Part shown: piece by piece, positions 1 to 64,000 of the stretch
Layout: every line of letters begins with the position of its first letter
Numbering within the stretch: the stretch's first letter is position 1
Assembly (NCBI GenBank): GCA_963716175.1
Contig: OY970296.1
Coordinates: 4,288,001 to 4,352,000, forward strand
DNA from: an uncultured Armatimonadetes bacterium
GTDB lineage: Bacteria > Armatimonadota > Hebobacteria > Hebobacterales > Hebobacteraceae
Length of the DNA: 64,000 nucleotides
Reading direction: 5' to 3'
Position numbers and translations under genes: made by a program
The notes under the pieces: generated by a model
The model's input: only the letters and a program-made list of their open reading frames with translations
What the model was told of the DNA's origin: nothing
Databases searched by the model: none

Positions 1-126
1 CACAAGGCCCCGGATACGGTGAGCTTCGCCAGGCTGGAACTGGAGAAGATGCGAGTCGTCGGGCTCGACCGGCAGGCGGAACAAGAGCTGCTGGGCGGGA
101 GCATCGCCCGGCTGCTGGGCCTATGA
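1..126 (+). CDS. 3' end of probable amidohydrolase-family protein (partial)
   Basis: Frame 1 reads ...FARLELEKMRVVGLDRQAEQELLGGSIARLLGL*, a typical amidohydrolase_2 C-terminus. Confidence 0.55.
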   Translation, partial: HKAPDTVSFARLELEKMRVVGLDRQAEQELLGGSIARLLGL

Positions 127-137
127 GCCGGCTGCCC

Positions 138-1367
138 TCACTGTGCGTGTGCTGCCCGAGGGCCTGCTGACGGCGCAGCAACGCGATAGAGGTGCACCGC
201 GTACGGCTCGAAGTCGTCCTCGAAGCGCCCGCCCCACATGGGGATAGTCCGCCCCTCCCCGATCACCTCCACGGCGCCATTCTCGCCCTCACCCCATGTC
301 CTCCTCAGGACCTCCAGTTTGAAGGAGCCATGGGTGGCCGCATTGCGCATGGCCACCGCGAACAGATAGATGTCGCTGCCCTGCCGCTTCACCATGATGT
401 CTATGGGGACGTTCGGGTTGGAGGTCATGACCCCGGCCGCATTCTCGATGGTAGGAGAGTTCAGGACCGGAGCAAGCGCCAGGATCTGCTGGTTGATCGC
501 CTTGACGGCGGCGCTCATCTCCGGGTCCGCGAGCAGGCCGGCCTCGATCTCCTCGGGCTGGAACTGGTGCACGAAGTAGATGATCCCCAGGGAGCCGTGG
601 ACGAGTGACATCCAGACTTCGGCCTTCACCTGGGCGGGGGTCGCCTTGCGGTCAGGGCGACTGATGTGCGTGCACTCGAGGGCGTTCCAGATCACCTTCT
701 GCCCCTGCGTCCACTGGCGAAGGCGATCCACTCCCTTGGCGATGAGCCAGAGCCAGTTCTCGCCATCGGGCAGATCCGGGTGCACCACGGGGTAGATATC
801 GAAGGAAACGAGGTCGCAGCCTTTGACATACTCGGGGTAGTCCGGGAGAGTACAGCCGATGCCCTTCCACTCGTCGTAGGCCACGCCCTGGCCCAGGTTC
901 AGCAGCACCGGCCGGGTGGGGTCGTTCCTGCGCATTTCCTGGTAGTCAGCAATGATCCTCTGGGTGGGGATGGCAGGACCATATCCGCCGCCGGGCAGCG
1001 GCTGCGCATTGTCCGGCTCATCCCCGTGCATCCAACCGATGATGATGGGCTCATCGCGATGGCGCAGGCCCGCCTGGTTCTGGTCGCAGATCACGAACAT
1101 GCCGGCCCTGCGCAGGGCTGCGAGCTGCTCCTCCGTTGGGCCCTCCCAGAGGCCGACATAGGTGTTGATGCCCAGCGCCCGATAGGCCTGCGCGTGCTTT
1201 GGGTCTTGCAGCCAGACCGCGAGCGGGAAGAACTTCGGGTCAGGAGAGGGCCCGTGCGACCAGGCCGCATAGGGGCTCTGGTGGGCAAAGGGCTCGGCCC
1301 GGCCGGCGTATGCCACCACCCCACAAATGACTGGCAGGATCAGGAGTCCGACTATGGCCCGCGTCAC
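138..1367 (-). CDS. Secreted glycoside-hydrolase-like (beta-galactosidase-like TIM barrel) protein
   Basis: Signal-peptide-like N-terminus after GTG at 1367 with AGGAGG RBS; WMHGDEPDN and SFDIYP motifs; AEVWMSLVHGSLGIIYF. Confidence 0.6.
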   Translation of the reverse strand: MTRAIVGLLILPVICGVVAYAGRAEPFAHQSPYAAWSHGPSPDPKFFPLAVWLQDPKHAQAYRALGINTYVGLWEGPTEEQLAALRRAGMFVICDQNQAGLRHRDEPIIIGWMHGDEPDNAQPLPGGGYGPAIPTQRIIADYQEMRRNDPTRPVLLNLGQGVAYDEWKGIGCTLPDYPEYVKGCDLVSFDIYPVVHPDLPDGENWLWLIAKGVDRLRQWTQGQKVIWNALECTHISRPDRKATPAQVKAEVWMSLVHGSLGIIYFVHQFQPEEIEAGLLADPEMSAAVKAINQQILALAPVLNSPTIENAAGVMTSNPNVPIDIMVKRQGSDIYLFAVAMRNAATHGSFKLEVLRRTWGEGENGAVEVIGEGRTIPMWGGRFEDDFEPYAVHLYRVAAPSAGPRAAHAQ

Positions 1368-1421
1368 CGCGCCTCCTGGTGTGACGACCGGGTGAGTATA
1401 CCCATATCCGCTCCCCCTGAC

Positions 1422-1460
1422 TAGAAGCTGTTTCATAACCTCCCCAGGGGAGGTTATGAA
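1422..1460. repeat. IS-end-like palindromic element, copy 1
   Basis: TAGAAGCTGT-TTCATAACCTCCCC-A-GGGGAGGTTATGAA (14-bp perfect arms); near-identical to 41380-41423. Confidence 0.75.
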
Positions 1461-1639
1461 GTACGCTTTAGGTGAGCGGTGGAGAAGAGAGCAGGAGACA
1501 GGTCCGCCGGGAAGTCGGCGGGCAGATCGCCGGCGCTCGACGGCTATGGCGACGGAGCGCTTCCGCCCGACGAGTCGGCGCTACAGGAGAGGGAGCGGCT
1601 GGCGTGGAACCCTCTTAGCGCATTGGGTGCGACCCGCGA

Positions 1640-3616
1640 ATGGCCCATCAGCTCGAGCCTGAGCAATCCTTCCTGCACCTGCCGCGACCCCGGGCCGTGC
1701 TACTCGGCGCCGCTCTGGCGATAGCTCTCGCCTTCCTCATCCCTTACTTCAACCTGTCCCTGAACAAGTTCGACTGGGCCTTCCGCCCGGTGCCGACCGG
1801 GCCGATCTTCCTGCTCTTTCTCCTGATCTGGCCCATCAACACGTTGCTGCGACGCTGCCGCCCGGGGTGGGCGTTCACCGGCCCCGAACTGCTGCTGGTG
1901 TATGCCATGATGGCGATCTGCGGCGCGCTGGCCAGCGAGGGACTATACGGCTACACCACCGTGAACTCGGTGCATGCCCGGTACTATGCGAGCCGCGAGA
2001 ACCGCTGGGCGGAACTGTTCCTGTCGAATCTCCCGGTCTGGCTACAGGTTGACCAGCCGGAGGCGGTGAGGTGGTTCTTCGAGGGGCGCCCAGAGGGGGC
2101 CGCCATACCCTGGCACGAATGGGTAGCGCCCATGGCGGCCTGGTCGGTGTTCGCGCTCGCGCTGTATGTCGCTTTCTTCTGCCTGGCCTCTCTGCTGCGC
2201 AAGGACTGGATCGAGGGGCAGCGACTGTCTTTCCCCATGGCCGCGCTCCCGATCGAGATGGCCGGCAACCCCGTACCCTCGGGCGGCAGTGCGTTCTTCC
2301 GCAATCCCCTGATGTGGGCCGGGTTTGCGCTGCCGGTGGTGCAATCGCTGATACAAATGGCCCACTCCTTTGCGCCCTCCGTGCCCTACTCCCCGCTGTA
2401 CTTCCACCTGGGGCGCTGGTTCGCCGGCGAGGGTCCCTGGGACTCTATCTCCGACACCTATGCTTACATCGGGTTTGAGACCATAGGCCTTCTCGCCCTG
2501 CTCCCGGCGGAAGTCTGCCTCAGCTTATGGCTCTTCTTCCTGGTGAACCGGACGCAGCTTCTCACCTTCGCCGCCCTGGGTTTTGGGCACGAGGGCCTGG
2601 GCGCGCGCGTCTTCAGCCCATCTATCTTCATCACCTACCAGGAGGCCGGGGGCTGTCTGATGCTGGCCCTCCTGCTGCTCTGGCAGTCGCGGCGTTCACT
2701 GGCGATGGCCTTCGGCGGACTCGTCGGCCGGCCTGTGCCTCACGACCCGCTGGATCCCATCTCGCACAGTGCGGCCGTGATAGGCCTGGCCTTGAGCGGC
2801 GTCTTTCTGACCTACTGGGCTTACCGCACCGGCATGGATCTCTCGGTGTTCGCCGCCCTCATGGTGGTCTTCTTCGCCTATTCGCTGGTGATGGCGCGGC
2901 TGGTGGCCGCGGCCGGCGTCTATGTCCCGGATGTGAGCATGTCACCCCGGGAGCTGTTGGTAGGCCTGGCAGGAAGCACCAGCTACTCGCCGGCCTCTCT
3001 CACCATGCTGACCTATCTGCAAGCCACCTTCATGCTGGAGTGGAAGGTGAGCTTCCTGCACTACACTGTAGATGACATGAAGATCCTGCACTCGGCCCGC
3101 CTCCCGGGCCGGCCCGCGGCCCTGGCGCTGCTGCTAGCGGTGGTGCTGATGATGCTGGTCGCGCCTTGGACGAACATCCATGCCGCCTACCAGTACGGCG
3201 CCAACAAGTTCGACATTTGGCAGTTCCGGGAAATGGGGCTGGGGCAGTTCGGGGAGCTCGCCGCCAACTTGCATACCCCCCGGGCGCCCGCTGCCTATCT
3301 CCCCCTGGGGCTGCTCTGCGGAGGAGCGGTGATGTTCGTCCTGAACTGGCTGCACACCAATTTCATCTGGTGGGGCTTGAGCCCAATCGGGTTCATCATG
3401 GGCGGCACGTGGGGCCTGGGAGATCGGATCTGGACCAATGCTCTCATCGCCTGGGTGGTGGTAGTCGGTCTGCGCAAGTTCGGGGGCCTGCGCCTCTACC
3501 GCAGATTCCGGCCCATGTTCCTGGGGATGGCGCTCGGCCACTTCGTGATCATAGGGCTGCGCAGCATGATTGACCCCATGCTAGGCCTGCACATGCAGCT
3601 CGCGGCCTGGGCGTGA
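1640..3616 (+). CDS. DUF6785/DUF6784-type polytopic membrane protein (paralog 1)
   Basis: 658 aa, many TM segments; FTGPELLLVY, WIEGQRLSFP, WWGLSPIG, KFGGLRLYRRFRPMFLG motifs shared with the two other paralogs. Confidence 0.75.
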   Translation: MAHQLEPEQSFLHLPRPRAVLLGAALAIALAFLIPYFNLSLNKFDWAFRPVPTGPIFLLFLLIWPINTLLRRCRPGWAFTGPELLLVYAMMAICGALASEGLYGYTTVNSVHARYYASRENRWAELFLSNLPVWLQVDQPEAVRWFFEGRPEGAAIPWHEWVAPMAAWSVFALALYVAFFCLASLLRKDWIEGQRLSFPMAALPIEMAGNPVPSGGSAFFRNPLMWAGFALPVVQSLIQMAHSFAPSVPYSPLYFHLGRWFAGEGPWDSISDTYAYIGFETIGLLALLPAEVCLSLWLFFLVNRTQLLTFAALGFGHEGLGARVFSPSIFITYQEAGGCLMLALLLLWQSRRSLAMAFGGLVGRPVPHDPLDPISHSAAVIGLALSGVFLTYWAYRTGMDLSVFAALMVVFFAYSLVMARLVAAAGVYVPDVSMSPRELLVGLAGSTSYSPASLTMLTYLQATFMLEWKVSFLHYTVDDMKILHSARLPGRPAALALLLAVVLMMLVAPWTNIHAAYQYGANKFDIWQFREMGLGQFGELAANLHTPRAPAAYLPLGLLCGGAVMFVLNWLHTNFIWWGLSPIGFIMGGTWGLGDRIWTNALIAWVVVVGLRKFGGLRLYRRFRPMFLGMALGHFVIIGLRSMIDPMLGLHMQLAAWA

Positions 3617-3686
3617 CAAGACGCAGGCGAGGGCTGATAGTGAAACTGCCTGAGGCATGGTATCATGCTAGCGGACCAAGCCGCCT

Positions 3687-4559
3687 GTGTTTACCGCTCT
3701 ACTGGAAGCGATGCGACCCCGGCAGTGGACGAAGAACGTCTTCGTCTTCGCTGGCATAGTCTTCGCGCGCCGCCTGTTCGACGTGCCGGCGCTGATCGTC
3801 AGCCTGGGGGCCTTCGCTCTTTTCTGCCTGCTGTCCGGCAGCGTCTATCTGGTGAACGATGTGCTGGACGCGGAGCAGGACCGGCAGCATCCGACGAAGC
3901 GCAAGCGTCCCATCGCCTCCGGCCGATTGTCGCCGGGGGTGGCGCTGGCCGCCGCCCTGCTAATCGCGGGCCTGGCGGTAGGGCTTTCGTTCACCCTGAC
4001 CACCGCGTTTGCGGTGATCGCCATCATCTACCTGGCGCTCAACCTGCTCTATTCCTCCGCGCTCAAGCACATAGTGATCCTGGACGTTTTGTCTATCGCC
4101 ATCTTCTTCGTGCTGCGGGCCGCGGCCGGCGCAGCCGCGATCTCGGTGCCCATATCCCACTGGTTGTTGATCTGCACCATCCTGCTCGCGCTTTTCGTCG
4201 CGCTCAGCAAGCGGCGGCACGAGCTGACGCTGCTGGAGAACAATGCCTCTGCCCATCGCGCCAGCCTTACTGAGTACACCCCCTATCTGCTCGATCAGAT
4301 GATCGCGGTGGTCACCGCCTCCACGCTGATGGCCTACTCCCTCTACACCGTGGACGCCAGGACTGTGCACGAGGTTGGCAGCGACCGGTTGATGTACACC
4401 ATCCCATGCGTCATCTTCGGCATCTTCCGCTATCTCTACCTGATCCATCAAAAGGGTGAGGGGGGAGACCCTGACCGCATCATCGTCTCGGACCGCCCGT
4501 TTCTCATCAACCTGGTGGTCTGGGCGGCGATCGCGGCCGCAGTCGTATACCTTCACTGA
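3687..4559 (+). CDS. Decaprenyl-phosphate phosphoribosyltransferase (UbiA prenyltransferase family)
   Basis: MRPRQWTKN, YLVNDVLDAEQDRQHPTKRKRPIASG, LSKRRHEL motifs. Confidence 0.9.
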   Translation: MFTALLEAMRPRQWTKNVFVFAGIVFARRLFDVPALIVSLGAFALFCLLSGSVYLVNDVLDAEQDRQHPTKRKRPIASGRLSPGVALAAALLIAGLAVGLSFTLTTAFAVIAIIYLALNLLYSSALKHIVILDVLSIAIFFVLRAAAGAAAISVPISHWLLICTILLALFVALSKRRHELTLLENNASAHRASLTEYTPYLLDQMIAVVTASTLMAYSLYTVDARTVHEVGSDRLMYTIPCVIFGIFRYLYLIHQKGEGGDPDRIIVSDRPFLINLVVWAAIAAAVVYLH

Positions 4560-4742
4560 GCATCCCCTCGCTCGCCTGATGTCGCGACTGCGTGACAGGC
4601 TGGTCTTGCCCTGCCGGCGGGAGCGCTCTAGACTGAGAGCGCCGTGACAGATGCTCCTGGCTAGGCGGCCGAGGGCCGTGGGGCAACGGTTGCCCTCCGT
4701 TCCGAATCTGGAATGAGAGGGTGTTTTTGTGGGGGGCGGCCC

Positions 4743-5389
4743 ATGCCAACTTTCGAGCAGATCTCGGAGCTGCTCCGAGTTGCTGTTGTCACCGACGACT
4801 CTGGCGCGGCGCACCGACTGACGGGTGCGCTGCGAGAGTCGGGTTGTGCCGTGCGAGCTTTCTCCCTCACCGGCCCCTCCGCGTGCGCTCGCGTGCGTGA
4901 GCTGAATCCAGCCGTGGTAGTGCTGCGGGTAGGCGGTCCCGGGGCCTCTTCGGCCTCCAGCTATCAAGACATCGCGGGCAACCACGGGCCTGCATTGGTC
5001 TTGGTCACACCCGCGGCCTCAGGCGAAAGCCTGGGCCTGGCCCGCGAGAGCGGCGCCTTCATGCACCTGGTGGAGCCCGTGATCCCACAGGCGCTGGTGG
5101 CCGCAGTCTGGCTGGCCTGCCGCGGGGTGAGGAATTGTGGCAGCTGAGCCGCCGCGTGACCGGGCTGCGAGAGTCGTTCGTCTCCCTGAGAGTAGTGGAA
5201 CGGGCGAAAGGGATCCTGATGCGACGCCTGCAACTGACGGAGCAGGAGGCGCACCGACGGCTCCAGGTGGAGAGCCGTAACCGCAATCGCAAGCTGGTGG
5301 AGACGGCCTGGCATGTGATCCAAGCCGATGCCCGGCTCTCCCGCGGCGGGACATCGCGTTCTCGGGCTGCCCGGTTCACTCCTCGCTGA
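4743..5389 (+). CDS. ANTAR-domain regulator with degenerate receiver domain (frameshift near 5125)
   Basis: Receiver-like N-half in one frame; ANTAR motif VVERAKGILMRRLQLTEQEAHRRLQVESRNRNRKL in ORF 5135-5389. Confidence 0.75.
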
Positions 5390-5452
5390 GGCAGAAAGCT
5401 ACGGCCTGGAGGCGCAGGGAGCTGGCGGTGGCGCAGCGAAACTGGGTTCGGC

Positions 5453-6667
5453 ATGCCGGATTCCTCGCATCCTGCCTTGCGTGGTCTGCCTCGCAGCCGC
5501 GGCGATCCGCTAGTCGAAGCTGAACTGCGCCGCCGCATCCGAGCCCGGGGGCGGATCTCATTCGCGGAGTTCATGGAAGTCGCCCTCTACCTGCCCTCCG
5601 CGGGGTACTATCAGGTCCACGCCGAGATCGGCCCGCAGGGCGATTTCCTGACCAGCCCGGAAACCCACCCCGCCTTCGGCGCGCTGCTGGCCCGGCTGTG
5701 CATGCTGATGTGGCGAACCACGGGCTCGCCGGGGCAGTTCGGGGTGATCGAGTACGGCGCCGGCACCGGCTCTCTCTGTCGCCAGATCCTGGAGGCAGTG
5801 CCGCTGCTCAGTCCCGGGTTCGCAGCCGCACTGGAGTACGGCATCGTGGAGGTGAGTTCAGCCCTGCGAGCGCGGCAGCAAGCGCGCCTGGCCGATCTCG
5901 GTGATCGCGTGCAGTGGGTGCAGCCGCGAGAGCCAACGCCGCCTGCCGCGGGCTGTGTTCTCGCCAACGAAGTCGTGGACGCCTCACCAGTGCATCGGGT
6001 GCGCGTGATCAACGGCCGGGTGCGAGAGATCTATGTGGGCCTGGCGGCGGATCGCTACCTGGAACTGCTCGGGCCGGTCTCCCGGCCCGAACTGGAGTCT
6101 CGCCTGCGCGATGCCGGCGTGCAGCCGCCCGAGGGCAGCACACTGGAGATCAACCTGGCAGCGCGAGAGTGGCTGCGCGAAGCAAGCAATCGCCTGAAGA
6201 GCGGATACATGGTGATCATAGATTTCGGCGGCAGCGAGCGCGATCTCTACGCTGGCGCGAGCAGGCGCGGCGGCCTCAAGTGCTTCTACCGTCACGCCTG
6301 GACTGATGATCCCTATGACCGGCCGGGATGGCAGGACCTGACGGCCCCGGTTGACTTCACCGACCTGGCGCGGAGCGGGAGAGAGCTGGGCCTGGAGGTG
6401 ATGGCCGAGCTCAGCCAACGCGAGCTGTTGGCAAGCCTCGGACTCAAGGCAGCGCTTTCCCGACTTGAAACCATGGGCCTGCCCGTAGTGGAGCGCGAGA
6501 GGAACAAGAAGGCGATGCAGGCCCTGGTGGACCCAGCAGGGCTCGGCGGCTACCGCGTGCTGGTTCAGGGCAAAGCTGCCCCGGCCTTCACGATGGTGGC
6601 GGCTTGCGGAGGCGAGCTTCAGCCACTTCCGCTGCTGCCGCAGGAACGCGTTGACTGGCCTGAATGA
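5453..6667 (+). CDS. SAM-dependent methyltransferase, MidA/NDUFAF7 family
   Basis: FAEFMEVALY..GYY, GDFLTSPE, IEYGAGTG, ANEVVDA, QDLTAPVDF motifs. Confidence 0.9.
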   Translation: MPDSSHPALRGLPRSRGDPLVEAELRRRIRARGRISFAEFMEVALYLPSAGYYQVHAEIGPQGDFLTSPETHPAFGALLARLCMLMWRTTGSPGQFGVIEYGAGTGSLCRQILEAVPLLSPGFAAALEYGIVEVSSALRARQQARLADLGDRVQWVQPREPTPPAAGCVLANEVVDASPVHRVRVINGRVREIYVGLAADRYLELLGPVSRPELESRLRDAGVQPPEGSTLEINLAAREWLREASNRLKSGYMVIIDFGGSERDLYAGASRRGGLKCFYRHAWTDDPYDRPGWQDLTAPVDFTDLARSGRELGLEVMAELSQRELLASLGLKAALSRLETMGLPVVERERNKKAMQALVDPAGLGGYRVLVQGKAAPAFTMVAACGGELQPLPLLPQERVDWPE

Positions 6668-6734
6668 AGAGCGGGGGCAGGGAGCACGCCGCCTGGGAAG
6701 AAGACACCGCGCAGAGGAGGGGTAAGCACACGCG

Positions 6735-7724
6735 ATGGCCTGGCCCGGTTTGCTGCGCGCTATGCTGCGACGGTTGAGCGGCCGCCCGTCGGGCGCGGGC
6801 AGTGAGGAGAAGGCCGCTGCAGATCCTCTTACGCGCGTCTCTGCGTTGTGGGCCGACCGCGCGGCCGAGAGCGGGGACTGCCCTGCTCTGCCTGGCGTGT
6901 GGACCTCCCATCCGGTGGTGCGAGCGGCGATGAACCGGCGCATCTCGGGCCGCGGAGATGTGGAGTGGCTGGCCTGGGCGAAGCAAGCCTTTCTCCCGGA
7001 GCCGGTGGGGCGGGCGCTGAGCCTGGGCTGCGGCGGCGGACAGATGGAGCGGGAGGCGGTCACGCTCGGGCTCTGCCGGGAGATCGAAGGTGTGGATGTC
7101 TCCCGAGGTGCAGTGGAGCTGGCCCGCCAGCGGGCGGAGGCGGCCGGGCTCGGCGGCATCAGCTATCGCGTCGCGGATCTCAACTCCATCCTGCTTCCGT
7201 CCGCCCGCTACGATCTGGTGATCGTGAAGCAGGCCTTGCATCACATCCAGGCCCTCGAGCACGTGCTGGACCAAGTGAAGGGTTCGCTGCGGCCAGGCGG
7301 TTGGTTTCTTGTGAATGAGTACGTCGGGCCCTCTCGGTTCCAGTGGACTGACCTGCAACTGGAGATCATGAACCAGCTCCTGGCTTGCCTGCCGGAGCGC
7401 TTGCGGAGGGTCGGCGAAGCGGTGCGAGAGCGCTTGGAGCGGGCGACGCCGGAGCAGATCGGGGCTCACGATCCGTCGGAGGCAGTGTGCTCGGCCGAGA
7501 TCGTGCCCTTGGTGGAGGCGCGCTTCGAGGTGGTGGCGCGGCGTGACTTCGGTGGCACGCTGCTCAACCCGATGCTGGAGGGAATCATCGCCAGTTTCGA
7601 TGTCGCAGACGAGAACGATACGGCCATGCTACGTCTGCTCATCGCCTTCGAGGACATCCTGCTGGAGCGGGGCGTGCTGACGAGCGATTTCGCGGTGCTG
7701 GTGGTGAGGCCGCGAGTTTCCTAG
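6735..7724 (+). CDS. Class I SAM-dependent methyltransferase
   Basis: LSLGCGGG motif I, ALHH, NEYVGPSRFQW, DPSEAV. Confidence 0.85.
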   Translation: MAWPGLLRAMLRRLSGRPSGAGSEEKAAADPLTRVSALWADRAAESGDCPALPGVWTSHPVVRAAMNRRISGRGDVEWLAWAKQAFLPEPVGRALSLGCGGGQMEREAVTLGLCREIEGVDVSRGAVELARQRAEAAGLGGISYRVADLNSILLPSARYDLVIVKQALHHIQALEHVLDQVKGSLRPGGWFLVNEYVGPSRFQWTDLQLEIMNQLLACLPERLRRVGEAVRERLERATPEQIGAHDPSEAVCSAEIVPLVEARFEVVARRDFGGTLLNPMLEGIIASFDVADENDTAMLRLLIAFEDILLERGVLTSDFAVLVVRPRVS

Positions 7725-8452
7725 GCTCCCGTGGGACCATGGCTGGCCTGCATGGGGTACTGGGCCCAGACCTTTCCGTCGAGCCTTCTGCCAGCGGCCG
7801 TGCGACGCACACCGCCCCATTGCTTGAAGAAGAACGGCACGCCAGCAGCGAGGCATTCGTCTCTGATGAGGCGCGCCCATTCCGCCTTCATAGGGCGCGC
7901 GTGGGGCCCTGACTCGCCACCCGCGATGACCCAATGGACTCCGCGCAGGGGGATGTTGCAGATCATCCCAAGCAAGGGCTCGAAAGACACGAACCTAACC
8001 GCGGCCGGCACTTCGCGGAGGCAGTCTAGCCTCCAGGCATAGTCCTGGGTTTCAACTGTCACTCCGGCCCACACGTTCCGAGGCCACGAGAGCTTAGGCG
8101 AGAGCTCGGCCAAGCGCTCTGCGCGTTTGGTCAGCACCTGGAAAATGTGATGGTGAGCAGTCTCCATCACCTCGAACACGGACTGAATGAAGTCGAGCGG
8201 TACCTCCCGGTGGAACAGGTCACCCATCGAGTTCACGAACACCATCTGTGGCTTCGACCAACCAAGCGGTATCCTCAAGGCATTCGGGTGCACCGTGACG
8301 CGGAAGCCGTTCCGGTAGCGCGCCTGCCCCATCGCCTTCAATCGCAGACTCATGCGCTCGGCGTAGCAGTGCTCGCAGCCAGAGCTGACCTTGGTGCAGC
8401 CTGTGACCGGGTTCCAGGTTGAGTTGGTCCATTCGATCGCGCTCAAGCTCAT
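7721..8452 (-). CDS. DUF5131 / phage Gp37-Gp68 family three-Cys protein
   Basis: IEWTNSTWNPVTGCTKVSSGCEHCYA, FVNSMGDLFH, GGESG, FFKQWGG. Confidence 0.92.
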   Translation of the reverse strand: MSLSAIEWTNSTWNPVTGCTKVSSGCEHCYAERMSLRLKAMGQARYRNGFRVTVHPNALRIPLGWSKPQMVFVNSMGDLFHREVPLDFIQSVFEVMETAHHHIFQVLTKRAERLAELSPKLSWPRNVWAGVTVETQDYAWRLDCLREVPAAVRFVSFEPLLGMICNIPLRGVHWVIAGGESGPHARPMKAEWARLIRDECLAAGVPFFFKQWGGVRRTAAGRRLDGKVWAQYPMQASHGPTGA

Positions 8453-8475
8453 CAGCCCCTCCTCGACCGTCCTCG

Positions 8476-9310
8476 CTACTGCCTGGTTCGGCGATAGCTT
8501 CTGAAGATGTCAGAGGCGATCCTGCCGCCGGTGGCGTTACACGAAGCAAAGACGATGTAGTAAAGGGGAGCGTTGTTCGCGGTACTCATCAGGATCGGGT
8601 CGGGAACGTATGTGAAGCCGGCCACTCTTTTGAGCCGCTCGCAGTACGCTCCGACAATAGCATCCCCGTGTGCTTTCTCGGGGTACTCCTTGAAGAGTGT
8701 GCTCTTGGCCGAATGAACAACCTCCCGCCAGGAATCATCACCCCAGAACGCAGTCATGCGAAGCTTGTCCTCCTCTGCGGCCTGCGACGGATCGCGCCGC
8801 CCGACGTTCCGGTTGATGTCCATGATGGGGAAGTTGAGGAGCAGCTCGATGGACTGCTCCTTCCCCGCGGCCTCCACAACCGACCACTTGTAGTGTAGGC
8901 CATACGGATCTAGGAGCCAGAGTGCCCGACGGAAGTCCCTCCGACGATAGCGAGGCAGCACTTCCTCGAGGAGCACTTCGTTGCAGTCGCCGGTGTAGAC
9001 ATAGGTGTTGGGATATGCCTGCATCTGCTGCTTGAGAGCAGCGGTCTTCACGGGGTCGAGGTCAATGAGAATGGTACTCTCGGAACCGAGGGGTGACATT
9101 CTGAGCTATGAGTGGAGACCCCGACACCAGCTCACCTGTCTCCTTCGACCGCACGACACCTGCTCCCGCGAACGCGTCGACGTATACATGCTGCAGTTTC
9201 GGCTGCTTGGCGAGTATAACCGAATATGCGGCCGCGTACTTGCGGATGATCTCTAGCTTGATCTCGGACCACGGCCCAATCTCGTCCAACTTCAGGCTCC
9301 GCTCTGGCAC
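8476..9310 (-). CDS. tcmP: Three-Cys-motif partner protein TcmP (methyltransferase-like), frameshift near 9073
   Basis: GPWSEIKL..YVDAFAGAG..GSPLIA in ORF 9062-9310 continues as LIDLD..GDCN..LDPYG in ORF 8476-9099; adjacent to DUF5131. Confidence 0.8.
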
Positions 9311-9368
9311 AGGCCCCTCCTTGTGATGCTGCTGAGCGGCGTTATGCTATACCAAACTGCTGTTTGCG

Positions 9369-10533
9369 TCAAGCCCTCAGAGCGGGCACCCCTCCATCCG
9401 CGTCCTACACCACTCGTAGAACTGCCCGTTGGGCACTTCCTCGGAGGCGAGGAGCATGGGGGAATAGGGGTGGCCTGAGAGGTAGGCGAGGTGGCTGTCC
9501 AGGGCGCACTGGTCGGTCTCTCGGTCTATCTCCAGCAAGTGGCGGAGGGAGCTGTCGGGGACGCGGGACTGCTCTTCAGGCGGGACGGCGCAGAGCCAGG
9601 TCAGCCGGTAGACGTCTTCGCTGGTGAGCGAGAGGTCGGAGAAGCGCTGCTCGATGTCGCGGGCAAGATCGTTATCCTGGTCTGCGTAGTCGACGACAAA
9701 CTTCTCCAGGGTGTCTATGGCGTCCGCGAGGAAAACGCCGAGGGCGACGCTGAGGTTGTGGACCTTGCCGGCGGCGATGATGGCGGCATCATCTGACGCG
9801 CCTCCCCCAGCCGCTCCCGGATGTACATGTAGCGGATGCGCTCGCTGCCGAAGGCGTCGGGGCCCGGGTCGTCCACCAGCAGCCCCTCGCGCTGGAAGGC
9901 CGCGAGGTCATTGGCGTGAGCGCGTTTGGCGAGCTGATCACCATCGAGACCGAGCCGCTCCATGGCCTCGACATCCACGAAACGGCAGCGGCCGCCGCCG
10001 ATGCGGACGCCGGTGCGGCGCTCCACCTCGAGGCGGACATCGGAATCATCCCGCAGTCCGCCCAGGTAGAGGCCGCGCAACACGTCAGGAGGGTTGACGG
10101 TGAGGTGGCGCAGCACCCCACATCCGATCAGCCCCTCCCCTATCTCGTTCACCAGAGTGGCCCCGGCCCGGCCGGCCACGGCGGCGTCGGTCCAAGCCAC
10201 GACTTCATCAATCAGGTCCTGGCGCTGAAGAGCCACCGCGCGGGGGTTTCGCTGCAAGGCCTCCACGATGTCATCCATCTCGGTGTTGGGGAAGCGCCGG
10301 CCGGCGAAGGAGCCGTGGCCCATCTGGGCGTGTCCTTCCACCGATTGCATCAGGATGAGCTCGGCCGCGGGCTGGGTGGTGCGCAGGCGCATGGTGTAGA
10401 GCATGCGCTGGAAGTCCTCGCGGATGAGGTCGGCGGGCGAGACCGCGGAGCGCCGCGGAGACTGGTGGGCGCGCTGCTGATCTGCGCGGTGATGGTGGTG
10501 AGGGTGGTGATGTTTGCGAGGCATGGGTGCCAT
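9369..10533 (-). CDS. Hypothetical protein with His-rich N-terminus (frameshift near 9800)
   Basis: ATG 10533 with GAGGAG RBS; after a G-run the reading continues GASDDAAIIAAG..FLADAIDTLEKF.. to TGA at 9369. Confidence 0.55.
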
Positions 10534-10550
10534 CTCCTCATCGGCAACTG

Positions 10551-10708
10551 GGCAGGAGACACGCTCCTGCACTACGGACTGCGGACTGTGGCAGGAGCCA
10601 AGCTCCTACCCAACATTGGTTCCTGCCCAATGTCTAGAACGGCCGGCGGGCATGCGGAGACATGCCCGCCCTACAGTGGCAGGAGCCAATCTCCTGCCCA
10701 ACCCTACT
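10551..10708. repeat. Cluster of REP-like hairpins
   Basis: Three GGCAGGAG-n4-5-CTCCT(G/A)C copies (10551, 10590, 10678) plus CGGCGGGCATG..CATGCCCGCCCTACAG (10644-10676). Confidence 0.7.
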
Positions 10709-10735
10709 TCGCAGAGGCCTCGTACGGCGAGCGCT

Positions 10736-11848
10736 TTAGCCTTTCATGCCGCTAAGCACAATGCCACGTACGAAGTATCTTTGACCAATGAGGAAGACGA
10801 TCAGCACCGGCAGCATGACGATGACGGAGGCGGCCATGAGCAGGTGATACTCGGTGGTGTAGCTGTCCTGGAAGTGGGCGAGCCCGATGGGGAGGGTCTT
10901 GAGGCCGAGCCGGTCCACCACCATCAACGGCCAGAGGAAGTCGTTCCAGCAGTGCAGGAAGGCGAAGGTGGTGAGGGTGGCGAGGGCCGGCTTGGCCAGC
11001 GGAAGGATGATGAAGCGATAGACCGCGAAGGGCGACGCGCCGTCAATCACGGCCGCATCCTCCAGCTCCCGGGGGATGGTCAGGAAGAACTGGCGCAGCA
11101 AGAAGGTGCCATAGGCGGAGAACATCGCCGGGAAGATCAGGGCGCTGTAGGTGTTGGTCATGTGGAGCTGGCTGAGCAGGGCGTAGATGGGCAGCATGAT
11201 CACGATCGCCGGCACCATGAGGGTGGCGAGGTAGCCGACGAAGAGATGATCGCGCCCGGGGAAGCGCAGCCTTGAGAAAGCGAAGGCGGCGAGGGAGCTG
11301 GTGAAGACGGTGCCAAAGGTGACGCAAATGGTCACGAAGATGGAGTTGAGGTAGAACACCAGGAACCCGTCCACATCGTGCGCCAGGCCGAAGAAGGCCT
11401 CCGCCACGCGCACGCCCTCCGCCCGCCAGGCCTCCCGGTAGTTCTCCCAGTGCAGCCGGACTTGGCGCATGGGAATGAGACTGCTCTCGGGCAGCAGACG
11501 CCGTTCTCCCGCCTGGGCGGGCGGAGCGATCACCTGCACCTGGACCCCCTGCGGCGAGTAACGGAGAATGGCGACCCGCAGGCTCTGCTCTCCCGCCACA
11601 TGGCCGGCGGGCAAGCCCCTGACCTCGGCCACGCGGCAGGTCTGTCCGTTGAGCTGGGTGGTGACGGGTTCGCTCGGGAGCCACCGCGGCGGGAACTCGA
11701 TGGCGTAGCCGGGGGCCTTGAGCGAAGTGGAGATCATCCAGGCGAAGGGCAGCAGCATGGTGACGCCGATGGTGGCGAGCGCCAGATAGGAGGCAGCCCG
11801 CAGGAGCAGGGAACGCCGGCGAGGCGATCTCGCGGGAGGCGCGCTCAT
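10736..11848 (-). CDS. Carbohydrate ABC transporter permease (MalG-like)
   Basis: EAA motif RELEDAAVIDGA, WNDFLWP, TLPIGL; start overlaps upstream stop (ATGA). Confidence 0.92.
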   Translation of the reverse strand: MSAPPARSPRRRSLLLRAASYLALATIGVTMLLPFAWMISTSLKAPGYAIEFPPRWLPSEPVTTQLNGQTCRVAEVRGLPAGHVAGEQSLRVAILRYSPQGVQVQVIAPPAQAGERRLLPESSLIPMRQVRLHWENYREAWRAEGVRVAEAFFGLAHDVDGFLVFYLNSIFVTICVTFGTVFTSSLAAFAFSRLRFPGRDHLFVGYLATLMVPAIVIMLPIYALLSQLHMTNTYSALIFPAMFSAYGTFLLRQFFLTIPRELEDAAVIDGASPFAVYRFIILPLAKPALATLTTFAFLHCWNDFLWPLMVVDRLGLKTLPIGLAHFQDSYTTEYHLLMAASVIVMLPVLIVFLIGQRYFVRGIVLSGMKG

Positions 11849-12840
11849 TCGTAGTGCACCAGACGCTGGCCGTAGCGCCAGTTGAGGAGGGTGAAGCTGA
11901 AGACGAGCAGGAAGAGCACGCAGGCGATGGAGGAGGCATAGCCGAGCTGGTGCCAGGCGACGGCGTAGTTGTAGATGTAGAGCATGAGGGTAGTGGTGGC
12001 GCCGGCCGGGCCGCCGCCGGTCATGAGGAAGGCGGCGGCGAAGAGGAAACTGCCCTGGAAGCCCGCGATGATGCTCATGGTGACCACGAAGAAAGTGGTG
12101 GGAGAGAGCAAGGGCCAGGTGATGTGGCGGAGGCGGGTCCAGGCGGTGGCGCCGTCGAGCGCGGCGGCCTCGTAGAGCTCCTCGGGTATGCCCTGGAGGC
12201 CGGCGAGGTAGAGCACGCAGTTGTAGCCGCCCACACCGGCCCACAGGGCCATGATGATGAAGGCCGGCTTCGCCCAGGCCAGCGAGCCGAGCCAATCCGG
12301 GGGATGAGCGACGCCCAGACTCATGAGCATGCTGTTGAGCAGGCCGATCTCGTTGGGCTGCTGATGGAAGATCCACTTCCACACGATCACCACCGCCACC
12401 GCGGAGGAGACCGTGGGCAGGAAGTAGATGGTGCGAAAGAGGGTGATGCCGCGCAGGCGCTGGTTCAGCAGCAGGGCCAGCAGCAGGGAGCCGACAATGC
12501 TGAGGGGGATGCCCAACATGAGGAATAGGGTGTTGCCGAGGTAGCGCCAGAACTCGGAGTCATTGGCCGCGAGATGGCCCGCCTCTCCATGCCAGCCCAA
12601 GAGGCGAAAGAAGTTCGCGGCAGCCACGAAGTGAACCTGCTCTGATAGCTGCCGCCAGCTTGAGATGGGAGAGAGCCCATAGTCGGTAAGGCTGAGCCCG
12701 AAGCAGGCCAGGATGGGCAGGAAGGTGAAGATGAGAAAGCCGAGCAGATTGGGCAAGAGGAAGGGCAGGGCCTGCAGCCAGGCCCGCCCGGCGCGGGACC
12801 GAGTCGGCGGATGAGAAGCGGAGAGGATGGGCTGCGGCAT
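11845..12840 (-). CDS. Carbohydrate ABC transporter permease (MalF-like)
   Basis: LAGLQGIPEELYEAAALDGA, RHITWPLLSPTTFF, MTGGGP. Confidence 0.92.
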   Translation of the reverse strand: MPQPILSASHPPTRSRAGRAWLQALPFLLPNLLGFLIFTFLPILACFGLSLTDYGLSPISSWRQLSEQVHFVAAANFFRLLGWHGEAGHLAANDSEFWRYLGNTLFLMLGIPLSIVGSLLLALLLNQRLRGITLFRTIYFLPTVSSAVAVVIVWKWIFHQQPNEIGLLNSMLMSLGVAHPPDWLGSLAWAKPAFIIMALWAGVGGYNCVLYLAGLQGIPEELYEAAALDGATAWTRLRHITWPLLSPTTFFVVTMSIIAGFQGSFLFAAAFLMTGGGPAGATTTLMLYIYNYAVAWHQLGYASSIACVLFLLVFSFTLLNWRYGQRLVHYE

Positions 12841-12851
12841 GGCCGGGAGGG

Positions 12852-13163
12852 CTAGTTCTCGCCCACCTCGTCGGAGGCCGGCGGGTAGTTGAACGAATCT
12901 ATCTCTTGACCGATGAAGACGGTGATGATGAACTGATCGCGCTCGAAGCTGGGCAGGTAAGAGGACACGATGTCGTCATCGAGCTGGGAGAAGAGCTCCT
13001 GGCGTTCCTCCTCGTCGAGTGGGGCCTCCAGGAAGAGATCGGCCTGGACAGAGGCGTCGGAATAGTGCAGGTCAACCTGGCCGACGCGGCGCTCGCCGTC
13101 CCAGATCACGTAGATCTCGGACGACAGCGTACGCAAGAGGCGCACCAGGCGGTAGCGGTTCAA
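12852..13163 (-). CDS. Small acidic hypothetical protein
   Basis: TTG start with GGGAGG RBS; LNRYRLVRLLRTLSSEIYVIWDGERRVGQVDLHY...; the longer ORF runs through a REP. Confidence 0.6.
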   Translation of the reverse strand: MNRYRLVRLLRTLSSEIYVIWDGERRVGQVDLHYSDASVQADLFLEAPLDEEERQELFSQLDDDIVSSYLPSFERDQFIITVFIGQEIDSFNYPPASDEVGEN

Positions 13164-13226
13164 GCTGCCCTCCCATCGGAGCCTGCGAGTTGAGTTCGGC
13201 ATGGGGAGGCGCGGTCCTGCTCGACG

Positions 13227-13283
13227 GCACAGGCTGGGAGCCTGTGCTACCATCTCAAGACACAGGCTGGGAGCCTGTGCTAC
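13227..13283. repeat. Tandem REP-like palindromes
   Basis: Two copies of CACAGGCTGGGAGCCTGTGCTAC (13228 and 13261). Confidence 0.85.
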
Positions 13284-13359
13284 TGACCCGCGGACAGGAC
13301 CGGCGGCCCTGGCAGCGAATCGCCCAGGACGATATGTCTGCTTGTGCTGGCCGATCCGC

Positions 13360-14730
13360 ATGACCCCATCTCGCCCGCGAGGAGCGGCGCTGCTCGCCTC
13401 CGTCAGGGGCGTGCTCGGAGAGGTGCTGAACCCAGCCGCCTACCGCGATGTCGCCTCCCGCGCCAAGTATCCTGCGGGGGCGGTGCTGGTCTCCTACACC
13501 TTGCTGAACTTCGGCCTCACGGCCCTCCTGAGCCAGCTACTCGGGTCTCGCCACTTCGGCGAATTCGTGGTGGTCATCACCATCGCGGGCATCTTCCGGC
13601 TGCTCGCCAGCTTCTCGGTGGAAGCGGGCGTGCCCAAGTTCATCGCGGAATCCAGCCAAAGCAGCCAGGCCGAGATGAAGGGGTACTACGGCGCCGCCCT
13701 CGCCACGCGCCTGACGGGTGGCCTGGTGTCGCTGCTCCTCGCCGGCGCGCTCGCGGGTTGGGTGGTAGGGCTGTATGGCTTCCCGCACCTGTCCTCATCC
13801 GTGATAGCGGCCGCGCTGTACCTCTGCCTGCTATCGCCGCTGGCCTCGTTCTTTCTGGCCTGTATCCAGGGCCGCGAGCAGCCGACACGATGGTCGAGAG
13901 CGACGCTCGTCAACGCCCTCCTGGTGCTCCCGGCGGCAGTGACTGGGGCCGCGGGCTGGTCGCGCTGGGGACTACCAGGGCTCTTGCTGTGTCTCGCTAT
14001 CGGCTGGGCCGGCGCGGTCCTCGCCTCCGGGCTCTCGGCCCGCCGCGCGATGGGGTTCACCTGGGCGGCACCGGACTGGCCGCACCTCCGGGTGCTGGTG
14101 CCCTTTCTGCTCCCCCTCTGGCTCGGCGACCTGATCTCGCTCGGCACTCATATCATCCTCAAGTCGTACCTCGCCCTGAAGACCGGCCCAGTCTCCGCGG
14201 GCCAGTTCGAGATCGCCCTCACCCTGCTGTTCCAGGTCGGCACCCTCTACCAGGCCATCATGATTGTCTTTCTGCCGACCTGGGCCAGGCTCTATGCGGG
14301 GCAGCATGGCGCGACGCTCCTGCGCTCCTTCTCCCGCGCCCGCGGCGTCGTCCTGGGCATGGCGTCGTTCTTCGGGCTGGGGCTTGCGCTCGCCGGGCAG
14401 TGGGTGATCCCGCTCATCTTCGGCCGCGATCAGATCGGAGCCGTGCCGGCCGTCCGCGTGATGGGGCTGATCATGCCCCTCACGTTCCTGAGCTGGATCA
14501 CCTTGTCCGTCTTCGTGATCTCCAACCGAACTGCCACCTCTGCCCGCGCCAACATCCTCTGGTTCTCCATCGTCGTCCCCGCGGCGCTGCTGCTGATCCC
14601 CCGGCTCGGCTCGCTCGGCGCCTCGCTCTCCTTCCTGTTCGGGTACATCGGATTCACCTGGTACGTGGTGTCCCGGGCGCGCCCGTTCTTCACACGGTTG
14701 CGGATATGGGCGGACCTGAGCCCCCAGTGA
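13360..14730 (+). CDS. Oligosaccharide flippase (Wzx/MATE-like polysaccharide biosynthesis protein)
   Basis: About 12 TM segments; LLGSRHFGEF, FLPTWARL, LLIPRLGSLGA patterns. Confidence 0.75.
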   Translation: MTPSRPRGAALLASVRGVLGEVLNPAAYRDVASRAKYPAGAVLVSYTLLNFGLTALLSQLLGSRHFGEFVVVITIAGIFRLLASFSVEAGVPKFIAESSQSSQAEMKGYYGAALATRLTGGLVSLLLAGALAGWVVGLYGFPHLSSSVIAAALYLCLLSPLASFFLACIQGREQPTRWSRATLVNALLVLPAAVTGAAGWSRWGLPGLLLCLAIGWAGAVLASGLSARRAMGFTWAAPDWPHLRVLVPFLLPLWLGDLISLGTHIILKSYLALKTGPVSAGQFEIALTLLFQVGTLYQAIMIVFLPTWARLYAGQHGATLLRSFSRARGVVLGMASFFGLGLALAGQWVIPLIFGRDQIGAVPAVRVMGLIMPLTFLSWITLSVFVISNRTATSARANILWFSIVVPAALLLIPRLGSLGASLSFLFGYIGFTWYVVSRARPFFTRLRIWADLSPQ

Positions 14731-14902
14731 GCCGGGTCGCGCCATTCACGCTCCGACCGCGCCGTGTTGTCATGGCAAGTGTCTAACCTGAGCGCTCACC
14801 GGTGTTGCCCTGCCAGCAGGAATGGTATAGGCTGGGGTGACACCAACGGCCGATGCTGCGCCGTCGGCGTTCGACGTGTGCCGAAAGAACGAGAGCGCTG
14901 GC

Positions 14903-15967
14903 ATGAAGGTACCATGGGATCGCGGAGGCCTGCGCACCTACCTGGTGCTGCTTGCCCTGGCCTTGTCGCAGCCCGGGCAGAGAGCGATCTGGTGGGGGGT
15001 GCCGTTGCTGGCGCTGGGACTGGCGCTACAGATCTATGCCAAAGGCTCCCTGCGGCAGAACGAGGTGGTGAGCAGAGCAGGGCCCTATCGCCTGATCCGC
15101 CACCCGTTCTATACGGCGAACCTGCTGATAGACGAAAGCATCGCCCTGATGTCGGGCTGGTGGCCGCTGGTCGTCCTGCTACCGATATGGTGGTTGCTCG
15201 TCTACTGGCCCGTGATGCGACAGGAGGAGCGCCGCCTGTGCGAGCTCTTCGCGGAGGTCTACCCCGAGTACCAAAGGCGGACCTCCAGGCTGATCCCCCT
15301 GAGGCGGCCGACCCCAGGCGAGGGCCCGGGATTCTCCTGGCAGAACCCAAACATCTCAGCCGACACCGTCATCCCCCGCGCGCTCAAGCTCCTGTCACTT
15401 CCCCTGATCTTCTTCCTGTGGCGCGAGATCAGAACCAACGGGACCAGCCTCCTCGCGGCGGAGAGAGGCCCCTGGCTGTGGGCGGCACCCTTGGTGGCGG
15501 GCCTGTACGGCCTCGCTGTAATCCTGACGCGTCATCTCAGAGACCAGCGGCGCATCCTGCCAGAGGCCGCGTCGTCACCGGGATGCCGGCTCTTGGGGGC
15601 GCTGATGCTGCTCGCAGTCGCGGGAAGCCTTCACCGCCTGGAGTGCGAGTCTGGCATTCTGCTGACCCTGGCCGGGGGCTTGGCTATGGGTGCGTCGGTG
15701 GCACTGTACCTCGGGAGCGCGCGGTTGCGGCTGGCGGCAGAGGGGGTCGCACTGGCCGCGGCCATGGTGCTGTGCGAGCTGCCCTGGCTGGCGGTAGTGC
15801 CTGTCCTGCTGTATGCCGCGCTCGTGCTCGACCAGCGCCAGTTGGGCCCGTCTGGCCGGCCTGAGTTGGCAGCTCACGGTGCGCTGCTGAAGTCGGGCTA
15901 CATCGCGCTTTACCACTGCATAGCCGCAGCGGGAATAGCCGTGGCAACAATCAAGGAGCTGCTGTAG
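14903..15967 (+). CDS. Isoprenylcysteine/phospholipid methyltransferase-family membrane protein
   Basis: GPYRLIRHPFY and EERRL..F...Y..Y.RRT.RLIP motifs, plus a C-terminal TM extension. Confidence 0.8.
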   Translation: MKVPWDRGGLRTYLVLLALALSQPGQRAIWWGVPLLALGLALQIYAKGSLRQNEVVSRAGPYRLIRHPFYTANLLIDESIALMSGWWPLVVLLPIWWLLVYWPVMRQEERRLCELFAEVYPEYQRRTSRLIPLRRPTPGEGPGFSWQNPNISADTVIPRALKLLSLPLIFFLWREIRTNGTSLLAAERGPWLWAAPLVAGLYGLAVILTRHLRDQRRILPEAASSPGCRLLGALMLLAVAGSLHRLECESGILLTLAGGLAMGASVALYLGSARLRLAAEGVALAAAMVLCELPWLAVVPVLLYAALVLDQRQLGPSGRPELAAHGALLKSGYIALYHCIAAAGIAVATIKELL

Positions 15968-16130
15968 CGCTGCTCTCCTGATGACTCCTCCTTCTGTTGC
16001 AGTGACCTGCCGCAAGCCTCAGAATGTCTCGGATGGCCTTCTGCCTGGAGAACCCGCGCTGCCGCGGTCACCGGATTGCAGGATGCCCTTTGTGCTCGAC
16101 CTCCCCCCAAGTCCCGCTGAGGCCCGCCCG

Positions 16131-17159
16131 TCAGATCGCTATCTCCACGAACTGCCCAGTCCTGGCGGATTGATAGCAGGCGTCCAGAACCGCCACCGTC
16201 CGGAGCATATCGTCTGCGCGGCGGCGATCGAGCTTCTCCCGCCGCAGCGCCCTCTCCGCTAGCAGCTCGACCTGGCGCGCATAGGTGTTCACCTGCTGAT
16301 AGGGGATGGGCCGGCGGCTGCCTCGGCCCTCCGCCTCGCGGTAGATGGTGGCCTCCCCATCCGAGCCCTGGGTCATGGTGCCATCGCTGTGGATGGCGCC
16401 GGAGGACCCGTAGAGATCAAGGCGATTTGGCATGATCTCACCCGAGGCTGCGAAGGAGGCGACGAGAGTGCCGTGCACGCCGCTCTCGAACTCCAGCAGC
16501 ACGGTGCCCACATCTTCGACCGGGTAATCGTGTACGAAGGTGCCGACGCGACAGGCCACCCTGGCGATGGGGCCCAGCAACATCTGCACCAGGTCAACCA
16601 TGTGGCAGCCAACGTCCATGAGCGAGCCGCCCCCGCCCAACACCGGGTCCTGCCTCCAGTCGCCTGCGATCCGAGGATAGCTGAAGGACCACAGGCCATG
16701 GACATAGAGCGGCTTGCCTATGGCAGCCTCCCGGAGCAGACGCAGTATCTCCAGGTGCGCGCGGTGATGCCGCAGCATGTAGGCATCCTGCAACAGGACA
16801 CCGGCCTCCAGGCAGGCCTGCACCATAGTGCGGGCCTCAGCCAGATTCCTGGCCAGGGGCTTCTCGCAGAGCACATGCTTGCCGGCTCTGGCGGCTGCGA
16901 CTACCTGCTCGGCGTGGAACTGAACCGGGGTGGCAATGTAGACGGCGCCGACGTCCTCTCTGCAGAGCACCTCCTCCACACTGGTGGTGGCATCAACTCC
17001 ATACTTGCGGCCGAGCTCAGCGGCCCCCTTGACATCCATCACGACGGCGAGAGTCGAGTTGGCGATCGTGGGGAACACGGGCAGCGTCCTGCGGTCGGCG
17101 ATCCCGCCCGCCCCGATCACGCCCCAGCCTACCTTCTCCATGCTGCGCTTTCTCCTCAC
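16131..17159 (-). CDS. Gfo/Idh/MocA family oxidoreductase
   Basis: GVIGAGGIA, YIATP, CEKP, GGGSLMDVGCH. Confidence 0.92.
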   Translation of the reverse strand: MRRKRSMEKVGWGVIGAGGIADRRTLPVFPTIANSTLAVVMDVKGAAELGRKYGVDATTSVEEVLCREDVGAVYIATPVQFHAEQVVAAARAGKHVLCEKPLARNLAEARTMVQACLEAGVLLQDAYMLRHHRAHLEILRLLREAAIGKPLYVHGLWSFSYPRIAGDWRQDPVLGGGGSLMDVGCHMVDLVQMLLGPIARVACRVGTFVHDYPVEDVGTVLLEFESGVHGTLVASFAASGEIMPNRLDLYGSSGAIHSDGTMTQGSDGEATIYREAEGRGSRRPIPYQQVNTYARQVELLAERALRREKLDRRRADDMLRTVAVLDACYQSARTGQFVEIAI

Positions 17160-17183
17160 CCGGGCTCACTGGGCCGCGGGCGC

Positions 17184-18230
17184 TCAGATCAGCCGCACCA
17201 GCTCTGGCAGCCAATCATCGAAGCCGCGCATATCGTAGCTGAAGGTGCAGAAGCCGGAGGCGCCGACCTCGCGGGCGGCCTTGATCTGCGCGGCCAGCTC
17301 CTTCGGGGACGGCAGCAGGAACGCGCCCAGGCCGGCATAGACCGGAACCTTGCCGCGCACAAACCCCACCTGCTGCTGCACCGCGCGACGCACGCACTCG
17401 ACATCGGGGGAGTAGTCCATGGGGCAGATGAAGTCCAGCCATCCCTGCTCCACCCAGTGGAACCAGTCCTGCGCCACCTCGCGCAGAGCGCCCCAGGTGC
17501 TGGCCCAGGAAGCAAGAGAGACCTTGACCCCGGGCTTCAGCCGGCGCGCCTCCTGGGAGATCTCCTGCACCAGAGAAGAGATCAGGTTGCGGCGGAAATC
17601 CGCCCAGGGCATGACCCAGGCACCTCTATCATGCCAGCCAGTTCCCAGCACGTCCTCCGGGTAGTTCACGTTCTTGGCGCCGGTCCGCTTCTCGAATAGG
17701 GCCTTGCAGCGGGGGCAAAAGCAGAACTGCCGACCGGGGAAGCGCATGTAGTCGAAGTGAATGCCGTCGGCCTGGTAGCGGGTGATCAGCTCCAGCATGG
17801 CCCGCTTCTCGATCTCCCGGTTGCGCTCATCCGAGGGGCACATCCAGTGACAGCCCTGTCCCACCTCGGAGGCCGGCTTGCCCTCCGGGTTCAATTGCAC
17901 GCGTCCGTCCCGCACGAACTCCTCCAGCAACTCCTCGGGGGCGCGCCACATCGCCCAGTTGATCCGCCAGACATGAACTTCGATGCCATGCTCCCTGGCT
18001 GCTTCGAGGCAGAGGGCCAGCTCATCCCGCCGGGTGGCGGGCGCCGGCTCGTCGCGCCGTCTCGGCGCCACCCAGGGCAGCACTTCGCTGTCATACAGAG
18101 CGGTGCCGCCGGTGCTCATGCACGGGAAGATCTTGGTGAACCCATGCTTGCTCAGGTTGGCCATGATCGCCTGCCAGTCACGCCCCGGGCGGTCCTGCAT
18201 CCAGGTCGTGCGCGCAAAGCCGTCAGACAT
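17184..18230 (-). CDS. Glycoside hydrolase GHL10 (DUF187)-like protein
   Basis: GIEVHVW, DGIHFDYMRFP, QDW..W...GWLDFICPMDY. Confidence 0.8.
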   Translation of the reverse strand: MSDGFARTTWMQDRPGRDWQAIMANLSKHGFTKIFPCMSTGGTALYDSEVLPWVAPRRRDEPAPATRRDELALCLEAAREHGIEVHVWRINWAMWRAPEELLEEFVRDGRVQLNPEGKPASEVGQGCHWMCPSDERNREIEKRAMLELITRYQADGIHFDYMRFPGRQFCFCPRCKALFEKRTGAKNVNYPEDVLGTGWHDRGAWVMPWADFRRNLISSLVQEISQEARRLKPGVKVSLASWASTWGALREVAQDWFHWVEQGWLDFICPMDYSPDVECVRRAVQQQVGFVRGKVPVYAGLGAFLLPSPKELAAQIKAAREVGASGFCTFSYDMRGFDDWLPELVRLI

Positions 18231-18479
18231 GTCGGTCCCTCCTTGCTGCTAGGTGAAGCTGCAGTGCCAGAGGTTCCACGCGGGGTCGGCCTCACCTCTG
18301 ACCGGGAACGCGTAGGGAAATGCGTAAGGACCATCGCAGTTCCCGCACGCAGGCAGCATGCGAGTGCTCAGCGGGTGTGACTAGGGGGCCTCGTCCCCCG
18401 AGGCGACCCGGCATCGGCCAGAGGACCGGGCTTCCACCGAGGCCGCGGCGCCTATGCAAGGCACGCCGCTGACGCGGTC

Positions 18480-19532
18480 TCAGGCCGCCCGGCGCAGGAT
18501 CTTCACGGGCCGGCCGCTCTGTGCGCTCCTCCATACCGCTTCACTCACCCGCAAGGCCTCAGCGCCATCGTCCAGGCTGGCCGATGGGCGGGCGCCGGTG
18601 AGCAGGCACTGCGCGAAATGCTCCAGCTCTCCTACATACCCGCACAGCGCCGTCCCGCTGGTGACCGAGATGAAGTTGGGCCTGAGGGCGCGATAGGCGG
18701 CGCCGAATGCCGGCTGCGGCCCCGGCCGCCAGTCCTGGGCGGCATAGTGGGTAACAGAGAGCATGTTCTCGACCGACAGGCTTTCGCCCACGCCGCTAGC
18801 GTCGAGCCGCTCGGTGATGTCCCGCCAGGGCTCGGCATGGTCCAGGCTGTTGAGATCGAGGGTGCCGACAGCGCCGGAGGCGAGCTCGACGCTGATCGCA
18901 TAGGCGAACCGGTACTTGGTCACGGCGTGCAGCCGCGCGTGCACCTGCGAGACATCTCCGCCCACGAACCGCATCAGATCGAAGATATGCACGACCTGGC
19001 CGACGAGGAAGGCATGAGGCGCGTCCAGCCCCCAGATGTCCGGATACTCGCCCTGGGTGAACTGAAGATGGAAGTGGTGCAGGCCGCCGAAGGCGGGCGC
19101 TTCCATCAGGCTCTTGGCCAGCAGGTAGGCGGGAGCGTGCCGCTTCATGAATGCCACCATGCCCCCGAGATCGGCGCGCCGCGCGGCATCGGCAAGTCGC
19201 CGCGCGTCCCGCGCGTTCATGGCCGACGGTTTCTCGACAAAGATGGGCAGGCCACGGCGCAGCACTTTCAGCCCCACCTCGAGATGCATCTGGGGTAGGC
19301 CGCAGATGCAGACGCCGTCGAGCGACTCCTGGTCGAGCATCACCTCCAGGTCGGTATACCAGCGATCAGCGCCATAGCGTTTGGCGGCCCGCTCCGCGCG
19401 GTCGGCCTGAAGGTCACAGACGGCCACAAGCTGGGCGCTGGGGGCCTGGACCAGGCTCGGGTACAGAACGCGGGTAGCGTGGGAGCCAGCGCCCACGAAT
19501 CCGATGCGAGCTAGCCTGTCATGCTTCATCAT
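18480..19532 (-). CDS. Gfo/Idh/MocA family oxidoreductase
   Basis: GFVGAGSHA, FVEKP, AFMKR, VHIFD. Confidence 0.9.
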   Translation of the reverse strand: MMKHDRLARIGFVGAGSHATRVLYPSLVQAPSAQLVAVCDLQADRAERAAKRYGADRWYTDLEVMLDQESLDGVCICGLPQMHLEVGLKVLRRGLPIFVEKPSAMNARDARRLADAARRADLGGMVAFMKRHAPAYLLAKSLMEAPAFGGLHHFHLQFTQGEYPDIWGLDAPHAFLVGQVVHIFDLMRFVGGDVSQVHARLHAVTKYRFAYAISVELASGAVGTLDLNSLDHAEPWRDITERLDASGVGESLSVENMLSVTHYAAQDWRPGPQPAFGAAYRALRPNFISVTSGTALCGYVGELEHFAQCLLTGARPSASLDDGAEALRVSEAVWRSAQSGRPVKILRRAA

Positions 19533-19545
19533 TGCCTCCGGTTGG

Positions 19546-20442
19546 CTACGGCGGCGCAAGGGTGATGCGCTTCCCGCCTTGCTGCTGCGACCGCTTGCCC
19601 GCAGCCAGGATAGTGATTATCTCCAGCGTCGTTTCCAGAGGTATCGGCATTTCTCTCGTCTCGACCATGTGCACGAACGCGGCGATCATCGTCTGGTAGA
19701 AGTATCCCGCGTCCTCGACCCGGACATGGGCCGCCCCGCGCTCACCAAAGAAGGAGGCCTGGAAGCCAGGGGACGCCGACCCCAGTACCTGGAGCATGAT
19801 GGAGCGGCCGTCAGGATAGGCGCACCGCACCAAGGCGCGTTCCTCGTCCCCGATGTTCTGCACCCATTCGACCCCGGGGCCCATCACGGTGTGGGCGAGC
19901 TCGAGGGGGTGAATGCCGTAGAAGACCAGCTCGTTCGGGCCGGTCGCCGTGGCGCAGACGATGCGGCCGATCCCCGCGATCTCCTCGCGCGCCTCCTCCA
20001 GCTCCCTGGCATAGCGCAGAGCGGAGCAGGACATCATGGGCGCGCCGGACTGCCGCGCCAGCGCGATCAGCTCGGCGGCCTCGGCGGGATCGGGGCTGAA
20101 CGGCTTGTCAATGAAAGTGGGGATGCCGGCGGCGAGGAAGGGGCGGGCCCGCCTCTGATGCGCCATGGTCACATCGTCCGGAATCATGACACCATCGGCG
20201 CAGGGGATAGCCGACTCCATGTCTGCGAGCACCTGGGGGATGCCTGCGAGATCGGCCAGCCGCTGCGCCTGATCGCGATCCGGGTCCCAGATCGCCACCA
20301 CCTTTGCCCCTGCGAGCGGTTCCCGATCATAGGCGGGCATGCCGGCCTCGGCCCAGGCGCGACGGTCGTGGTCATTCACCAGGCCGGCGAAAGAACGCGC
20401 GTGCCAGTGGGCGGCGCCGCCGAGGAGTGCGATTCGCACCAT
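19546..20442 (-). CDS. Gfo/Idh/MocA family oxidoreductase
   Basis: FIDKP, SCSALRYA, YGIHPLE. Confidence 0.85.
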   Translation of the reverse strand: MVRIALLGGAAHWHARSFAGLVNDHDRRAWAEAGMPAYDREPLAGAKVVAIWDPDRDQAQRLADLAGIPQVLADMESAIPCADGVMIPDDVTMAHQRRARPFLAAGIPTFIDKPFSPDPAEAAELIALARQSGAPMMSCSALRYARELEEAREEIAGIGRIVCATATGPNELVFYGIHPLELAHTVMGPGVEWVQNIGDEERALVRCAYPDGRSIMLQVLGSASPGFQASFFGERGAAHVRVEDAGYFYQTMIAAFVHMVETREMPIPLETTLEIITILAAGKRSQQQGGKRITLAPP

Positions 20443-20580
20443 CTTGCCTATCTCCCTGGAGGATATGGGCCTGCGAGATTCCACGCCGCCAGCGCATTCC
20501 CCTCGCCGGACATGAGGCCGCGGCACACCTCACCAGGTGCTGTGGCGCTCGGCGGGCGCAGTCACCGCGCTGACACGCGG

Positions 20581-20608
20581 GCGGAGTCCGCCCTGAAGCG
20601 GACTCCGC
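20581..20608. terminator. GC-rich stem-loop downstream of pilin-like paralog 1
   Basis: GCGGAGTCCGC-CCTGAA-GCGGACTCCGC. Confidence 0.7.
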
Positions 20609-20648
20609 CGTTATCCCTCATGCCGTCAGTCAAGCGCCCAGAACCGGA

Positions 20649-21620
20649 TCAGGGGCAGATGCCTTGGATCACGCCCTTGTTGGGGGTGCAGGTTCCGGCG
20701 TCGCAGTTGATGTTGGTGCAGTGGGGGGCCGCGGCCATGAACGCGTCCGCCTTGTACCAGGCGGCATGACCGTCCGCGAAGCCGTAGTTGCTGCCGCCCA
20801 GGTGCCGGGTGTACTTCTCCCGGTAGGTGGAGTCGGTCATAAACTTGTCGTAGTCGCTCTGCGGGAAGGAGCAGACTGCGACATCCGGGCAATTCTCCCA
20901 GTCCCCGCCGCAGTTGGCATGGCAGACCTCGTAGAGCGTGGTCTCGGGGCCATGGATGTTCGGGAAGGGCATGGTATCGGCGCAGACCAGCCACAACACG
21001 GGGTCGCCGATCTGGGAGGTCGAGACGCCCGGGAACTCGTGCTCAGTGGTGCCGATGCCGATCTCCACCGCATCACCGGCCTCGGCGTGCCCGACACCCG
21101 AGAGCTTGCCCTGAGCGATGGTATCGGTCACCGACCCGCCCCATCCTGTCGGGAAGGCGTAGACGCACGGGCCCATCGGCAGCTCGTCAATGTTGTCCAT
21201 CAGGTACTGCCACCACGGGCTGGCGTAGCCAGGGATGATATTCGTGACGCTGGAGATGGACAGCTTCTGACTGGGGCACCGCCAGATGTCCCGGTTCTTG
21301 ACGTACTCGTCCAGGATCACCTGCCAGCGCAGGAAGGGGTGGGACCAGGTGGCGTACTTACAGTCCTCATCGCCCGCCCATTCGTCGAAGGCGGCCTGGT
21401 AGGCCTGGTCCTGATTCTCCCCAGGGGGCATCCGGTCGTAGTCCGTCAGGTACATCTGCACTGCAATAGCGACGTTCTTCACATTCGACAGGCACTGAAT
21501 CTTGCGAGCGGATTCCCTCGCCCGCGCAAAGACAGGGAACAGCATTGCGGCCAGGATCGCGATGATCGCGATCACCACCAACAGCTCGATGAGCGTGAAG
21601 CCTCTGCGTCGCGTAACCAC
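20649..21620 (-). CDS. Prepilin-type N-methylation / H-X9-DG (DUF1559) Cys-rich protein, paralog 1
   Basis: [30 protein letters not shown]; [15 protein letters not shown]; AAGGAGG RBS. Confidence 0.92.
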
Positions 21621-22059
21621 GAACTTCTACCTCCTTCTGTGCGATAACCCAACTCGGTCAACACCACGGATGGGACGGCTCGTGCTTCGTAGCGAAGGAG
21701 CTTCGCTACTTCGCAGAGTAGCAGATACCGGCGCGCTCTTAGCCTCCTTCCTTAGCAATGTCCATTGGATTGCCGGCGCTTCGCGTCTGCCGTCCCTGCA
21801 GCGCTAGCACGCGGCCGGCAGGCAGGATGGGTGACGTCGCGAACCCGCCGTCTGCCCCCTGGCTCCGCCGCAGCTCGCCCGCGTTGTCACCTTGGCCCGT
21901 TCTTGAGGCTACCACATGAGCCTTCCCTGCGTCAAGTGTCGGAGGGCTGCGATCGCTCGATCGGATGCGATGGAACCTCAGACTGGTTCATCAGCAGGCA
22001 CGCGCCGCCAGGCGGCGAACAAGCGAGCAGTCTGAGATCAGTGCAACGCAGGAGGCCCG

Positions 22060-23019
22060 TTGATGCCCGTTAAGGACAGAGCCGTGCAGGTGGCGACGGT
22101 GACGCAGGACTACCGCGAGGCGGACTCCGCTGACGCGCTGGCGGAGGAGACGATCGAGCGGCTGGAGCAGGCCGCCTGTCGCCGCCCGGACATCGTGTGC
22201 CTACCAGAGACATTCTCTGGTGACAAGGCCGAGCCGGTGCCCGGACCCATGACGGAGCGGCTCTCGCAGTGGGCGCGAGACAGATCGTGCTATCTGATCT
22301 GCTCCATCGCAACCCAGGTGGGAGATCGCAAGTTCAACTCGGCTGTGTTGCTGGATCGCGGGGGCGAGATCGTGGGCAGGTACGACAAGATCCACCCCAC
22401 GGAGGGGGAGCTGAAGAATGGGGTATGCCCCGGGGACCCTGACCCCCCAGTCTTCCGCACGGACTTCGGCACCATTGGCATCCAGATCTGCTTTGACGTC
22501 AACTGGCGGGAAGTCTGGGCCAAGCTGAAAGACAAGGGAGCCGAGATCGTGTTCTGGCCCTCCGCCTACCCCGCGCATCGGCATCTCTCGGCGCTGGCCT
22601 GGCAGAACGAGTGCTACGTGGTGTCGGCGACCAAGACGCGGCCGTCGCGCATCTATGACATCAGTGGGGAAGTGCTGGCGCAGTCCGGGATGTTCCAGCC
22701 CTGGGCTGACGCACAGCTCCACCTGGGGAAGCGGCTATTCGAGATTGACTACAACGTGGGGCCGATGCGCAAGCTGGAGCAGAAGTACGGGCGCAGAGTG
22801 TTGATCCAGTGGTATCACGACGAGGACCGGTTCACACTGGCCTCCCTCGACCCGGAGCTATCGGTCGAGGACCTGATGGCCGAATTCGGGATACTGCCGC
22901 TTCGACCCTATCAGGCCAGGTGCGAACAGGCGATCGCGAAGGCGCGGGCGCGATATCAGAGGTCAGCCCCCTCGCCGGGCGGGCGCGCCGGAGGGCGAGG
23001 GCGGCAGAGGCCGCGGTGA
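22060..23019 (+). CDS. Carbon-nitrogen hydrolase (nitrilase superfamily)
   Basis: Catalytic triad contexts CLPE, YDKIH, ICFD. Confidence 0.9.
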   Translation: MMPVKDRAVQVATVTQDYREADSADALAEETIERLEQAACRRPDIVCLPETFSGDKAEPVPGPMTERLSQWARDRSCYLICSIATQVGDRKFNSAVLLDRGGEIVGRYDKIHPTEGELKNGVCPGDPDPPVFRTDFGTIGIQICFDVNWREVWAKLKDKGAEIVFWPSAYPAHRHLSALAWQNECYVVSATKTRPSRIYDISGEVLAQSGMFQPWADAQLHLGKRLFEIDYNVGPMRKLEQKYGRRVLIQWYHDEDRFTLASLDPELSVEDLMAEFGILPLRPYQARCEQAIAKARARYQRSAPSPGGRAGGRGRQRPR

Positions 23020-23023
23020 GGCG

Positions 23024-24592
23024 GTGTTGAAGGTGGGCCCATTGCCGGAGTTGATGATACTGCTGGCCTGCCTATGGGGCTGCATGCTGGCAGCGCACGC
23101 GGCTGAGTTCTGGGTCTCACCAACGGGCGGCACCGGCAGCGCAGGCACCGCGGGTTCGCCGTGGTCACTGGAGAAAGCGAACGCCTCGGCTGGGCCCGGG
23201 GATGTTGTGCTGCTGCAAGCAGGAACTTACCAGAGCTCCATCAGGCCCGCCCGTTCGGGCCGCCCGGGGAAGCCCATCGTGTTCAGGTCGGCGCCAGGCG
23301 CGCGGGTCCGGATCACCGGCGTGCAGGCGGGTGTTGACCTGCGGGAACGGTCCCACATCACGGTCCTGGACCTGGATGTGGAGAAGGTGGACCGTTTCCT
23401 GATCGCCGAGCGGTCCAGCGATATCACCATTGCGGGATGCCACTTCGACACCGCCCCTGCCTGGGAATCGTGCCGCATGCAGAAGATGGGCGACCACGTG
23501 CGCGTGCAGGACAGCACCTTCCGGAACGGCACCGACCTGCTTACCATCGAGGGCGGGAGCTATCACCTGATCGAGGGGAACACGTTCGACACGGCCGACC
23601 ACACCTGCCTCGTGCTGATGGGAGTGAAGCACTCCGTGGTGCGCGGCAACCGTCTCCGCAACCCGATCCAGAAGCTGATGGAGGTGTTCACCACCCGGAG
23701 GAGACAGCACCCCGATCCACAGCGCCTGTCGGAGCGTCTGGTGATCGAAGGCAACTGGTTCGATCTGTCCACGGGCGAGAGGGGGATGGCCGGCATCCAG
23801 TATGCGGGCAACCGCACGATTCTGCGCCGCAACGTGTTCCGGGATTGCGGTCTCGGCATGGATTGGACCGGCTATGACGGCGGACGGGACAATCCCGAGG
23901 CCTGCTACAACCAGCACAACCGCTTCTACCACAACGTGGTCTACGACTGCGGAAAGCAGAAGGGGGGCGTGGGGCTGTTCCTCTGGACGGGCGTACCTGA
24001 CTTCGGGGACCAGGTCCACGTCAACAACATCATCTATCGCAACACCTGCCAGCGCGAGGGGGCTCCCGGGAGCGTGCAGATCTACTTCGCTGGCAGGGCA
24101 GGCCCGCCCCAGGCCAGATTCCTCTACAACGACATTATCCACGAGAGGCCTGGCGAGGCGGTCTTCGCGGTGGCCGAGGGAGAGGAGGTAAGGACGCTGA
24201 CGCTGGACGAGTACCAGGCAGCCCATCCGGAATGGGCCGCACACAACATCGGGAAGGCACCGGTGTTTGTGGACCCGGACTCCGGAGATTTCCGGCTGCG
24301 GCGGGAGAGCCCGTGCATTGATGCGGGCGGCCCGCTGACGCGAACCCGATCCGGCGGCCACGGAGCGGTGATCGAGGTAGAAGATGTCCTTTTCTTCAGC
24401 GATGGGTACGGCATTGTGGAACCAGACGTGATCAGGGTGGGGCAGGAGCGAGTGAAGGTGGTCAAGGTGGAGGTCGAGGGCAACCGGCTGGAAGTTGACA
24501 GGGTTGTCTCCTGGGAGGCCGGGCAGCCGGTCACGCTTGACTATGTGGGAGAGGCGCCGGACATGGGGGCGTTCGAGTTCGGCGCTCAGTAG
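23024..24592 (+). CDS. Secreted right-handed parallel beta-helix protein (polysaccharide-lyase-like)
   Basis: Signal peptide, WVSPTG..G....PW, PGDVVLLQAGTY, repeated I..N.F units, C-terminal PDMGAFE. Confidence 0.75.
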   Translation: MLKVGPLPELMILLACLWGCMLAAHAAEFWVSPTGGTGSAGTAGSPWSLEKANASAGPGDVVLLQAGTYQSSIRPARSGRPGKPIVFRSAPGARVRITGVQAGVDLRERSHITVLDLDVEKVDRFLIAERSSDITIAGCHFDTAPAWESCRMQKMGDHVRVQDSTFRNGTDLLTIEGGSYHLIEGNTFDTADHTCLVLMGVKHSVVRGNRLRNPIQKLMEVFTTRRRQHPDPQRLSERLVIEGNWFDLSTGERGMAGIQYAGNRTILRRNVFRDCGLGMDWTGYDGGRDNPEACYNQHNRFYHNVVYDCGKQKGGVGLFLWTGVPDFGDQVHVNNIIYRNTCQREGAPGSVQIYFAGRAGPPQARFLYNDIIHERPGEAVFAVAEGEEVRTLTLDEYQAAHPEWAAHNIGKAPVFVDPDSGDFRLRRESPCIDAGGPLTRTRSGGHGAVIEVEDVLFFSDGYGIVEPDVIRVGQERVKVVKVEVEGNRLEVDRVVSWEAGQPVTLDYVGEAPDMGAFEFGAQ

Positions 24593-24653
24593 CACCAGGC
24601 TGGCAGCAATGCCCTCGGCATGGCCGCCCTCCAGCAAAGGTCATCGGTAGATC

Positions 24654-26620
24654 ATGTCACAGGGCACCCAGCACCCGCCTCACGGCCGGCGGGCAAGCCC
24701 TTCCCGGGCCGGCCGCCGACGCCGTGGTATCAGGCTCCGCACGGTTGTGGTCGCCGCCCTGCTGGTGCCGCTGAACGTCTACGCCATCGTGTGGGGGAAC
24801 TGGTTCCGGGGGACGGCGCTCTTGCCCAGTCGCTGGCCGCGCCCACGGTAGCCTGTCTGTTTCTCTTCAGCGGGCTCAACGTTCTGCTCAAGCGCCGGCG
24901 GCCGGCCTGGGCGTTCTCGGCCGGCGAGCTGATCGCGATCTACAGCGTGCTCGCCGTCAGCACCGGGCTGTGCGCTACCCCCTGGGACTGGGGCGGGTCC
25001 GTGAGCAGTGTGATCACCTGGCCCATCTGGAATGCCACCCCTGGCAACCGCTGGGCGGAGATGATCTGGCCCAACCTGCCCGACTGGCTGGTGGTCAGCA
25101 AGCGGGAGGCGCTCCAGGGCTTTTACCTGGGCAATACCGATCCTTACCAGCGCGAGATCCTGCTGGCCTGGCTGTCACCGGTCATCTGGTGGACGGCCTG
25201 GGCCACGGCCCTGCTCTGGGTATCGCTTTGCCTGAATGTCATCGTGCGGCGGCGCTGGGCGCAGGAGGAACAGCTGCCGTTCCCCATGACCATGCTGCCG
25301 ATGCAGATGAGTGAGCCCAAGGGTGAACTGCTCCGGAATCCGCTGTTCTGGATCGGCGTCGCGGCGGCCGCGGCCGTGTCTGCGAACCAGCTGATCGCTC
25401 GCCTGATTCCCGCCATCCCAGTGCTCCCCACCAGCTTCGACTACGGGTCATATGTTTCCAACAACAAACCATGGGACGCGACCCGCATTCCCCACTTTTC
25501 CTGGCAGCCCTGGCACCTCGGGCTATCGTACCTGATGCCAGTTGACCTGGCCTTCTCGCTGGTGGTGTTCAACCTGTTCTGGCGGGCTGAGTTCATCCTC
25601 TCTCGCCAGTTGGGCTGGTCGGTCAGCTCGTGGGGAGGATTCCCCTATGGGGAGCAGCAGATCATGGGGGCCTACTTCGCCCTGATCGGGATATTCGTCT
25701 GGCTGGAACGCCGGTACTTGGTCCAGGTACTGCGGAAGGCGGTGGGCCTGCGCTCTCTCGCGGATGACAGGGAGGAGGCCTTCAGCTACCGGCTGGCGGT
25801 GATGGGGGCAGTGGTCGGGATGATCTTCCTGGGGTGGTTCTTCATGCGGGCGGGAGTGGAGCGGGCCGTCATCCTGCCCTGGCTGGCGATCTACTTCATG
25901 ATGGTGATGGCGATGGGGCGGCTGCGAGCACAGCTCGGACCGCCCAGCAACGAGATGTACGGGACCATGCCGGATTTCGCCTTCGTCCAGTTCCCCGGGA
26001 CGCGGGCCCTGACCCCACGCACCCTGGGGGTGCTGGGCCTGCTGCAGCCTTATATGCGGGAGCAGACGGCGAATCCGGGGCCGGCTCAGCTCGAGGCCCT
26101 GCGGATGTCGGGGCCGGCGGGGGCGAACCCGACGCGGCTGGCCTGGCTGATGATGCTGATCGTGCCCCTGGGCCTACTGGTCTACTTCTGGGCGAGTGTG
26201 CACATCGGGTATCAGGTAGGCCTGGGCACTGGCAAGGTAACCCGGAGCACGACCTTCCGCGCGCTGGAAACCGTGGGGACCCTCGAGGAGTGGCTGAACT
26301 TCCCGGCGCCGCCAAACTGGGGAGGAGTGGGAGCGATCGCGACGGGCGGCGCGGTGACAGTCGCGCTGATGGCGATCAAGCTGCGGTTCCCCTCCTGGCC
26401 GCTGCACCCGGTGGCGTTCCCGCTCGGGTTCGACATGACGGTGGACGACATGCTGCCGGCGATTTTCGGCACCTGGCTGTTCAAGGCGCTGCTGCTGCGC
26501 TATGGGGGCTTGCGCGCCCACCGCCGCGCGCTGCCCTTCTTCCTGGGGCTGATCACCGGCAGCGGCACGGTTTCGTTCCTGCTGGCCACAATCTCAGCGG
26601 TGTTCAAGGTCAGAATCTAG
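24654..26620 (+). CDS. DUF6785/DUF6784-type membrane protein (paralog 2), N-terminal frameshift near 24810
   Basis: ATG 24654 ORF gives the GIRLRTVVVAALL N-terminus; body has FSAGELIAIY, WAQEEQLPFP, WPLHPVA, LRYGG..RRALPFFLGL. Confidence 0.75.
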
Positions 26621-26635
26621 CCTCGGCCACGCGCA

Positions 26636-26666
26636 GGCCGGGGGGCCCAGCTTCGGCCCCCCGGCC
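26636..26666. terminator. Stem-loop between convergent genes
   Basis: GGCCGGGGGGCC-CAGCTTC-GGCCCCCCGGCC. Confidence 0.65.
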
Positions 26667-26702
26667 CAGTGGGGCAAGCCTTCGTCCCTGCCTCAGCTTG
26701 CG

Positions 26703-28375
26703 CTAGTCCTCCCAGAAGTTCGTGTAGTGGCTCTGGATCGGTTCTCTCGAGGTGCCAACGCCCACGATGAACCAGTCCAATCCGACATGCCGCAGCCGAT
26801 AGGAAACGTACACCGTCTGGTTGACCCCATTGGGGTCAGTGAAGGAGTGGGTGCCGGTGTAGAAGACCTCGTAGGGAGAGATCCATACCGGCTGGCCGAA
26901 ATCCATGGACACGGTATGAACGGTGGCCATGGTGTCCGCGGTCATCGCGTAGTAGTCGTTGGTGGCGGTGCTATAGTCGTACTCGCCGTCGAAGTAGACG
27001 CGGATATCAACCTGATCGGTCAGGTGGGCTGACAGCAGGGAGAATGTTGCTGTCGAGCCAGGCCTGACGGATGTCGCCGATGGCCCGCTCCACCCCCGAG
27101 TAGTCCAGCCCGGAAGAGCCGGAGTAGTAGTAGCTATAGGGGTTCTGGTTGAAGTAATCCGGGCCTTGGTAGAAGGTCCGATCCGGATAGATCCAGCCCG
27201 GGCCCCACCCGTAGAAGCTGTAGATCGAGGGGTAGAAGCCGGGGTAGTCAAACCCCAACCAGAACGGATCGCTGAAGTAAAACGGGTAGAAGAAGTCGGC
27301 GAAGAAGAACGCGTGATGGTGGAACTCGCGCTCCTCTCCCCCCTCTCCGCCCACGGAAGGTCCGCGGGCGCACCGCGAAACCGTTCGTGGGCTGTCCCAG
27401 GGTGCCGCGGATTCGGCCGAAGCTGGTGCTGACGCCGCTGATCGCGCCCCTATGGAGCACGGTCGTGCCGCGAGGGACGAAGTTCCCGGCAGCATCGCGC
27501 GCCGGCAGGACCTGGCCCGATACGGCCACCCCGCTGTTGTGCTGACGCAGCCAACCCGGCAGGTTCTGCGGTGTGCGCTGCTGCATCTGCGGAGCGACCA
27601 GCCCTGGGCGGCGGCCGCCAACCGACCCGCGCAGTGCGGGCGCGGCCGGCCAGGCCAGGCCGCGGGAAGCGCCGCTCCTGGCGAGTGGCGCGCTGGACCC
27701 GTTTCTGTTTCGCAACTCCAAGCCCTGGCTCGGAGCCGGAGTCAAGCCGCCGGCGCGCCCCCATTCGGGTCGTGTCCCGCTAGACGATCCATGCATAGGC
27801 CCAAACGGCCGAGACTCTGACGGCCCTCCGGGAGACCGGCCAGGGCTGACGCTGAGGCCCCGCTCGGGCGGCATCGCACGAAATGGCTCGCTGGGCGGCG
27901 CGACGGGGCGGCCTGCGAAGCCCCTGGATTCAAAGGTCATTGGCGGGCCGGGCCTGACTGACCCGGGGGTCCCAACCCCGGGCTGCCGCCCTATCCCCGC
28001 CGCCCACGGCGATACGCCAGGCCGTCCCTGAGGAGCGGCGAAGGGGCGCTCTTGCCAGCCTTGCGCCAGGCCCGGGCCCATCCCGATGGCGGGCCCCCGG
28101 TCCGGCAACGGCGCCACCCCGCCTCCCCTGGCCACACCGAAGGGAAGGCTGGGCGCTGGCGCCGCGAACGAGCGCTCAGGCATAGTCAAGCCGGGGGACG
28201 GACCACGCGGAAACCCCGTCTCCGGCGCCGCAAACGCCGATGCGCGGCCGCCGCCGAATGAACGCGCCTGGGCCGCGATGCCCATCGTGGGCAGCAAAGC
28301 CAGGCCTGCCGCGAGGGCCGCGATCACTAGCCTAGTATGCAGAAAGGAGGCTCTAGCTCCAAACACCTCAATCAC
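26703..28375 (-). CDS. Secreted hypothetical protein with Gly/Pro/Arg-rich region, aromatic-rich segment and globular C-terminus (two frameshifts)
   Basis: Signal peptide in ORF 27248-28375; Tyr/Phe-rich segment in 27007-27621; C-terminal domain in 26703-27251. Confidence 0.55.
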
Positions 28376-28735
28376 CTCCGTTTCGGTTGCTAGCGTCGAG
28401 CATGCAACCGGTAAGTAGTAAGCAATGGGTCTGCTACTTTCACCTCGACTCTACCGCATGGGCCCGTGTCCCAAACGTAGGTTTGCATTGTCGGCGCGAC
28501 AGTGCTAGGAGAGGCGACCGGCATCGCCTTCTGACTGGGATCATCGCCCGCTATCCCTCGGCCTGTCGCGAACGGCGGCAACGAAACGCGCAGCAGGTTC
28601 CGCTTGCTCTGACAGGAGCCACCCGCACATCCCTCCGGACTCTGCCCTGGGATTTGTGATGCGGCACAGGAGGCTTTCGGCGTCTGCTAGGGGAAGATTG
28701 GGAGGCATCGAAGCGACCAGACGGAGGACGCGAGT

Positions 28736-30046
28736 ATGGCATCACCTTCACTGAAGATCGTAGCTATCGGAGTGGGAAGCGGGTTCGGCCGGGGGATTCT
28801 GGCGGAGGTGCTGGGCAGCCCTGACTTCAGCGAGCTGGGCACCACGCTGAGCCTGGTGGATTTGAATCCGGCGGCCCTGGATCGCATGCACAGGTTCGCG
28901 CTGCGGGTGAAGGAGCACTGCAAGTCGCGGGTGCAGATAGAAGCCACCACTGATCGCAGCCAGGCCCTGCCCGGCGCCGACTACGTGATCACCTCTGTGG
29001 CGATCAAGCGCTATCCCTTGTGGGAACAGGATTTCCGAATACCGTTGGCCTATGGCTTCCGGCACGTGTTGGGCGAGAATGGCGGGCCAGGCGCAGTCTT
29101 CCATGCCCTGCGCAATTTCGAGTTGATGATCCCGATCTGCCGGGACATCGAACAGCGGTGTCCGGATGCGCTGCTGCTGAACTTCACGAATCCGGAGTCG
29201 CGCATCATCCGGGCGGTGTCGGAGATGACGAAAGTGCGGGCGGTAGGCCTGTGCCATGGCACCGGCGGGGCACTGTGGGGGGTGAGCGAGATCCTCGGGC
29301 GGCCGCTTGCGGAACTGGACATTGTCTCGGGCGGACTGAACCATTTCTTCTGGGTGACGAAGATCGCCGACCGCAAGACCGGCGCGGATCTATACCCGGA
29401 GTTCCGCAAGCGCGTGCTCGAGAACCCAGATTGCCCAGCCATGCCACCTCTGGTGAGGAAAATGCTGGAGGTGTTCGGGCGCTACACCTATCCCTCCGAC
29501 GATCACATCGGTGAGTACCTCGCGTTCGGCTCCGGTTTCACGGGAGTGAAGTGGCACTACGGGATCGAGTCCCGACGGGTGCCAACAGAGGAACCGAAGC
29601 CAGCGCGGTCTCGCATGGAGCGGTACGCCTCGGGCGAGCTGCCGTTAGACAAGGACGCCCTGAGCGCGAGCGGCGAACTGGCGGTGCCGATCATCCGCGC
29701 CATGGAGCTGAACGAACGCTACTGGGCGGACTCGGTGAATGTGCCGAACGCCGATGGCTATGTCGAAGAACTTCCGCGCGATACAGTGGTGGAGGTTCCA
29801 GCCTGGGTGGACGGGAACGGCATTCACCCGCAGAAGATAGGTCCGCTGCCGGAGGCGCTGGCCGCGTTCTGTCGCACCCAGGGCTCGATCCAGGAACTGG
29901 TGGTCGAGGCCTATAAGAAGCGCTCGCGCAATCTGCTGCTCCAGGCGCTGCTGGTAGACCCAGTGGTGGACTCCGTCGAGAACGCAGAGAAGATGCTCGA
30001 TGACATGCTGGAGCTGCAGAAGGACTACCTCCCCAGGTTCACCTAG
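28736..30046 (+). CDS. GH4 family glycosidase (alpha-galactosidase/glucosidase)
   Basis: IGVGSGFG, GENGGPG, LNFTNP, GLCHG, GLNHF, H.GEY. Confidence 0.92.
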   Translation: MASPSLKIVAIGVGSGFGRGILAEVLGSPDFSELGTTLSLVDLNPAALDRMHRFALRVKEHCKSRVQIEATTDRSQALPGADYVITSVAIKRYPLWEQDFRIPLAYGFRHVLGENGGPGAVFHALRNFELMIPICRDIEQRCPDALLLNFTNPESRIIRAVSEMTKVRAVGLCHGTGGALWGVSEILGRPLAELDIVSGGLNHFFWVTKIADRKTGADLYPEFRKRVLENPDCPAMPPLVRKMLEVFGRYTYPSDDHIGEYLAFGSGFTGVKWHYGIESRRVPTEEPKPARSRMERYASGELPLDKDALSASGELAVPIIRAMELNERYWADSVNVPNADGYVEELPRDTVVEVPAWVDGNGIHPQKIGPLPEALAAFCRTQGSIQELVVEAYKKRSRNLLLQALLVDPVVDSVENAEKMLDDMLELQKDYLPRFT

Positions 30047-30047
30047 A

Positions 30048-30081
30048 GAGCTTCGCCGGATGAAGTAACACGGCGAAGCTC
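30048..30081. terminator. Stem-loop after GH4 gene
   Basis: GAGCTTCGCCG..CGGCGAAGCTC. Confidence 0.6.
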
Positions 30082-30281
30082 AAGGAGCGGGCCAGAGAGG
30101 CGCAGAGCGGTGTTCGCACATTACTTCCTTGTGCGAACATCATCAGCGCAGTGGAGTGGGCATAGCCTTGCCCGCCACACGGCCGGCGGGCAAGGCCGCC
30201 GCCTCCCCTCTGATGCAGAAGGCACAGATACGGGCAGCCGACAGTCGCTGCCCAGCGCGGCGGCGCGGGCCCCGGGGTGAC

Positions 30282-31899
30282 TCAGGAGGCCATCCGGCCC
30301 GACAGCAGGGAGACTTCCAGCGAACTGGCCGCGTCCGAAGCCTCCAGCCGGATGCGGCCGCCCATTCTGGCTACCGCGAGCTGGCAGAAGGTCAGCCCAA
30401 TCCCTGCTGACCGATGCCCCAGATCCTTCCACAACCTGGCCTGAGTCTCCGGATCGAAGATTCGTTCCCGTTCCTCCCTTGGGATCTGCTCGCCCGACCA
30501 GTGCACCGAGAGCACCTGGGTGCCTTCGTCGCGGCCGAGACGGGAGGCGAGAACGAGGGGCGCGGAGGGTTCCGCCCAGGCCATGGCAAAGAGCAGCAGA
30601 TTGAGGATCACCCGCTGCAGCAGCTCGAAGGTTGGCCATCACCGGCGGCAGGCCGGACCGCGGCCGATGGACAGGCGTGGCCAGGCCGCGGGAGACTGCG
30701 ATCTGACCCGCCAACCTAACCGGCAGCTCGGCGGCTTCGTCGAGGCCTACGGGCGCCACGTCCAGCAACAGACCCGGGTCTCTGAGTTGCGCCAGATCCG
30801 TCATGCTGGTCACTAGCGTGCCCACCATCTGCGCTCCCAGGCGAGCGGTGTGGACGGCCTCGAACTGGAGGTCTCTCAACTCTCCGAACTGACCGTCCTC
30901 GAGCGGCCTCAGCCACTCCGCTAGCCCGGTTGCCGCACAGCGCAGTTCGTGCGCCAGATACTCGGTCAGCTCCTGGAAGTGAGCGGTCCGCTGTCTCTGT
31001 TCGTTCAGCTCCGCGTTGGTGAGCGCGGTTGCGGCTCGATTGGCGAACAGGGTGAACAGATCCAGGTCCCGGCCGGAGAAGCAGCCGGGCCTGGCGGTGC
31101 CGAAAGCCTGGATGACGCCGCGCAGCGCACTGCCTGTCCAGAGGGGCGCACACATCACGCATCGCTCGCTGCTGGCCACCACCGGCCCGGTGCCGGCGCG
31201 TTCGGTCCTCACCTCTTCGGCGCAGACCGCCTTCAGCTCCTGAAGCGCTCTCCGCGCCATGTATTGGCTGATCGGCTCTTCTTCCTGTCCTGCTGCGGCC
31301 AGGGAGGCAAACTCCGTGATGTTCAGCGATCCTGGTTGGACTGTCCCGATCGAGACCGACGAGGCCTCGGGGAAGACGTTGAGCACGGCCTTGAGCACCC
31401 TCTGCTCCATTCCGGAGAGCTCGGGCGCGAGGTGAATCTGTCGCTCTAGCTCATAGATAGTCAGCAGGGTCTCGCGATCTTTGCGCAGAGCGTTGTAGAC
31501 CCCCTCCGCATCCGCCGCATCTGTGGTTGCCAGATCCGTGCGCTGAGTACGGATGGTCTTGGTGGCGGGTGGACGAACCGTGGGCGGCGCCTCAACCGCC
31601 ACCTCCAACTCAGTGAAGCCCAGGATGATCCTGTCGCCCTGCCGCAACTTCATCTCCGGCACCACCCGATCCAGCTTCCATCTCCGGGTCTCCCGAACCA
31701 GGATGGAACCGTTCCTGCTGTTCAGGTCCCGGTAGACGTACTCTCCCTCTTGCAGTGCGATCTGCCCATGCTGGAAAGAGACGTGCTCATCGTCCACCAC
31801 GATCAGGTTCGACCGGCCGCGGCCCACGGAGATCACCTCTTCGTCGCACTCGAAGCGCTCTCCGGATTGCTTGCCCGACACAACGCTGATGGCAATCAT
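30282..31899 (-). CDS. FHA-GAF-histidine-kinase-like sensor (frameshift near 30620)
   Basis: FHA (VGR..SFQH..DLNSRNG), GAF (MCAPL..DLDLF), H-box AHELR; HATPase part GIGLTFC..MGGRI in ORF 30282-30611. Confidence 0.75.
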
Positions 31900-32258
31900 C
31901 CTCCCCTCCTCGAGGTGCCAGTTTCGACCTGCCACATATCCGGTTCCTGCGGTCCTGGCCCACCTTTTCCGGGCTGGATTCTACCACATCCGAGGGCTGG
32001 CCACAGCCCTCCCGGGGTCTCCGCAACACTCGCTGCCATGGTATTCCTGGGAAGCACAGGGGGATGAGCGGGCAGGCAGAGAGAAATGAGCGCAGCGCGC
32101 GGCCGCCTTCGGGCCCGGCGCACCTTCTGGTGCGAGAGGCTCGGTCACGTGCCCGGCAGCGATAGAGCCAGCTGCCGTCGGCGCGCTGGGAGCCGGGCGA
32201 TGCGGCCTCTCGGGCGAGTCCCTGGCTGCACTCGGGATGACATGTCTACGGTACACAG

Positions 32259-33431
32259 ATGATGGCTAGCAGGCCGGCGCGGCGGTTCTCTATCTTCTAC
32301 TTCCTGCTGTTCCTGCCAGTGGGGATGCAGGCCCCTTATCTCTTCCTCTTTTTCAAGCGGCAGGGCTTCACTGACGCGCAGCTCGGCACGTTGGCGGCGA
32401 TCACGCCGATCGTGAACATGCTTGCCCCGCCGCTCTGGGGCGCAATCGCAGACGGATTGGGAGACCGAAGGCGAATGCTCGTGATCCTGCTGGCCGCGGC
32501 CGCGCTCTCCTTCCCGTGGCTGATGTGGTCGCGCAGCTTCGAGCTGACTTTGGCGCTGCTGGCGGTGTTCTCTGCCTTCGCCTTCGCGCCCGCCCCCATC
32601 GCCGATGCCATCGCGCTGGAGAACCTGAAGCGGGCGGGTGGAGACTACGGACGGCTGCGGCTGTGGGGGTCCATCGGATTTGCCGCGCCACTGCTCGTGT
32701 TCGGCCTGGTGCTGAAGCGGGGCGCGGAGGAGTCCGCCGCCAGTCTTTACCCCATCTTCGTCGGCTATGCTGTCTTCCGGCTGATCTCGGTGGCCTGGGT
32801 GGGTCTGCTGCCGCGCTCCCGCGGCCACGGGGGGAGGTGGTTCGACCTGCGCGGCGCCCGGCCCTTCGCCAACCCGCGGTTCCTGGCGCTGGCGCTGTGT
32901 GCCATGGCCGCCACCGGCGCGATGTCGGCCTACTACCTCTACTTCTCCATCTACCTCGATGCGGTGGGAATCGCAGATAACCTGAAGGGTTACTTCTGGG
33001 CGCTGGCGGTGGGGGCAGAGACGGCGATGATGGTGGTGATCGGCCGCGTGATGAGACGCATCGGAATCAAGTGGACATTCGTGCTGGGGATGCTGGGGTG
33101 CGCGCTTCGGCTTTTCGCCTTTTCCTTCCCCCTGCCGGTGCTGGGGATTGCGGCGGCCCAGCTCCTCCACGCGCTCACGCTTACCGCCTTCACCGTGTCC
33201 GCGATCATGTTCGTGAGCCGGATGACGCCGCCGCACCTGCGGGCGAGCGGGCAGGCGCTGTGGGCGGCCCTCACCAGCGGTGTGGGGTCGGCCGCCGGCT
33301 CCAAGCTAGCTGGCCTGGCGGCCGCGGCCTGGGGGTTGCTGCCGATGTACCGGGCCTTCTCCCTGGTTGCCGCAGGAGCGCTGGTGGCGGCCATCGTCCT
33401 GGTGCGGGAGCCCGACGAAGAAGCGCGATAG
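32259..33431 (+). CDS. MFS transporter (MFS_1_like/HcaT-like)
   Basis: PPLWGAIAD, YGRLRLWGSIGF, QLLHA, about 12 TM segments. Confidence 0.88.
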   Translation: MMASRPARRFSIFYFLLFLPVGMQAPYLFLFFKRQGFTDAQLGTLAAITPIVNMLAPPLWGAIADGLGDRRRMLVILLAAAALSFPWLMWSRSFELTLALLAVFSAFAFAPAPIADAIALENLKRAGGDYGRLRLWGSIGFAAPLLVFGLVLKRGAEESAASLYPIFVGYAVFRLISVAWVGLLPRSRGHGGRWFDLRGARPFANPRFLALALCAMAATGAMSAYYLYFSIYLDAVGIADNLKGYFWALAVGAETAMMVVIGRVMRRIGIKWTFVLGMLGCALRLFAFSFPLPVLGIAAAQLLHALTLTAFTVSAIMFVSRMTPPHLRASGQALWAALTSGVGSAAGSKLAGLAAAAWGLLPMYRAFSLVAAGALVAAIVLVREPDEEAR

Positions 33432-33600
33432 GCCTGGTGCGTCCGGAAAGAGCGAGCATCCTCCCCCTCCGATTGCTCCCCCTCCCCTCTCGATTCTCCC
33501 CCCTGTCCCCTCGCCTGGGAGCGGCAGGAATGCGCCTGGCCGCCCTAGAGCTGGCAATCTCAGGCGCCCATCTGGTGATAATCCAGGTAGCTGAGTTGGG

Positions 33601-33649
33601 CGGCGGGCATCCTACTTCGCCAGGGCTTCGTAGGATACCCGCCCTACAG
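33601..33649. repeat. REP-like hairpin related to 10644-10676
   Basis: CGGCGGGCATCCTAC..GTAGGATACCCGCCCTACAG. Confidence 0.65.
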
Positions 33650-33657
33650 GAGGCTAC

Positions 33658-36414
33658 ATGTCGCGGTCCGGGATGGAGAGAGGCGGCGGGCCTGCCCGCC
33701 CTGTAGTTCACGTTCTAGCCGCACTGCTGTGTGCGCTGCTGGCGCTCGGGCTGTTCGCCGGCGGCGCCAGTGCCAGCGGGGGGGTCATCTTCTCAGACGA
33801 CTTCGAATCTGCCTTCAGGGGGTGGACCACCTCGGGAAGGCCGAGGTGGTCCACGGACAGTCCCAAGATCGGCACCCACGCGGTCAGGATACCTAGGAAC
33901 TCGAGTATCCAGCGGACTGTCTCCACCGTCGGTTGGCAGGACATCAAGGTTTCGTTCTGGCTAGGCGCTAGACTCAGACGGTCAGGCGCGAGCTTCCAGG
34001 CGCTGTGGTTCGACGGTGTCACCTGGGAGCTGCTCAAGGGGTTCTACACCGGCAACCCGGAGGCGGACGGACAGCTTCACTACTGCGAGTACTCGCTGCC
34101 GCCCACGGCAGCGAACAACAGCAAGTTCGCACTGCGCTTCCGGCTGAGCAGCAGATCTCACCACGATGCCGGCTACGTGGACGATGTCGCAGTGAACGCT
34201 GACAGCCCGTTCATGTACACGCTTACCCTGGCCGGCGCCAGCGGCTCGGTCAAGGTGAACGGCGTCGCCGAGCCCCTCCCCTGGTCCGGCGCTTTCGGCT
34301 ATGGCGCGACCGTGGTGCTGCAGGCGGAGCCCGACAGCGGCTATCACTTCACGGGCTGGTCGGGTGCTCTCACCGGCTCAGATAACCCCGCCATTATCCT
34401 CATGGATCGGAACAAGGACATCACCGCGAGCTTCGCGGTGAACAGCTACCGGCTGGCTATGGGCAGCGGAACGGGGCATGGCAGCGTGAAGGTGGACGGC
34501 GTCCTGCAGTCGCTGCCCTGGGTCGGCACCTTTGACGACGGCACCGCGGTGCTGCTCGAGGCCGTCCCGGATGCCAGCTACCACTTCACGGGCTGGGCCG
34601 GAGGGCTGACCGGGACCACCAATCCCGAGTTCATCACCATGGACGGCAACCAGAGCGTCTCCGCCGGTTTCGCCAGCGATACCTATGTGCTCCACCTCTC
34701 CGGCAGTGGCGGTGTCAACGTGGACGGCGTGTACCTCGCCCTGCCTGACACCGTCATCGCAGCCCACGGCAGCACAGTGACGCTGGAGGCCGTTCCTGCC
34801 GAGGGCTGGCATTTCACAGGGTGGTCAGGCGATCTCTCCGGGACCGCCAGCCCCACATCCCTACTCATGGACTCCGACAAGAGCGTGACAGTCGAGTCTG
34901 CCATCAACCAGTACGACCTCCACCTGTCCGGCACCGGAAACGGAAGCGTGAGGGTGGAGGGCACAGATCATCCCCTCCCCTGGTCGGGGACGTTCAGTTA
35001 CGGTGACATTCTCGTGCTCGAAGCGCTGCCGTCGGCGGGCTCGCACTTCATGTCCTGGCTGGGCGATCTGCACAGCTCGGCGAACCCGACGGTGATCACC
35101 ATGGACGGCGCCAAGAATATCGTCGCCAGCTTCGGACTCGACACCTACACGCTTACGGTCACCGGAAGCGACGGGACGGTGGAAGTCAACGGCGTCCCCA
35201 AGATACTGCCGTGGTCTGGCCCCTTCGCGGCCGGAGAGGTGGCGAACCTGAAGGCCGTGCCCTCCGAGGGCTACCACTTCGTCTCCTGGTCGGGCGACCT
35301 CATCGGCTCGGCCAATCCGACGGCGATCAGCATGGATGGTGACCACATGGTCGCGGCCGAGTTCGGAGTGGATTCATGCAACCTCACCGTCACCGGGGTA
35401 CACGGCTCGCTGAACGTGGACAGCGTCCCCCAGGCGCTGCCCTACTCTGCCACCTACGATTACGGGGCGGTGGTGTCGCTGGAGGCCCTGCCCGACATTG
35501 GCTACCAGTTCACCGGATGGTCAGGTGATATCACCGGCCCAGCCAATCCTGTTGATGTCACCATCGCCGGCAATACCAACATCGGCGCCAACTTCAACGC
35601 GAACAGCTACACCTTGAACCTGTTCGGCGCCGGGGGTGAGGTGAAGGTGAACGGTGTGGCGCAATCCCTTCCCTGGTCGGGCGACTACGACTACGGCGTG
35701 AGCGTCACGCTGGAGGCGGTGCCGGATTCCTGCATGCGCTTCTCCGGCTGGTCGGGGGACGTGGTGACATGGGACAATCCGACAGCGGTTGCCGTGGACG
35801 GAAACAAGAGCATCACCGCGGAGTTCGACTCCATTGTGATCTTCAGCGACGTGGGTTGCGACTTCTGGGCGGCGCGCGAGATCGCGGCCTGCTCGTTCCA
35901 GGGTATTGTCGCCGGCTACCCGGATGGCAGCTACAAGCCGACTGCATCCGTGACGCGCGATCAGATGGCTGTCTACATCTCGCGTGCGCTGGCGGGCGGA
36001 GATGCGCTGGTGCCAAGCGGACCGACACAACCCTCCTTCCCGGACGTTCCGGCCGATCACTGGGCCTTCAAGTACGTCGAGTTCGCCCGGTCCCAGCAGA
36101 TCGTCCAGGGCTATCCGGATGGAAGCTATCAGCCTGCCGTGGCGCTCGATCGGGGGCAGATGGCAGTGTTCATCGCCCGCGCCGTCGCCACACCGACGGA
36201 CCGACTCGACCTGGCCAGCTACAGCCCGCCAACCACGGCCACCTTCGCGGATGTCCCCGCCAGCTTCTGGTCCTTCAAGTACATCGAGTACATCGCCCAG
36301 CCCAGCATCGGCGTGGCTCACGGCTACACGGATGGTCTCTATCACCCAGAGTACCTGTGCAGCCGAGACCAGATGGCAGTCTACATCCAGCGCGCGTTCA
36401 AACTGCCGCTGTAG
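33658..36414 (+). CDS. S-layer-homology protein with seven InlB-B-like beta repeats and three SLH domains
   Basis: Signal peptide; seven ~78-aa repeats with (Y/W)xFxGWSG; three F.DV...W..GY.DG...R.QMA SLH motifs. Confidence 0.88.
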   Translation: MSRSGMERGGGPARPVVHVLAALLCALLALGLFAGGASASGGVIFSDDFESAFRGWTTSGRPRWSTDSPKIGTHAVRIPRNSSIQRTVSTVGWQDIKVSFWLGARLRRSGASFQALWFDGVTWELLKGFYTGNPEADGQLHYCEYSLPPTAANNSKFALRFRLSSRSHHDAGYVDDVAVNADSPFMYTLTLAGASGSVKVNGVAEPLPWSGAFGYGATVVLQAEPDSGYHFTGWSGALTGSDNPAIILMDRNKDITASFAVNSYRLAMGSGTGHGSVKVDGVLQSLPWVGTFDDGTAVLLEAVPDASYHFTGWAGGLTGTTNPEFITMDGNQSVSAGFASDTYVLHLSGSGGVNVDGVYLALPDTVIAAHGSTVTLEAVPAEGWHFTGWSGDLSGTASPTSLLMDSDKSVTVESAINQYDLHLSGTGNGSVRVEGTDHPLPWSGTFSYGDILVLEALPSAGSHFMSWLGDLHSSANPTVITMDGAKNIVASFGLDTYTLTVTGSDGTVEVNGVPKILPWSGPFAAGEVANLKAVPSEGYHFVSWSGDLIGSANPTAISMDGDHMVAAEFGVDSCNLTVTGVHGSLNVDSVPQALPYSATYDYGAVVSLEALPDIGYQFTGWSGDITGPANPVDVTIAGNTNIGANFNANSYTLNLFGAGGEVKVNGVAQSLPWSGDYDYGVSVTLEAVPDSCMRFSGWSGDVVTWDNPTAVAVDGNKSITAEFDSIVIFSDVGCDFWAAREIAACSFQGIVAGYPDGSYKPTASVTRDQMAVYISRALAGGDALVPSGPTQPSFPDVPADHWAFKYVEFARSQQIVQGYPDGSYQPAVALDRGQMAVFIARAVATPTDRLDLASYSPPTTATFADVPASFWSFKYIEYIAQPSIGVAHGYTDGLYHPEYLCSRDQMAVYIQRAFKLPL

Positions 36415-36439
36415 CCAGGCGAAGGGAAGTACAAAAGCG

Positions 36440-36470
36440 AGGCGGAGTCCGCCCAGGGCGGACTCCGCCT
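36440..36470. terminator. Stem-loop shared by SLH gene and pilin-like paralog 2
   Basis: AGGCGGAGTCCGCCC-A-GGGCGGACTCCGCCT. Confidence 0.75.
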
Positions 36471-36512
36471 TCACTTACCCGGCCGGCACAGGCTCAGCGG
36501 CCCTACAGCACC

Positions 36513-37526
36513 TTACGGAGACGGCGCGACAAAGGACCCGCAGATCTCCAGGCCCTCCAAGGGCGCGGCCGTCCTGCCAGAGCCGTGGCCCTCGTCACCG
36601 CCGAACAGGATCGCCTCAGAGGGCATCCAGGCGGCATGGCCGTCGGCGAAGCCGATGTTGCTACCCCCCAGATGACGGGAGCCCGCGTGATCCTTGCGGT
36701 ACTGGGGGTCGGTTCCGAATCGCTTGTCCCCGGCGCCGCAATCCTGGGTCCAGGAGCAGTTCACCCAGTCCGCACACGGGCCGTCGCGATCATTGCCGAC
36801 CGCGGTGCTGCAAGCTGCGCCGTCGAGGCGACAGACGTCGGGGTAGGCGATCCAGGAGGACCTGGCGAGTTCCATCTGGGCCCCGGCATCGGCGCAGACC
36901 ACCTTCTTGGCTGGGTCGTTCACCCGGCTGGTGTTCTCGTCCATGGAATGCCAGTTGGCGACCCCGATGCCAAACTCTACGCCGCCGGTTTCAGGGCCGG
37001 CGCAGACCTCAATCTGTTGGTAGGAGTCAGTGATGCTTCCTCCCCATCCTGGAGGGAATGCGATGTTGTCCGCGTTGTTGTAGCTGCAGTCGTCATTGTG
37101 GCCATTCTCCATGGCGGTGAACCAGTCCGGCACGCCGGGGTTGACCATGAAGGTCTGCGTGTAGCGCGCGCTGGGACAGCGCCAGATATCGCGGTTCCTG
37201 ATGTACTCGTCGAGGATGACGGGCCAGCGCAGGTAGGGATTCGCCTCCCAGGACCAGCATGAGCAGTTCACGCCGTCGTGGTCGTTGAACCACTGCACCA
37301 CCTCCGGGCGATGCTCGCTGGGTGGGAACCGGTCGTAGTCCGTGAGATACATCTGCAGCGCCAAGGCGATGTTCTTCACATTGGCAAGACACTGAATCTT
37401 GCGCGCCGACTCACGCGCACGCGCAAATACCGGAAACAGCATTCCGGCCAGGATCGCGATGATCGCGATCACAACCAGCAACTCGATGAGGGTGAAACCT
37501 TTCGACGCCTTCCTGACCACCGGCAT
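36513..37526 (-). CDS. Prepilin-type / H-X9-DG (DUF1559) Cys-rich protein, paralog 2
   Basis: [14 protein letters not shown]..; [15 protein letters not shown]; AGGAG RBS. Confidence 0.92.
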
Positions 37527-37632
37527 AGCCAATCTCCTGACAACGGTTTCGACTTCCGACTCCGATCCGAACGGCCCGACGTTGTGATGTCCTTCCTCTC
37601 ACCTCCTCCCCGCGCGGCCCGCGGGGACAGCG

Positions 37633-37661
37633 AAAACGAAAAGGCGCGTCGCCGACGCGCC
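37633..37661 (-). terminator. Intrinsic terminator in the 5' leader of paralog 2
   Basis: Minus strand GGCGCGTC-GGC-GACGCGCC-TTTTCGTTTT about 107 nt upstream of the ATG. Confidence 0.65.
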
Positions 37662-38003
37662 CTGGAAACACCCTCTCGTCAACAGCACTTGCCGCCGTCC
37701 AGACAATAGAGCCGGGGCTTCCATCCATTCCTCACCTGCAACAACCTGCCGGCCACATGGTCGTTGCCCCACTACTACGGCAAACGCTGCCTCTCTTTAG
37801 TTCTACCCACTCTGGCCTGCCGTTACGCCTACTGGAGATCACTCCACGCCAGGAGCCCGGGAGCCAGGGCCGGGCCGGGGCCTGGGTTCACGCGGTGGGC
37901 CTGCCCGGCCCACCGTCCCCGGCCGACAGGAGGTCAACACGGTGGGCCCACGGAAGATGGTGAAGCGGCTGTGCAACCCCAAGGCTCGTGTGCGAGGTGC
38001 GAG

Positions 38004-38783
38004 ATGAAGATCTACATTCTGTGCGACATGGAAGGGACGTCGGGCATCTGGAGACGTGAGCAGACAGACAGCAGTTCGCCCCATTACCAGCAAGGCCGCG
38101 AGCTGCTGATGGCCGATGTGAACGCGGCCATCCAGGGCGCCTACGAGGGCGGCGCCACCGAGCTGGTGGTGTGTGACACCCACGGCGGCGGAGCGAACTT
38201 CCTGATCGAGAAGCTGGATCCGCGCCCCAGGTACGAGAACCCATGTGCGTTCTCGCCGCTGCCCTCCATTGACGAGACCTTCGCCGGCTTGATCCTGACC
38301 GGGCATCATGCCATGGCCGGCACGCTGAACGGCTTCCTCGACCACACCCAGAGTTCGGCGAGCTGGTTCCAGTACCGGATCAACGGGCAGGCGGTGGGTG
38401 AGATGGGCCAGGAGACGGCCTACGCGGGTCACTTCGGCGTGCCGCTGATCATGGTCACCGGTGATGAAGCGGCGTGCCGGGAAGCGGAATCCCAGTTCCC
38501 CGGGATCGTCGCAGTAGCAGTGAAGCGCGGGCTAGGCCGGAACCACGCTTGCTGCCTCCATCCGGAAAGGGCGCGCGAGCTGATCCGCCAGGGCGCGGCG
38601 GAGGCGGTGCGCAAGGCGAAGACGCTGCAGCCATGGCGCTTGAGCCCACCCATCACGCTCGAGCTGACTTACTACCGCAGCGACATGGCGGATTCGGCCG
38701 CGGCCCGTTCCGGGAATGAGCGCGTCGACGCGCGCACGGTAAGGCGGATCGTACAGAGCGCGGCCGAGGTGCTCGAGATCTGA
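38004..38783 (+). CDS. M55 family D-aminopeptidase (DppA-like)
   Basis: MKIYILCDMEG, DTHG, GHHAMAG..DHT, GE, VTGD. Confidence 0.92.
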   Translation: MKIYILCDMEGTSGIWRREQTDSSSPHYQQGRELLMADVNAAIQGAYEGGATELVVCDTHGGGANFLIEKLDPRPRYENPCAFSPLPSIDETFAGLILTGHHAMAGTLNGFLDHTQSSASWFQYRINGQAVGEMGQETAYAGHFGVPLIMVTGDEAACREAESQFPGIVAVAVKRGLGRNHACCLHPERARELIRQGAAEAVRKAKTLQPWRLSPPITLELTYYRSDMADSAAARSGNERVDARTVRRIVQSAAEVLEI

Positions 38784-38893
38784 GGAGAGAGGGGGGCAGG
38801 CAGAGATGGCGAGGCCGCCTGGGGCGGCAGTCAACGGATGAGATGCAGGGCCCTTGAGGGGACGAGAATCCCGCTGCCTATGGAGAATGAAGC

Positions 38894-40736
38894 GTGCTCG
38901 TGGAGCGTTATGCCAAGAAGATCGGGCGCTTGCTGCTGCCCGCCGAGAGGTACCATCCATTCCCGACGGCCGATGAACGAGAAGCCTGGGAGGCGCTGCC
39001 GGCGGCGGTGAGGGCGGCCGCGGTGCGCCGGGGGAAGCAATTGCTCGGCCATCACTGGCCTCAACTGCCCGCGACCCTGTACTCTCGAGTTCGCGCGCAC
39101 CGGCGACCGCCAGCACTACGAGGCCCCCTATTTCGGGCGCCGACAGGCACTCGGGAGCCTGGTGCTAGCCGAGTGCATGGAGGGGAAGAACCGCTTCCTC
39201 AATGACATCGTGAACGGCCTGTGGGCGATCTGTGAGGAGTCGAGCTGGTGCATTTCCGCCCATAATGCCGGCGGCGCGCTGCCCGAGGTGACTGACCCCA
39301 TCGTTGACCTGTTCGCGGCGGAGACGGGCGCCCTGCTCGCGTGGACCTGGTTCCTGCTGCGGGGGCGGCTGGCGGCCGTGGACCCGCGCCTGCCCGCCCG
39401 CATCGAGACCGAGGTGAGGGCGCGCGTTCTCGATCCATTCCTGGTGCGGAACGACTTCTGGTGGATGGGGCTGGGGCCCCGCCCGCGACTCAACAACTGG
39501 TCACCTTGGTGCAGCTCGACTTGCCTGGCGGCCTTCGCCCTGCTGGAATCGGACCCGCGCCGCCGGCCGGAGGCGGTCGTGAAGTCTCTCGGGATCCTGG
39601 ACCGCTTCCTGGCGAGCTACCACCCCGATGGAGGCTGCGACGAGGGGCCGAGCTACTGGACGGTCGCCGGGGGAGCGCTTTTCGACTGCCTCGAGCTGCT
39701 CATGGGGGCTACCCGCGGCGGCATCAACGTGTACGACGAGCCACTCATCCAGGAGATCGGTCGCTACATCTACCGCGCCCATATCAGTGACGACTACTTC
39801 GTGAACTTCGCCGACTGCCCCGGGAAAGTGCAGGTGCCCGCGGGGCTGATCTACCGCTACGGGCGACGCATTGGTGACCCGCGCATGGCGTCGTTCGGCT
39901 CGTACTGCTACCGCAAGCAGGGCCCGAACTCGCTGCTCCGAGGGTCGCTGCAGCGGGTGCTGCCCAATCTGTTCTCGGCCACGGGGATCGGGCGCCGCGG
40001 CCCGGCGCCCTTCGTGCGCGACGTCTGGCTCGAGGGCACGCAGCTTATGGTGGCGCGGGAGCGGGCCCGGGCGGACCGCGGCCTCTATCTGGCGGCCAAG
40101 GGCGGCCACAACGCCGAGAGCCACAACCACAACGACGTGGGTCAGTTCCTGGTGTACTCCGACGGGGAGCCGGTGCTGGTGGACCCGGGCGTGGGTGTCT
40201 ACACCCGGGAGACGTTCAGCGATCGCCGCTATGAGATCTGGACCATGCAGTCGGCGTACCACAACCTGCCCACGGTGAACGGGGTGCAGCAGGGTGTGGG
40301 CGAGCGGTTCCGCGCGACCCAGGTGCGCTATCAGCTGGACGAGGAGGCGGCCGCACTCAGCCTGAACCTCGCCCGCGCCTACCCGAAGGAGAGCGGGATC
40401 GAATCCTGGCGGCGCACCTGCCGGCTCGACCGTGCCGCACAGGCGGCTGAGGTCAGCGATGAGTTCGCGCTGGCGCGACCCACCAGGGACCTGACACTGT
40501 CGCTTCTGACCCCCTGGCAGCCTCGACGCGTTGGCAAGGATACCATCGCGCTGCGAACGAAGACGCACACGGTTCGACTGACGTTCAGCCCGGGCCTGGA
40601 GGCCGAGATCGAGACCATCCGCCTGGATGATGCCCGTCTGCAGAGCGCCTGGGGGAAGCGCATGTACCGGCTGCGGCTCCGGCCGCGCCGCGTGGCCGCG
40701 AAGGGCATGTGGAGGCTGCGACTAACGCGGGCATGA
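38894..40736 (+). CDS. Heparinase II/III-like oligo-uronate lyase (frameshift near 39083)
   Basis: ICEESSW..AH, DLFAAET, NNW.PW, DGGCDEGPSYW, KGGHNAESHNHNDVG, YHNLP. Confidence 0.85.
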
Positions 40737-41303
40737 CGGGTCGGCAAGCTCTTCGATCAGCCTCCGACCCAGGGCTTCGGCCTTGGCGAGGAGGTCGGGC
40801 CGGGCGGCGGCAGCGCCTACCGGGCCAAGCTCGGCCTCGGCCATCACCGACACTTCGCCGAAGTCACCCATCCAGCCGAGGTAGAAGGGCACGGTGTCGG
40901 CAACGCGCTGGTAGTCCGGCCGCGCTTTGTCCATGTAGGTGACGATCATCGCCGCCCGCCGTCTGCCGGGAAGGCGGTTCTCCCCCTCCCAGCAGCAACC
41001 GCGATCGAAGAAGCTCTTGAACTGCCCGGACAGTCCGTCGCGGTAGATGGGAGATGCCAGGATCCAGACATCGGCGAGGCGCAAGGCCGCGAGCACCGGG
41101 GTCAGATCGTCGCGTAGGATGCACTCGCCCTCCGGCGCGCACTTCTCGCAGGCCTGGCACCCCCGGAAGGTCAAGTCGTTGAGGTGAATCAGAGCGACGT
41201 CGGCTCCCGCGGAGGCCGCGCCCTTCAGCGCCGCCTTCAGCAGCGTAGTCGAGTTGCCCATGCGACGAGGGCTGCCTGCAACGCCAATCACCTTAGAGCG
41301 CAT
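40722..41303 (-). CDS. Flavodoxin-like iron-sulfur flavoprotein (NADPH-dependent FMN reductase family)
   Basis: GSPRRMGNS, CQACEKC....C, ASPIY, FFDR. Confidence 0.88.
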   Translation of the reverse strand: MRSKVIGVAGSPRRMGNSTTLLKAALKGAASAGADVALIHLNDLTFRGCQACEKCAPEGECILRDDLTPVLAALRLADVWILASPIYRDGLSGQFKSFFDRGCCWEGENRLPGRRRAAMIVTYMDKARPDYQRVADTVPFYLGWMGDFGEVSVMAEAELGPVGAAAARPDLLAKAEALGRRLIEELADPSCPR

Positions 41304-41379
41304 TTCATAACCTACCTGCCGGCTGGCCGCACCACGCCCTCGCATGAAATGCGCCTGCCACGGCCTGACGTTGTGCAGT

Positions 41380-41423
41380 GCTGTTTCATAACCTCCCCAG
41401 CGGAGGTTATGAAACAGCTTCTA
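41380..41423. repeat. IS-end-like palindromic element, copy 2
   Basis: 17-bp arms GCTGTTTCATAACCTCC / GGAGGTTATGAAACAGC, 5-nt loop, followed by TTCTA. Confidence 0.8.
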
Positions 41424-41525
41424 CTGACGTTCGCGCAATGAAGTAACATTGTGCGAACGTCTTTTCTTCAGCCATTTCCTGGCTCTCTGATGAATGCCGC
41501 CCGTTACTTCGTTGGGCGACATTCA

Positions 41526-44129
41526 TTAGGGGTCCTTCGCCGAGCCGCGCCAGTGCTGAAGCATGCCCATGGTCGTGGGGGCGAAATGCAGGTACTGAGC
41601 CAAGCTCTTGCCCCAGGATGGCAGGTCCGAGTCAAGCGTGGCGGCGAGTGCTCTCTCGGCAACATCGAAGAACCTGCGCTCGCCCGTGAGTTCGCCGGCA
41701 TACGGCAGTGACTCGCAGATCAGGTTGTTCAGAGCAACGTACCTCTGATAGACGGGCTCGCCGGTTACGGAAGCCGAATAGGGCCAGGCCTTCGCCTTCT
41801 CATCCCATGACAGCAGCACCCACCGAGCGCCAGCGATGAGCGATCGCGCGACGGCCGGGTCCCCAGTCTCCTCGTGGAAGTCCTTCAGGCCGGACAGCAA
41901 GATGCCGATCAGGAAGAGATTGTTCCCGATCACCCCCTGGTGATCTTGGTCGGCGTGGTCCGAGGGCAGCACGTGCGGCCAGGCGCCGCCTTCGTCGAAC
42001 CGCTGGGTGCGGAGCGCCACCGAGACGATGCGCCGCGCGGCCTCGAGGTAGACAGGATCATAGGTGCCGCGGTAGATGGCAATCACCGCGGCGATGGCCC
42101 AGCCCGCGTCGCGCTCGTGGGTGCCCATCTCGGTGAAGGTCTGTGACATGGACCAGACGATATGCTCGCCCAGGCCGAGACAGGCCTCCATCACCCAGGC
42201 GTCGCCGGTGAGGTACCACGCCTCCATCATTCCGTCCGCCCAGACGTGACCGCTTCGCGCGGTGTACTGCCACACGTCGTATTGCTTTGACCAGGTGCCG
42301 ATGTCCTCCTCCCAGGAGCCGGTGTGACCGACGGCATGGGAGAGCTCCGCTCCCAGGTACTGGGGATCGGGATAGGCGTGCACGGTGTCAACATCAGCCT
42401 GGTGGCGGGCCGCCGCCGGGGCCAGCCGGAGGTAGTCGCGCCGGCCGGTGCGCGCGAACTGCAGGAAGAGGCAATGCGCGAGGTCGTACTCGTTATTGCC
42501 CCAGTTGATCTCGCGTTCACCGTACCAGTCGCCGTAGTTGAAGTACCCGTACTCCCGGGTCTGGGCCTTCCGCTGCATGTGGCCCTGGAAGGCCTTCGCC
42601 ACGGCCTCGTCCCAGCGCGCGAAGCGCCCTTCCCCGGGCACGGCCATCATCCCAAGCGCCGCGGTGCTGGCGTACCACTCAGCGGGCAACACCGCTGCCA
42701 CAGGCAGGTCCGCATCCGCAGCCAGCTCTGCCGCGGGAGCTGTACCTGCGAAATCGAACGTGACTCGCTGCGTGAATGCCATGCCCCACTTAAACCGGTA
42801 CTTGCCTCCGACGAATGGGTAGTTGAGCGAATCAGGGAGGTCGCTGCCATATCCGGCACCAGGTTGCGCCGGCAGCAGCTCTACTGAGATCTCTTGTCGG
42901 TTAGCCCGGAACGCCTTCGGCCAGCGCTGCCAGAACTCGTGGGCAGCCACACCCAGCGCGCCCCCATCGCTCTCCAGCCTCAGCACGCCCGAGTACTGGC
43001 GGCCGTCAGCCGAGCCCTGCTGATCGCGCAGCGCGAAGGAGCGCTCGTCCCATTGCGACACGGAGAACTCGCCCTGATCAGCAATGTCGCCGGTTCGCTC
43101 GATCTGGGCGGTCGAGGACGAGAACCGGCCGGCGTGGTCGCCCGCGTCCCAGTAGGCATGCGCCCGCAGGATCGCGCCGCCGAGCCGCATCGGAAGCGAG
43201 AGCGACGTGATATCAGTGAACTCAGCCTTCAGATAGGTGTTGATGTGAGTGTGCTCGACGGTAACCTGGGAGGACCCCTCCTGGAAGATGAGCCGCGTGA
43301 CGTAGGACATGTAGGTGCTGCCGGCCCCGTCGGCGTAGTCACCCGCCGCTCGCACGACCACCTTCCGCGGTCCTGTCTGCTCGACTGTCATGCTTCCTGG
43401 CGGCGTCGCCGACAGCGTGAACAGCCGCCCGCTCTCATCCACAAGGCGGAGGCCCTCAGGCGCGGATGCGCCCAGCAGCCGACCTCCCGCCTCCACCCGG
43501 AAGAAGAGGTTGAACCTCCGCTTGTCCATGCTGACCCGAATCGCTCCCGTGTCCACCAGAATGGCATCCTTGCCATCCTCGATGCGCAGGCGTGAAGACT
43601 GCGGCCCCCGGGTGACATCGGACCCGAACTCGATGGTATAGGTGGCCGCTTCCCGCGCCGCCAGCGGCGCGGTGAAGTCCACCAGCACCCACTTCAAGCT
43701 GTTGTCGGGCCAGAACGCGGTGGCAGTGAACTGCGCGGGGACTTCCTTCCCATCCGGAGACAGCAGTCGGATATGCTCGAGAGCGAAGAGGCCGCCCTTT
43801 GGAAGCGGGAGCCCGAAAGTTACGGGAGTGCTGGCTCTCGCACATCCGGCCTCCTCCAGCAGCTGCACCGGCAGGGACTGTCGGCTAATGGAGCCCTTCC
43901 TCCCTGGTTCCCGGGAAGCAGAGAAGGGCACGGCCGGCCGTGGCCTGCCGAAGGCGATCGGATGCTCCGCCGCACACTGCTCATAGGTGAGTCCCTTATC
44001 CCGAAGCGATGACACGCGACCACTCCCTCCTGCTGCGGTAGGCGCTGACTCTGCGAGACAGGCGCGGTCGCAGAGGAGGCAGGCTACCACCAGCAGTCCG
44101 CAGAGGATGATGAGGTTTGGCACTCGCAC
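41526..44129 (-). CDS. Secreted exo-rhamnogalacturonan-lyase-like (PL26/YetA-like) protein
   Basis: PVTFGLPLPKG, WPDNSLKW, EFWQRWPK, YGYFNYGD, NNEYD, H..DVD motifs. Confidence 0.7.
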   Translation of the reverse strand: MRVPNLIILCGLLVVACLLCDRACLAESAPTAAGGSGRVSSLRDKGLTYEQCAAEHPIAFGRPRPAVPFSASREPGRKGSISRQSLPVQLLEEAGCARASTPVTFGLPLPKGGLFALEHIRLLSPDGKEVPAQFTATAFWPDNSLKWVLVDFTAPLAAREAATYTIEFGSDVTRGPQSSRLRIEDGKDAILVDTGAIRVSMDKRRFNLFFRVEAGGRLLGASAPEGLRLVDESGRLFTLSATPPGSMTVEQTGPRKVVVRAAGDYADGAGSTYMSYVTRLIFQEGSSQVTVEHTHINTYLKAEFTDITSLSLPMRLGGAILRAHAYWDAGDHAGRFSSSTAQIERTGDIADQGEFSVSQWDERSFALRDQQGSADGRQYSGVLRLESDGGALGVAAHEFWQRWPKAFRANRQEISVELLPAQPGAGYGSDLPDSLNYPFVGGKYRFKWGMAFTQRVTFDFAGTAPAAELAADADLPVAAVLPAEWYASTAALGMMAVPGEGRFARWDEAVAKAFQGHMQRKAQTREYGYFNYGDWYGEREINWGNNEYDLAHCLFLQFARTGRRDYLRLAPAAARHQADVDTVHAYPDPQYLGAELSHAVGHTGSWEEDIGTWSKQYDVWQYTARSGHVWADGMMEAWYLTGDAWVMEACLGLGEHIVWSMSQTFTEMGTHERDAGWAIAAVIAIYRGTYDPVYLEAARRIVSVALRTQRFDEGGAWPHVLPSDHADQDHQGVIGNNLFLIGILLSGLKDFHEETGDPAVARSLIAGARWVLLSWDEKAKAWPYSASVTGEPVYQRYVALNNLICESLPYAGELTGERRFFDVAERALAATLDSDLPSWGKSLAQYLHFAPTTMGMLQHWRGSAKDP

Positions 44130-44438
44130 TAGACCTGCTCCATGCCATCCCGCGTCCGCGAGCTAACGGGGCAGAGGATTCGCCACCGGTGACTGTGCTG
44201 CCTGCGGGGGTGGAGGGTTGGGCAGAGGCAAATCGCTGGTCGCGCAACCTGCCCGGGGCGGCCGCCGACGCCCTTCCCCTGCGGAAAGCGAGCCGAATGT
44301 GGAACATATCCGGCAGCAGGGGCCCTGCCTGACGGTGGTTCTCGCTGGGCTTCCCACACTGAGGTTCCGGGCAACTGAGGAGCTGGCCCCTGATCGCGCC
44401 AGGACCGAAGCATGCTCCTCATAGGAGAGGGGGCAGCG

Positions 44439-44870
44439 ATGCGCTGGGGACGCCTGAGCCTCGGCTTCCTGTTTGGCGTCACGGCCGGCCTGACCGTCGG
44501 CCGCGGCTGGTCGCGCGGGGAGGCCAGCCTATGGACGGTGGGCGTTGTCGCCCTGTTGCTCGGGGTGATATGCACGCTGTCGGCTGTGCGCCGCTCCCAG
44601 TCCCTCGCCTCCGAGCCCGCTGGATCACCCGGGTGGAACCGCGAGGCAGCGCCACCCCTGGGTCAGATGCTGGTGAGCTACGGCCTGATCTCCGAGGCCG
44701 ACCTGGAAAGAGCGCTGGCGCGACAGAAGAGGAACGGCAAGCGCCTGGGCCGAGTCCTGGTGGAGATGGGGCTCGTCACACACGCCCAGGTTGCCGAAGT
44801 GCTGGAGGAGCAGCTCTCCAGGCGGGAAGGCCGCTTGCTCTGGGGCGCCGGGAACAGGCTGCTGGGCTAG
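44439..44870 (+). CDS. Small membrane protein with MshEN (c-di-GMP-binding) domain
   Basis: Two TM helices then PLGQMLVSYGLISEADLERALARQ-KRNGK-RLGRVLVEMGLVTHAQVAEVLEEQ. Confidence 0.8.
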   Translation: MRWGRLSLGFLFGVTAGLTVGRGWSRGEASLWTVGVVALLLGVICTLSAVRRSQSLASEPAGSPGWNREAAPPLGQMLVSYGLISEADLERALARQKRNGKRLGRVLVEMGLVTHAQVAEVLEEQLSRREGRLLWGAGNRLLG

Positions 44871-45081
44871 CCACATCACCCCAGCCCCCACGCGGGCCTT
44901 CGCTCAACGCGCAGACCCAATCGTCTTATCCAGGTCCTTCTCCACATCGGCTGAATCGCGGCCGGGCTTCGATCAGGCTGAGTGGCGCGCACACGTTGTG
45001 TATGCAGCAACACGCGCGTCGGCGTCGCATGGAAGCGGCGTCCTGCCTGTCTCAGGGAAGCAGAAGCGGGGCCAGAGAGAG

Positions 45082-45109
45082 GGCGGGGCCCGCCTCAGCG
45101 GGCCCCGCC
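45082..45109. terminator. Stem-loop downstream of pilin-like paralog 3
   Basis: GGCGGGGCCCGC-CTCA-GCGGGCCCCGCC. Confidence 0.7.
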
Positions 45110-45161
45110 TCACAGGTTCCAGTCGTGCTGCTCTGCAGACAGACGCTAGCCGCCTGAGCCG

Positions 45162-46178
45162 CTATCCGCAGAAGTCGATGATGCAGCCCATGCCCTGGTA
45201 GTGACCAATGCTCTGGTTCTCGATAGTCGGGCTGTCAGCGATGATGCTGCCGCAGGCCGCCCATGCAGCATGCCCGTCCGCGAACCCGATGTTACTGCCT
45301 CCCAGGTGGCGGGTATAGGGCTTCCAGAGCTGGGGGTCCTTGAAGAAGTTCGCCTTCTGCGTCCAGTCAACGCCGCAGCTCTGGCTGTCCGAGCAGTTCA
45401 CCCAGTCCGCGGAGCAGCAGCCAGCCGACGGCGGATACGGACCGCAGCCTGTCCGACAGGCGTCTGGCATCGCCACCAGACTGGCCATCCAGATCTCGCC
45501 CGAACCGTCGGCGCAGACGACGAACCACGAGGGGTCACTTATGGCGGCGGTCTTCAACTCGGCATTGGTCGTGGTCCCGATGCCTTGCTCGAAGGCGCCG
45601 GTGTCCTGGCTGCCCTCTCGCATCTGCGCGATCGAGTCGGTGACGCTCCCGCCCCATCCCGGGGGCCACGCCACACAGCAGGGCCCGCCGCCGCCGCTGG
45701 CATCGCAGTTGGCGTTGACGTGGCCCCATTGCCCCTCGGTGCTCTTGAGATAGCCCAGATAGCCGCCCGCACCGTAGCTGGGGACAATCCATCCGGCATA
45801 CCCCGCGCGCTTGGCACTCGGGCAGCGCCACACGTCTTGGTTCTTCACGTATTCGTCCAGGACCACAGGCCAGCGCAGATAGGGATTGGCATGCTGCTTG
45901 TGGTTGCAGTCCGGGTGATCCCCGCCGCCACCCTCGCCGGGCTCGGTGCTGAAATAGTCCTCCGCCGCCTGCCCGTGCTCCCTGGGCGGGAATCGGTCGT
46001 AGTCGGTCAGGTACATCTGGAAGGCGATGGCGATGTTCTTCACGTTCGACAGGCACTGGATCTTCCGTGCCGACTCTCGAGCGCGTGCGAACACCGGGAA
46101 CAGCATTGCGGCCAGAATGGCGATGATCGCGATCACCACCAACAACTCGATCAGAGTAAAGCCTTTGCGCAATCTCAT
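45162..46178 (-). CDS. Prepilin-type / H-X9-DG (DUF1559) Cys-rich protein, paralog 3
   Basis: [19 protein letters not shown]..; [15 protein letters not shown]; GAGGAGG RBS. Confidence 0.92.
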   Translation of the reverse strand: MRLRKGFTLIELLVVIAIIAILAAMLFPVFARARESARKIQCLSNVKNIAIAFQMYLTDYDRFPPREHGQAAEDYFSTEPGEGGGGDHPDCNHKQHANPYLRWPVVLDEYVKNQDVWRCPSAKRAGYAGWIVPSYGAGGYLGYLKSTEGQWGHVNANCDASGGGGPCCVAWPPGWGGSVTDSIAQMREGSQDTGAFEQGIGTTTNAELKTAAISDPSWFVVCADGSGEIWMASLVAMPDACRTGCGPYPPSAGCCSADWVNCSDSQSCGVDWTQKANFFKDPQLWKPYTRHLGGSNIGFADGHAAWAACGSIIADSPTIENQSIGHYQGMGCIIDFCG

Positions 46179-46343
46179 TCCTGTTGGACCTCCTCGGGAA
46201 CAATACACGTGACGACACTGCCATCCGGCTCCAGTTGCGGCCGACCATCACCTCCCTTCCTGATGCGTGCGAGCGAAGCGATCGCTGTCCTGCCCCCCTC
46301 ACCTCGGCACCATCAATGCTAGCACACCCTTGTGAGAAGCGGT

Positions 46344-46379
46344 TGTACAAACCTACTGACTTCCTGTAGAATCCTACTG
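46344..46379 (-). promoter_or_regulatory. 21-bp-period direct repeat, putative activator site upstream of paralog 3
   Basis: TGTACAAACCTACTG (46344) and TGTAGAATCCTACTG (46365); extended -10-like TGcTAGCAT follows on the minus strand. Confidence 0.55.
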
Positions 46380-46542
46380 GCCGATTGCATGGCGGCGATA
46401 TGCGGAGCAGGACAGTCTGCTCGCGTCAGCCCGCCGTGAGACTGGCTCTTGACCACCTGGGACCGGCGACCGCTGACCGCGAGGAGCGCCGCCGGGCAAC
46501 TCCGCCGAGCGCACAGTATCCATTTGCCTTCTGCTCGCCGAG

Positions 46543-47146
46543 CTACTTGCCGCCCAATCCCCAGTTGGCGCCCACGCCGGTCACGAAGTCCCAGCCTGGC
46601 TGACAGCGGAATCGCCCCGCCGATCCGGCGGTGATGTCCCGGAAGTCATAGGGTGAGTCGGGATCGGGAGAGGGCGAGCTGTTGGCAAGGTTGGCATAGA
46701 TCGCATGGTAGAGTTCATCGGACGTGCCAGTGGCGAAGCTGCCACGAGACGAAGCTCCCGGAGCTGCTCACATTCAGCGTGGTCCCACCCGCAGAAACGC
46801 AGTTGGGCGATACCCCGGGCCAGATGATCTTCCCACCAGTATCGCCGCTGGCGGCGAAGTAGACGACGTCAGGGGCGGTGAAGTGGCTGTAGGGGGGAAG
46901 GCCATAGGCGGCCCGGATCACCGCGGGGGTGAGCCCGGCTGGCTGGTAACTTCGCTTTTCGGGCAGCCGCAGGATCAGATGATTGGTGTGGGCCCGCCGT
47001 CCGATGTCCCCCGGACGCTCCCGGCTGGAGTCAGGGACAATCACCACCTCGTCCTGACGATCCGGGCCCTGCGCAAGGAGCGGCCCGGCCACTGCCACCG
47101 CCGCCAGCGCGCACAGCAAGGTGCAGAGCCAGCACCATGGTCTCAT
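46543..47146 (-). pseudogene. Internally deleted S53 (sedolisin/kumamolisin) peptidase
   Basis: Signal peptide, GLTPAVIRAAYGLP, FAASGD..SAGGTTL and, in another frame, DFRDITAG..GWDFVTGVG*; large catalytic segments missing. Confidence 0.75.
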
Positions 47147-47217
47147 CGAGAAGCCCTCTCCTTTCCCTCAGCATCCGGCTGAGAGCGTCCTCGCCTCGGC
47201 ACGCGCGCCGCCCGGCC

Positions 47218-48312
47218 TTAGACCTTCGTCTGGTTCCCCAGGAATCCCTCTGACCAGAAGACCGGCTGGTAGCCTCGCCGCGTTACCCACTCCAGGGACT
47301 TGACGACTTTCTGCTGGACATCCGGCTGGAAGTGCACCAGCTCCTTGCGGAAATACTGCTCGTGGATGAGCAGCTCCATCAGCTCTCCGGTGTGGGGATC
47401 AGAGGCCTGCTGGTCGAGGTGGGCATCCACTTCCCCGACCTGCAGATTGTTCACGATGGCGTCAATGCTGACAAGCTTGAGGTTGAGATCCTGCTCATAC
47501 CAGGCGTCGCGGGTGTGCACGTGGTCGCTGATGTACCAGGCTGGATGGCCAGCCCCGATCAGAGTGCGAATGCCGCGGTCAGCCAAGGCGCGGCAGCTTT
47601 CCTTCGGGATCGCGCCCCAGTGCAGTGTGGTCTCTTCGCTGGTGACGGCCTCGCCTGCGAAACGCTTGATCTCCGCCATCACCAGCTCGAAGTCGCGGGC
47701 AATCTGCTCGTAAGCTGCGTCCCGGTAGATGCGATCTGGTTTGTTCTGGAGTGCGTGGAAGCTCAGATGCAACCAGTCCGAGTTCGCCTCCCACTGGCGG
47801 CGCCACTTATCGGGCATCCGCGCGATGGTGAAATCCCTGGCGACCGTCTGGTAGTAGATGTTGATGTGGACCTTGGCCCCGAACTGCTCGTGCATCCGCC
47901 GCCAGAACGCCAGATACCAGTGATCGAAGAGAGAGTCATACTGTTGAGGCGCCGTGCCCAGGTCTTTCAGAAACTCGATGTTATCATCAACTGAGAAGCG
48001 ATAGCGCGGCTGTGAGCCCTTGTCCCATAGGAGCGTGATGGAGTCCCGCCATTCCCCTGCCGCTGCCTTCGCCAGGGCCGCGATCTCGTTCTGGCGCTGG
48101 CGAAGAGTAACCCGGCACCGGAACTCGCATCCATCGGTCTCTGCCGGAGTTCCGTTGACTGTCACCTTGGCTCCAGGCGCCACCTGCCCGGTGACCTCAA
48201 TGGAGAGCCCCTCCGGAGTCTCGGCGCCGTCATGCCGGTTGAGAATGTCGCCATCCCAAGGGGTCACAATCTTCAGGTCTGCTGGGTGTGGACGGCCAAT
48301 CGTCGTGCTCAT
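47218..48312 (-). CDS. Hypothetical protein (Ig-like N-terminus plus polysaccharide-deacetylase-like domain)
   Basis: RFSVDDN, WLHLSFHA, LLIHEQYF; AAGGAG RBS. Confidence 0.55.
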   Translation of the reverse strand: MSTTIGRPHPADLKIVTPWDGDILNRHDGAETPEGLSIEVTGQVAPGAKVTVNGTPAETDGCEFRCRVTLRQRQNEIAALAKAAAGEWRDSITLLWDKGSQPRYRFSVDDNIEFLKDLGTAPQQYDSLFDHWYLAFWRRMHEQFGAKVHINIYYQTVARDFTIARMPDKWRRQWEANSDWLHLSFHALQNKPDRIYRDAAYEQIARDFELVMAEIKRFAGEAVTSEETTLHWGAIPKESCRALADRGIRTLIGAGHPAWYISDHVHTRDAWYEQDLNLKLVSIDAIVNNLQVGEVDAHLDQQASDPHTGELMELLIHEQYFRKELVHFQPDVQQKVVKSLEWVTRRGYQPVFWSEGFLGNQTKV

Positions 48313-48521
48313 CTCATCACTCTCCTTCGCGCGCAACGCATTGGGCTGGATGCCGCAGTCGGTCTCACTCACTCAGCCCGAGCCGGCGCGGTCTGGAAGC
48401 CGCGCCTTCTGGGAGTCGGGGCCGAGTTACTCGCCCTCCTTCGCCGCGCACCCATGGCAATCATCCTGCCTGGGGACGTGGAAACACTTGCCCTCGGCTG
48501 ACAGCGCGCGCCGGGCACCTG

Positions 48522-48550
48522 TGGACGCTTCCATGTCCACTGGGTACAAT
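48522..48550 (+). promoter_or_regulatory. Putative sigma70 promoter
   Basis: TGGACG-17 bp-TACAAT upstream of 48628. Confidence 0.45.
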
Positions 48551-48627
48551 GGCAGCCGCATAGTGCTTGGCATCGGGAAGCGTGGGGGTGCCTTGCTCGG
48601 GAAGGTGATGTCACGGGAGGCGGGCGA

Positions 48628-49233
48628 GTGGCAAGGAAGCTGATCTATGTCCCCATCATACACGGCGAGTCCGACTTGGGCAGTTTCGCCGAGCGGCTGA
48701 CAGCGATGGCACAGGAGCAGCTGAGCGCGGAGACCTGGAGGAGGCACCGACAGCAGGCAGAGAAGTTCTGGCGTAATCTGAGGGCGAAGGTGATGGAGCG
48801 AGTGACTCATGAGTTGGCGGGAACGAGCTGGGGCAAGCTGAGAGTCTACCAGGATGGAATGCCGGCGGGAGGGGAGACGGCCGGGCGCATTGTGGAGGAG
48901 CTAGCGGAAAAGGGAAGCCTCAACTACCAGCTAGTGAGGGATCTGGTGGCACGGGGCGCGCAGCTGGAGCACACCGAGCAGGCATCCTTGCTCAGACAAG
49001 AGTACCGCATGATCCGGCAGATCATCACCGCTTCGGAGCCGGCCGCGAGAGACCGCGCGCGCCAGGAGTATTCCCGCGTCAGCGAGGGTCTGCTTGAGCA
49101 GCGCGATCGGTTCATTGCCGGCCAGATCAACCACACCCTGAGGGAAGGAGAAGTGGGAGTGCTGTTCATCGGCGCGCTGCACCAAGTGAAGGACTACCTG
49201 CCGGGAGAGATCGAGATCATCCCGGTGCCCTGA
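48628..49233 (+). CDS. Hypothetical protein immediately upstream of the gas-vesicle cluster
   Basis: Clean 201-aa ORF: RKLIYVPIIH..DLGS, VYQDG, RDRFIA.QI..TL..GVLFIGALH. Confidence 0.7.
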   Translation: MARKLIYVPIIHGESDLGSFAERLTAMAQEQLSAETWRRHRQQAEKFWRNLRAKVMERVTHELAGTSWGKLRVYQDGMPAGGETAGRIVEELAEKGSLNYQLVRDLVARGAQLEHTEQASLLRQEYRMIRQIITASEPAARDRARQEYSRVSEGLLEQRDRFIAGQINHTLREGEVGVLFIGALHQVKDYLPGEIEIIPVP

Positions 49234-49287
49234 GGCGATGATGTTGCGCCTGGGTGACAAGTCGCCGCAACTTACGCCGATCTGCTA

Positions 49288-49316
49288 TTGACAGCGTGCT
49301 TGGGGCGGCGTAGTCT
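49288..49316 (+). promoter_or_regulatory. Sigma70 promoter of gvpA
   Basis: TTGACA-17 bp-TAGTCT. Confidence 0.75.
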
Positions 49317-49372
49317 AGCCGTCGTCGAGCAACCTGGGCCGTGCTTGGCACGGTCACTTATGGCTAGGACAG

Positions 49373-49418
49373 CCGTTCAGAGCCTGGATGCATCCAGGTC
49401 CCGAACGGTGGTTTTTTT
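49373..49418 (+). terminator. Intrinsic terminator in gvpA leader
   Basis: CCGTTC..CCTGGATGCATCCAGG..GAACGG followed by a T7 tract. Confidence 0.7.
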
Positions 49419-49494
49419 GGCCTGCCCAACGGAATCATCGCGCGCTGCGCGCGAGTCGTGGTGAGATGCCGCAGAGGAAAGGTGGTGATAAGGC

Positions 49495-49710
49495 ATGGCT
49501 GTAGAGAAGACGATCGCTTCCTCTAGCCTGGTAGAGGTGGTGGATCGCATCCTGGACAAGGGCGTGGTGATCGATGTCTGGGCCAGAGTCTCGCTGGTGG
49601 GCATTGAGCTGCTGGCGATCGAGGCCAGAGTAGTCATTGCCTCCGTCGAGACCTACTTGAAGTACGCCGAGGCCATCGGGCTGACCGCCACCGCCGCGGC
49701 GCCCGCCTAA
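49495..49710 (+). CDS. gvpA: Gas vesicle structural protein GvpA
   Basis: [64 protein letters not shown]. Confidence 0.98.
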
Positions 49711-49768
49711 CGGGGCGGTCGCCGCTTCCACTCGAGGGGACGATGGGGTTACCGGGGACTGGGGTTAT

Positions 49769-49797
49769 GCTGTCGAGACGCTAGCCGTCTCGACAGC
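49769..49797 (+). other. Stem-loop after gvpA (probable mRNA stabiliser or partial terminator)
   Basis: GCTGTCGAGACG-CTAGC-CGTCTCGACAGC, 12-bp perfect arms. Confidence 0.7.
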
Positions 49798-49879
49798 GCC
49801 CCCCCCGCCTAGCCGAGACTCACGGACGCTGCCCTGGCCACAGGGCAGCGCAGGGAAAGGGAGGAGAAGAGGGATCACT

Positions 49880-50203
49880 ATGACCAGTTTCGCAGAGAGC
49901 ATGCGCGGTTTGACCGCGGACATCGTGAGCAGCCGCGAGGAACGGCAGACCTGGCTCGGCACACTCAGAGCGGAGGTCAGCTCTATGCGCCGGGAGACGG
50001 CGTCGGCCCTCCGCCGGGACATGCGCGCCGCGGCTCGCGACCGGAGGGCTTTTGTGACCTCGCTCCGAGACGAAGTCGGGGAGATGCGCCAGGAGCTGAG
50101 CAGCGATCTGCAAGAGGCCCGTCAGGCCTGGCAGGAGACAACCGGGGCCAGGGCTGGGTCGCGGCCCGCCCGCTTGGGAAGGCGCACCAAGCGATCCAGG
50201 TGA
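49880..50203 (+). CDS. GvpC-like helical protein
   Basis: Position after gvpA; amphipathic helix with repeated L..LR.EV..MR.E units. Confidence 0.55.
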   Translation: MTSFAESMRGLTADIVSSREERQTWLGTLRAEVSSMRRETASALRRDMRAAARDRRAFVTSLRDEVGEMRQELSSDLQEARQAWQETTGARAGSRPARLGRRTKRSR

Positions 50204-50264
50204 GGTGGGGGGCGCTCCGGCAGACCGGGGCGCCCACCCTGGAGGTGAAGCTGGAGGGGCAGCG

Positions 50265-50696
50265 ATGAGCGAAGGCAACACCAGCACGAGAACAGAGGTG
50301 AGAGCGCAGAAGCTGATGACCTTACCATGCGCTTTCTGCCGGGGCAAAGGCAAGGACCCGTTCGATCTTCTCTCCGAGAAGTCGATCTGTGAGGTATGCG
50401 GAGGCCGAGGCGAGGTGACGGTGGCGGAGCCGATATTCGCCTGCGCCTTCTGCGGGGGCACCGGGATATTCCCGGGAAGCCGCTTGACCTGTACCACCTG
50501 CATGGGTAAGGGACTGGTCACCATCGAAGAGCCGGCGGAGGCCTGCGCGACCTGTCTTGGGGCAGGAGTCGTGGCGGGTCACACTCTGCCTTGTTCAGCC
50601 TGTGGGGGAAGAGGTCGCGTGACGGTAGCAAGCGAGCCAAGTCTGCGGCCACCAGCAAATCGCAGACAATCTACGGTGGGGCAACGCAAGAGATGA
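50265..50696 (+). CDS. DnaJ-type CxxCxGxG zinc-finger protein
   Basis: Six CxxCxGxG repeats, no J-domain. Confidence 0.8.
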   Translation: MSEGNTSTRTEVRAQKLMTLPCAFCRGKGKDPFDLLSEKSICEVCGGRGEVTVAEPIFACAFCGGTGIFPGSRLTCTTCMGKGLVTIEEPAEACATCLGAGVVAGHTLPCSACGGRGRVTVASEPSLRPPANRRQSTVGQRKR

Positions 50697-51682
50697 CAGG
50701 ATACAGCATGCTGACGGTGTTGGAGCCACAGCCCCAGGACGGGTTCGTGGAGACCGATTATGTGCGCGCCATCATGGGCCGGGCGCAGCGCTACCTGGAG
50801 GCCGGTTTCCCGGTGCACTTTCGCGGCGGTTCGGGGACCGGCAAGACCACCTTCGCCATGCACCTGGCGCACCTGGTGGGCCGACCCATGGTGCTCATCC
50901 ACGGAGATGAGGAGTTCAGCACCTCGAATCTGATCGGAGGAGAGCACGGCTATCGGCTGCGCAAGGTGGTGGACAACTTCATCCACTCGGTGCTGAAGAC
51001 GGAGGAGAGTCTCACCCGGCAGTGGGTGGACAACCGGCTCACTCTGGTCTGCAAGTATGGCTTCACCCTGGTCTACGATGAGTTCACGCGCTCCCGCCCA
51101 GAGGCGAACAATGTCCTGCTGTCCGTTCTCCAAGAAGGGATCCTGGATCTGCCGCTGGCACGGGGGGAAGAGGGCTACCTCCGAGTGGCCCCAGGCTTCA
51201 AGGCCATCTTCACCTCCAACCCGGAGGAGTACGCAGGCACGCACAAGGCGCAGGACGCCCTGCGAGACCGGATGGTGACGCTCGACCTCGACCACTTCGA
51301 CCGAGAGACTGAGATCGCCATCACCCACGCCAGGTCTCACCTCCCGCGAGAGGATGTGGAGCCGATCGTTGACCTGGTGAGGGCCTTTCGAGAGAGAGGC
51401 AGGTACGAGTTCTCCCCGACCGTGCGCGCGCCCATCATGATCGCCAAGGTCATCAGAGTGCGAGGGGCGGCCGTGCACCGAGAAGACGCGTTCTTCCGCG
51501 ATATCTGCCTGGATGTGCTCTCTTCAGAGAGCAGCCGCAGCGGAGTGGGCCGGGACGGGAAGGAAACCCGCATGCTGATCGAGAGCCTGATCGAGGAGCT
51601 ATGCCGGCGGCCAGCGGGAGAGCGGCCGCCACGCAGCCAGATGCCTGTTGCGGCTGATTTCGCGGCCGTGCAGATGGGATGA
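50693..51682 (+). CDS. gvpN: Gas vesicle AAA ATPase GvpN
   Basis: GGSGTGKT, VVDNFIHSV, WVDNRLT, YDEFTRSRPEANN, TSNPEEYAG. Confidence 0.95.
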   Translation: MTGYSMLTVLEPQPQDGFVETDYVRAIMGRAQRYLEAGFPVHFRGGSGTGKTTFAMHLAHLVGRPMVLIHGDEEFSTSNLIGGEHGYRLRKVVDNFIHSVLKTEESLTRQWVDNRLTLVCKYGFTLVYDEFTRSRPEANNVLLSVLQEGILDLPLARGEEGYLRVAPGFKAIFTSNPEEYAGTHKAQDALRDRMVTLDLDHFDRETEIAITHARSHLPREDVEPIVDLVRAFRERGRYEFSPTVRAPIMIAKVIRVRGAAVHREDAFFRDICLDVLSSESSRSGVGRDGKETRMLIESLIEELCRRPAGERPPRSQMPVAADFAAVQMG

Positions 51683-51701
51683 GATCGAAGGAGATGGGCA
51701 G

Positions 51702-51980
51702 ATGAGTGTGGCTGAAGTCACTCAGGCCGCGGTGAAGTTCTTCCAGGAAGTGATGGGCAAAGCCGGGAGAGTGATCGCGGTGGAACCCGACGGGGAGGGA
51801 CAGCGGGTGCTGGTGGAGGTGGTGGAGGAGAGCGAGTATGTGCGACGGCTCGGCAAGAGCGAGATTCTGGGCGTCTATGAAGTGCACATGGATCGCAACC
51901 TGAACGTGACCTCCTACTCGCGCATCGGGCTGAGGGACAGGGCCGCCGGGCAGATGATTGGGACGAGCGTGAGTGGCTAG
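51702..51980 (+). CDS. gvpO: Gas vesicle protein GvpO/R
   Basis: VEVVEE....ILGVYEV.MD....SY.R pattern. Confidence 0.75.
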   Translation: MSVAEVTQAAVKFFQEVMGKAGRVIAVEPDGEGQRVLVEVVEESEYVRRLGKSEILGVYEVHMDRNLNVTSYSRIGLRDRAAGQMIGTSVSG

Positions 51981-52093
51981 GCCTACGGCCGCCATGTCCC
52001 TAGGCCTGAAGGCCGGGATGGCGGCCCGCCGAAGGCGGGCCTAGCCAGCGGTCGGCTCTGGCGACCTAGCCGCTAGCGCGAAAGGAGACGTCA

Positions 52094-52393
52094 GTGTTTC
52101 ACATTTCGCATTCGGCCGGCATGCGCACCAGCCTGCGCCAGCAACTGCATTCCCTCCCGCCCAGCCATCGCTCTCCCTATCTGGAGGGCCACATGCTGGC
52201 CAAGCAGAAGGAACGTCTCGAGAAGGAGCTGTGTCAGCTCGAGCACCGATGCCACCAGTGGCGGCTGCGCCTGGCCGACATCGCTGCCAAGCTGGAAGCT
52301 CTGTCCGAGCGGCAGTTGAGTGCGGCGGCCTCGCCTGCTCCAGGTGGAACAGGCCCCACCGCACACGTCGCCAGCATGACCATCGAATACTGA
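52094..52393 (+). CDS. GvpV-like coiled-coil protein
   Basis: YLE..MLAKQKERLEKEL..L..R coiled coil and C-terminal TIEY, as in cyanobacterial GvpV. Confidence 0.6.
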   Translation: MFHISHSAGMRTSLRQQLHSLPPSHRSPYLEGHMLAKQKERLEKELCQLEHRCHQWRLRLADIAAKLEALSERQLSAAASPAPGGTGPTAHVASMTIEY

Positions 52394-52460
52394 TCCTAGT
52401 CTGCGAAGTGGCGAGGTAGCCTCGCCACCCGGCGAGGAAGCACGAGCTGCGAGGAGCGTC

Positions 52461-53015
52461 ATGGCTAGACAGGGGCGAAAGCGCCGAGACCGAGACGAAG
52501 ACGAAGGAGATCGCGCCCGCGTAAGCGTGGACCTCGGCCTTGGAGGGATCTTCAAGGGGTTGGGCAGCTTCATCGAGCTGCTCGGCGAGATGGCGGAGAA
52601 GGGCGAGAGCGAGGTGACTCGCACCGGCGAAGCGAGGGGCCCGGGCCGCACCAGGGCGATGTACGGTTTCACCGTCAAGATCGGGGACGGAGGTGCGCCC
52701 CGGGTCGAGCGCTTCGGCAACGTTCGGGACACGAGCATGGGGGCAGTGGTGGAAGAGGTGCGGGAACCCATGGTGGACGTGTTTGACGAGGGGAACGAGG
52801 TGGTGGTGATTGTGGAGATTCCCGGAGTGGACGAGGGCGACGTCCAGTTGGAGGTGAGAGACGATATCCTGCTGCTCGCGGCCAGCCATGGAGACCGCAA
52901 ATACAGCAAAGAGGTGCTGCTGCCCTGCGCGGTGCAGCCGGACAGCATGAAGCGCAGCTATCACAACGGCGTGGCTGAGATCCGGCTGGCCAAAGCCACT
53001 CCGGAGAAGGTCTAG
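52461..53015 (+). CDS. Hsp20/alpha-crystallin protein (GvpH-like)
   Basis: LGGIFKGLG, YGFTVK, REPMVDVFDE..EIPGV, YHNGVAEI. Confidence 0.85.
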   Translation: MARQGRKRRDRDEDEGDRARVSVDLGLGGIFKGLGSFIELLGEMAEKGESEVTRTGEARGPGRTRAMYGFTVKIGDGGAPRVERFGNVRDTSMGAVVEEVREPMVDVFDEGNEVVVIVEIPGVDEGDVQLEVRDDILLLAASHGDRKYSKEVLLPCAVQPDSMKRSYHNGVAEIRLAKATPEKV

Positions 53016-53041
53016 GTCAGGCTCCCCGAGATTGGACCTGA

Positions 53042-55255
53042 GTGAAGAGAACCGACGAGAAAAATGCCGGAAGGGTGCCTAAGGCGATCAGCTTGCGAGC
53101 CGCGGAAGCGCTCAGCAAAGACGTAGGGCGAGGCCTGGCGCGAGTTGACCCTGCGGACATGGAGCGGCTCGGGGCGCAGGTCGGCGACGTCATCCTGATC
53201 ACTGGAAAACGGAAGACCGCGGTGCGGGTAATGCCTGCCTACGCGGAGCACCGGGGCAAAGGGCTGGTGCAGATTGACGGCATCACCCGGGAGAACGCCC
53301 AAATGGGGCTGGACGAGAAGGCGATCCTCGAAAAAACCACCAGCCAACCCGCCCGGAGTCTGGTGCTATCTCCCGTGGGCGACTTGGGGGCGCTGCGCGG
53401 CGAGAACGACAGCCGGTACCTCGGGCGGCTGCTGGAGGGACTGGCGGTAATGGCGGGAGACCGCGTGCGCGCCACTCTGTTCGGCGCTCGCTCTCAGGAC
53501 TTCCAGGCCGTGGAGACGAGCCCACGCGGGGTGGTGCTGATGCACCCCGAGACCACGATCAAGATCCGAGATGAGAAGGCGGCGCAGAAAAGGCCCGGGG
53601 TCACCTACGAAGACATAGGCGGGCTTCACAAAGAGATCCAGCGGGTGCGAGAGATGATCGAGCTGCCGCTGAAGTACCCCGAGCTCTTCGAAAAGTTGGG
53701 CATCGAGCCGCCCAAGGGCGTGCTCCTGCACGGCCCTCCGGGAACCGGGAAGACCCTGATCGCCCGCGCCGTGGCGAACGAAACCGACGCCCACTTCGTG
53801 GCGGTGAATGGGCCGGAGGTGATCCACAAGTTCTATGGCGAGAGCGAGGCCAGGCTGCGGGGCGTGTTCGAGGAGGCGGCTCGCCATTCTCCCAGCATCA
53901 TCTTCCTGGACGAGATTGATGCCATCGCGCCCAAGCGGGCCGAGGTCACCGGGGAGGTGGAGAAGCGCGTCGTCGCCCAACTGCTGGCCCTGATGGACGG
54001 GCTGGAGCAGAGAGGGCAAGTGATCGTGATCGGGGCCACCAATATCCCTGACAGCCTCGATCCGGCGCTGCGTCGGCCCGGGCGGTTTGACCGGGAGATC
54101 GCGGTCAGCATCCCGGATAAGGAGGGCCGGCTGCACATTCTCCAGATCCACACCCGCGGCATGCCGCTGAACGCAGATGTGGACCTGGAACGAATCGCCT
54201 CCATCACCCACGGGTATGTGGGCGCCGACCTGGCCGCGCTCTGCCGGGAAGCGGCCATGGTCTGCCTGCGCGATCTCCTGCCCCAGGTTGACTTCGAGCT
54301 TGAGACCGTGCCATACGAAGCAATCGCCAGCCTGGAGGTGACCTCCAGGCATTTCAGCGACGCGCTCAAGGAGGTGGAGCCATCAGCAATCCGGGAAGTG
54401 CTGGTGGAAGTGCCCAATGTGCTCTGGGACCAGATCGGGGGCCTGGCGGAGGCGAAGCGCGAGCTGCGGGAGGCGGTGGAATGGCCTCTGAAGCACCGCG
54501 GGCTCCTGGACCTCGCCGGTATTGACCAGCCCCGCGGGATCCTCCTCCACGGTCCTGCTGGCACCGGCAAGACGCTGCTGGCGAAGGCGGCGGCAACCGA
54601 GAGCGAGGCGAACTTCATCTCTGTGAAGGGCCCGGCGCTGCTCTCCAAATGGGTGGGGGAATCAGAGAAAGGAGTGCGGGAGACTTTCCGCAAGGCTCGC
54701 CAGGTTGCGCCCTGCATCGTCTTCTTCGATGAGATTGACGCCATTGCTCCGCGGCGAGGCTCCGGGGGAGACTCGCACGTCAGCGAGCGCGTGGTGAGCC
54801 AACTGCTCACCGAGATGGACGGGATCGAGGAGATCAAGGGCGTGCTGGTGCTGGCCGCCACCAATCGCCTCGACATCGTGGATCCCGCGCTGCTGAGGCC
54901 GGGCCGGTTCGATTCGCTGATCGCCCTCACGAGGCCTGACCGCGAGTCGCGTCGGGAAATCCTGCGCGTGCACGCAGGCGGCCTGCCAACTGCCGAGGAC
55001 GTCGAGCTGGACTCGCTCGCCGATGAGATGGAGGGATTCTCCGGGTCTGACATCGCAGCGACCTGCAAGAAGGCAGCCACGCTGGCGATCCGAGACTTCC
55101 TGGCAGTCCACGGGGACGAGATCCGCGAGTACAGGGGCTTCGGCATTTCTCGTCACCACTTCCAGGAGGCGGTGGCGACGATGCGGACACGGATCATGCA
55201 GACGGAGACGGGGGAGCTGGCATGGGGCGAAGCGCGAAGCGCATCTTCTGCATAA
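53042..55255 (+). CDS. CDC48/VCP-family double AAA ATPase
   Basis: N-domain DVGRGLAR; two AAA modules ([13 protein letters not shown]; [13 protein letters not shown]), RRPGRFD. Confidence 0.95.
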
Positions 55256-55992
55256 CCGAATCCGGCCCGCTGACCGGGGTCGCCGAGGGCGGTATTCACG
55301 CCATCAGGTGTGGCGACCTCGCGGCCGTGGTTCGGGATGCCGTCTCGCAGGGCGCTCCACCCACCCGGCAGGACTTAGTGGAACATCTGCGAGTGATCGA
55401 GCAGGTGATGGCGCGCCAGACCGTTGTCCCGGTGGCGTTCGGCACAACCGCGGCCAGCGAGGAGGAAGTACGCAACTCCCTGCTGGTTCCGCGCTATGAC
55501 TGGCTGAGGAGCCTTCTCGATCACCTGAGGGGAAAGGTCGAACTGGGCCTGAAGGTGATGTGGCGAGACCTGGCCCCGGTGCTGGCGGAGATTGTCGCCG
55601 AGCGCGAGGACATTGGCACCTTGCGAGCGTGGATCGCGGCGCGACCTGGGCCCAGCACCTACCAACAGAGAGTGAGAATCGGCCAAATGGTGGCCGAGGC
55701 GCTGGATGACAGACGAGCCAGGGAGACGGACGCGATCATGGCGACCCTGGCACCACTGGCAACCGAGACCCGCGCCGGAAAGCTGCTGGGAGACAAGATG
55801 ATCCTTAACGCCGCCTTTCTGGTGGAGAGAGAACGAGAGCCGGAGTTCGATCAGGGCGTAGCCCGCCTGGGCGAGGACCGCGGCGACAGGCTGGTGATTC
55901 GGTACGTGGGCCCGGAGCCTCCCTTCAGTTTCGTAGACCTAAACGGGATCGTCTCGGCGTCGCGCGACACGGCCTTGCCGGCCTTGCGCTGA
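55222..55992 (+). CDS. gvpF: Gas vesicle protein GvpF/L family
   Basis: H..VIE.VM...TVVPVAFG, ELGLKV, LNAAFLV, GPEPPFSF. Confidence 0.85.
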   Translation: MGRSAKRIFCITESGPLTGVAEGGIHAIRCGDLAAVVRDAVSQGAPPTRQDLVEHLRVIEQVMARQTVVPVAFGTTAASEEEVRNSLLVPRYDWLRSLLDHLRGKVELGLKVMWRDLAPVLAEIVAEREDIGTLRAWIAARPGPSTYQQRVRIGQMVAEALDDRRARETDAIMATLAPLATETRAGKLLGDKMILNAAFLVEREREPEFDQGVARLGEDRGDRLVIRYVGPEPPFSFVDLNGIVSASRDTALPALR

Positions 55993-56032
55993 TTGTGCTG
56001 CTCGCAGCAGCAGAGAGAGATCGGTGGGAAGC

Positions 56033-56281
56033 ATGGGACTGCTGGGTATGCTGGCGGGTCTTCCTCTCGCCCCGGTCAGGGGCGTGGCGGCGCTGGCGCG
56101 CCACCTTCAGCAGCAGGCCGAGCGGGAGTGGGAGGACGAACTCGCCGAACTCCAGGCCATGCTGCTGGAACTCGAGTTGACGCAGGCCGGCGAAGAAGAG
56201 GAGCTGGCCAGCAAGGAGGCCGAACTGCTGGCAAAGGTAGCGGCATTGGCGGGGGCCCGCGCGAGGGTCGAAGACACATGA
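56033..56281 (+). CDS. gvpG: Gas vesicle protein GvpG
   Basis: GLL..LPLAPVRGV..LA..L..QAERE, acidic C-terminus. Confidence 0.8.
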   Translation: MGLLGMLAGLPLAPVRGVAALARHLQQQAEREWEDELAELQAMLLELELTQAGEEEELASKEAELLAKVAALAGARARVEDT

Positions 56282-57069
56282 CGCGCGCAGCGGAGACGAG
56301 CGGCATCTACGTATACTGCATCACCGAAGGCAGACCAGTGACGCTGCCCCGAGACGCACATCCACTGCGGCGCGTTTACGCGATCGCCAGGGATGATTTG
56401 GTCGCCGTGGTCAGCGAAGTGCCTCTGGACGAGTTCGGCGAACATGCGCTGAGCGGGCGCTTGCAGGATGCATCTTGGCTGGAGCGGGAGGCACGAGCCC
56501 ACGAACGAGTGGTCGAGCACGTGATGCGGGGCCGAACAGTGCTGCCGATGAAGCTCTGCACCATCTTCCGCGGCGAAGAACGGGTGCGGGAGCTGCTCGA
56601 GACCCACCGCGCCGAGTTCCGTCAGACTCTGGCGCGGCTGCGAGGCCGAGAGGAGTGGGAGATGAGGATGTACCAGGAGCTGGTTCCGCCGGCTGGCGCC
56701 CGGCCGCGCAGACCGGCCCCGCCCGTCTCGGGGAGCGCGTACCTCAGGCAGAAGGCGGCGGCGCAGGCCGCCACCGCAAAGGCCGCGACCGAGGCCCGCT
56801 GCCAGGCGGAGCAAGCGTTCGCGATAGTGGCAGAATGCGCGGACGAGATCCAGCTCAAGCCCGTGGCCGCGACCTCCTCGCCGACGGCCCCCAGGCTGAT
56901 CCTGGATGCAGTCTGCCTGCTCGCGAAAGTGCAGGTTCCGGTTCTCCGCCGGCAGTTGGAGAGCCTGGGGAAGGAACTCGCGGACAAAGGAACGCGCTTT
57001 CAGCTAGTCGGTCCCTGGCCCCCCTACCATTTCGCCGGAGAGGTGCAAGAGTATGTCGCTCTATCCTAG
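56278..57069 (+). CDS. gvpL: Gas vesicle protein GvpL/F family
   Basis: YVYCI, AHERVV...TVLPMK, SGSAYL, GPWPPYHF. Confidence 0.85.
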   Translation: MTRAAETSGIYVYCITEGRPVTLPRDAHPLRRVYAIARDDLVAVVSEVPLDEFGEHALSGRLQDASWLEREARAHERVVEHVMRGRTVLPMKLCTIFRGEERVRELLETHRAEFRQTLARLRGREEWEMRMYQELVPPAGARPRRPAPPVSGSAYLRQKAAAQAATAKAATEARCQAEQAFAIVAECADEIQLKPVAATSSPTAPRLILDAVCLLAKVQVPVLRRQLESLGKELADKGTRFQLVGPWPPYHFAGEVQEYVALS

Positions 57070-57661
57070 CCCGGCGGAAATGGAGGAGGTGAGCCTCCTC
57101 GATGTGGTGGACACAGCCCTGGACAAAGGCATCGTGCTCCAGGGGGATGCCACGATTTCGGTGGCCGACGTGGACCTGGTGTTTCTGGGTCTCAGACTGG
57201 TGCTGGCCTCTGTTGACACCGTGGACCGTGGTAGGAGCTTGCGCTCCTGCCCAACCACGACAGGGACAGGCGGCGGCCGCCGAAAGCGTGCTCCGAAGGG
57301 CCAACTGCCGGTAGCAGTGCCGTCACGAACAGACCACGCGCCTCTTCATATCGCCGCCGAGCGCGAACCAGCCGCGAAAGCCGACACCTCCGCCAGGGCC
57401 GGCGAAGCATTGGCCGACGCCGATAAGATGGAACAGGGGTTGGCCAAACTGGTGCTCACGATAGTCGAGCTGCTGCGGCAGCTGCTGGAAAGACAGGCGC
57501 TGCGGAGGATGGCGCGGGGCTCGCTCAGCGACGACGAAATCGAGCGGATGGGCACCACTTTCCAGCGCCTGGAGGAGAAAATGGGGGAGCTGAAGCGGGT
57601 GTTCGGCCTGAAGGGAGAGGAGCTGAGCCTGAATCTCGGGCCGCTGGGGAACCTGATGTGA
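57053..57661 (+). CDS. gvpK: GvpJ/S-like plus GvpK fusion protein
   Basis: N: LLDVVDTALDKGIVLQGD..VADVDL; C: GLAKLVLTIVELLRQLLERQALRRM..LGPLG. Confidence 0.85.
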   Translation: MSLYPSPAEMEEVSLLDVVDTALDKGIVLQGDATISVADVDLVFLGLRLVLASVDTVDRGRSLRSCPTTTGTGGGRRKRAPKGQLPVAVPSRTDHAPLHIAAEREPAAKADTSARAGEALADADKMEQGLAKLVLTIVELLRQLLERQALRRMARGSLSDDEIERMGTTFQRLEEKMGELKRVFGLKGEELSLNLGPLGNLM

Positions 57662-57708
57662 CAGGCAGGAGGGCGGACCGCCCGCTCTGAGCTTTGGAGA
57701 GGAAGACC

Positions 57709-58005
57709 ATGCCGAATGGCTACGGTGCCCAGATCGTGCATCCCACGCACGCCACGAACCTGGCCGAGATCCTGGAGCGGGTGCTCGACAAGGGGATTGT
57801 GATCGCCGGCGACATCAGCATCTCTCTGGCCGACATCGAGCTGCTCAAGATCAGGCTGCGCCTGTTGGTGGCATCGGTGGACAAGGCCAAGGAGATGGGG
57901 ATAGATTGGTGGGAGCATGACCCAGCTCTCTCCTCTCGCGCCCGGCCGAGCAAGCGACGCAGCCGCAGCACCCGTCGCGCGCTGCCGACTGATACCACGG
58001 TGTAG
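57709..58005 (+). CDS. gvpJ: Gas vesicle protein GvpJ
   Basis: LAEILERVLDKGIVIAGDI..IELL..ASVDKAKEMGIDWW. Confidence 0.9.
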   Translation: MPNGYGAQIVHPTHATNLAEILERVLDKGIVIAGDISISLADIELLKIRLRLLVASVDKAKEMGIDWWEHDPALSSRARPSKRRSRSTRRALPTDTTV

Positions 58006-58089
58006 CAGCGCAATCACCAGGGCATCCATGGTCTGGCTGTTGTCAGCAAACGTATCTGTGTGGCGGCCGCCAGATGAGCTGGCCCACCA

Positions 58090-59418
58090 CTAGTTTCGCG
58101 ATCGCCGCCTGCCCCTCCGAAACTGAGGGAGCAGGTCGCGGTGCACTCTCAGGTAGTCCGCGAGAATCCCCTTGGCCTGCTCGATATCGCTGATCATGGG
58201 GTCCATGAGCAGAGCGTGGAGAGCGATCTTGGCATCGCCGGTGGCGGCGGCCTGCACCGCCAGCTCAGCCACCGCGATCTGGCGGCGGCAGAGCTCGGCC
58301 ATGGGCTCTGGCAGCTCGCCGAGCGACACACCGCGGATGCCCATGGCGCTGACCACCGCGGGCACCTCGATGATCGCGCCCTGGGGCAGATTAGGCACGT
58401 AGCCTTCGTTCGGGATGTTCAGCGCCAGCTCGTAGCTATTCTGGTTGTTGGCGATCGCCGCCGCCACGGCCACCGCTCTTTCGCCGGAGCCTTCCCGGTA
58501 CTCGTCGAGGGGCGCGGTCCCCGCCGCGATGTCGCTCAACCGCTGCTGCTCCCTCTCGAGGTGCCTTCGGCGCCGATCCGAGGCGAAACGCGGCGGATTG
58601 AGGTGGTACTTCTCCCAGGGCTTGGTCCGTGGGTCAGTCACCCAGGGCAGGTATTCTGCGATATGGGAATCTCCGCACATCGGGTAGAGGCCGAACTCGG
58701 CGAAGATATCCCGGGTCAAGGGATGGAAGTTCTCCGGCCAGGACTTGATCCGCCGCCTGAGAGCCGGATACAGATCTTCCCCTCCGGGCTTGCGCCTGAG
58801 GTCCAGCACCCAGGTGAAGTGGTTGAGGCCGGCGGCCTTGATGTCCAGCTCTTCTGGCGGCAGGCCGAGCACGTGACCCATGTCCTCGGCGCCAAGGCCG
58901 ATGCCGTGGCAGAAGCCACAGGCTTTGACCCCACCGTACTTATGGGCCGCGAGCGCAATCCTGGGCACGGGATTCGTGTAGTTGAAGAACCAGGCGTCTG
59001 GGCAGAGCTTGCGCATGTCCTCGCAGATCGCCATCACGGGCGCGATGTTGCGCGCGGCGTGGGCGAAGCCGGCAGGGCCGCCGTTCTCGCTGAACGGCTG
59101 TCGCAGGCCATGCTTGAGGGGGATCTCGAAATCCAACTGCCAGCGCTCCATGCGCTGCACCTCAATCGCCACGATCACGAAATCCGCGTCCGGCAGGGCG
59201 CGCTTGCGGTCAACGGTGGCCTCGATCGTCATGTCGCTGCCCCACTCCGCGTTCATGCGCTCGGCCACCCGCCGCACCAGGCGGAGAGACTCTGCATCAA
59301 TGTCCACCAGCGAAAGGGTTCCCCCTTTCAGGTCGGGGTTGGCCAGCACGTCGGCCACCGTCCAGGCCCCGAAGTCCAGGCTCCCTGCTCCGATCACCAC
59401 TACCTTGGTCGCTTTCAT
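58090..59418 (-). CDS. GH4 family glycosidase (alpha-galactosidase-like)
   Basis: IGAGSLDFG, ENGGPAG, NYTNP, GFCHG, AGLNHF, DSHIAEY. Confidence 0.92.
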   Translation of the reverse strand: MKATKVVVIGAGSLDFGAWTVADVLANPDLKGGTLSLVDIDAESLRLVRRVAERMNAEWGSDMTIEATVDRKRALPDADFVIVAIEVQRMERWQLDFEIPLKHGLRQPFSENGGPAGFAHAARNIAPVMAICEDMRKLCPDAWFFNYTNPVPRIALAAHKYGGVKACGFCHGIGLGAEDMGHVLGLPPEELDIKAAGLNHFTWVLDLRRKPGGEDLYPALRRRIKSWPENFHPLTRDIFAEFGLYPMCGDSHIAEYLPWVTDPRTKPWEKYHLNPPRFASDRRRRHLEREQQRLSDIAAGTAPLDEYREGSGERAVAVAAAIANNQNSYELALNIPNEGYVPNLPQGAIIEVPAVVSAMGIRGVSLGELPEPMAELCRRQIAVAELAVQAAATGDAKIALHALLMDPMISDIEQAKGILADYLRVHRDLLPQFRRGRRRSRN

Positions 59419-59501
59419 GCCTCTTCTCCTAACATGGTTGAACCCGCGGGCCCGCCCGCGGGGCCCGTCGCAGCGTACCTGCCGAATCTCTTTCGCAATG
59501 G

Positions 59502-61580
59502 CTACCAGCCATAGGAGACTGTTGACTGCACCCCCAGCGCGGCCGAGAGCGCCGCCAGGCCGGCCCGCGTGAGGTAGTCGCCCAACACCAGGCCGAAGAA
59601 GGCCGGTCGCATCTGACGATAGAGCCTCAACCCGCCGTAGCGGCGAACCACGGCGGTGAAGGCCCAGGCGATGAAGACGTTAGACCACATCAGGTAATTG
59701 GCGTTCCACGAGCTGGCCATGATGAACCCGATGGGGCTCAGAGGCCACCAGACGAAGCTAGTGTTGAGCCACACCAAAACCAGGGTGAACGCCCCCCCTG
59801 CCACCAGGGCCAGGCGCAGCGCGTTCACCGGGGTCTCCGGGCTGTTGAAGGTAGCTTCGAGCTCGCCAAAGGCGCTCTGCGGGTAATCGTACAGCCAGGT
59901 GCGGTTGGCGCCGCCATGGTGCTGGATCACCCACAGCAGCGCGGCCACACCGACCACCAGCATGATCGCCAGAGAAAGCCCAGCAGCCCAGGGCCAGCGG
60001 CGCCCCCGCAGCTGGCCGGTGTGCAGCAGCTTGAAGCTGTTCATCATCTGGGGCATAGCCAGGTTCATGGGGTCGTACATGTAGACCAGCGAGAGCAGGG
60101 TGCAGATGGTGAGGGAAGGCGCGCCCAGCGCAGTCGCGCCGACCGTACGCAATAGCACGCCCCGGGGGAAAACCGCGGTATCCACGAACATCACACCGCC
60201 CGCGGCCACCAGGCGCGAGGCCCCGACCAGCAGAGTGTAGAAGACGCCGATCAGTGCTGCGAACGACCACCAGGACATCCCTGCCTTCGTCACCCACCAG
60301 AGCATGAAGGCATTGCTGAGCACGAAGCCGAGCAGAGCCCAACGGCTGGCCAGAGGCCCGTAGGGATCGGGCTCCGACCCGCCTTGCCCCAGCAGTCCGA
60401 TCGCGGCCGACTTGATCGTCTTCCGGGACTGATAGAGCAGGGCTGCGCTCAGGGCGACGAATCCTCCCGCCTCTTCGAAGCCGATGAAAGCGCGAGGGTC
60501 AATGGTGTTGCCCGTCTGTCCTCCGCCCACCACGCCGAACTGGGCCCACAGCAGCAACTGCACACGATAGAGCACATAGAAGAGCCAGAGGCTGAGAGAC
60601 ACCTCACCCGGCACCAGACAGCTAATGCCGATCACTGGAAACAGTATGGAAGCGGCCACATCGGAGAGCACGCCCCAGGGCAGCTCCATGCCGGCAAACT
60701 CGCGCCCCAGGTCAATGATCCCAACACCGGGCGACGGTACGTTCGGGGACAAGGTGTGAAGCCAACCCAGAATCGAGCACGCGGCCGGGATGGCGAATCC
60801 GATCCAGAAGATGCGATTGTTGAGCAGACTCTTTCCGAGAGTGGGGAGGCCCTCGTTTCCGGTAATCGCGAGCGGAACCTCCACCAGGGGAAAGGTCAGT
60901 CGCTGCCGCTCTATCCAGTCCCTGCTCAGCAGCGCGCTCAGGCAGAACATGGCCGCCATCAAGCCCAGAGTGAAGCCAAACCAGGCGGCCATAGGCCTCA
61001 CCCAGACCGCCCAGGGAATCGCGACCTGGCTGGGCAACCCCTCCCAGTACCATTCGTTGGCTCGCAGGTTGTCAAGCCGCAGCCAGAGGGGGATGTAGGG
61101 CCAGATCAGGCTCTGCCAGTCGTTCTCCGGGCTGGCCATGTAGAATGGGTAGGTGGTGGCTCCCACCATATAGGGGATGCCGCCCTGCATCGCCAGGCCC
61201 ACGGAGACGATCATCATACCGTAGGCCGCCAGCAGCTCCCCGCGGGTGAAGGCGCGCTCCGGCCACAGCCGCACCAGGGCCCCGTTGAGCAGCACCAGGA
61301 GAAAGAGGACCACAATCGCCCCACCCAGCAGAGAGCCCGAACCCACGGACCAGACCCGGGTGACGAACGTCAGATAGGGGTTGGCGGCTGCCAGCACAGC
61401 CACCCCCACGGCGCCCAGCAGTATCGCGCGCGGACTCACGGGGAAGACCGCACGAACCTGCTCCGTGGGCTGTTGGCTGTCCGCGAGGTGGATAGGTGCC
61501 TGCCCAACTGGTCTGCTCATGACTAGTGCTTGCGGGGGAAACACCGCTGGGAGAGTATACGGGCCCTGCTGGCCGGTCAC
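59502..61580 (-). CDS. DUF6785/DUF6784-type membrane protein (paralog 3)
   Basis: FTRGELLAAY, WIERQRLTFP, WWPLSPIG, RYGGLRLYRQMRPAFFGL; alternative start at 61520. Confidence 0.78.
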   Translation of the reverse strand: MTGQQGPYTLPAVFPPQALVMSRPVGQAPIHLADSQQPTEQVRAVFPVSPRAILLGAVGVAVLAAANPYLTFVTRVWSVGSGSLLGGAIVVLFLLVLLNGALVRLWPERAFTRGELLAAYGMMIVSVGLAMQGGIPYMVGATTYPFYMASPENDWQSLIWPYIPLWLRLDNLRANEWYWEGLPSQVAIPWAVWVRPMAAWFGFTLGLMAAMFCLSALLSRDWIERQRLTFPLVEVPLAITGNEGLPTLGKSLLNNRIFWIGFAIPAACSILGWLHTLSPNVPSPGVGIIDLGREFAGMELPWGVLSDVAASILFPVIGISCLVPGEVSLSLWLFYVLYRVQLLLWAQFGVVGGGQTGNTIDPRAFIGFEEAGGFVALSAALLYQSRKTIKSAAIGLLGQGGSEPDPYGPLASRWALLGFVLSNAFMLWWVTKAGMSWWSFAALIGVFYTLLVGASRLVAAGGVMFVDTAVFPRGVLLRTVGATALGAPSLTICTLLSLVYMYDPMNLAMPQMMNSFKLLHTGQLRGRRWPWAAGLSLAIMLVVGVAALLWVIQHHGGANRTWLYDYPQSAFGELEATFNSPETPVNALRLALVAGGAFTLVLVWLNTSFVWWPLSPIGFIMASSWNANYLMWSNVFIAWAFTAVVRRYGGLRLYRQMRPAFFGLVLGDYLTRAGLAALSAALGVQSTVSYGW

Positions 61581-61676
61581 CTCCCCTACCCCGCGCTCTC
61601 ACCCGGGCCAGCGCGAGTTCGCAGCTCACATGGCGCGCGCCGCGCCCACACCGGATCGTCTGCCCTTGGCAGTCAG

Positions 61677-61706
61677 GGGACGGAGCGCGTGTCCGCGCTC
61701 CGTCCC
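61677..61706. other. Stem-loop between pilin-like paralog 4 and DUF6785 gene
   Basis: GGGACGGAGCGCG-TGTC-CGCGCTCCGTCCC, no U-tract. Confidence 0.7.
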
Positions 61707-61750
61707 TGGTCAAGCAGTTGCGTCAGGCGTCGCCAATGACACCAGCGCGG

Positions 61751-62770
61751 TTACGGGATGGGGGTGGGGCAGAGCCCCTCCACTGGTCGGCCCTCCGACA
61801 CCACGACGCCGTTGCTATTGCAGTAAGGGCGGACGGCGTTGAGTGCATCCGCGAGCATCCAGGAGGCGTGCCCGTCCATGAACCCGATGTTGGATCCCCC
61901 CAGGTGCCGGGTGAACTGGGCGCGGAAACTGGCGTCGGTGGGGAATCTCAGCATATCGTCCTCCGAAGCGAAGGCGCATTCGAAGGTCCACGGGCAATCC
62001 TCGGTGGCAACCGTCCCGCCGCAGGGGAGACGGCACAGATCATAGAGCATCAACTGCGAGAAGTAGATGGAGGGCTCGATGTTGACGTCGCCACACACCA
62101 CGAACCAGGCCGGATCGTCGACGCTCGAGGTTTTCAGGTCGAGGTTCTCGACGTCGTTGAAGCCAATGGTGGTCTCCACCGCGCCTCCGCCACTGGCACG
62201 GGCGGAGTCCCCCGCCGCGGACAGCGCCTGTTGGCGTATGCTATCGGTGACACTGCCGCCCCACCCAGGCGGAAATGTGGGGTCACAGGGCACGACTACG
62301 CTGTAGGAGTCACCCCATTGGCCCACGGTGTCCATCATGTATTGCAGCCATCCACCCGGCTGCGGGTCCGGCACGATCATCTTGGGAGTGCCGGCGTGCC
62401 TGGCGCTGGGGCACCGCCAGATGTCCCGGTTCTTCACATACTCGTCGAGGACCACGTACCACCTGAGAAATGGGTTGGCCCAGTTCTCCTGCCCGCAGCC
62501 TTCCGTGGGGCCATTGCCGCCGGGCCCGGTGTCGAAGAAGGCCTTGGCCTCCTGCCGATGCTCAGAGGGCGGCAACCGGTCGTAGTCGGTGAGATACATC
62601 TGGATAGCGGTAGCCGCATTCTTGACGTTCGCCAGGCATTGGATCTTGCGCGCTGATTCCCGCGCGCGAGCGAAAACCGGGAACAGCATCGCCGCCAGGA
62701 TCGCAATGATCGCGATCACCACCAACAGCTCGATCAGGGTAAAACCGCCTCTGCGTTTCATCGCAACCAC
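61751..62770 (-). CDS. Prepilin-type / H-X9-DG (DUF1559) Cys-rich protein, paralog 4
   Basis: [14 protein letters not shown]..; [15 protein letters not shown]; AAGGAGG RBS. Confidence 0.92.
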
Positions 62771-62903
62771 TCCACCCTCCTTAGGGACTGGGGTACGGCC
62801 AACCCACTGCGTCTCCGACTGCTTGCGCCCTGGGCTTTGCTCGGGGCAGGCCCTGCGGGCTCAACTCCTCTCGTCGGGGCGCGCAGATACCACACCCAGG
62901 GTA

Positions 62904-62985
62904 ATGGTACCCAGGGTTGAGACAAGGAGCAATGCCAGGGTGCGACCAGAATCGGCCATTTGAGGACATCTGCACAATCTGCACA
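62904..62985 (-). promoter_or_regulatory. Putative promoter plus tandem repeat (candidate AraC site)
   Basis: Minus strand TTGCTC-17 bp-TACCAT; upstream tandem TGTGCAGAT x2 (62968-62985). Confidence 0.55.
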
Positions 62986-63030
62986 AAGCGCCCCAAGGGG
63001 CTAGGATCGGCCTCCTGGGCCTGTCTCATG

Positions 63031-63906
63031 CTACGCGACAGCCCGCGAGGAGGTCTGGGCGCGGCGGTAGGCGCGAGGCGGAAGCCCAGCTATAGCCCGG
63101 AAGGCGCACGTGAAATGCGAGGGATCCGGATAGCCCACGTGGTCGGCGATCTCAGCGACCGAGAGCTTCGAGCTGGCGAGCAGCTCCATCGCCACGTTCA
63201 TGCGCAGCTCGCGCACGTGCTCGGAGAAGGGCTTGCCCACATGCTTGACAAACAGGCGGCTGAGGTGCCGAGGGCTGTACCCGAACCTGCTGGCGACATC
63301 GGCCGTCCGTAGCGAATGGCTCAGGTTCGCGCGACAAAAGAAGACGGCCGCGTCCAGTCTCGGCCAAGCCGACGGATCGCGAACATCAGATCCAGTTCGG
63401 CAGGTGAAGCTGCCACTCTCGAGACGGCGAAGCAGGACGTGCTCGAGATACCTGAGCAAGTACGCGATCGCGGTATCCCACCCGGGCCGGCGATGCGATA
63501 GCTCCGCGGCGGCCGCGGCCGCCACCGGCTCCACGTCTTCGCTGCCCACCAGATCAACCTGGATTTGCACCAGGGGCTCTGCGGCGGACAGATATGTGAC
63601 GTGAAATGGCTGGGCCAGGGTGCGGTCAACCGCGAAGCACGACAGCTCGTACGACTCGCCGGGGGTGTCGGGCAACTCTTCATGCTCCACCCCGGGATCT
63701 ACCACCGCCAGGCGGCCGGGACGAAGCGGAAGAGCCGCGTCAGGGGTGAGCAGACAGGCCCGGCCGCGGTGGACGAGGAAGAACTCGTAGCACTCCGAAA
63801 CGTGGCGGTTGACCGACTCGCTGTTTCGTCTCGCCAGGGCGGAACCCGCGCTGGCAGCAGCGTGCAGGAAGTCCTCCGGAGCGCGCTCGGCGCCGAGCGC
63901 GGTCAC
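63031..63906 (-). CDS. AraC family transcriptional regulator (cupin plus HTH)
   Basis: H..ECYE..G cupin with VDPGVEH; SPRHLSRLF, VAEIADHVGYPDPSHF..AF..GLPPRAYR. Confidence 0.93.
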   Translation of the reverse strand: MTALGAERAPEDFLHAAASAGSALARRNSESVNRHVSECYEFFLVHRGRACLLTPDAALPLRPGRLAVVDPGVEHEELPDTPGESYELSCFAVDRTLAQPFHVTYLSAAEPLVQIQVDLVGSEDVEPVAAAAAAELSHRRPGWDTAIAYLLRYLEHVLLRRLESGSFTCRTGSDVRDPSAWPRLDAAVFFCRANLSHSLRTADVASRFGYSPRHLSRLFVKHVGKPFSEHVRELRMNVAMELLASSKLSVAEIADHVGYPDPSHFTCAFRAIAGLPPRAYRRAQTSSRAVA

Positions 63907-64000
63907 GCTCTCCTCAAATAGCCGCCACGAAACAAACTTGGACCTGTCGCGAATCTCGCAGGCTCCGGTCAGGCTAACTCCTAGATCAGCTTCGCCATCG

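Follow-up and report, generated by a model that had tools for sequence, protein, structure and literature searches.

Background

Gas vesicles are costly organelles, and the protein GvpA is needed for them in very large amounts. Their regulation involves GvpD and GvpE in the haloarchaea, and sigma-54 activators, quorum sensing, and RsmA in Serratia. To our knowledge, the known controls act on the initiation of transcription or on translation. The locus described here shares its target with those systems, namely the promoter region of gvpA or its mRNA. The openly searchable literature, judged on titles and the starts of abstracts, yielded no natural leader terminator or riboswitch for gvp genes. 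This fits the view, put forward in an earlier note made from the sequence alone, that antitermination would be unusual for gvp operons.

Comparable devices are found in other systems. In the trp-type, RAT/LicT, and T-box attenuators, as in the gvpA leader, mutually exclusive helices share a strand and the element lies between the promoter and the start codon. Unlike the trp-type leaders, the gvpA leader has no conserved leader peptide, since the AUG at 49360 is not preceded by a Shine-Dalgarno sequence and is absent from one of the related loci (L108). Unlike the T-box leaders, it shows no T-box features by Rfam and, at about 95 nt, is too short. The HMP-PP (thiS) riboswitch class has a very small sensing element embedded in an intrinsic terminator, with few conserved nucleotides. 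The gvpA leader is similar to it in having a tiny conserved element that is merged with the left shoulder of the terminator, but it matches no Rfam family, including thiS, and its context is gas vesicles rather than thiamin.

In ANTAR leaders, termination is the default outcome and is relieved by a loop-binding protein, each site having two hexanucleotide loops in which position 1 is A and position 4 is G (PMC3369931). Like the leaders targeted by EutV, NasR, and AmiR, the gvpA leader has a small hairpin at the 5' base of the terminator that excludes the terminator, and a second hairpin a few nucleotides upstream across a short linker. Unlike those sites, its loop has 7 nt with A2 and G4, rather than being a hexaloop with A1 and G4 (PMC3369931).

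Results and discussion

The gvpA locus and its leader

The window, which is the whole stretch of 64,000 nucleotides analysed here, contains a gas-vesicle cluster that begins with gvpA, the identity of which is certain (Table 1). The genes that follow encode, in order, a 107-aa coiled-coil protein, a 163-aa DnaJ-type zinc-finger protein, GvpN, GvpO, Hsp20/GvpH, a CDC48-type ATPase, and GvpF/L. The gene preceding gvpA, referred to here as gene X, is on the same strand, and the spacer between the two is 261 nt. On the evidence of sequence comparison, this spacer probably holds a gvpA 5' leader that acts as a transcription attenuator.

Table 1. Positions of the features of the gvpA locus in the window, and of features in other loci referred to in the text
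Feature	Position	Strand	Basis or remark
Gene X, 201 aa	48628..49233	+	ORF; associated with the gvp cluster, without a named family
Sigma-70-type promoter TTGACA-17-TAGTCT	49288..49316	+	Read from the sequence; counterpart in 11/11 other loci
Predicted leader RNA, about 96 nt	49323..49418	+	Inferred start to end of T tract
Upstream hairpin	49337..49355 (core CCGUGC-UUG-GCACGG 49339-49353)	+	Sequence, fold
Antiterminator hairpin AUGGC(U)-AGGAC-(A)GCCGU	49360..49376	+	Fold and covariation
Intrinsic terminator	49368..49418	+	Fold, covariation
Distal 5' UTR of gvpA	49419..49494	+	Two GC-rich hairpins and a strong Shine-Dalgarno sequence
gvpA, major gas-vesicle structural protein, 71 aa	49495..49710	+	PF00741 7.5e-15; NF006874 GvpA 2e-39
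Look-alike L195 (G086)	1501-1568		Before an ECF sigma gene
Look-alike L202 (G120)	677-751	-	Before a small membrane protein gene
Look-alike L194 (G117)	161-226	-	Before an ORF cut by the contig end
Sigma-54-like boxes, L052	4300-4470
Sigma-54-like boxes, L095	4890-5058
Sigma-54-like boxes, L068	about 500-620	-

The promoter consists of TTGACA (49288-49293), a 17-nt spacer, and TAGTCT (49311-49316), and matches the consensus at 9 of 12 positions. It was the only intergenic site found in a custom scan for at least 8 of 12 matches plus A2 and T6. The leader would start 7 nt after the -10 hexamer, a position taken from promoter geometry only. The RNA from this predicted start to the T tract, 98 nt, folds at -42.3 kcal/mol (z = -3.21), with 1 of 200 shuffles as good.

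Most of the structure is at the 3' end of this RNA. The terminator is a GC-rich hairpin followed by a U tract; its stem (49372-49378/49403-49409) encloses an inner stem (49382-49388/49393-49399), and the T7 tract (49412-49418) ends 76 nt before the gvpA ATG (49495). The sequence from 49368 to 49420 folds at -24.1 kcal/mol (z = -3.79), and none of 200 shuffles was as good. Directly 5' of the terminator, GGCT (49362-49365) faces AGCC (49371-49374) in a small hairpin of -6.2 kcal/mol, which has the general form NN-GGY, a 7-nt loop YARGNNA, and GCC-NN. The first 4 to 6 nucleotides of the terminator are common to both structures, so that the small hairpin and the terminator base are mutually exclusive. 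The near-consensus promoter, the upstream hairpin CCGTGC-TTG-GCACGG, the competing GGCT/AGCC pairing at the terminator base, and a long terminator with a T7 tract about 75 nt before gvpA had all been read in the earlier note, and all are present.

Beyond the terminator, the distal UTR has one hairpin at about 49439-49455 and another at about 49458-49472, and its Shine-Dalgarno sequence, AGGUGGUGA, occupies 49480-49488. In the hairpin immediately 5' of the Shine-Dalgarno sequence both strands differ among the window and two related loci (L108 and L106). The fold of 49419-49494 is unexceptional (z = +0.69), as is that of the whole 177 nt up to the ATG (z = -1.30, 21 of 200 shuffles).

The stock scans listed neither the promoter nor the terminator. 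The promoter was passed over because TAGTCT matches the -10 consensus at just 3 of 6 positions, and the terminator was missed because its stem has internal loops and the T run begins 3 nt past the stem. The weak hexamer and the silence of the scans could be taken to mean that an ordinary terminator of gene X has been paired by chance with an unrelated promoter-like match. The promoter, however, is upstream of the terminator and not after it, and 11 loci share the complete arrangement, with changes between them that are compensatory. The comparative data contradict a chance origin, which we regard as extremely improbable.

The genome of the window is a single 4.56-Mb contig, 90.85% complete, with 50 DUF1559 matches, a feature characteristic of Planctomycetota and neighbouring groups. 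The DNA runs containing the locus are sediment and wetland metagenomes. When contigs from four DNA runs were compared with 49100-49800, the leader was covered by one contig in each of two runs; these show 2 differences in 431-463 nt, none of them listed within 49234-49482.

Two further elements were seen within the cluster. A perfect 12-bp hairpin at 49769-49797, 59 nt 3' of the gvpA stop codon, is followed by a C run and not a T tract. It may stabilise the 3' end of the mRNA or, as a partial stop, determine the proportion of gvpA to the genes after it. Between gvpO and gvpH, at about 52000-52050 on the minus strand, is a GC-rich repeat of approximately 50 nt, GGCTAGGCCCGCC...GGCGGGCC...GGCCTAGGGAC, of a type present at more than 8 sites in the same genome. 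It looks like a REP-type intergenic element.

Related loci

A BLAST search with the leader DNA against 40 relatives aligned solely the gvpA coding part of one genome (G018). Relatives of the leader were therefore located with the gene X protein as bait, which was chosen because it is more lineage-specific and because the leader is too diverged for a DNA search. Ten related loci, one in G018 (L003) and nine on metagenome contigs, carry a unit made up of a TTGaca-17-TAnnnT promoter, a leader of approximately 90 nt, a GGY-CARGGUA-GCC hairpin, and an intrinsic terminator. In nine of these gvpA is just downstream; the tenth contig (L110) stops inside the spacer. Gene X followed by gvpA at a distance of 256-686 nt was found in 10 relatives, these being L003 and nine metagenome contigs.

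The promoter has an equivalent in all 11 other loci, including L111, either as TTGaca-17/18-TAnnnT or with a TGn-extended -10. Measured from the -10 hexamer to one to four bases beyond the T-rich run, where the element was taken to end, the span is 87-107 nt in 10 of 11 loci; the exception is L116, with 124 nt. All 11 loci that carry the unit have a T-rich tract after the stem, and promoter, terminator, and ATG come in the same order in each of the nine other loci that extend as far as the ATG. Most of the primary sequence differs between the loci, while the promoter and the length of the leader are preserved. The first half of the leader, its 5' domain, cannot be aligned across the loci; an upstream hairpin is at a similar place in most relatives, with a different and unalignable sequence. 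The second half aligns well, with an invariant GG, a 7-nt loop with an invariant A and G, an invariant GCC, the stem, GGCU, and the T-rich tract. Counted outside the 3' strand of the terminator, seven positions are invariant (G49362, G49363, A49366, G49368, G49372, C49373, and C49374). The loop of L120 departs from the consensus. The objection that the arrangement might show no conservation, anticipated in the earlier note, fails, since 11 loci have kept not only the promoter and the length of the leader but also the terminator and the hairpin that competes with it.

The distance from the T tract to the gvpA ATG is 76, 79, 77, 78, 75, 69, and 74 nt in seven loci. In L113 it is about 80 nt, whereas L116 and L120 have about 147 nt. 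The terminator is thus 69-80 nt 5' of gvpA in 8 of the 10 loci with a measurable distance. Because this spacing is kept while that from the gene X stop codon to the ATG varies from 256 to 686 nt, the element travels with gvpA and not with gene X.

With its strong terminator and with a promoter and a length that are both conserved, the element has all the parts that a gene needs. It could be a stand-alone small RNA gene, the product of which, approximately 95 nt long, would act in trans, possibly with gvp mRNAs as targets, with gvpA transcribed from a promoter of its own within the 76 nt. The stretch of 76 nt after the terminator is conserved among the closest relatives, its GC-rich hairpins could cap the 5' end of an mRNA, and in L116 and L120 a promoter could fit into the roughly 147 nt that separate the element from the ATG. 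However, no second sigma-70-like site with at least 8 of 12 matches was found between the terminator and the ATG in the 11 intergenic regions scanned, and the tight spacing in 8 of 10 loci would not be expected of an independent gene. Nor was the element ever found apart from gvpA, with one match in its own genome and none in 164 other loci. In addition, a plain small RNA has no need of a hairpin that competes with its terminator, yet this hairpin covaries. A small RNA gene, although the leading alternative, is accordingly considered unlikely. With regard to other promoter types, no sigma-54 box was seen by eye between the terminator and the gvpA ATG. ECF-like GAAC/GGAAT ... GTC boxes are present 3' of the terminator in some group-A loci, with inconsistent spacing, and a non-sigma-70 promoter may be present just 3' of the terminator.

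One relative has kept only part of the unit. In L111 (2244-2439) the promoter and the GGCCAGGA motif are retained, the terminator has decayed, and the T tract is absent; the covariance model described below misses this locus. L111 may be a natural constitutive variant, and since it has no recognisable terminator the switch would be dispensable in at least one relative. Because of the decayed terminator it was left out of alignments A3 and A4 and of the covariance model. A further locus, L107 (3200-3354), was excluded from the analysis. It is the same as L108 (1040-1060) throughout gene X and for 90 nt into the spacer, but just before the promoter the two diverge abruptly and are unrelated from there on; the breakpoint is either an assembly chimera or a rearrangement. 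The long spacer between gene X and gvpA in L114 contains a (GGGCAGG)n microsatellite at 3225-3285.

Covariation of the two helices

The second half of the leader was aligned from 11 sequences, which fall into about 4 subgroups (alignment A4). At the terminator base, 88.6% of 105 cells in 10 basal pairs are paired, and 5 of the 10 pairs have changed on both sides. The covariation score was 0.318 against 0.156 in shuffles (0 of 500 as high), to be read with the caution that related sequences may beat shuffles even without structure, and slid controls reached at most 0.093. By RNAalifold, 7 of 12 pairs of the terminator are compensatory.

In the antiterminator, columns 6-11 pair with columns 19-22 and 27-28, which correspond in the window to 49359-49364 and 49372-49377. 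Of its 64 cells 85.9% are paired, and it scored 0.385 against 0.202 in shuffles (0 of 500), with slid controls at or below 0.152. Both helices therefore exceed all 500 shuffles and the slid controls in the comparison of related gvpA leaders that the earlier note had suggested. Columns 8-11 with 19-22 are paired in 97.7% of cells, and the outer two pairs hold in just 60%. The pair of columns 8 and 22 occurs as five standard pair types (UA3, AU2, CG2, GC2, UG1, with 1 unpaired). In the terminator, the same column 22 (G49375) pairs with column 61, as AU3, GC3, CG2, and UG2, with 1 unpaired. A column that covaries with two alternative partners is the signature predicted for a terminator/antiterminator switch. 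The support for the antiterminator comes from this one strongly covarying pair and two that covary partly. In L108 the key pair is G-G, and the hairpin there is of 3 bp and -3.3 kcal/mol. The occurrence of U-G and G-U pairs in both helices, together with reverse-strand scores of at most 28 bits against 40-68, indicates that the functional RNA is on the plus strand.

Across the loci the antiterminator has -3.3 to -10.5 kcal/mol against -19.7 to -35.9 kcal/mol for the terminator. When nascent RNA was folded up to a point before the 3' strand of the terminator, the small hairpin formed in 7 of 11 sequences. The terminator was the sole structure that RNAalifold predicted from the full-length MAFFT alignment, and the subgroup alignments gave differing 5' folds. 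A conserved anti-antiterminator in the transcribed 5' domain was not found (mean z = +0.15 over 11 loci). As the 5' strand of the hairpin has no conserved partner in this domain, a three-helix scheme of the trp type is not supported. Visual inspection for pseudoknot pairing of the 7-nt loop with the 5' domain gave no register that all the loci share.

A model for the leader

An alternative helix that shares a strand of the terminator and itself covaries is present between the promoter and the start codon of gvpA, on the same strand. It is this combination that points to attenuation. In the proposed mechanism the small hairpin would form first on the nascent RNA. The 3' strand of the terminator would then displace it on emerging, and transcription would stop. 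Termination would be the default outcome, giving a short RNA of approximately 95 nt, because the small hairpin is no match for the terminator in stability. Some protein or ligand would hold the small hairpin closed while the polymerase passes, which would allow read-through into gvpA and the downstream gvp genes.

A simpler arrangement would be an unregulated, leaky terminator that ends the transcripts of gene X and damps the gvpA promoter to a fixed level, the small hairpin merely tuning the leak. Transcripts of gene X would run into the leader, and since gene X has no terminator of its own before it, they must end at the leader terminator. The untranscribed DNA of the promoter (49280-49322 in the window, and its equivalents in L106, L108, and L003) complements the 5' strand of the antiterminator, with z = -1.6 to -3.2. 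This would be relevant only to transcripts reading through from gene X, the termination of which it would make more complete. The finding of no conserved sensor domain is also in keeping with a leaky terminator. On the other hand, the invariant A49366 and G49368 of the loop would have no role in a purely structural tuner, the distance that is kept is that to gvpA and not that to gene X, and the promoter complementarity is not general (mean z -0.92 over 11 loci, 7 of 11 being unremarkable). Such a terminator is an explanation to which we give little credence, and a regulated attenuator is preferred.

With respect to what an attenuator would sense, we lean slightly towards a protein that binds the hairpin over a metabolite, because the few invariant nucleotides are in the loop of the hairpin and its top pairs. 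It is possible, although this is speculative and we would not expect it, that the hairpin with the 7-nt loop is the aptamer of a new, tiny riboswitch, or is bound by a new antiterminator protein that the cluster itself encodes, and that gas vesicles are switched on in response to a cellular signal. Of the two possibilities raised in the earlier note, a riboswitch or an attenuator, the attenuator gains strong support from the 11 loci, among which both helices covary. The same does not hold for the riboswitch, there being only about seven invariant positions, a 5' domain that cannot be aligned, and no Rfam match.

Candidate sensors

The leader had already been noted as matching no known riboswitch, and Rfam scans of the window and 10 relatives agree with this. 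A cmscan of 48000-51000 of the window against 4227 families of Rfam 15 gave no match to the leader at E up to 10, and scans of the 10 related loci gave none at E up to 5.

As in ANTAR-regulated leaders, the small hairpin overlaps the 5' base of the terminator, and ANTAR proteins are encoded in the genome, five having PF03861 above the cut-off. One of the five ANTAR-domain ORFs is in the window, at 5165-5320, 44 kb upstream of the gvp cluster. The leader was nonetheless rejected as an ANTAR target of the described kind. It departs from the loop rule (PMC3369931), having a 7-nt loop with A2 and G4 in 11 of 11 loci and upstream loops of 3-11 nt that share no letters. A CsrA/RsmA site was also rejected. 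GGA is in the loop of 3 of 11 loci (the window, L112, and L114), and a search of the window's genome for PF02599, at 90.85% completeness and with controls that did give matches, found 0 matches.

The genes for the 107-aa and zinc-finger proteins are confined, among the loci compared, to the clade that bears the leader (L111 counted), although few of the other loci reach that far. This makes the two proteins candidates for factors encoded within the cluster, and that either is the antitermination factor is a guess.

In three gas-vesicle loci of other lineages, sigma-54-like TGGCA-N-TTGC boxes are found shortly 5' of gvpA, without a leader terminator (Table 1). In L092 and L047 a reading frame reaches to shortly before gvpA, which we guess to be a response-regulator gene.

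Distribution of the motif

A covariance model (R1) was seeded on A4. In the window's own genome (G000) the motif is single-copy, with 150 of about 3200 first-look candidates scored. Of 31 genomes of the class, two contain it, namely G000 and G018, the same two that have gene X. A search of 164 other loci with the model found nothing outside the training set.

In 150 other genomes of the phylum there are nine weak matches to the model, at 25-30 bits and E-values of 8e-4 to 8e-3 per genome. Three of these are look-alikes in which a GGC-CAGGnnn-GCC hairpin (CAGGAAA, CAGGGUU, or CAGGGAC) is merged with an intrinsic terminator and has paired flanks (Table 1). Another (L199 in G147) is before glnA, and has a hexaloop, AAGGGA, at the terminator base that fits the A1/G4 rule of ANTAR sites. 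Two more (L197 in G069 and L200 in G105) are before ilvB, the gene for acetolactate synthase, in leaders that, from a motif they contain, may be T-box leaders. As the model selects these very features and the E-values are rough, the weak matches are best seen as leads and not as members. The look-alikes may mean that the device is used more widely, or they may be chance matches driven by the model.

Gene X

Gene X has no Pfam or NCBIfam family above the cut-off; its sole family match is to TraB/PrgY/GumN, and is weak at 16.8 bits. It is present in 3 of 401 genomes of the phylum, with the window's own genome counted. Named genomes contain 393 relatives and metagenomes at least 535, and these span many bacterial phyla and the Methanotrichaceae. 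The best 80 of the 393 in named genomes are at most 45% identical; among these 80 the arrangement of gene X, leader, and gvpA is absent, and none is directly followed by gvpA. The metagenome relatives are closer, with 43-76% identity.

Homologues of gene X are directly 5' of the leader in all of the related loci. In the few loci examined, relatives of gene X adjoin gvp genes. In the leader clade and a few other loci the neighbour is gvpA, and in G276 the neighbours are gvpH and the CDC48 gene. Gene X looks like an undescribed, widespread gas-vesicle accessory protein. In L126 and L119 it is followed by an ORF that we guess from its translation to be rpoN-like.

Conclusions

The leader of gvpA would be a new RNA motif. 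The type of control that it would exert is known, but is undescribed for this gene family. As a candidate structured RNA it is absent from Rfam, and the sequences at hand are already sufficient for a seed alignment. If true, a conserved terminator switch in the gvpA leader adds a third level to the control of gas vesicles and would be the first transcription attenuation described for buoyancy organelles. It would also provide a compact, portable on/off element for gas-vesicle reporter constructs. Should a ligand or a dedicated protein be found, this would be a pointer to the signal by which these uncultivated bacteria of sediments and wetlands decide to float.
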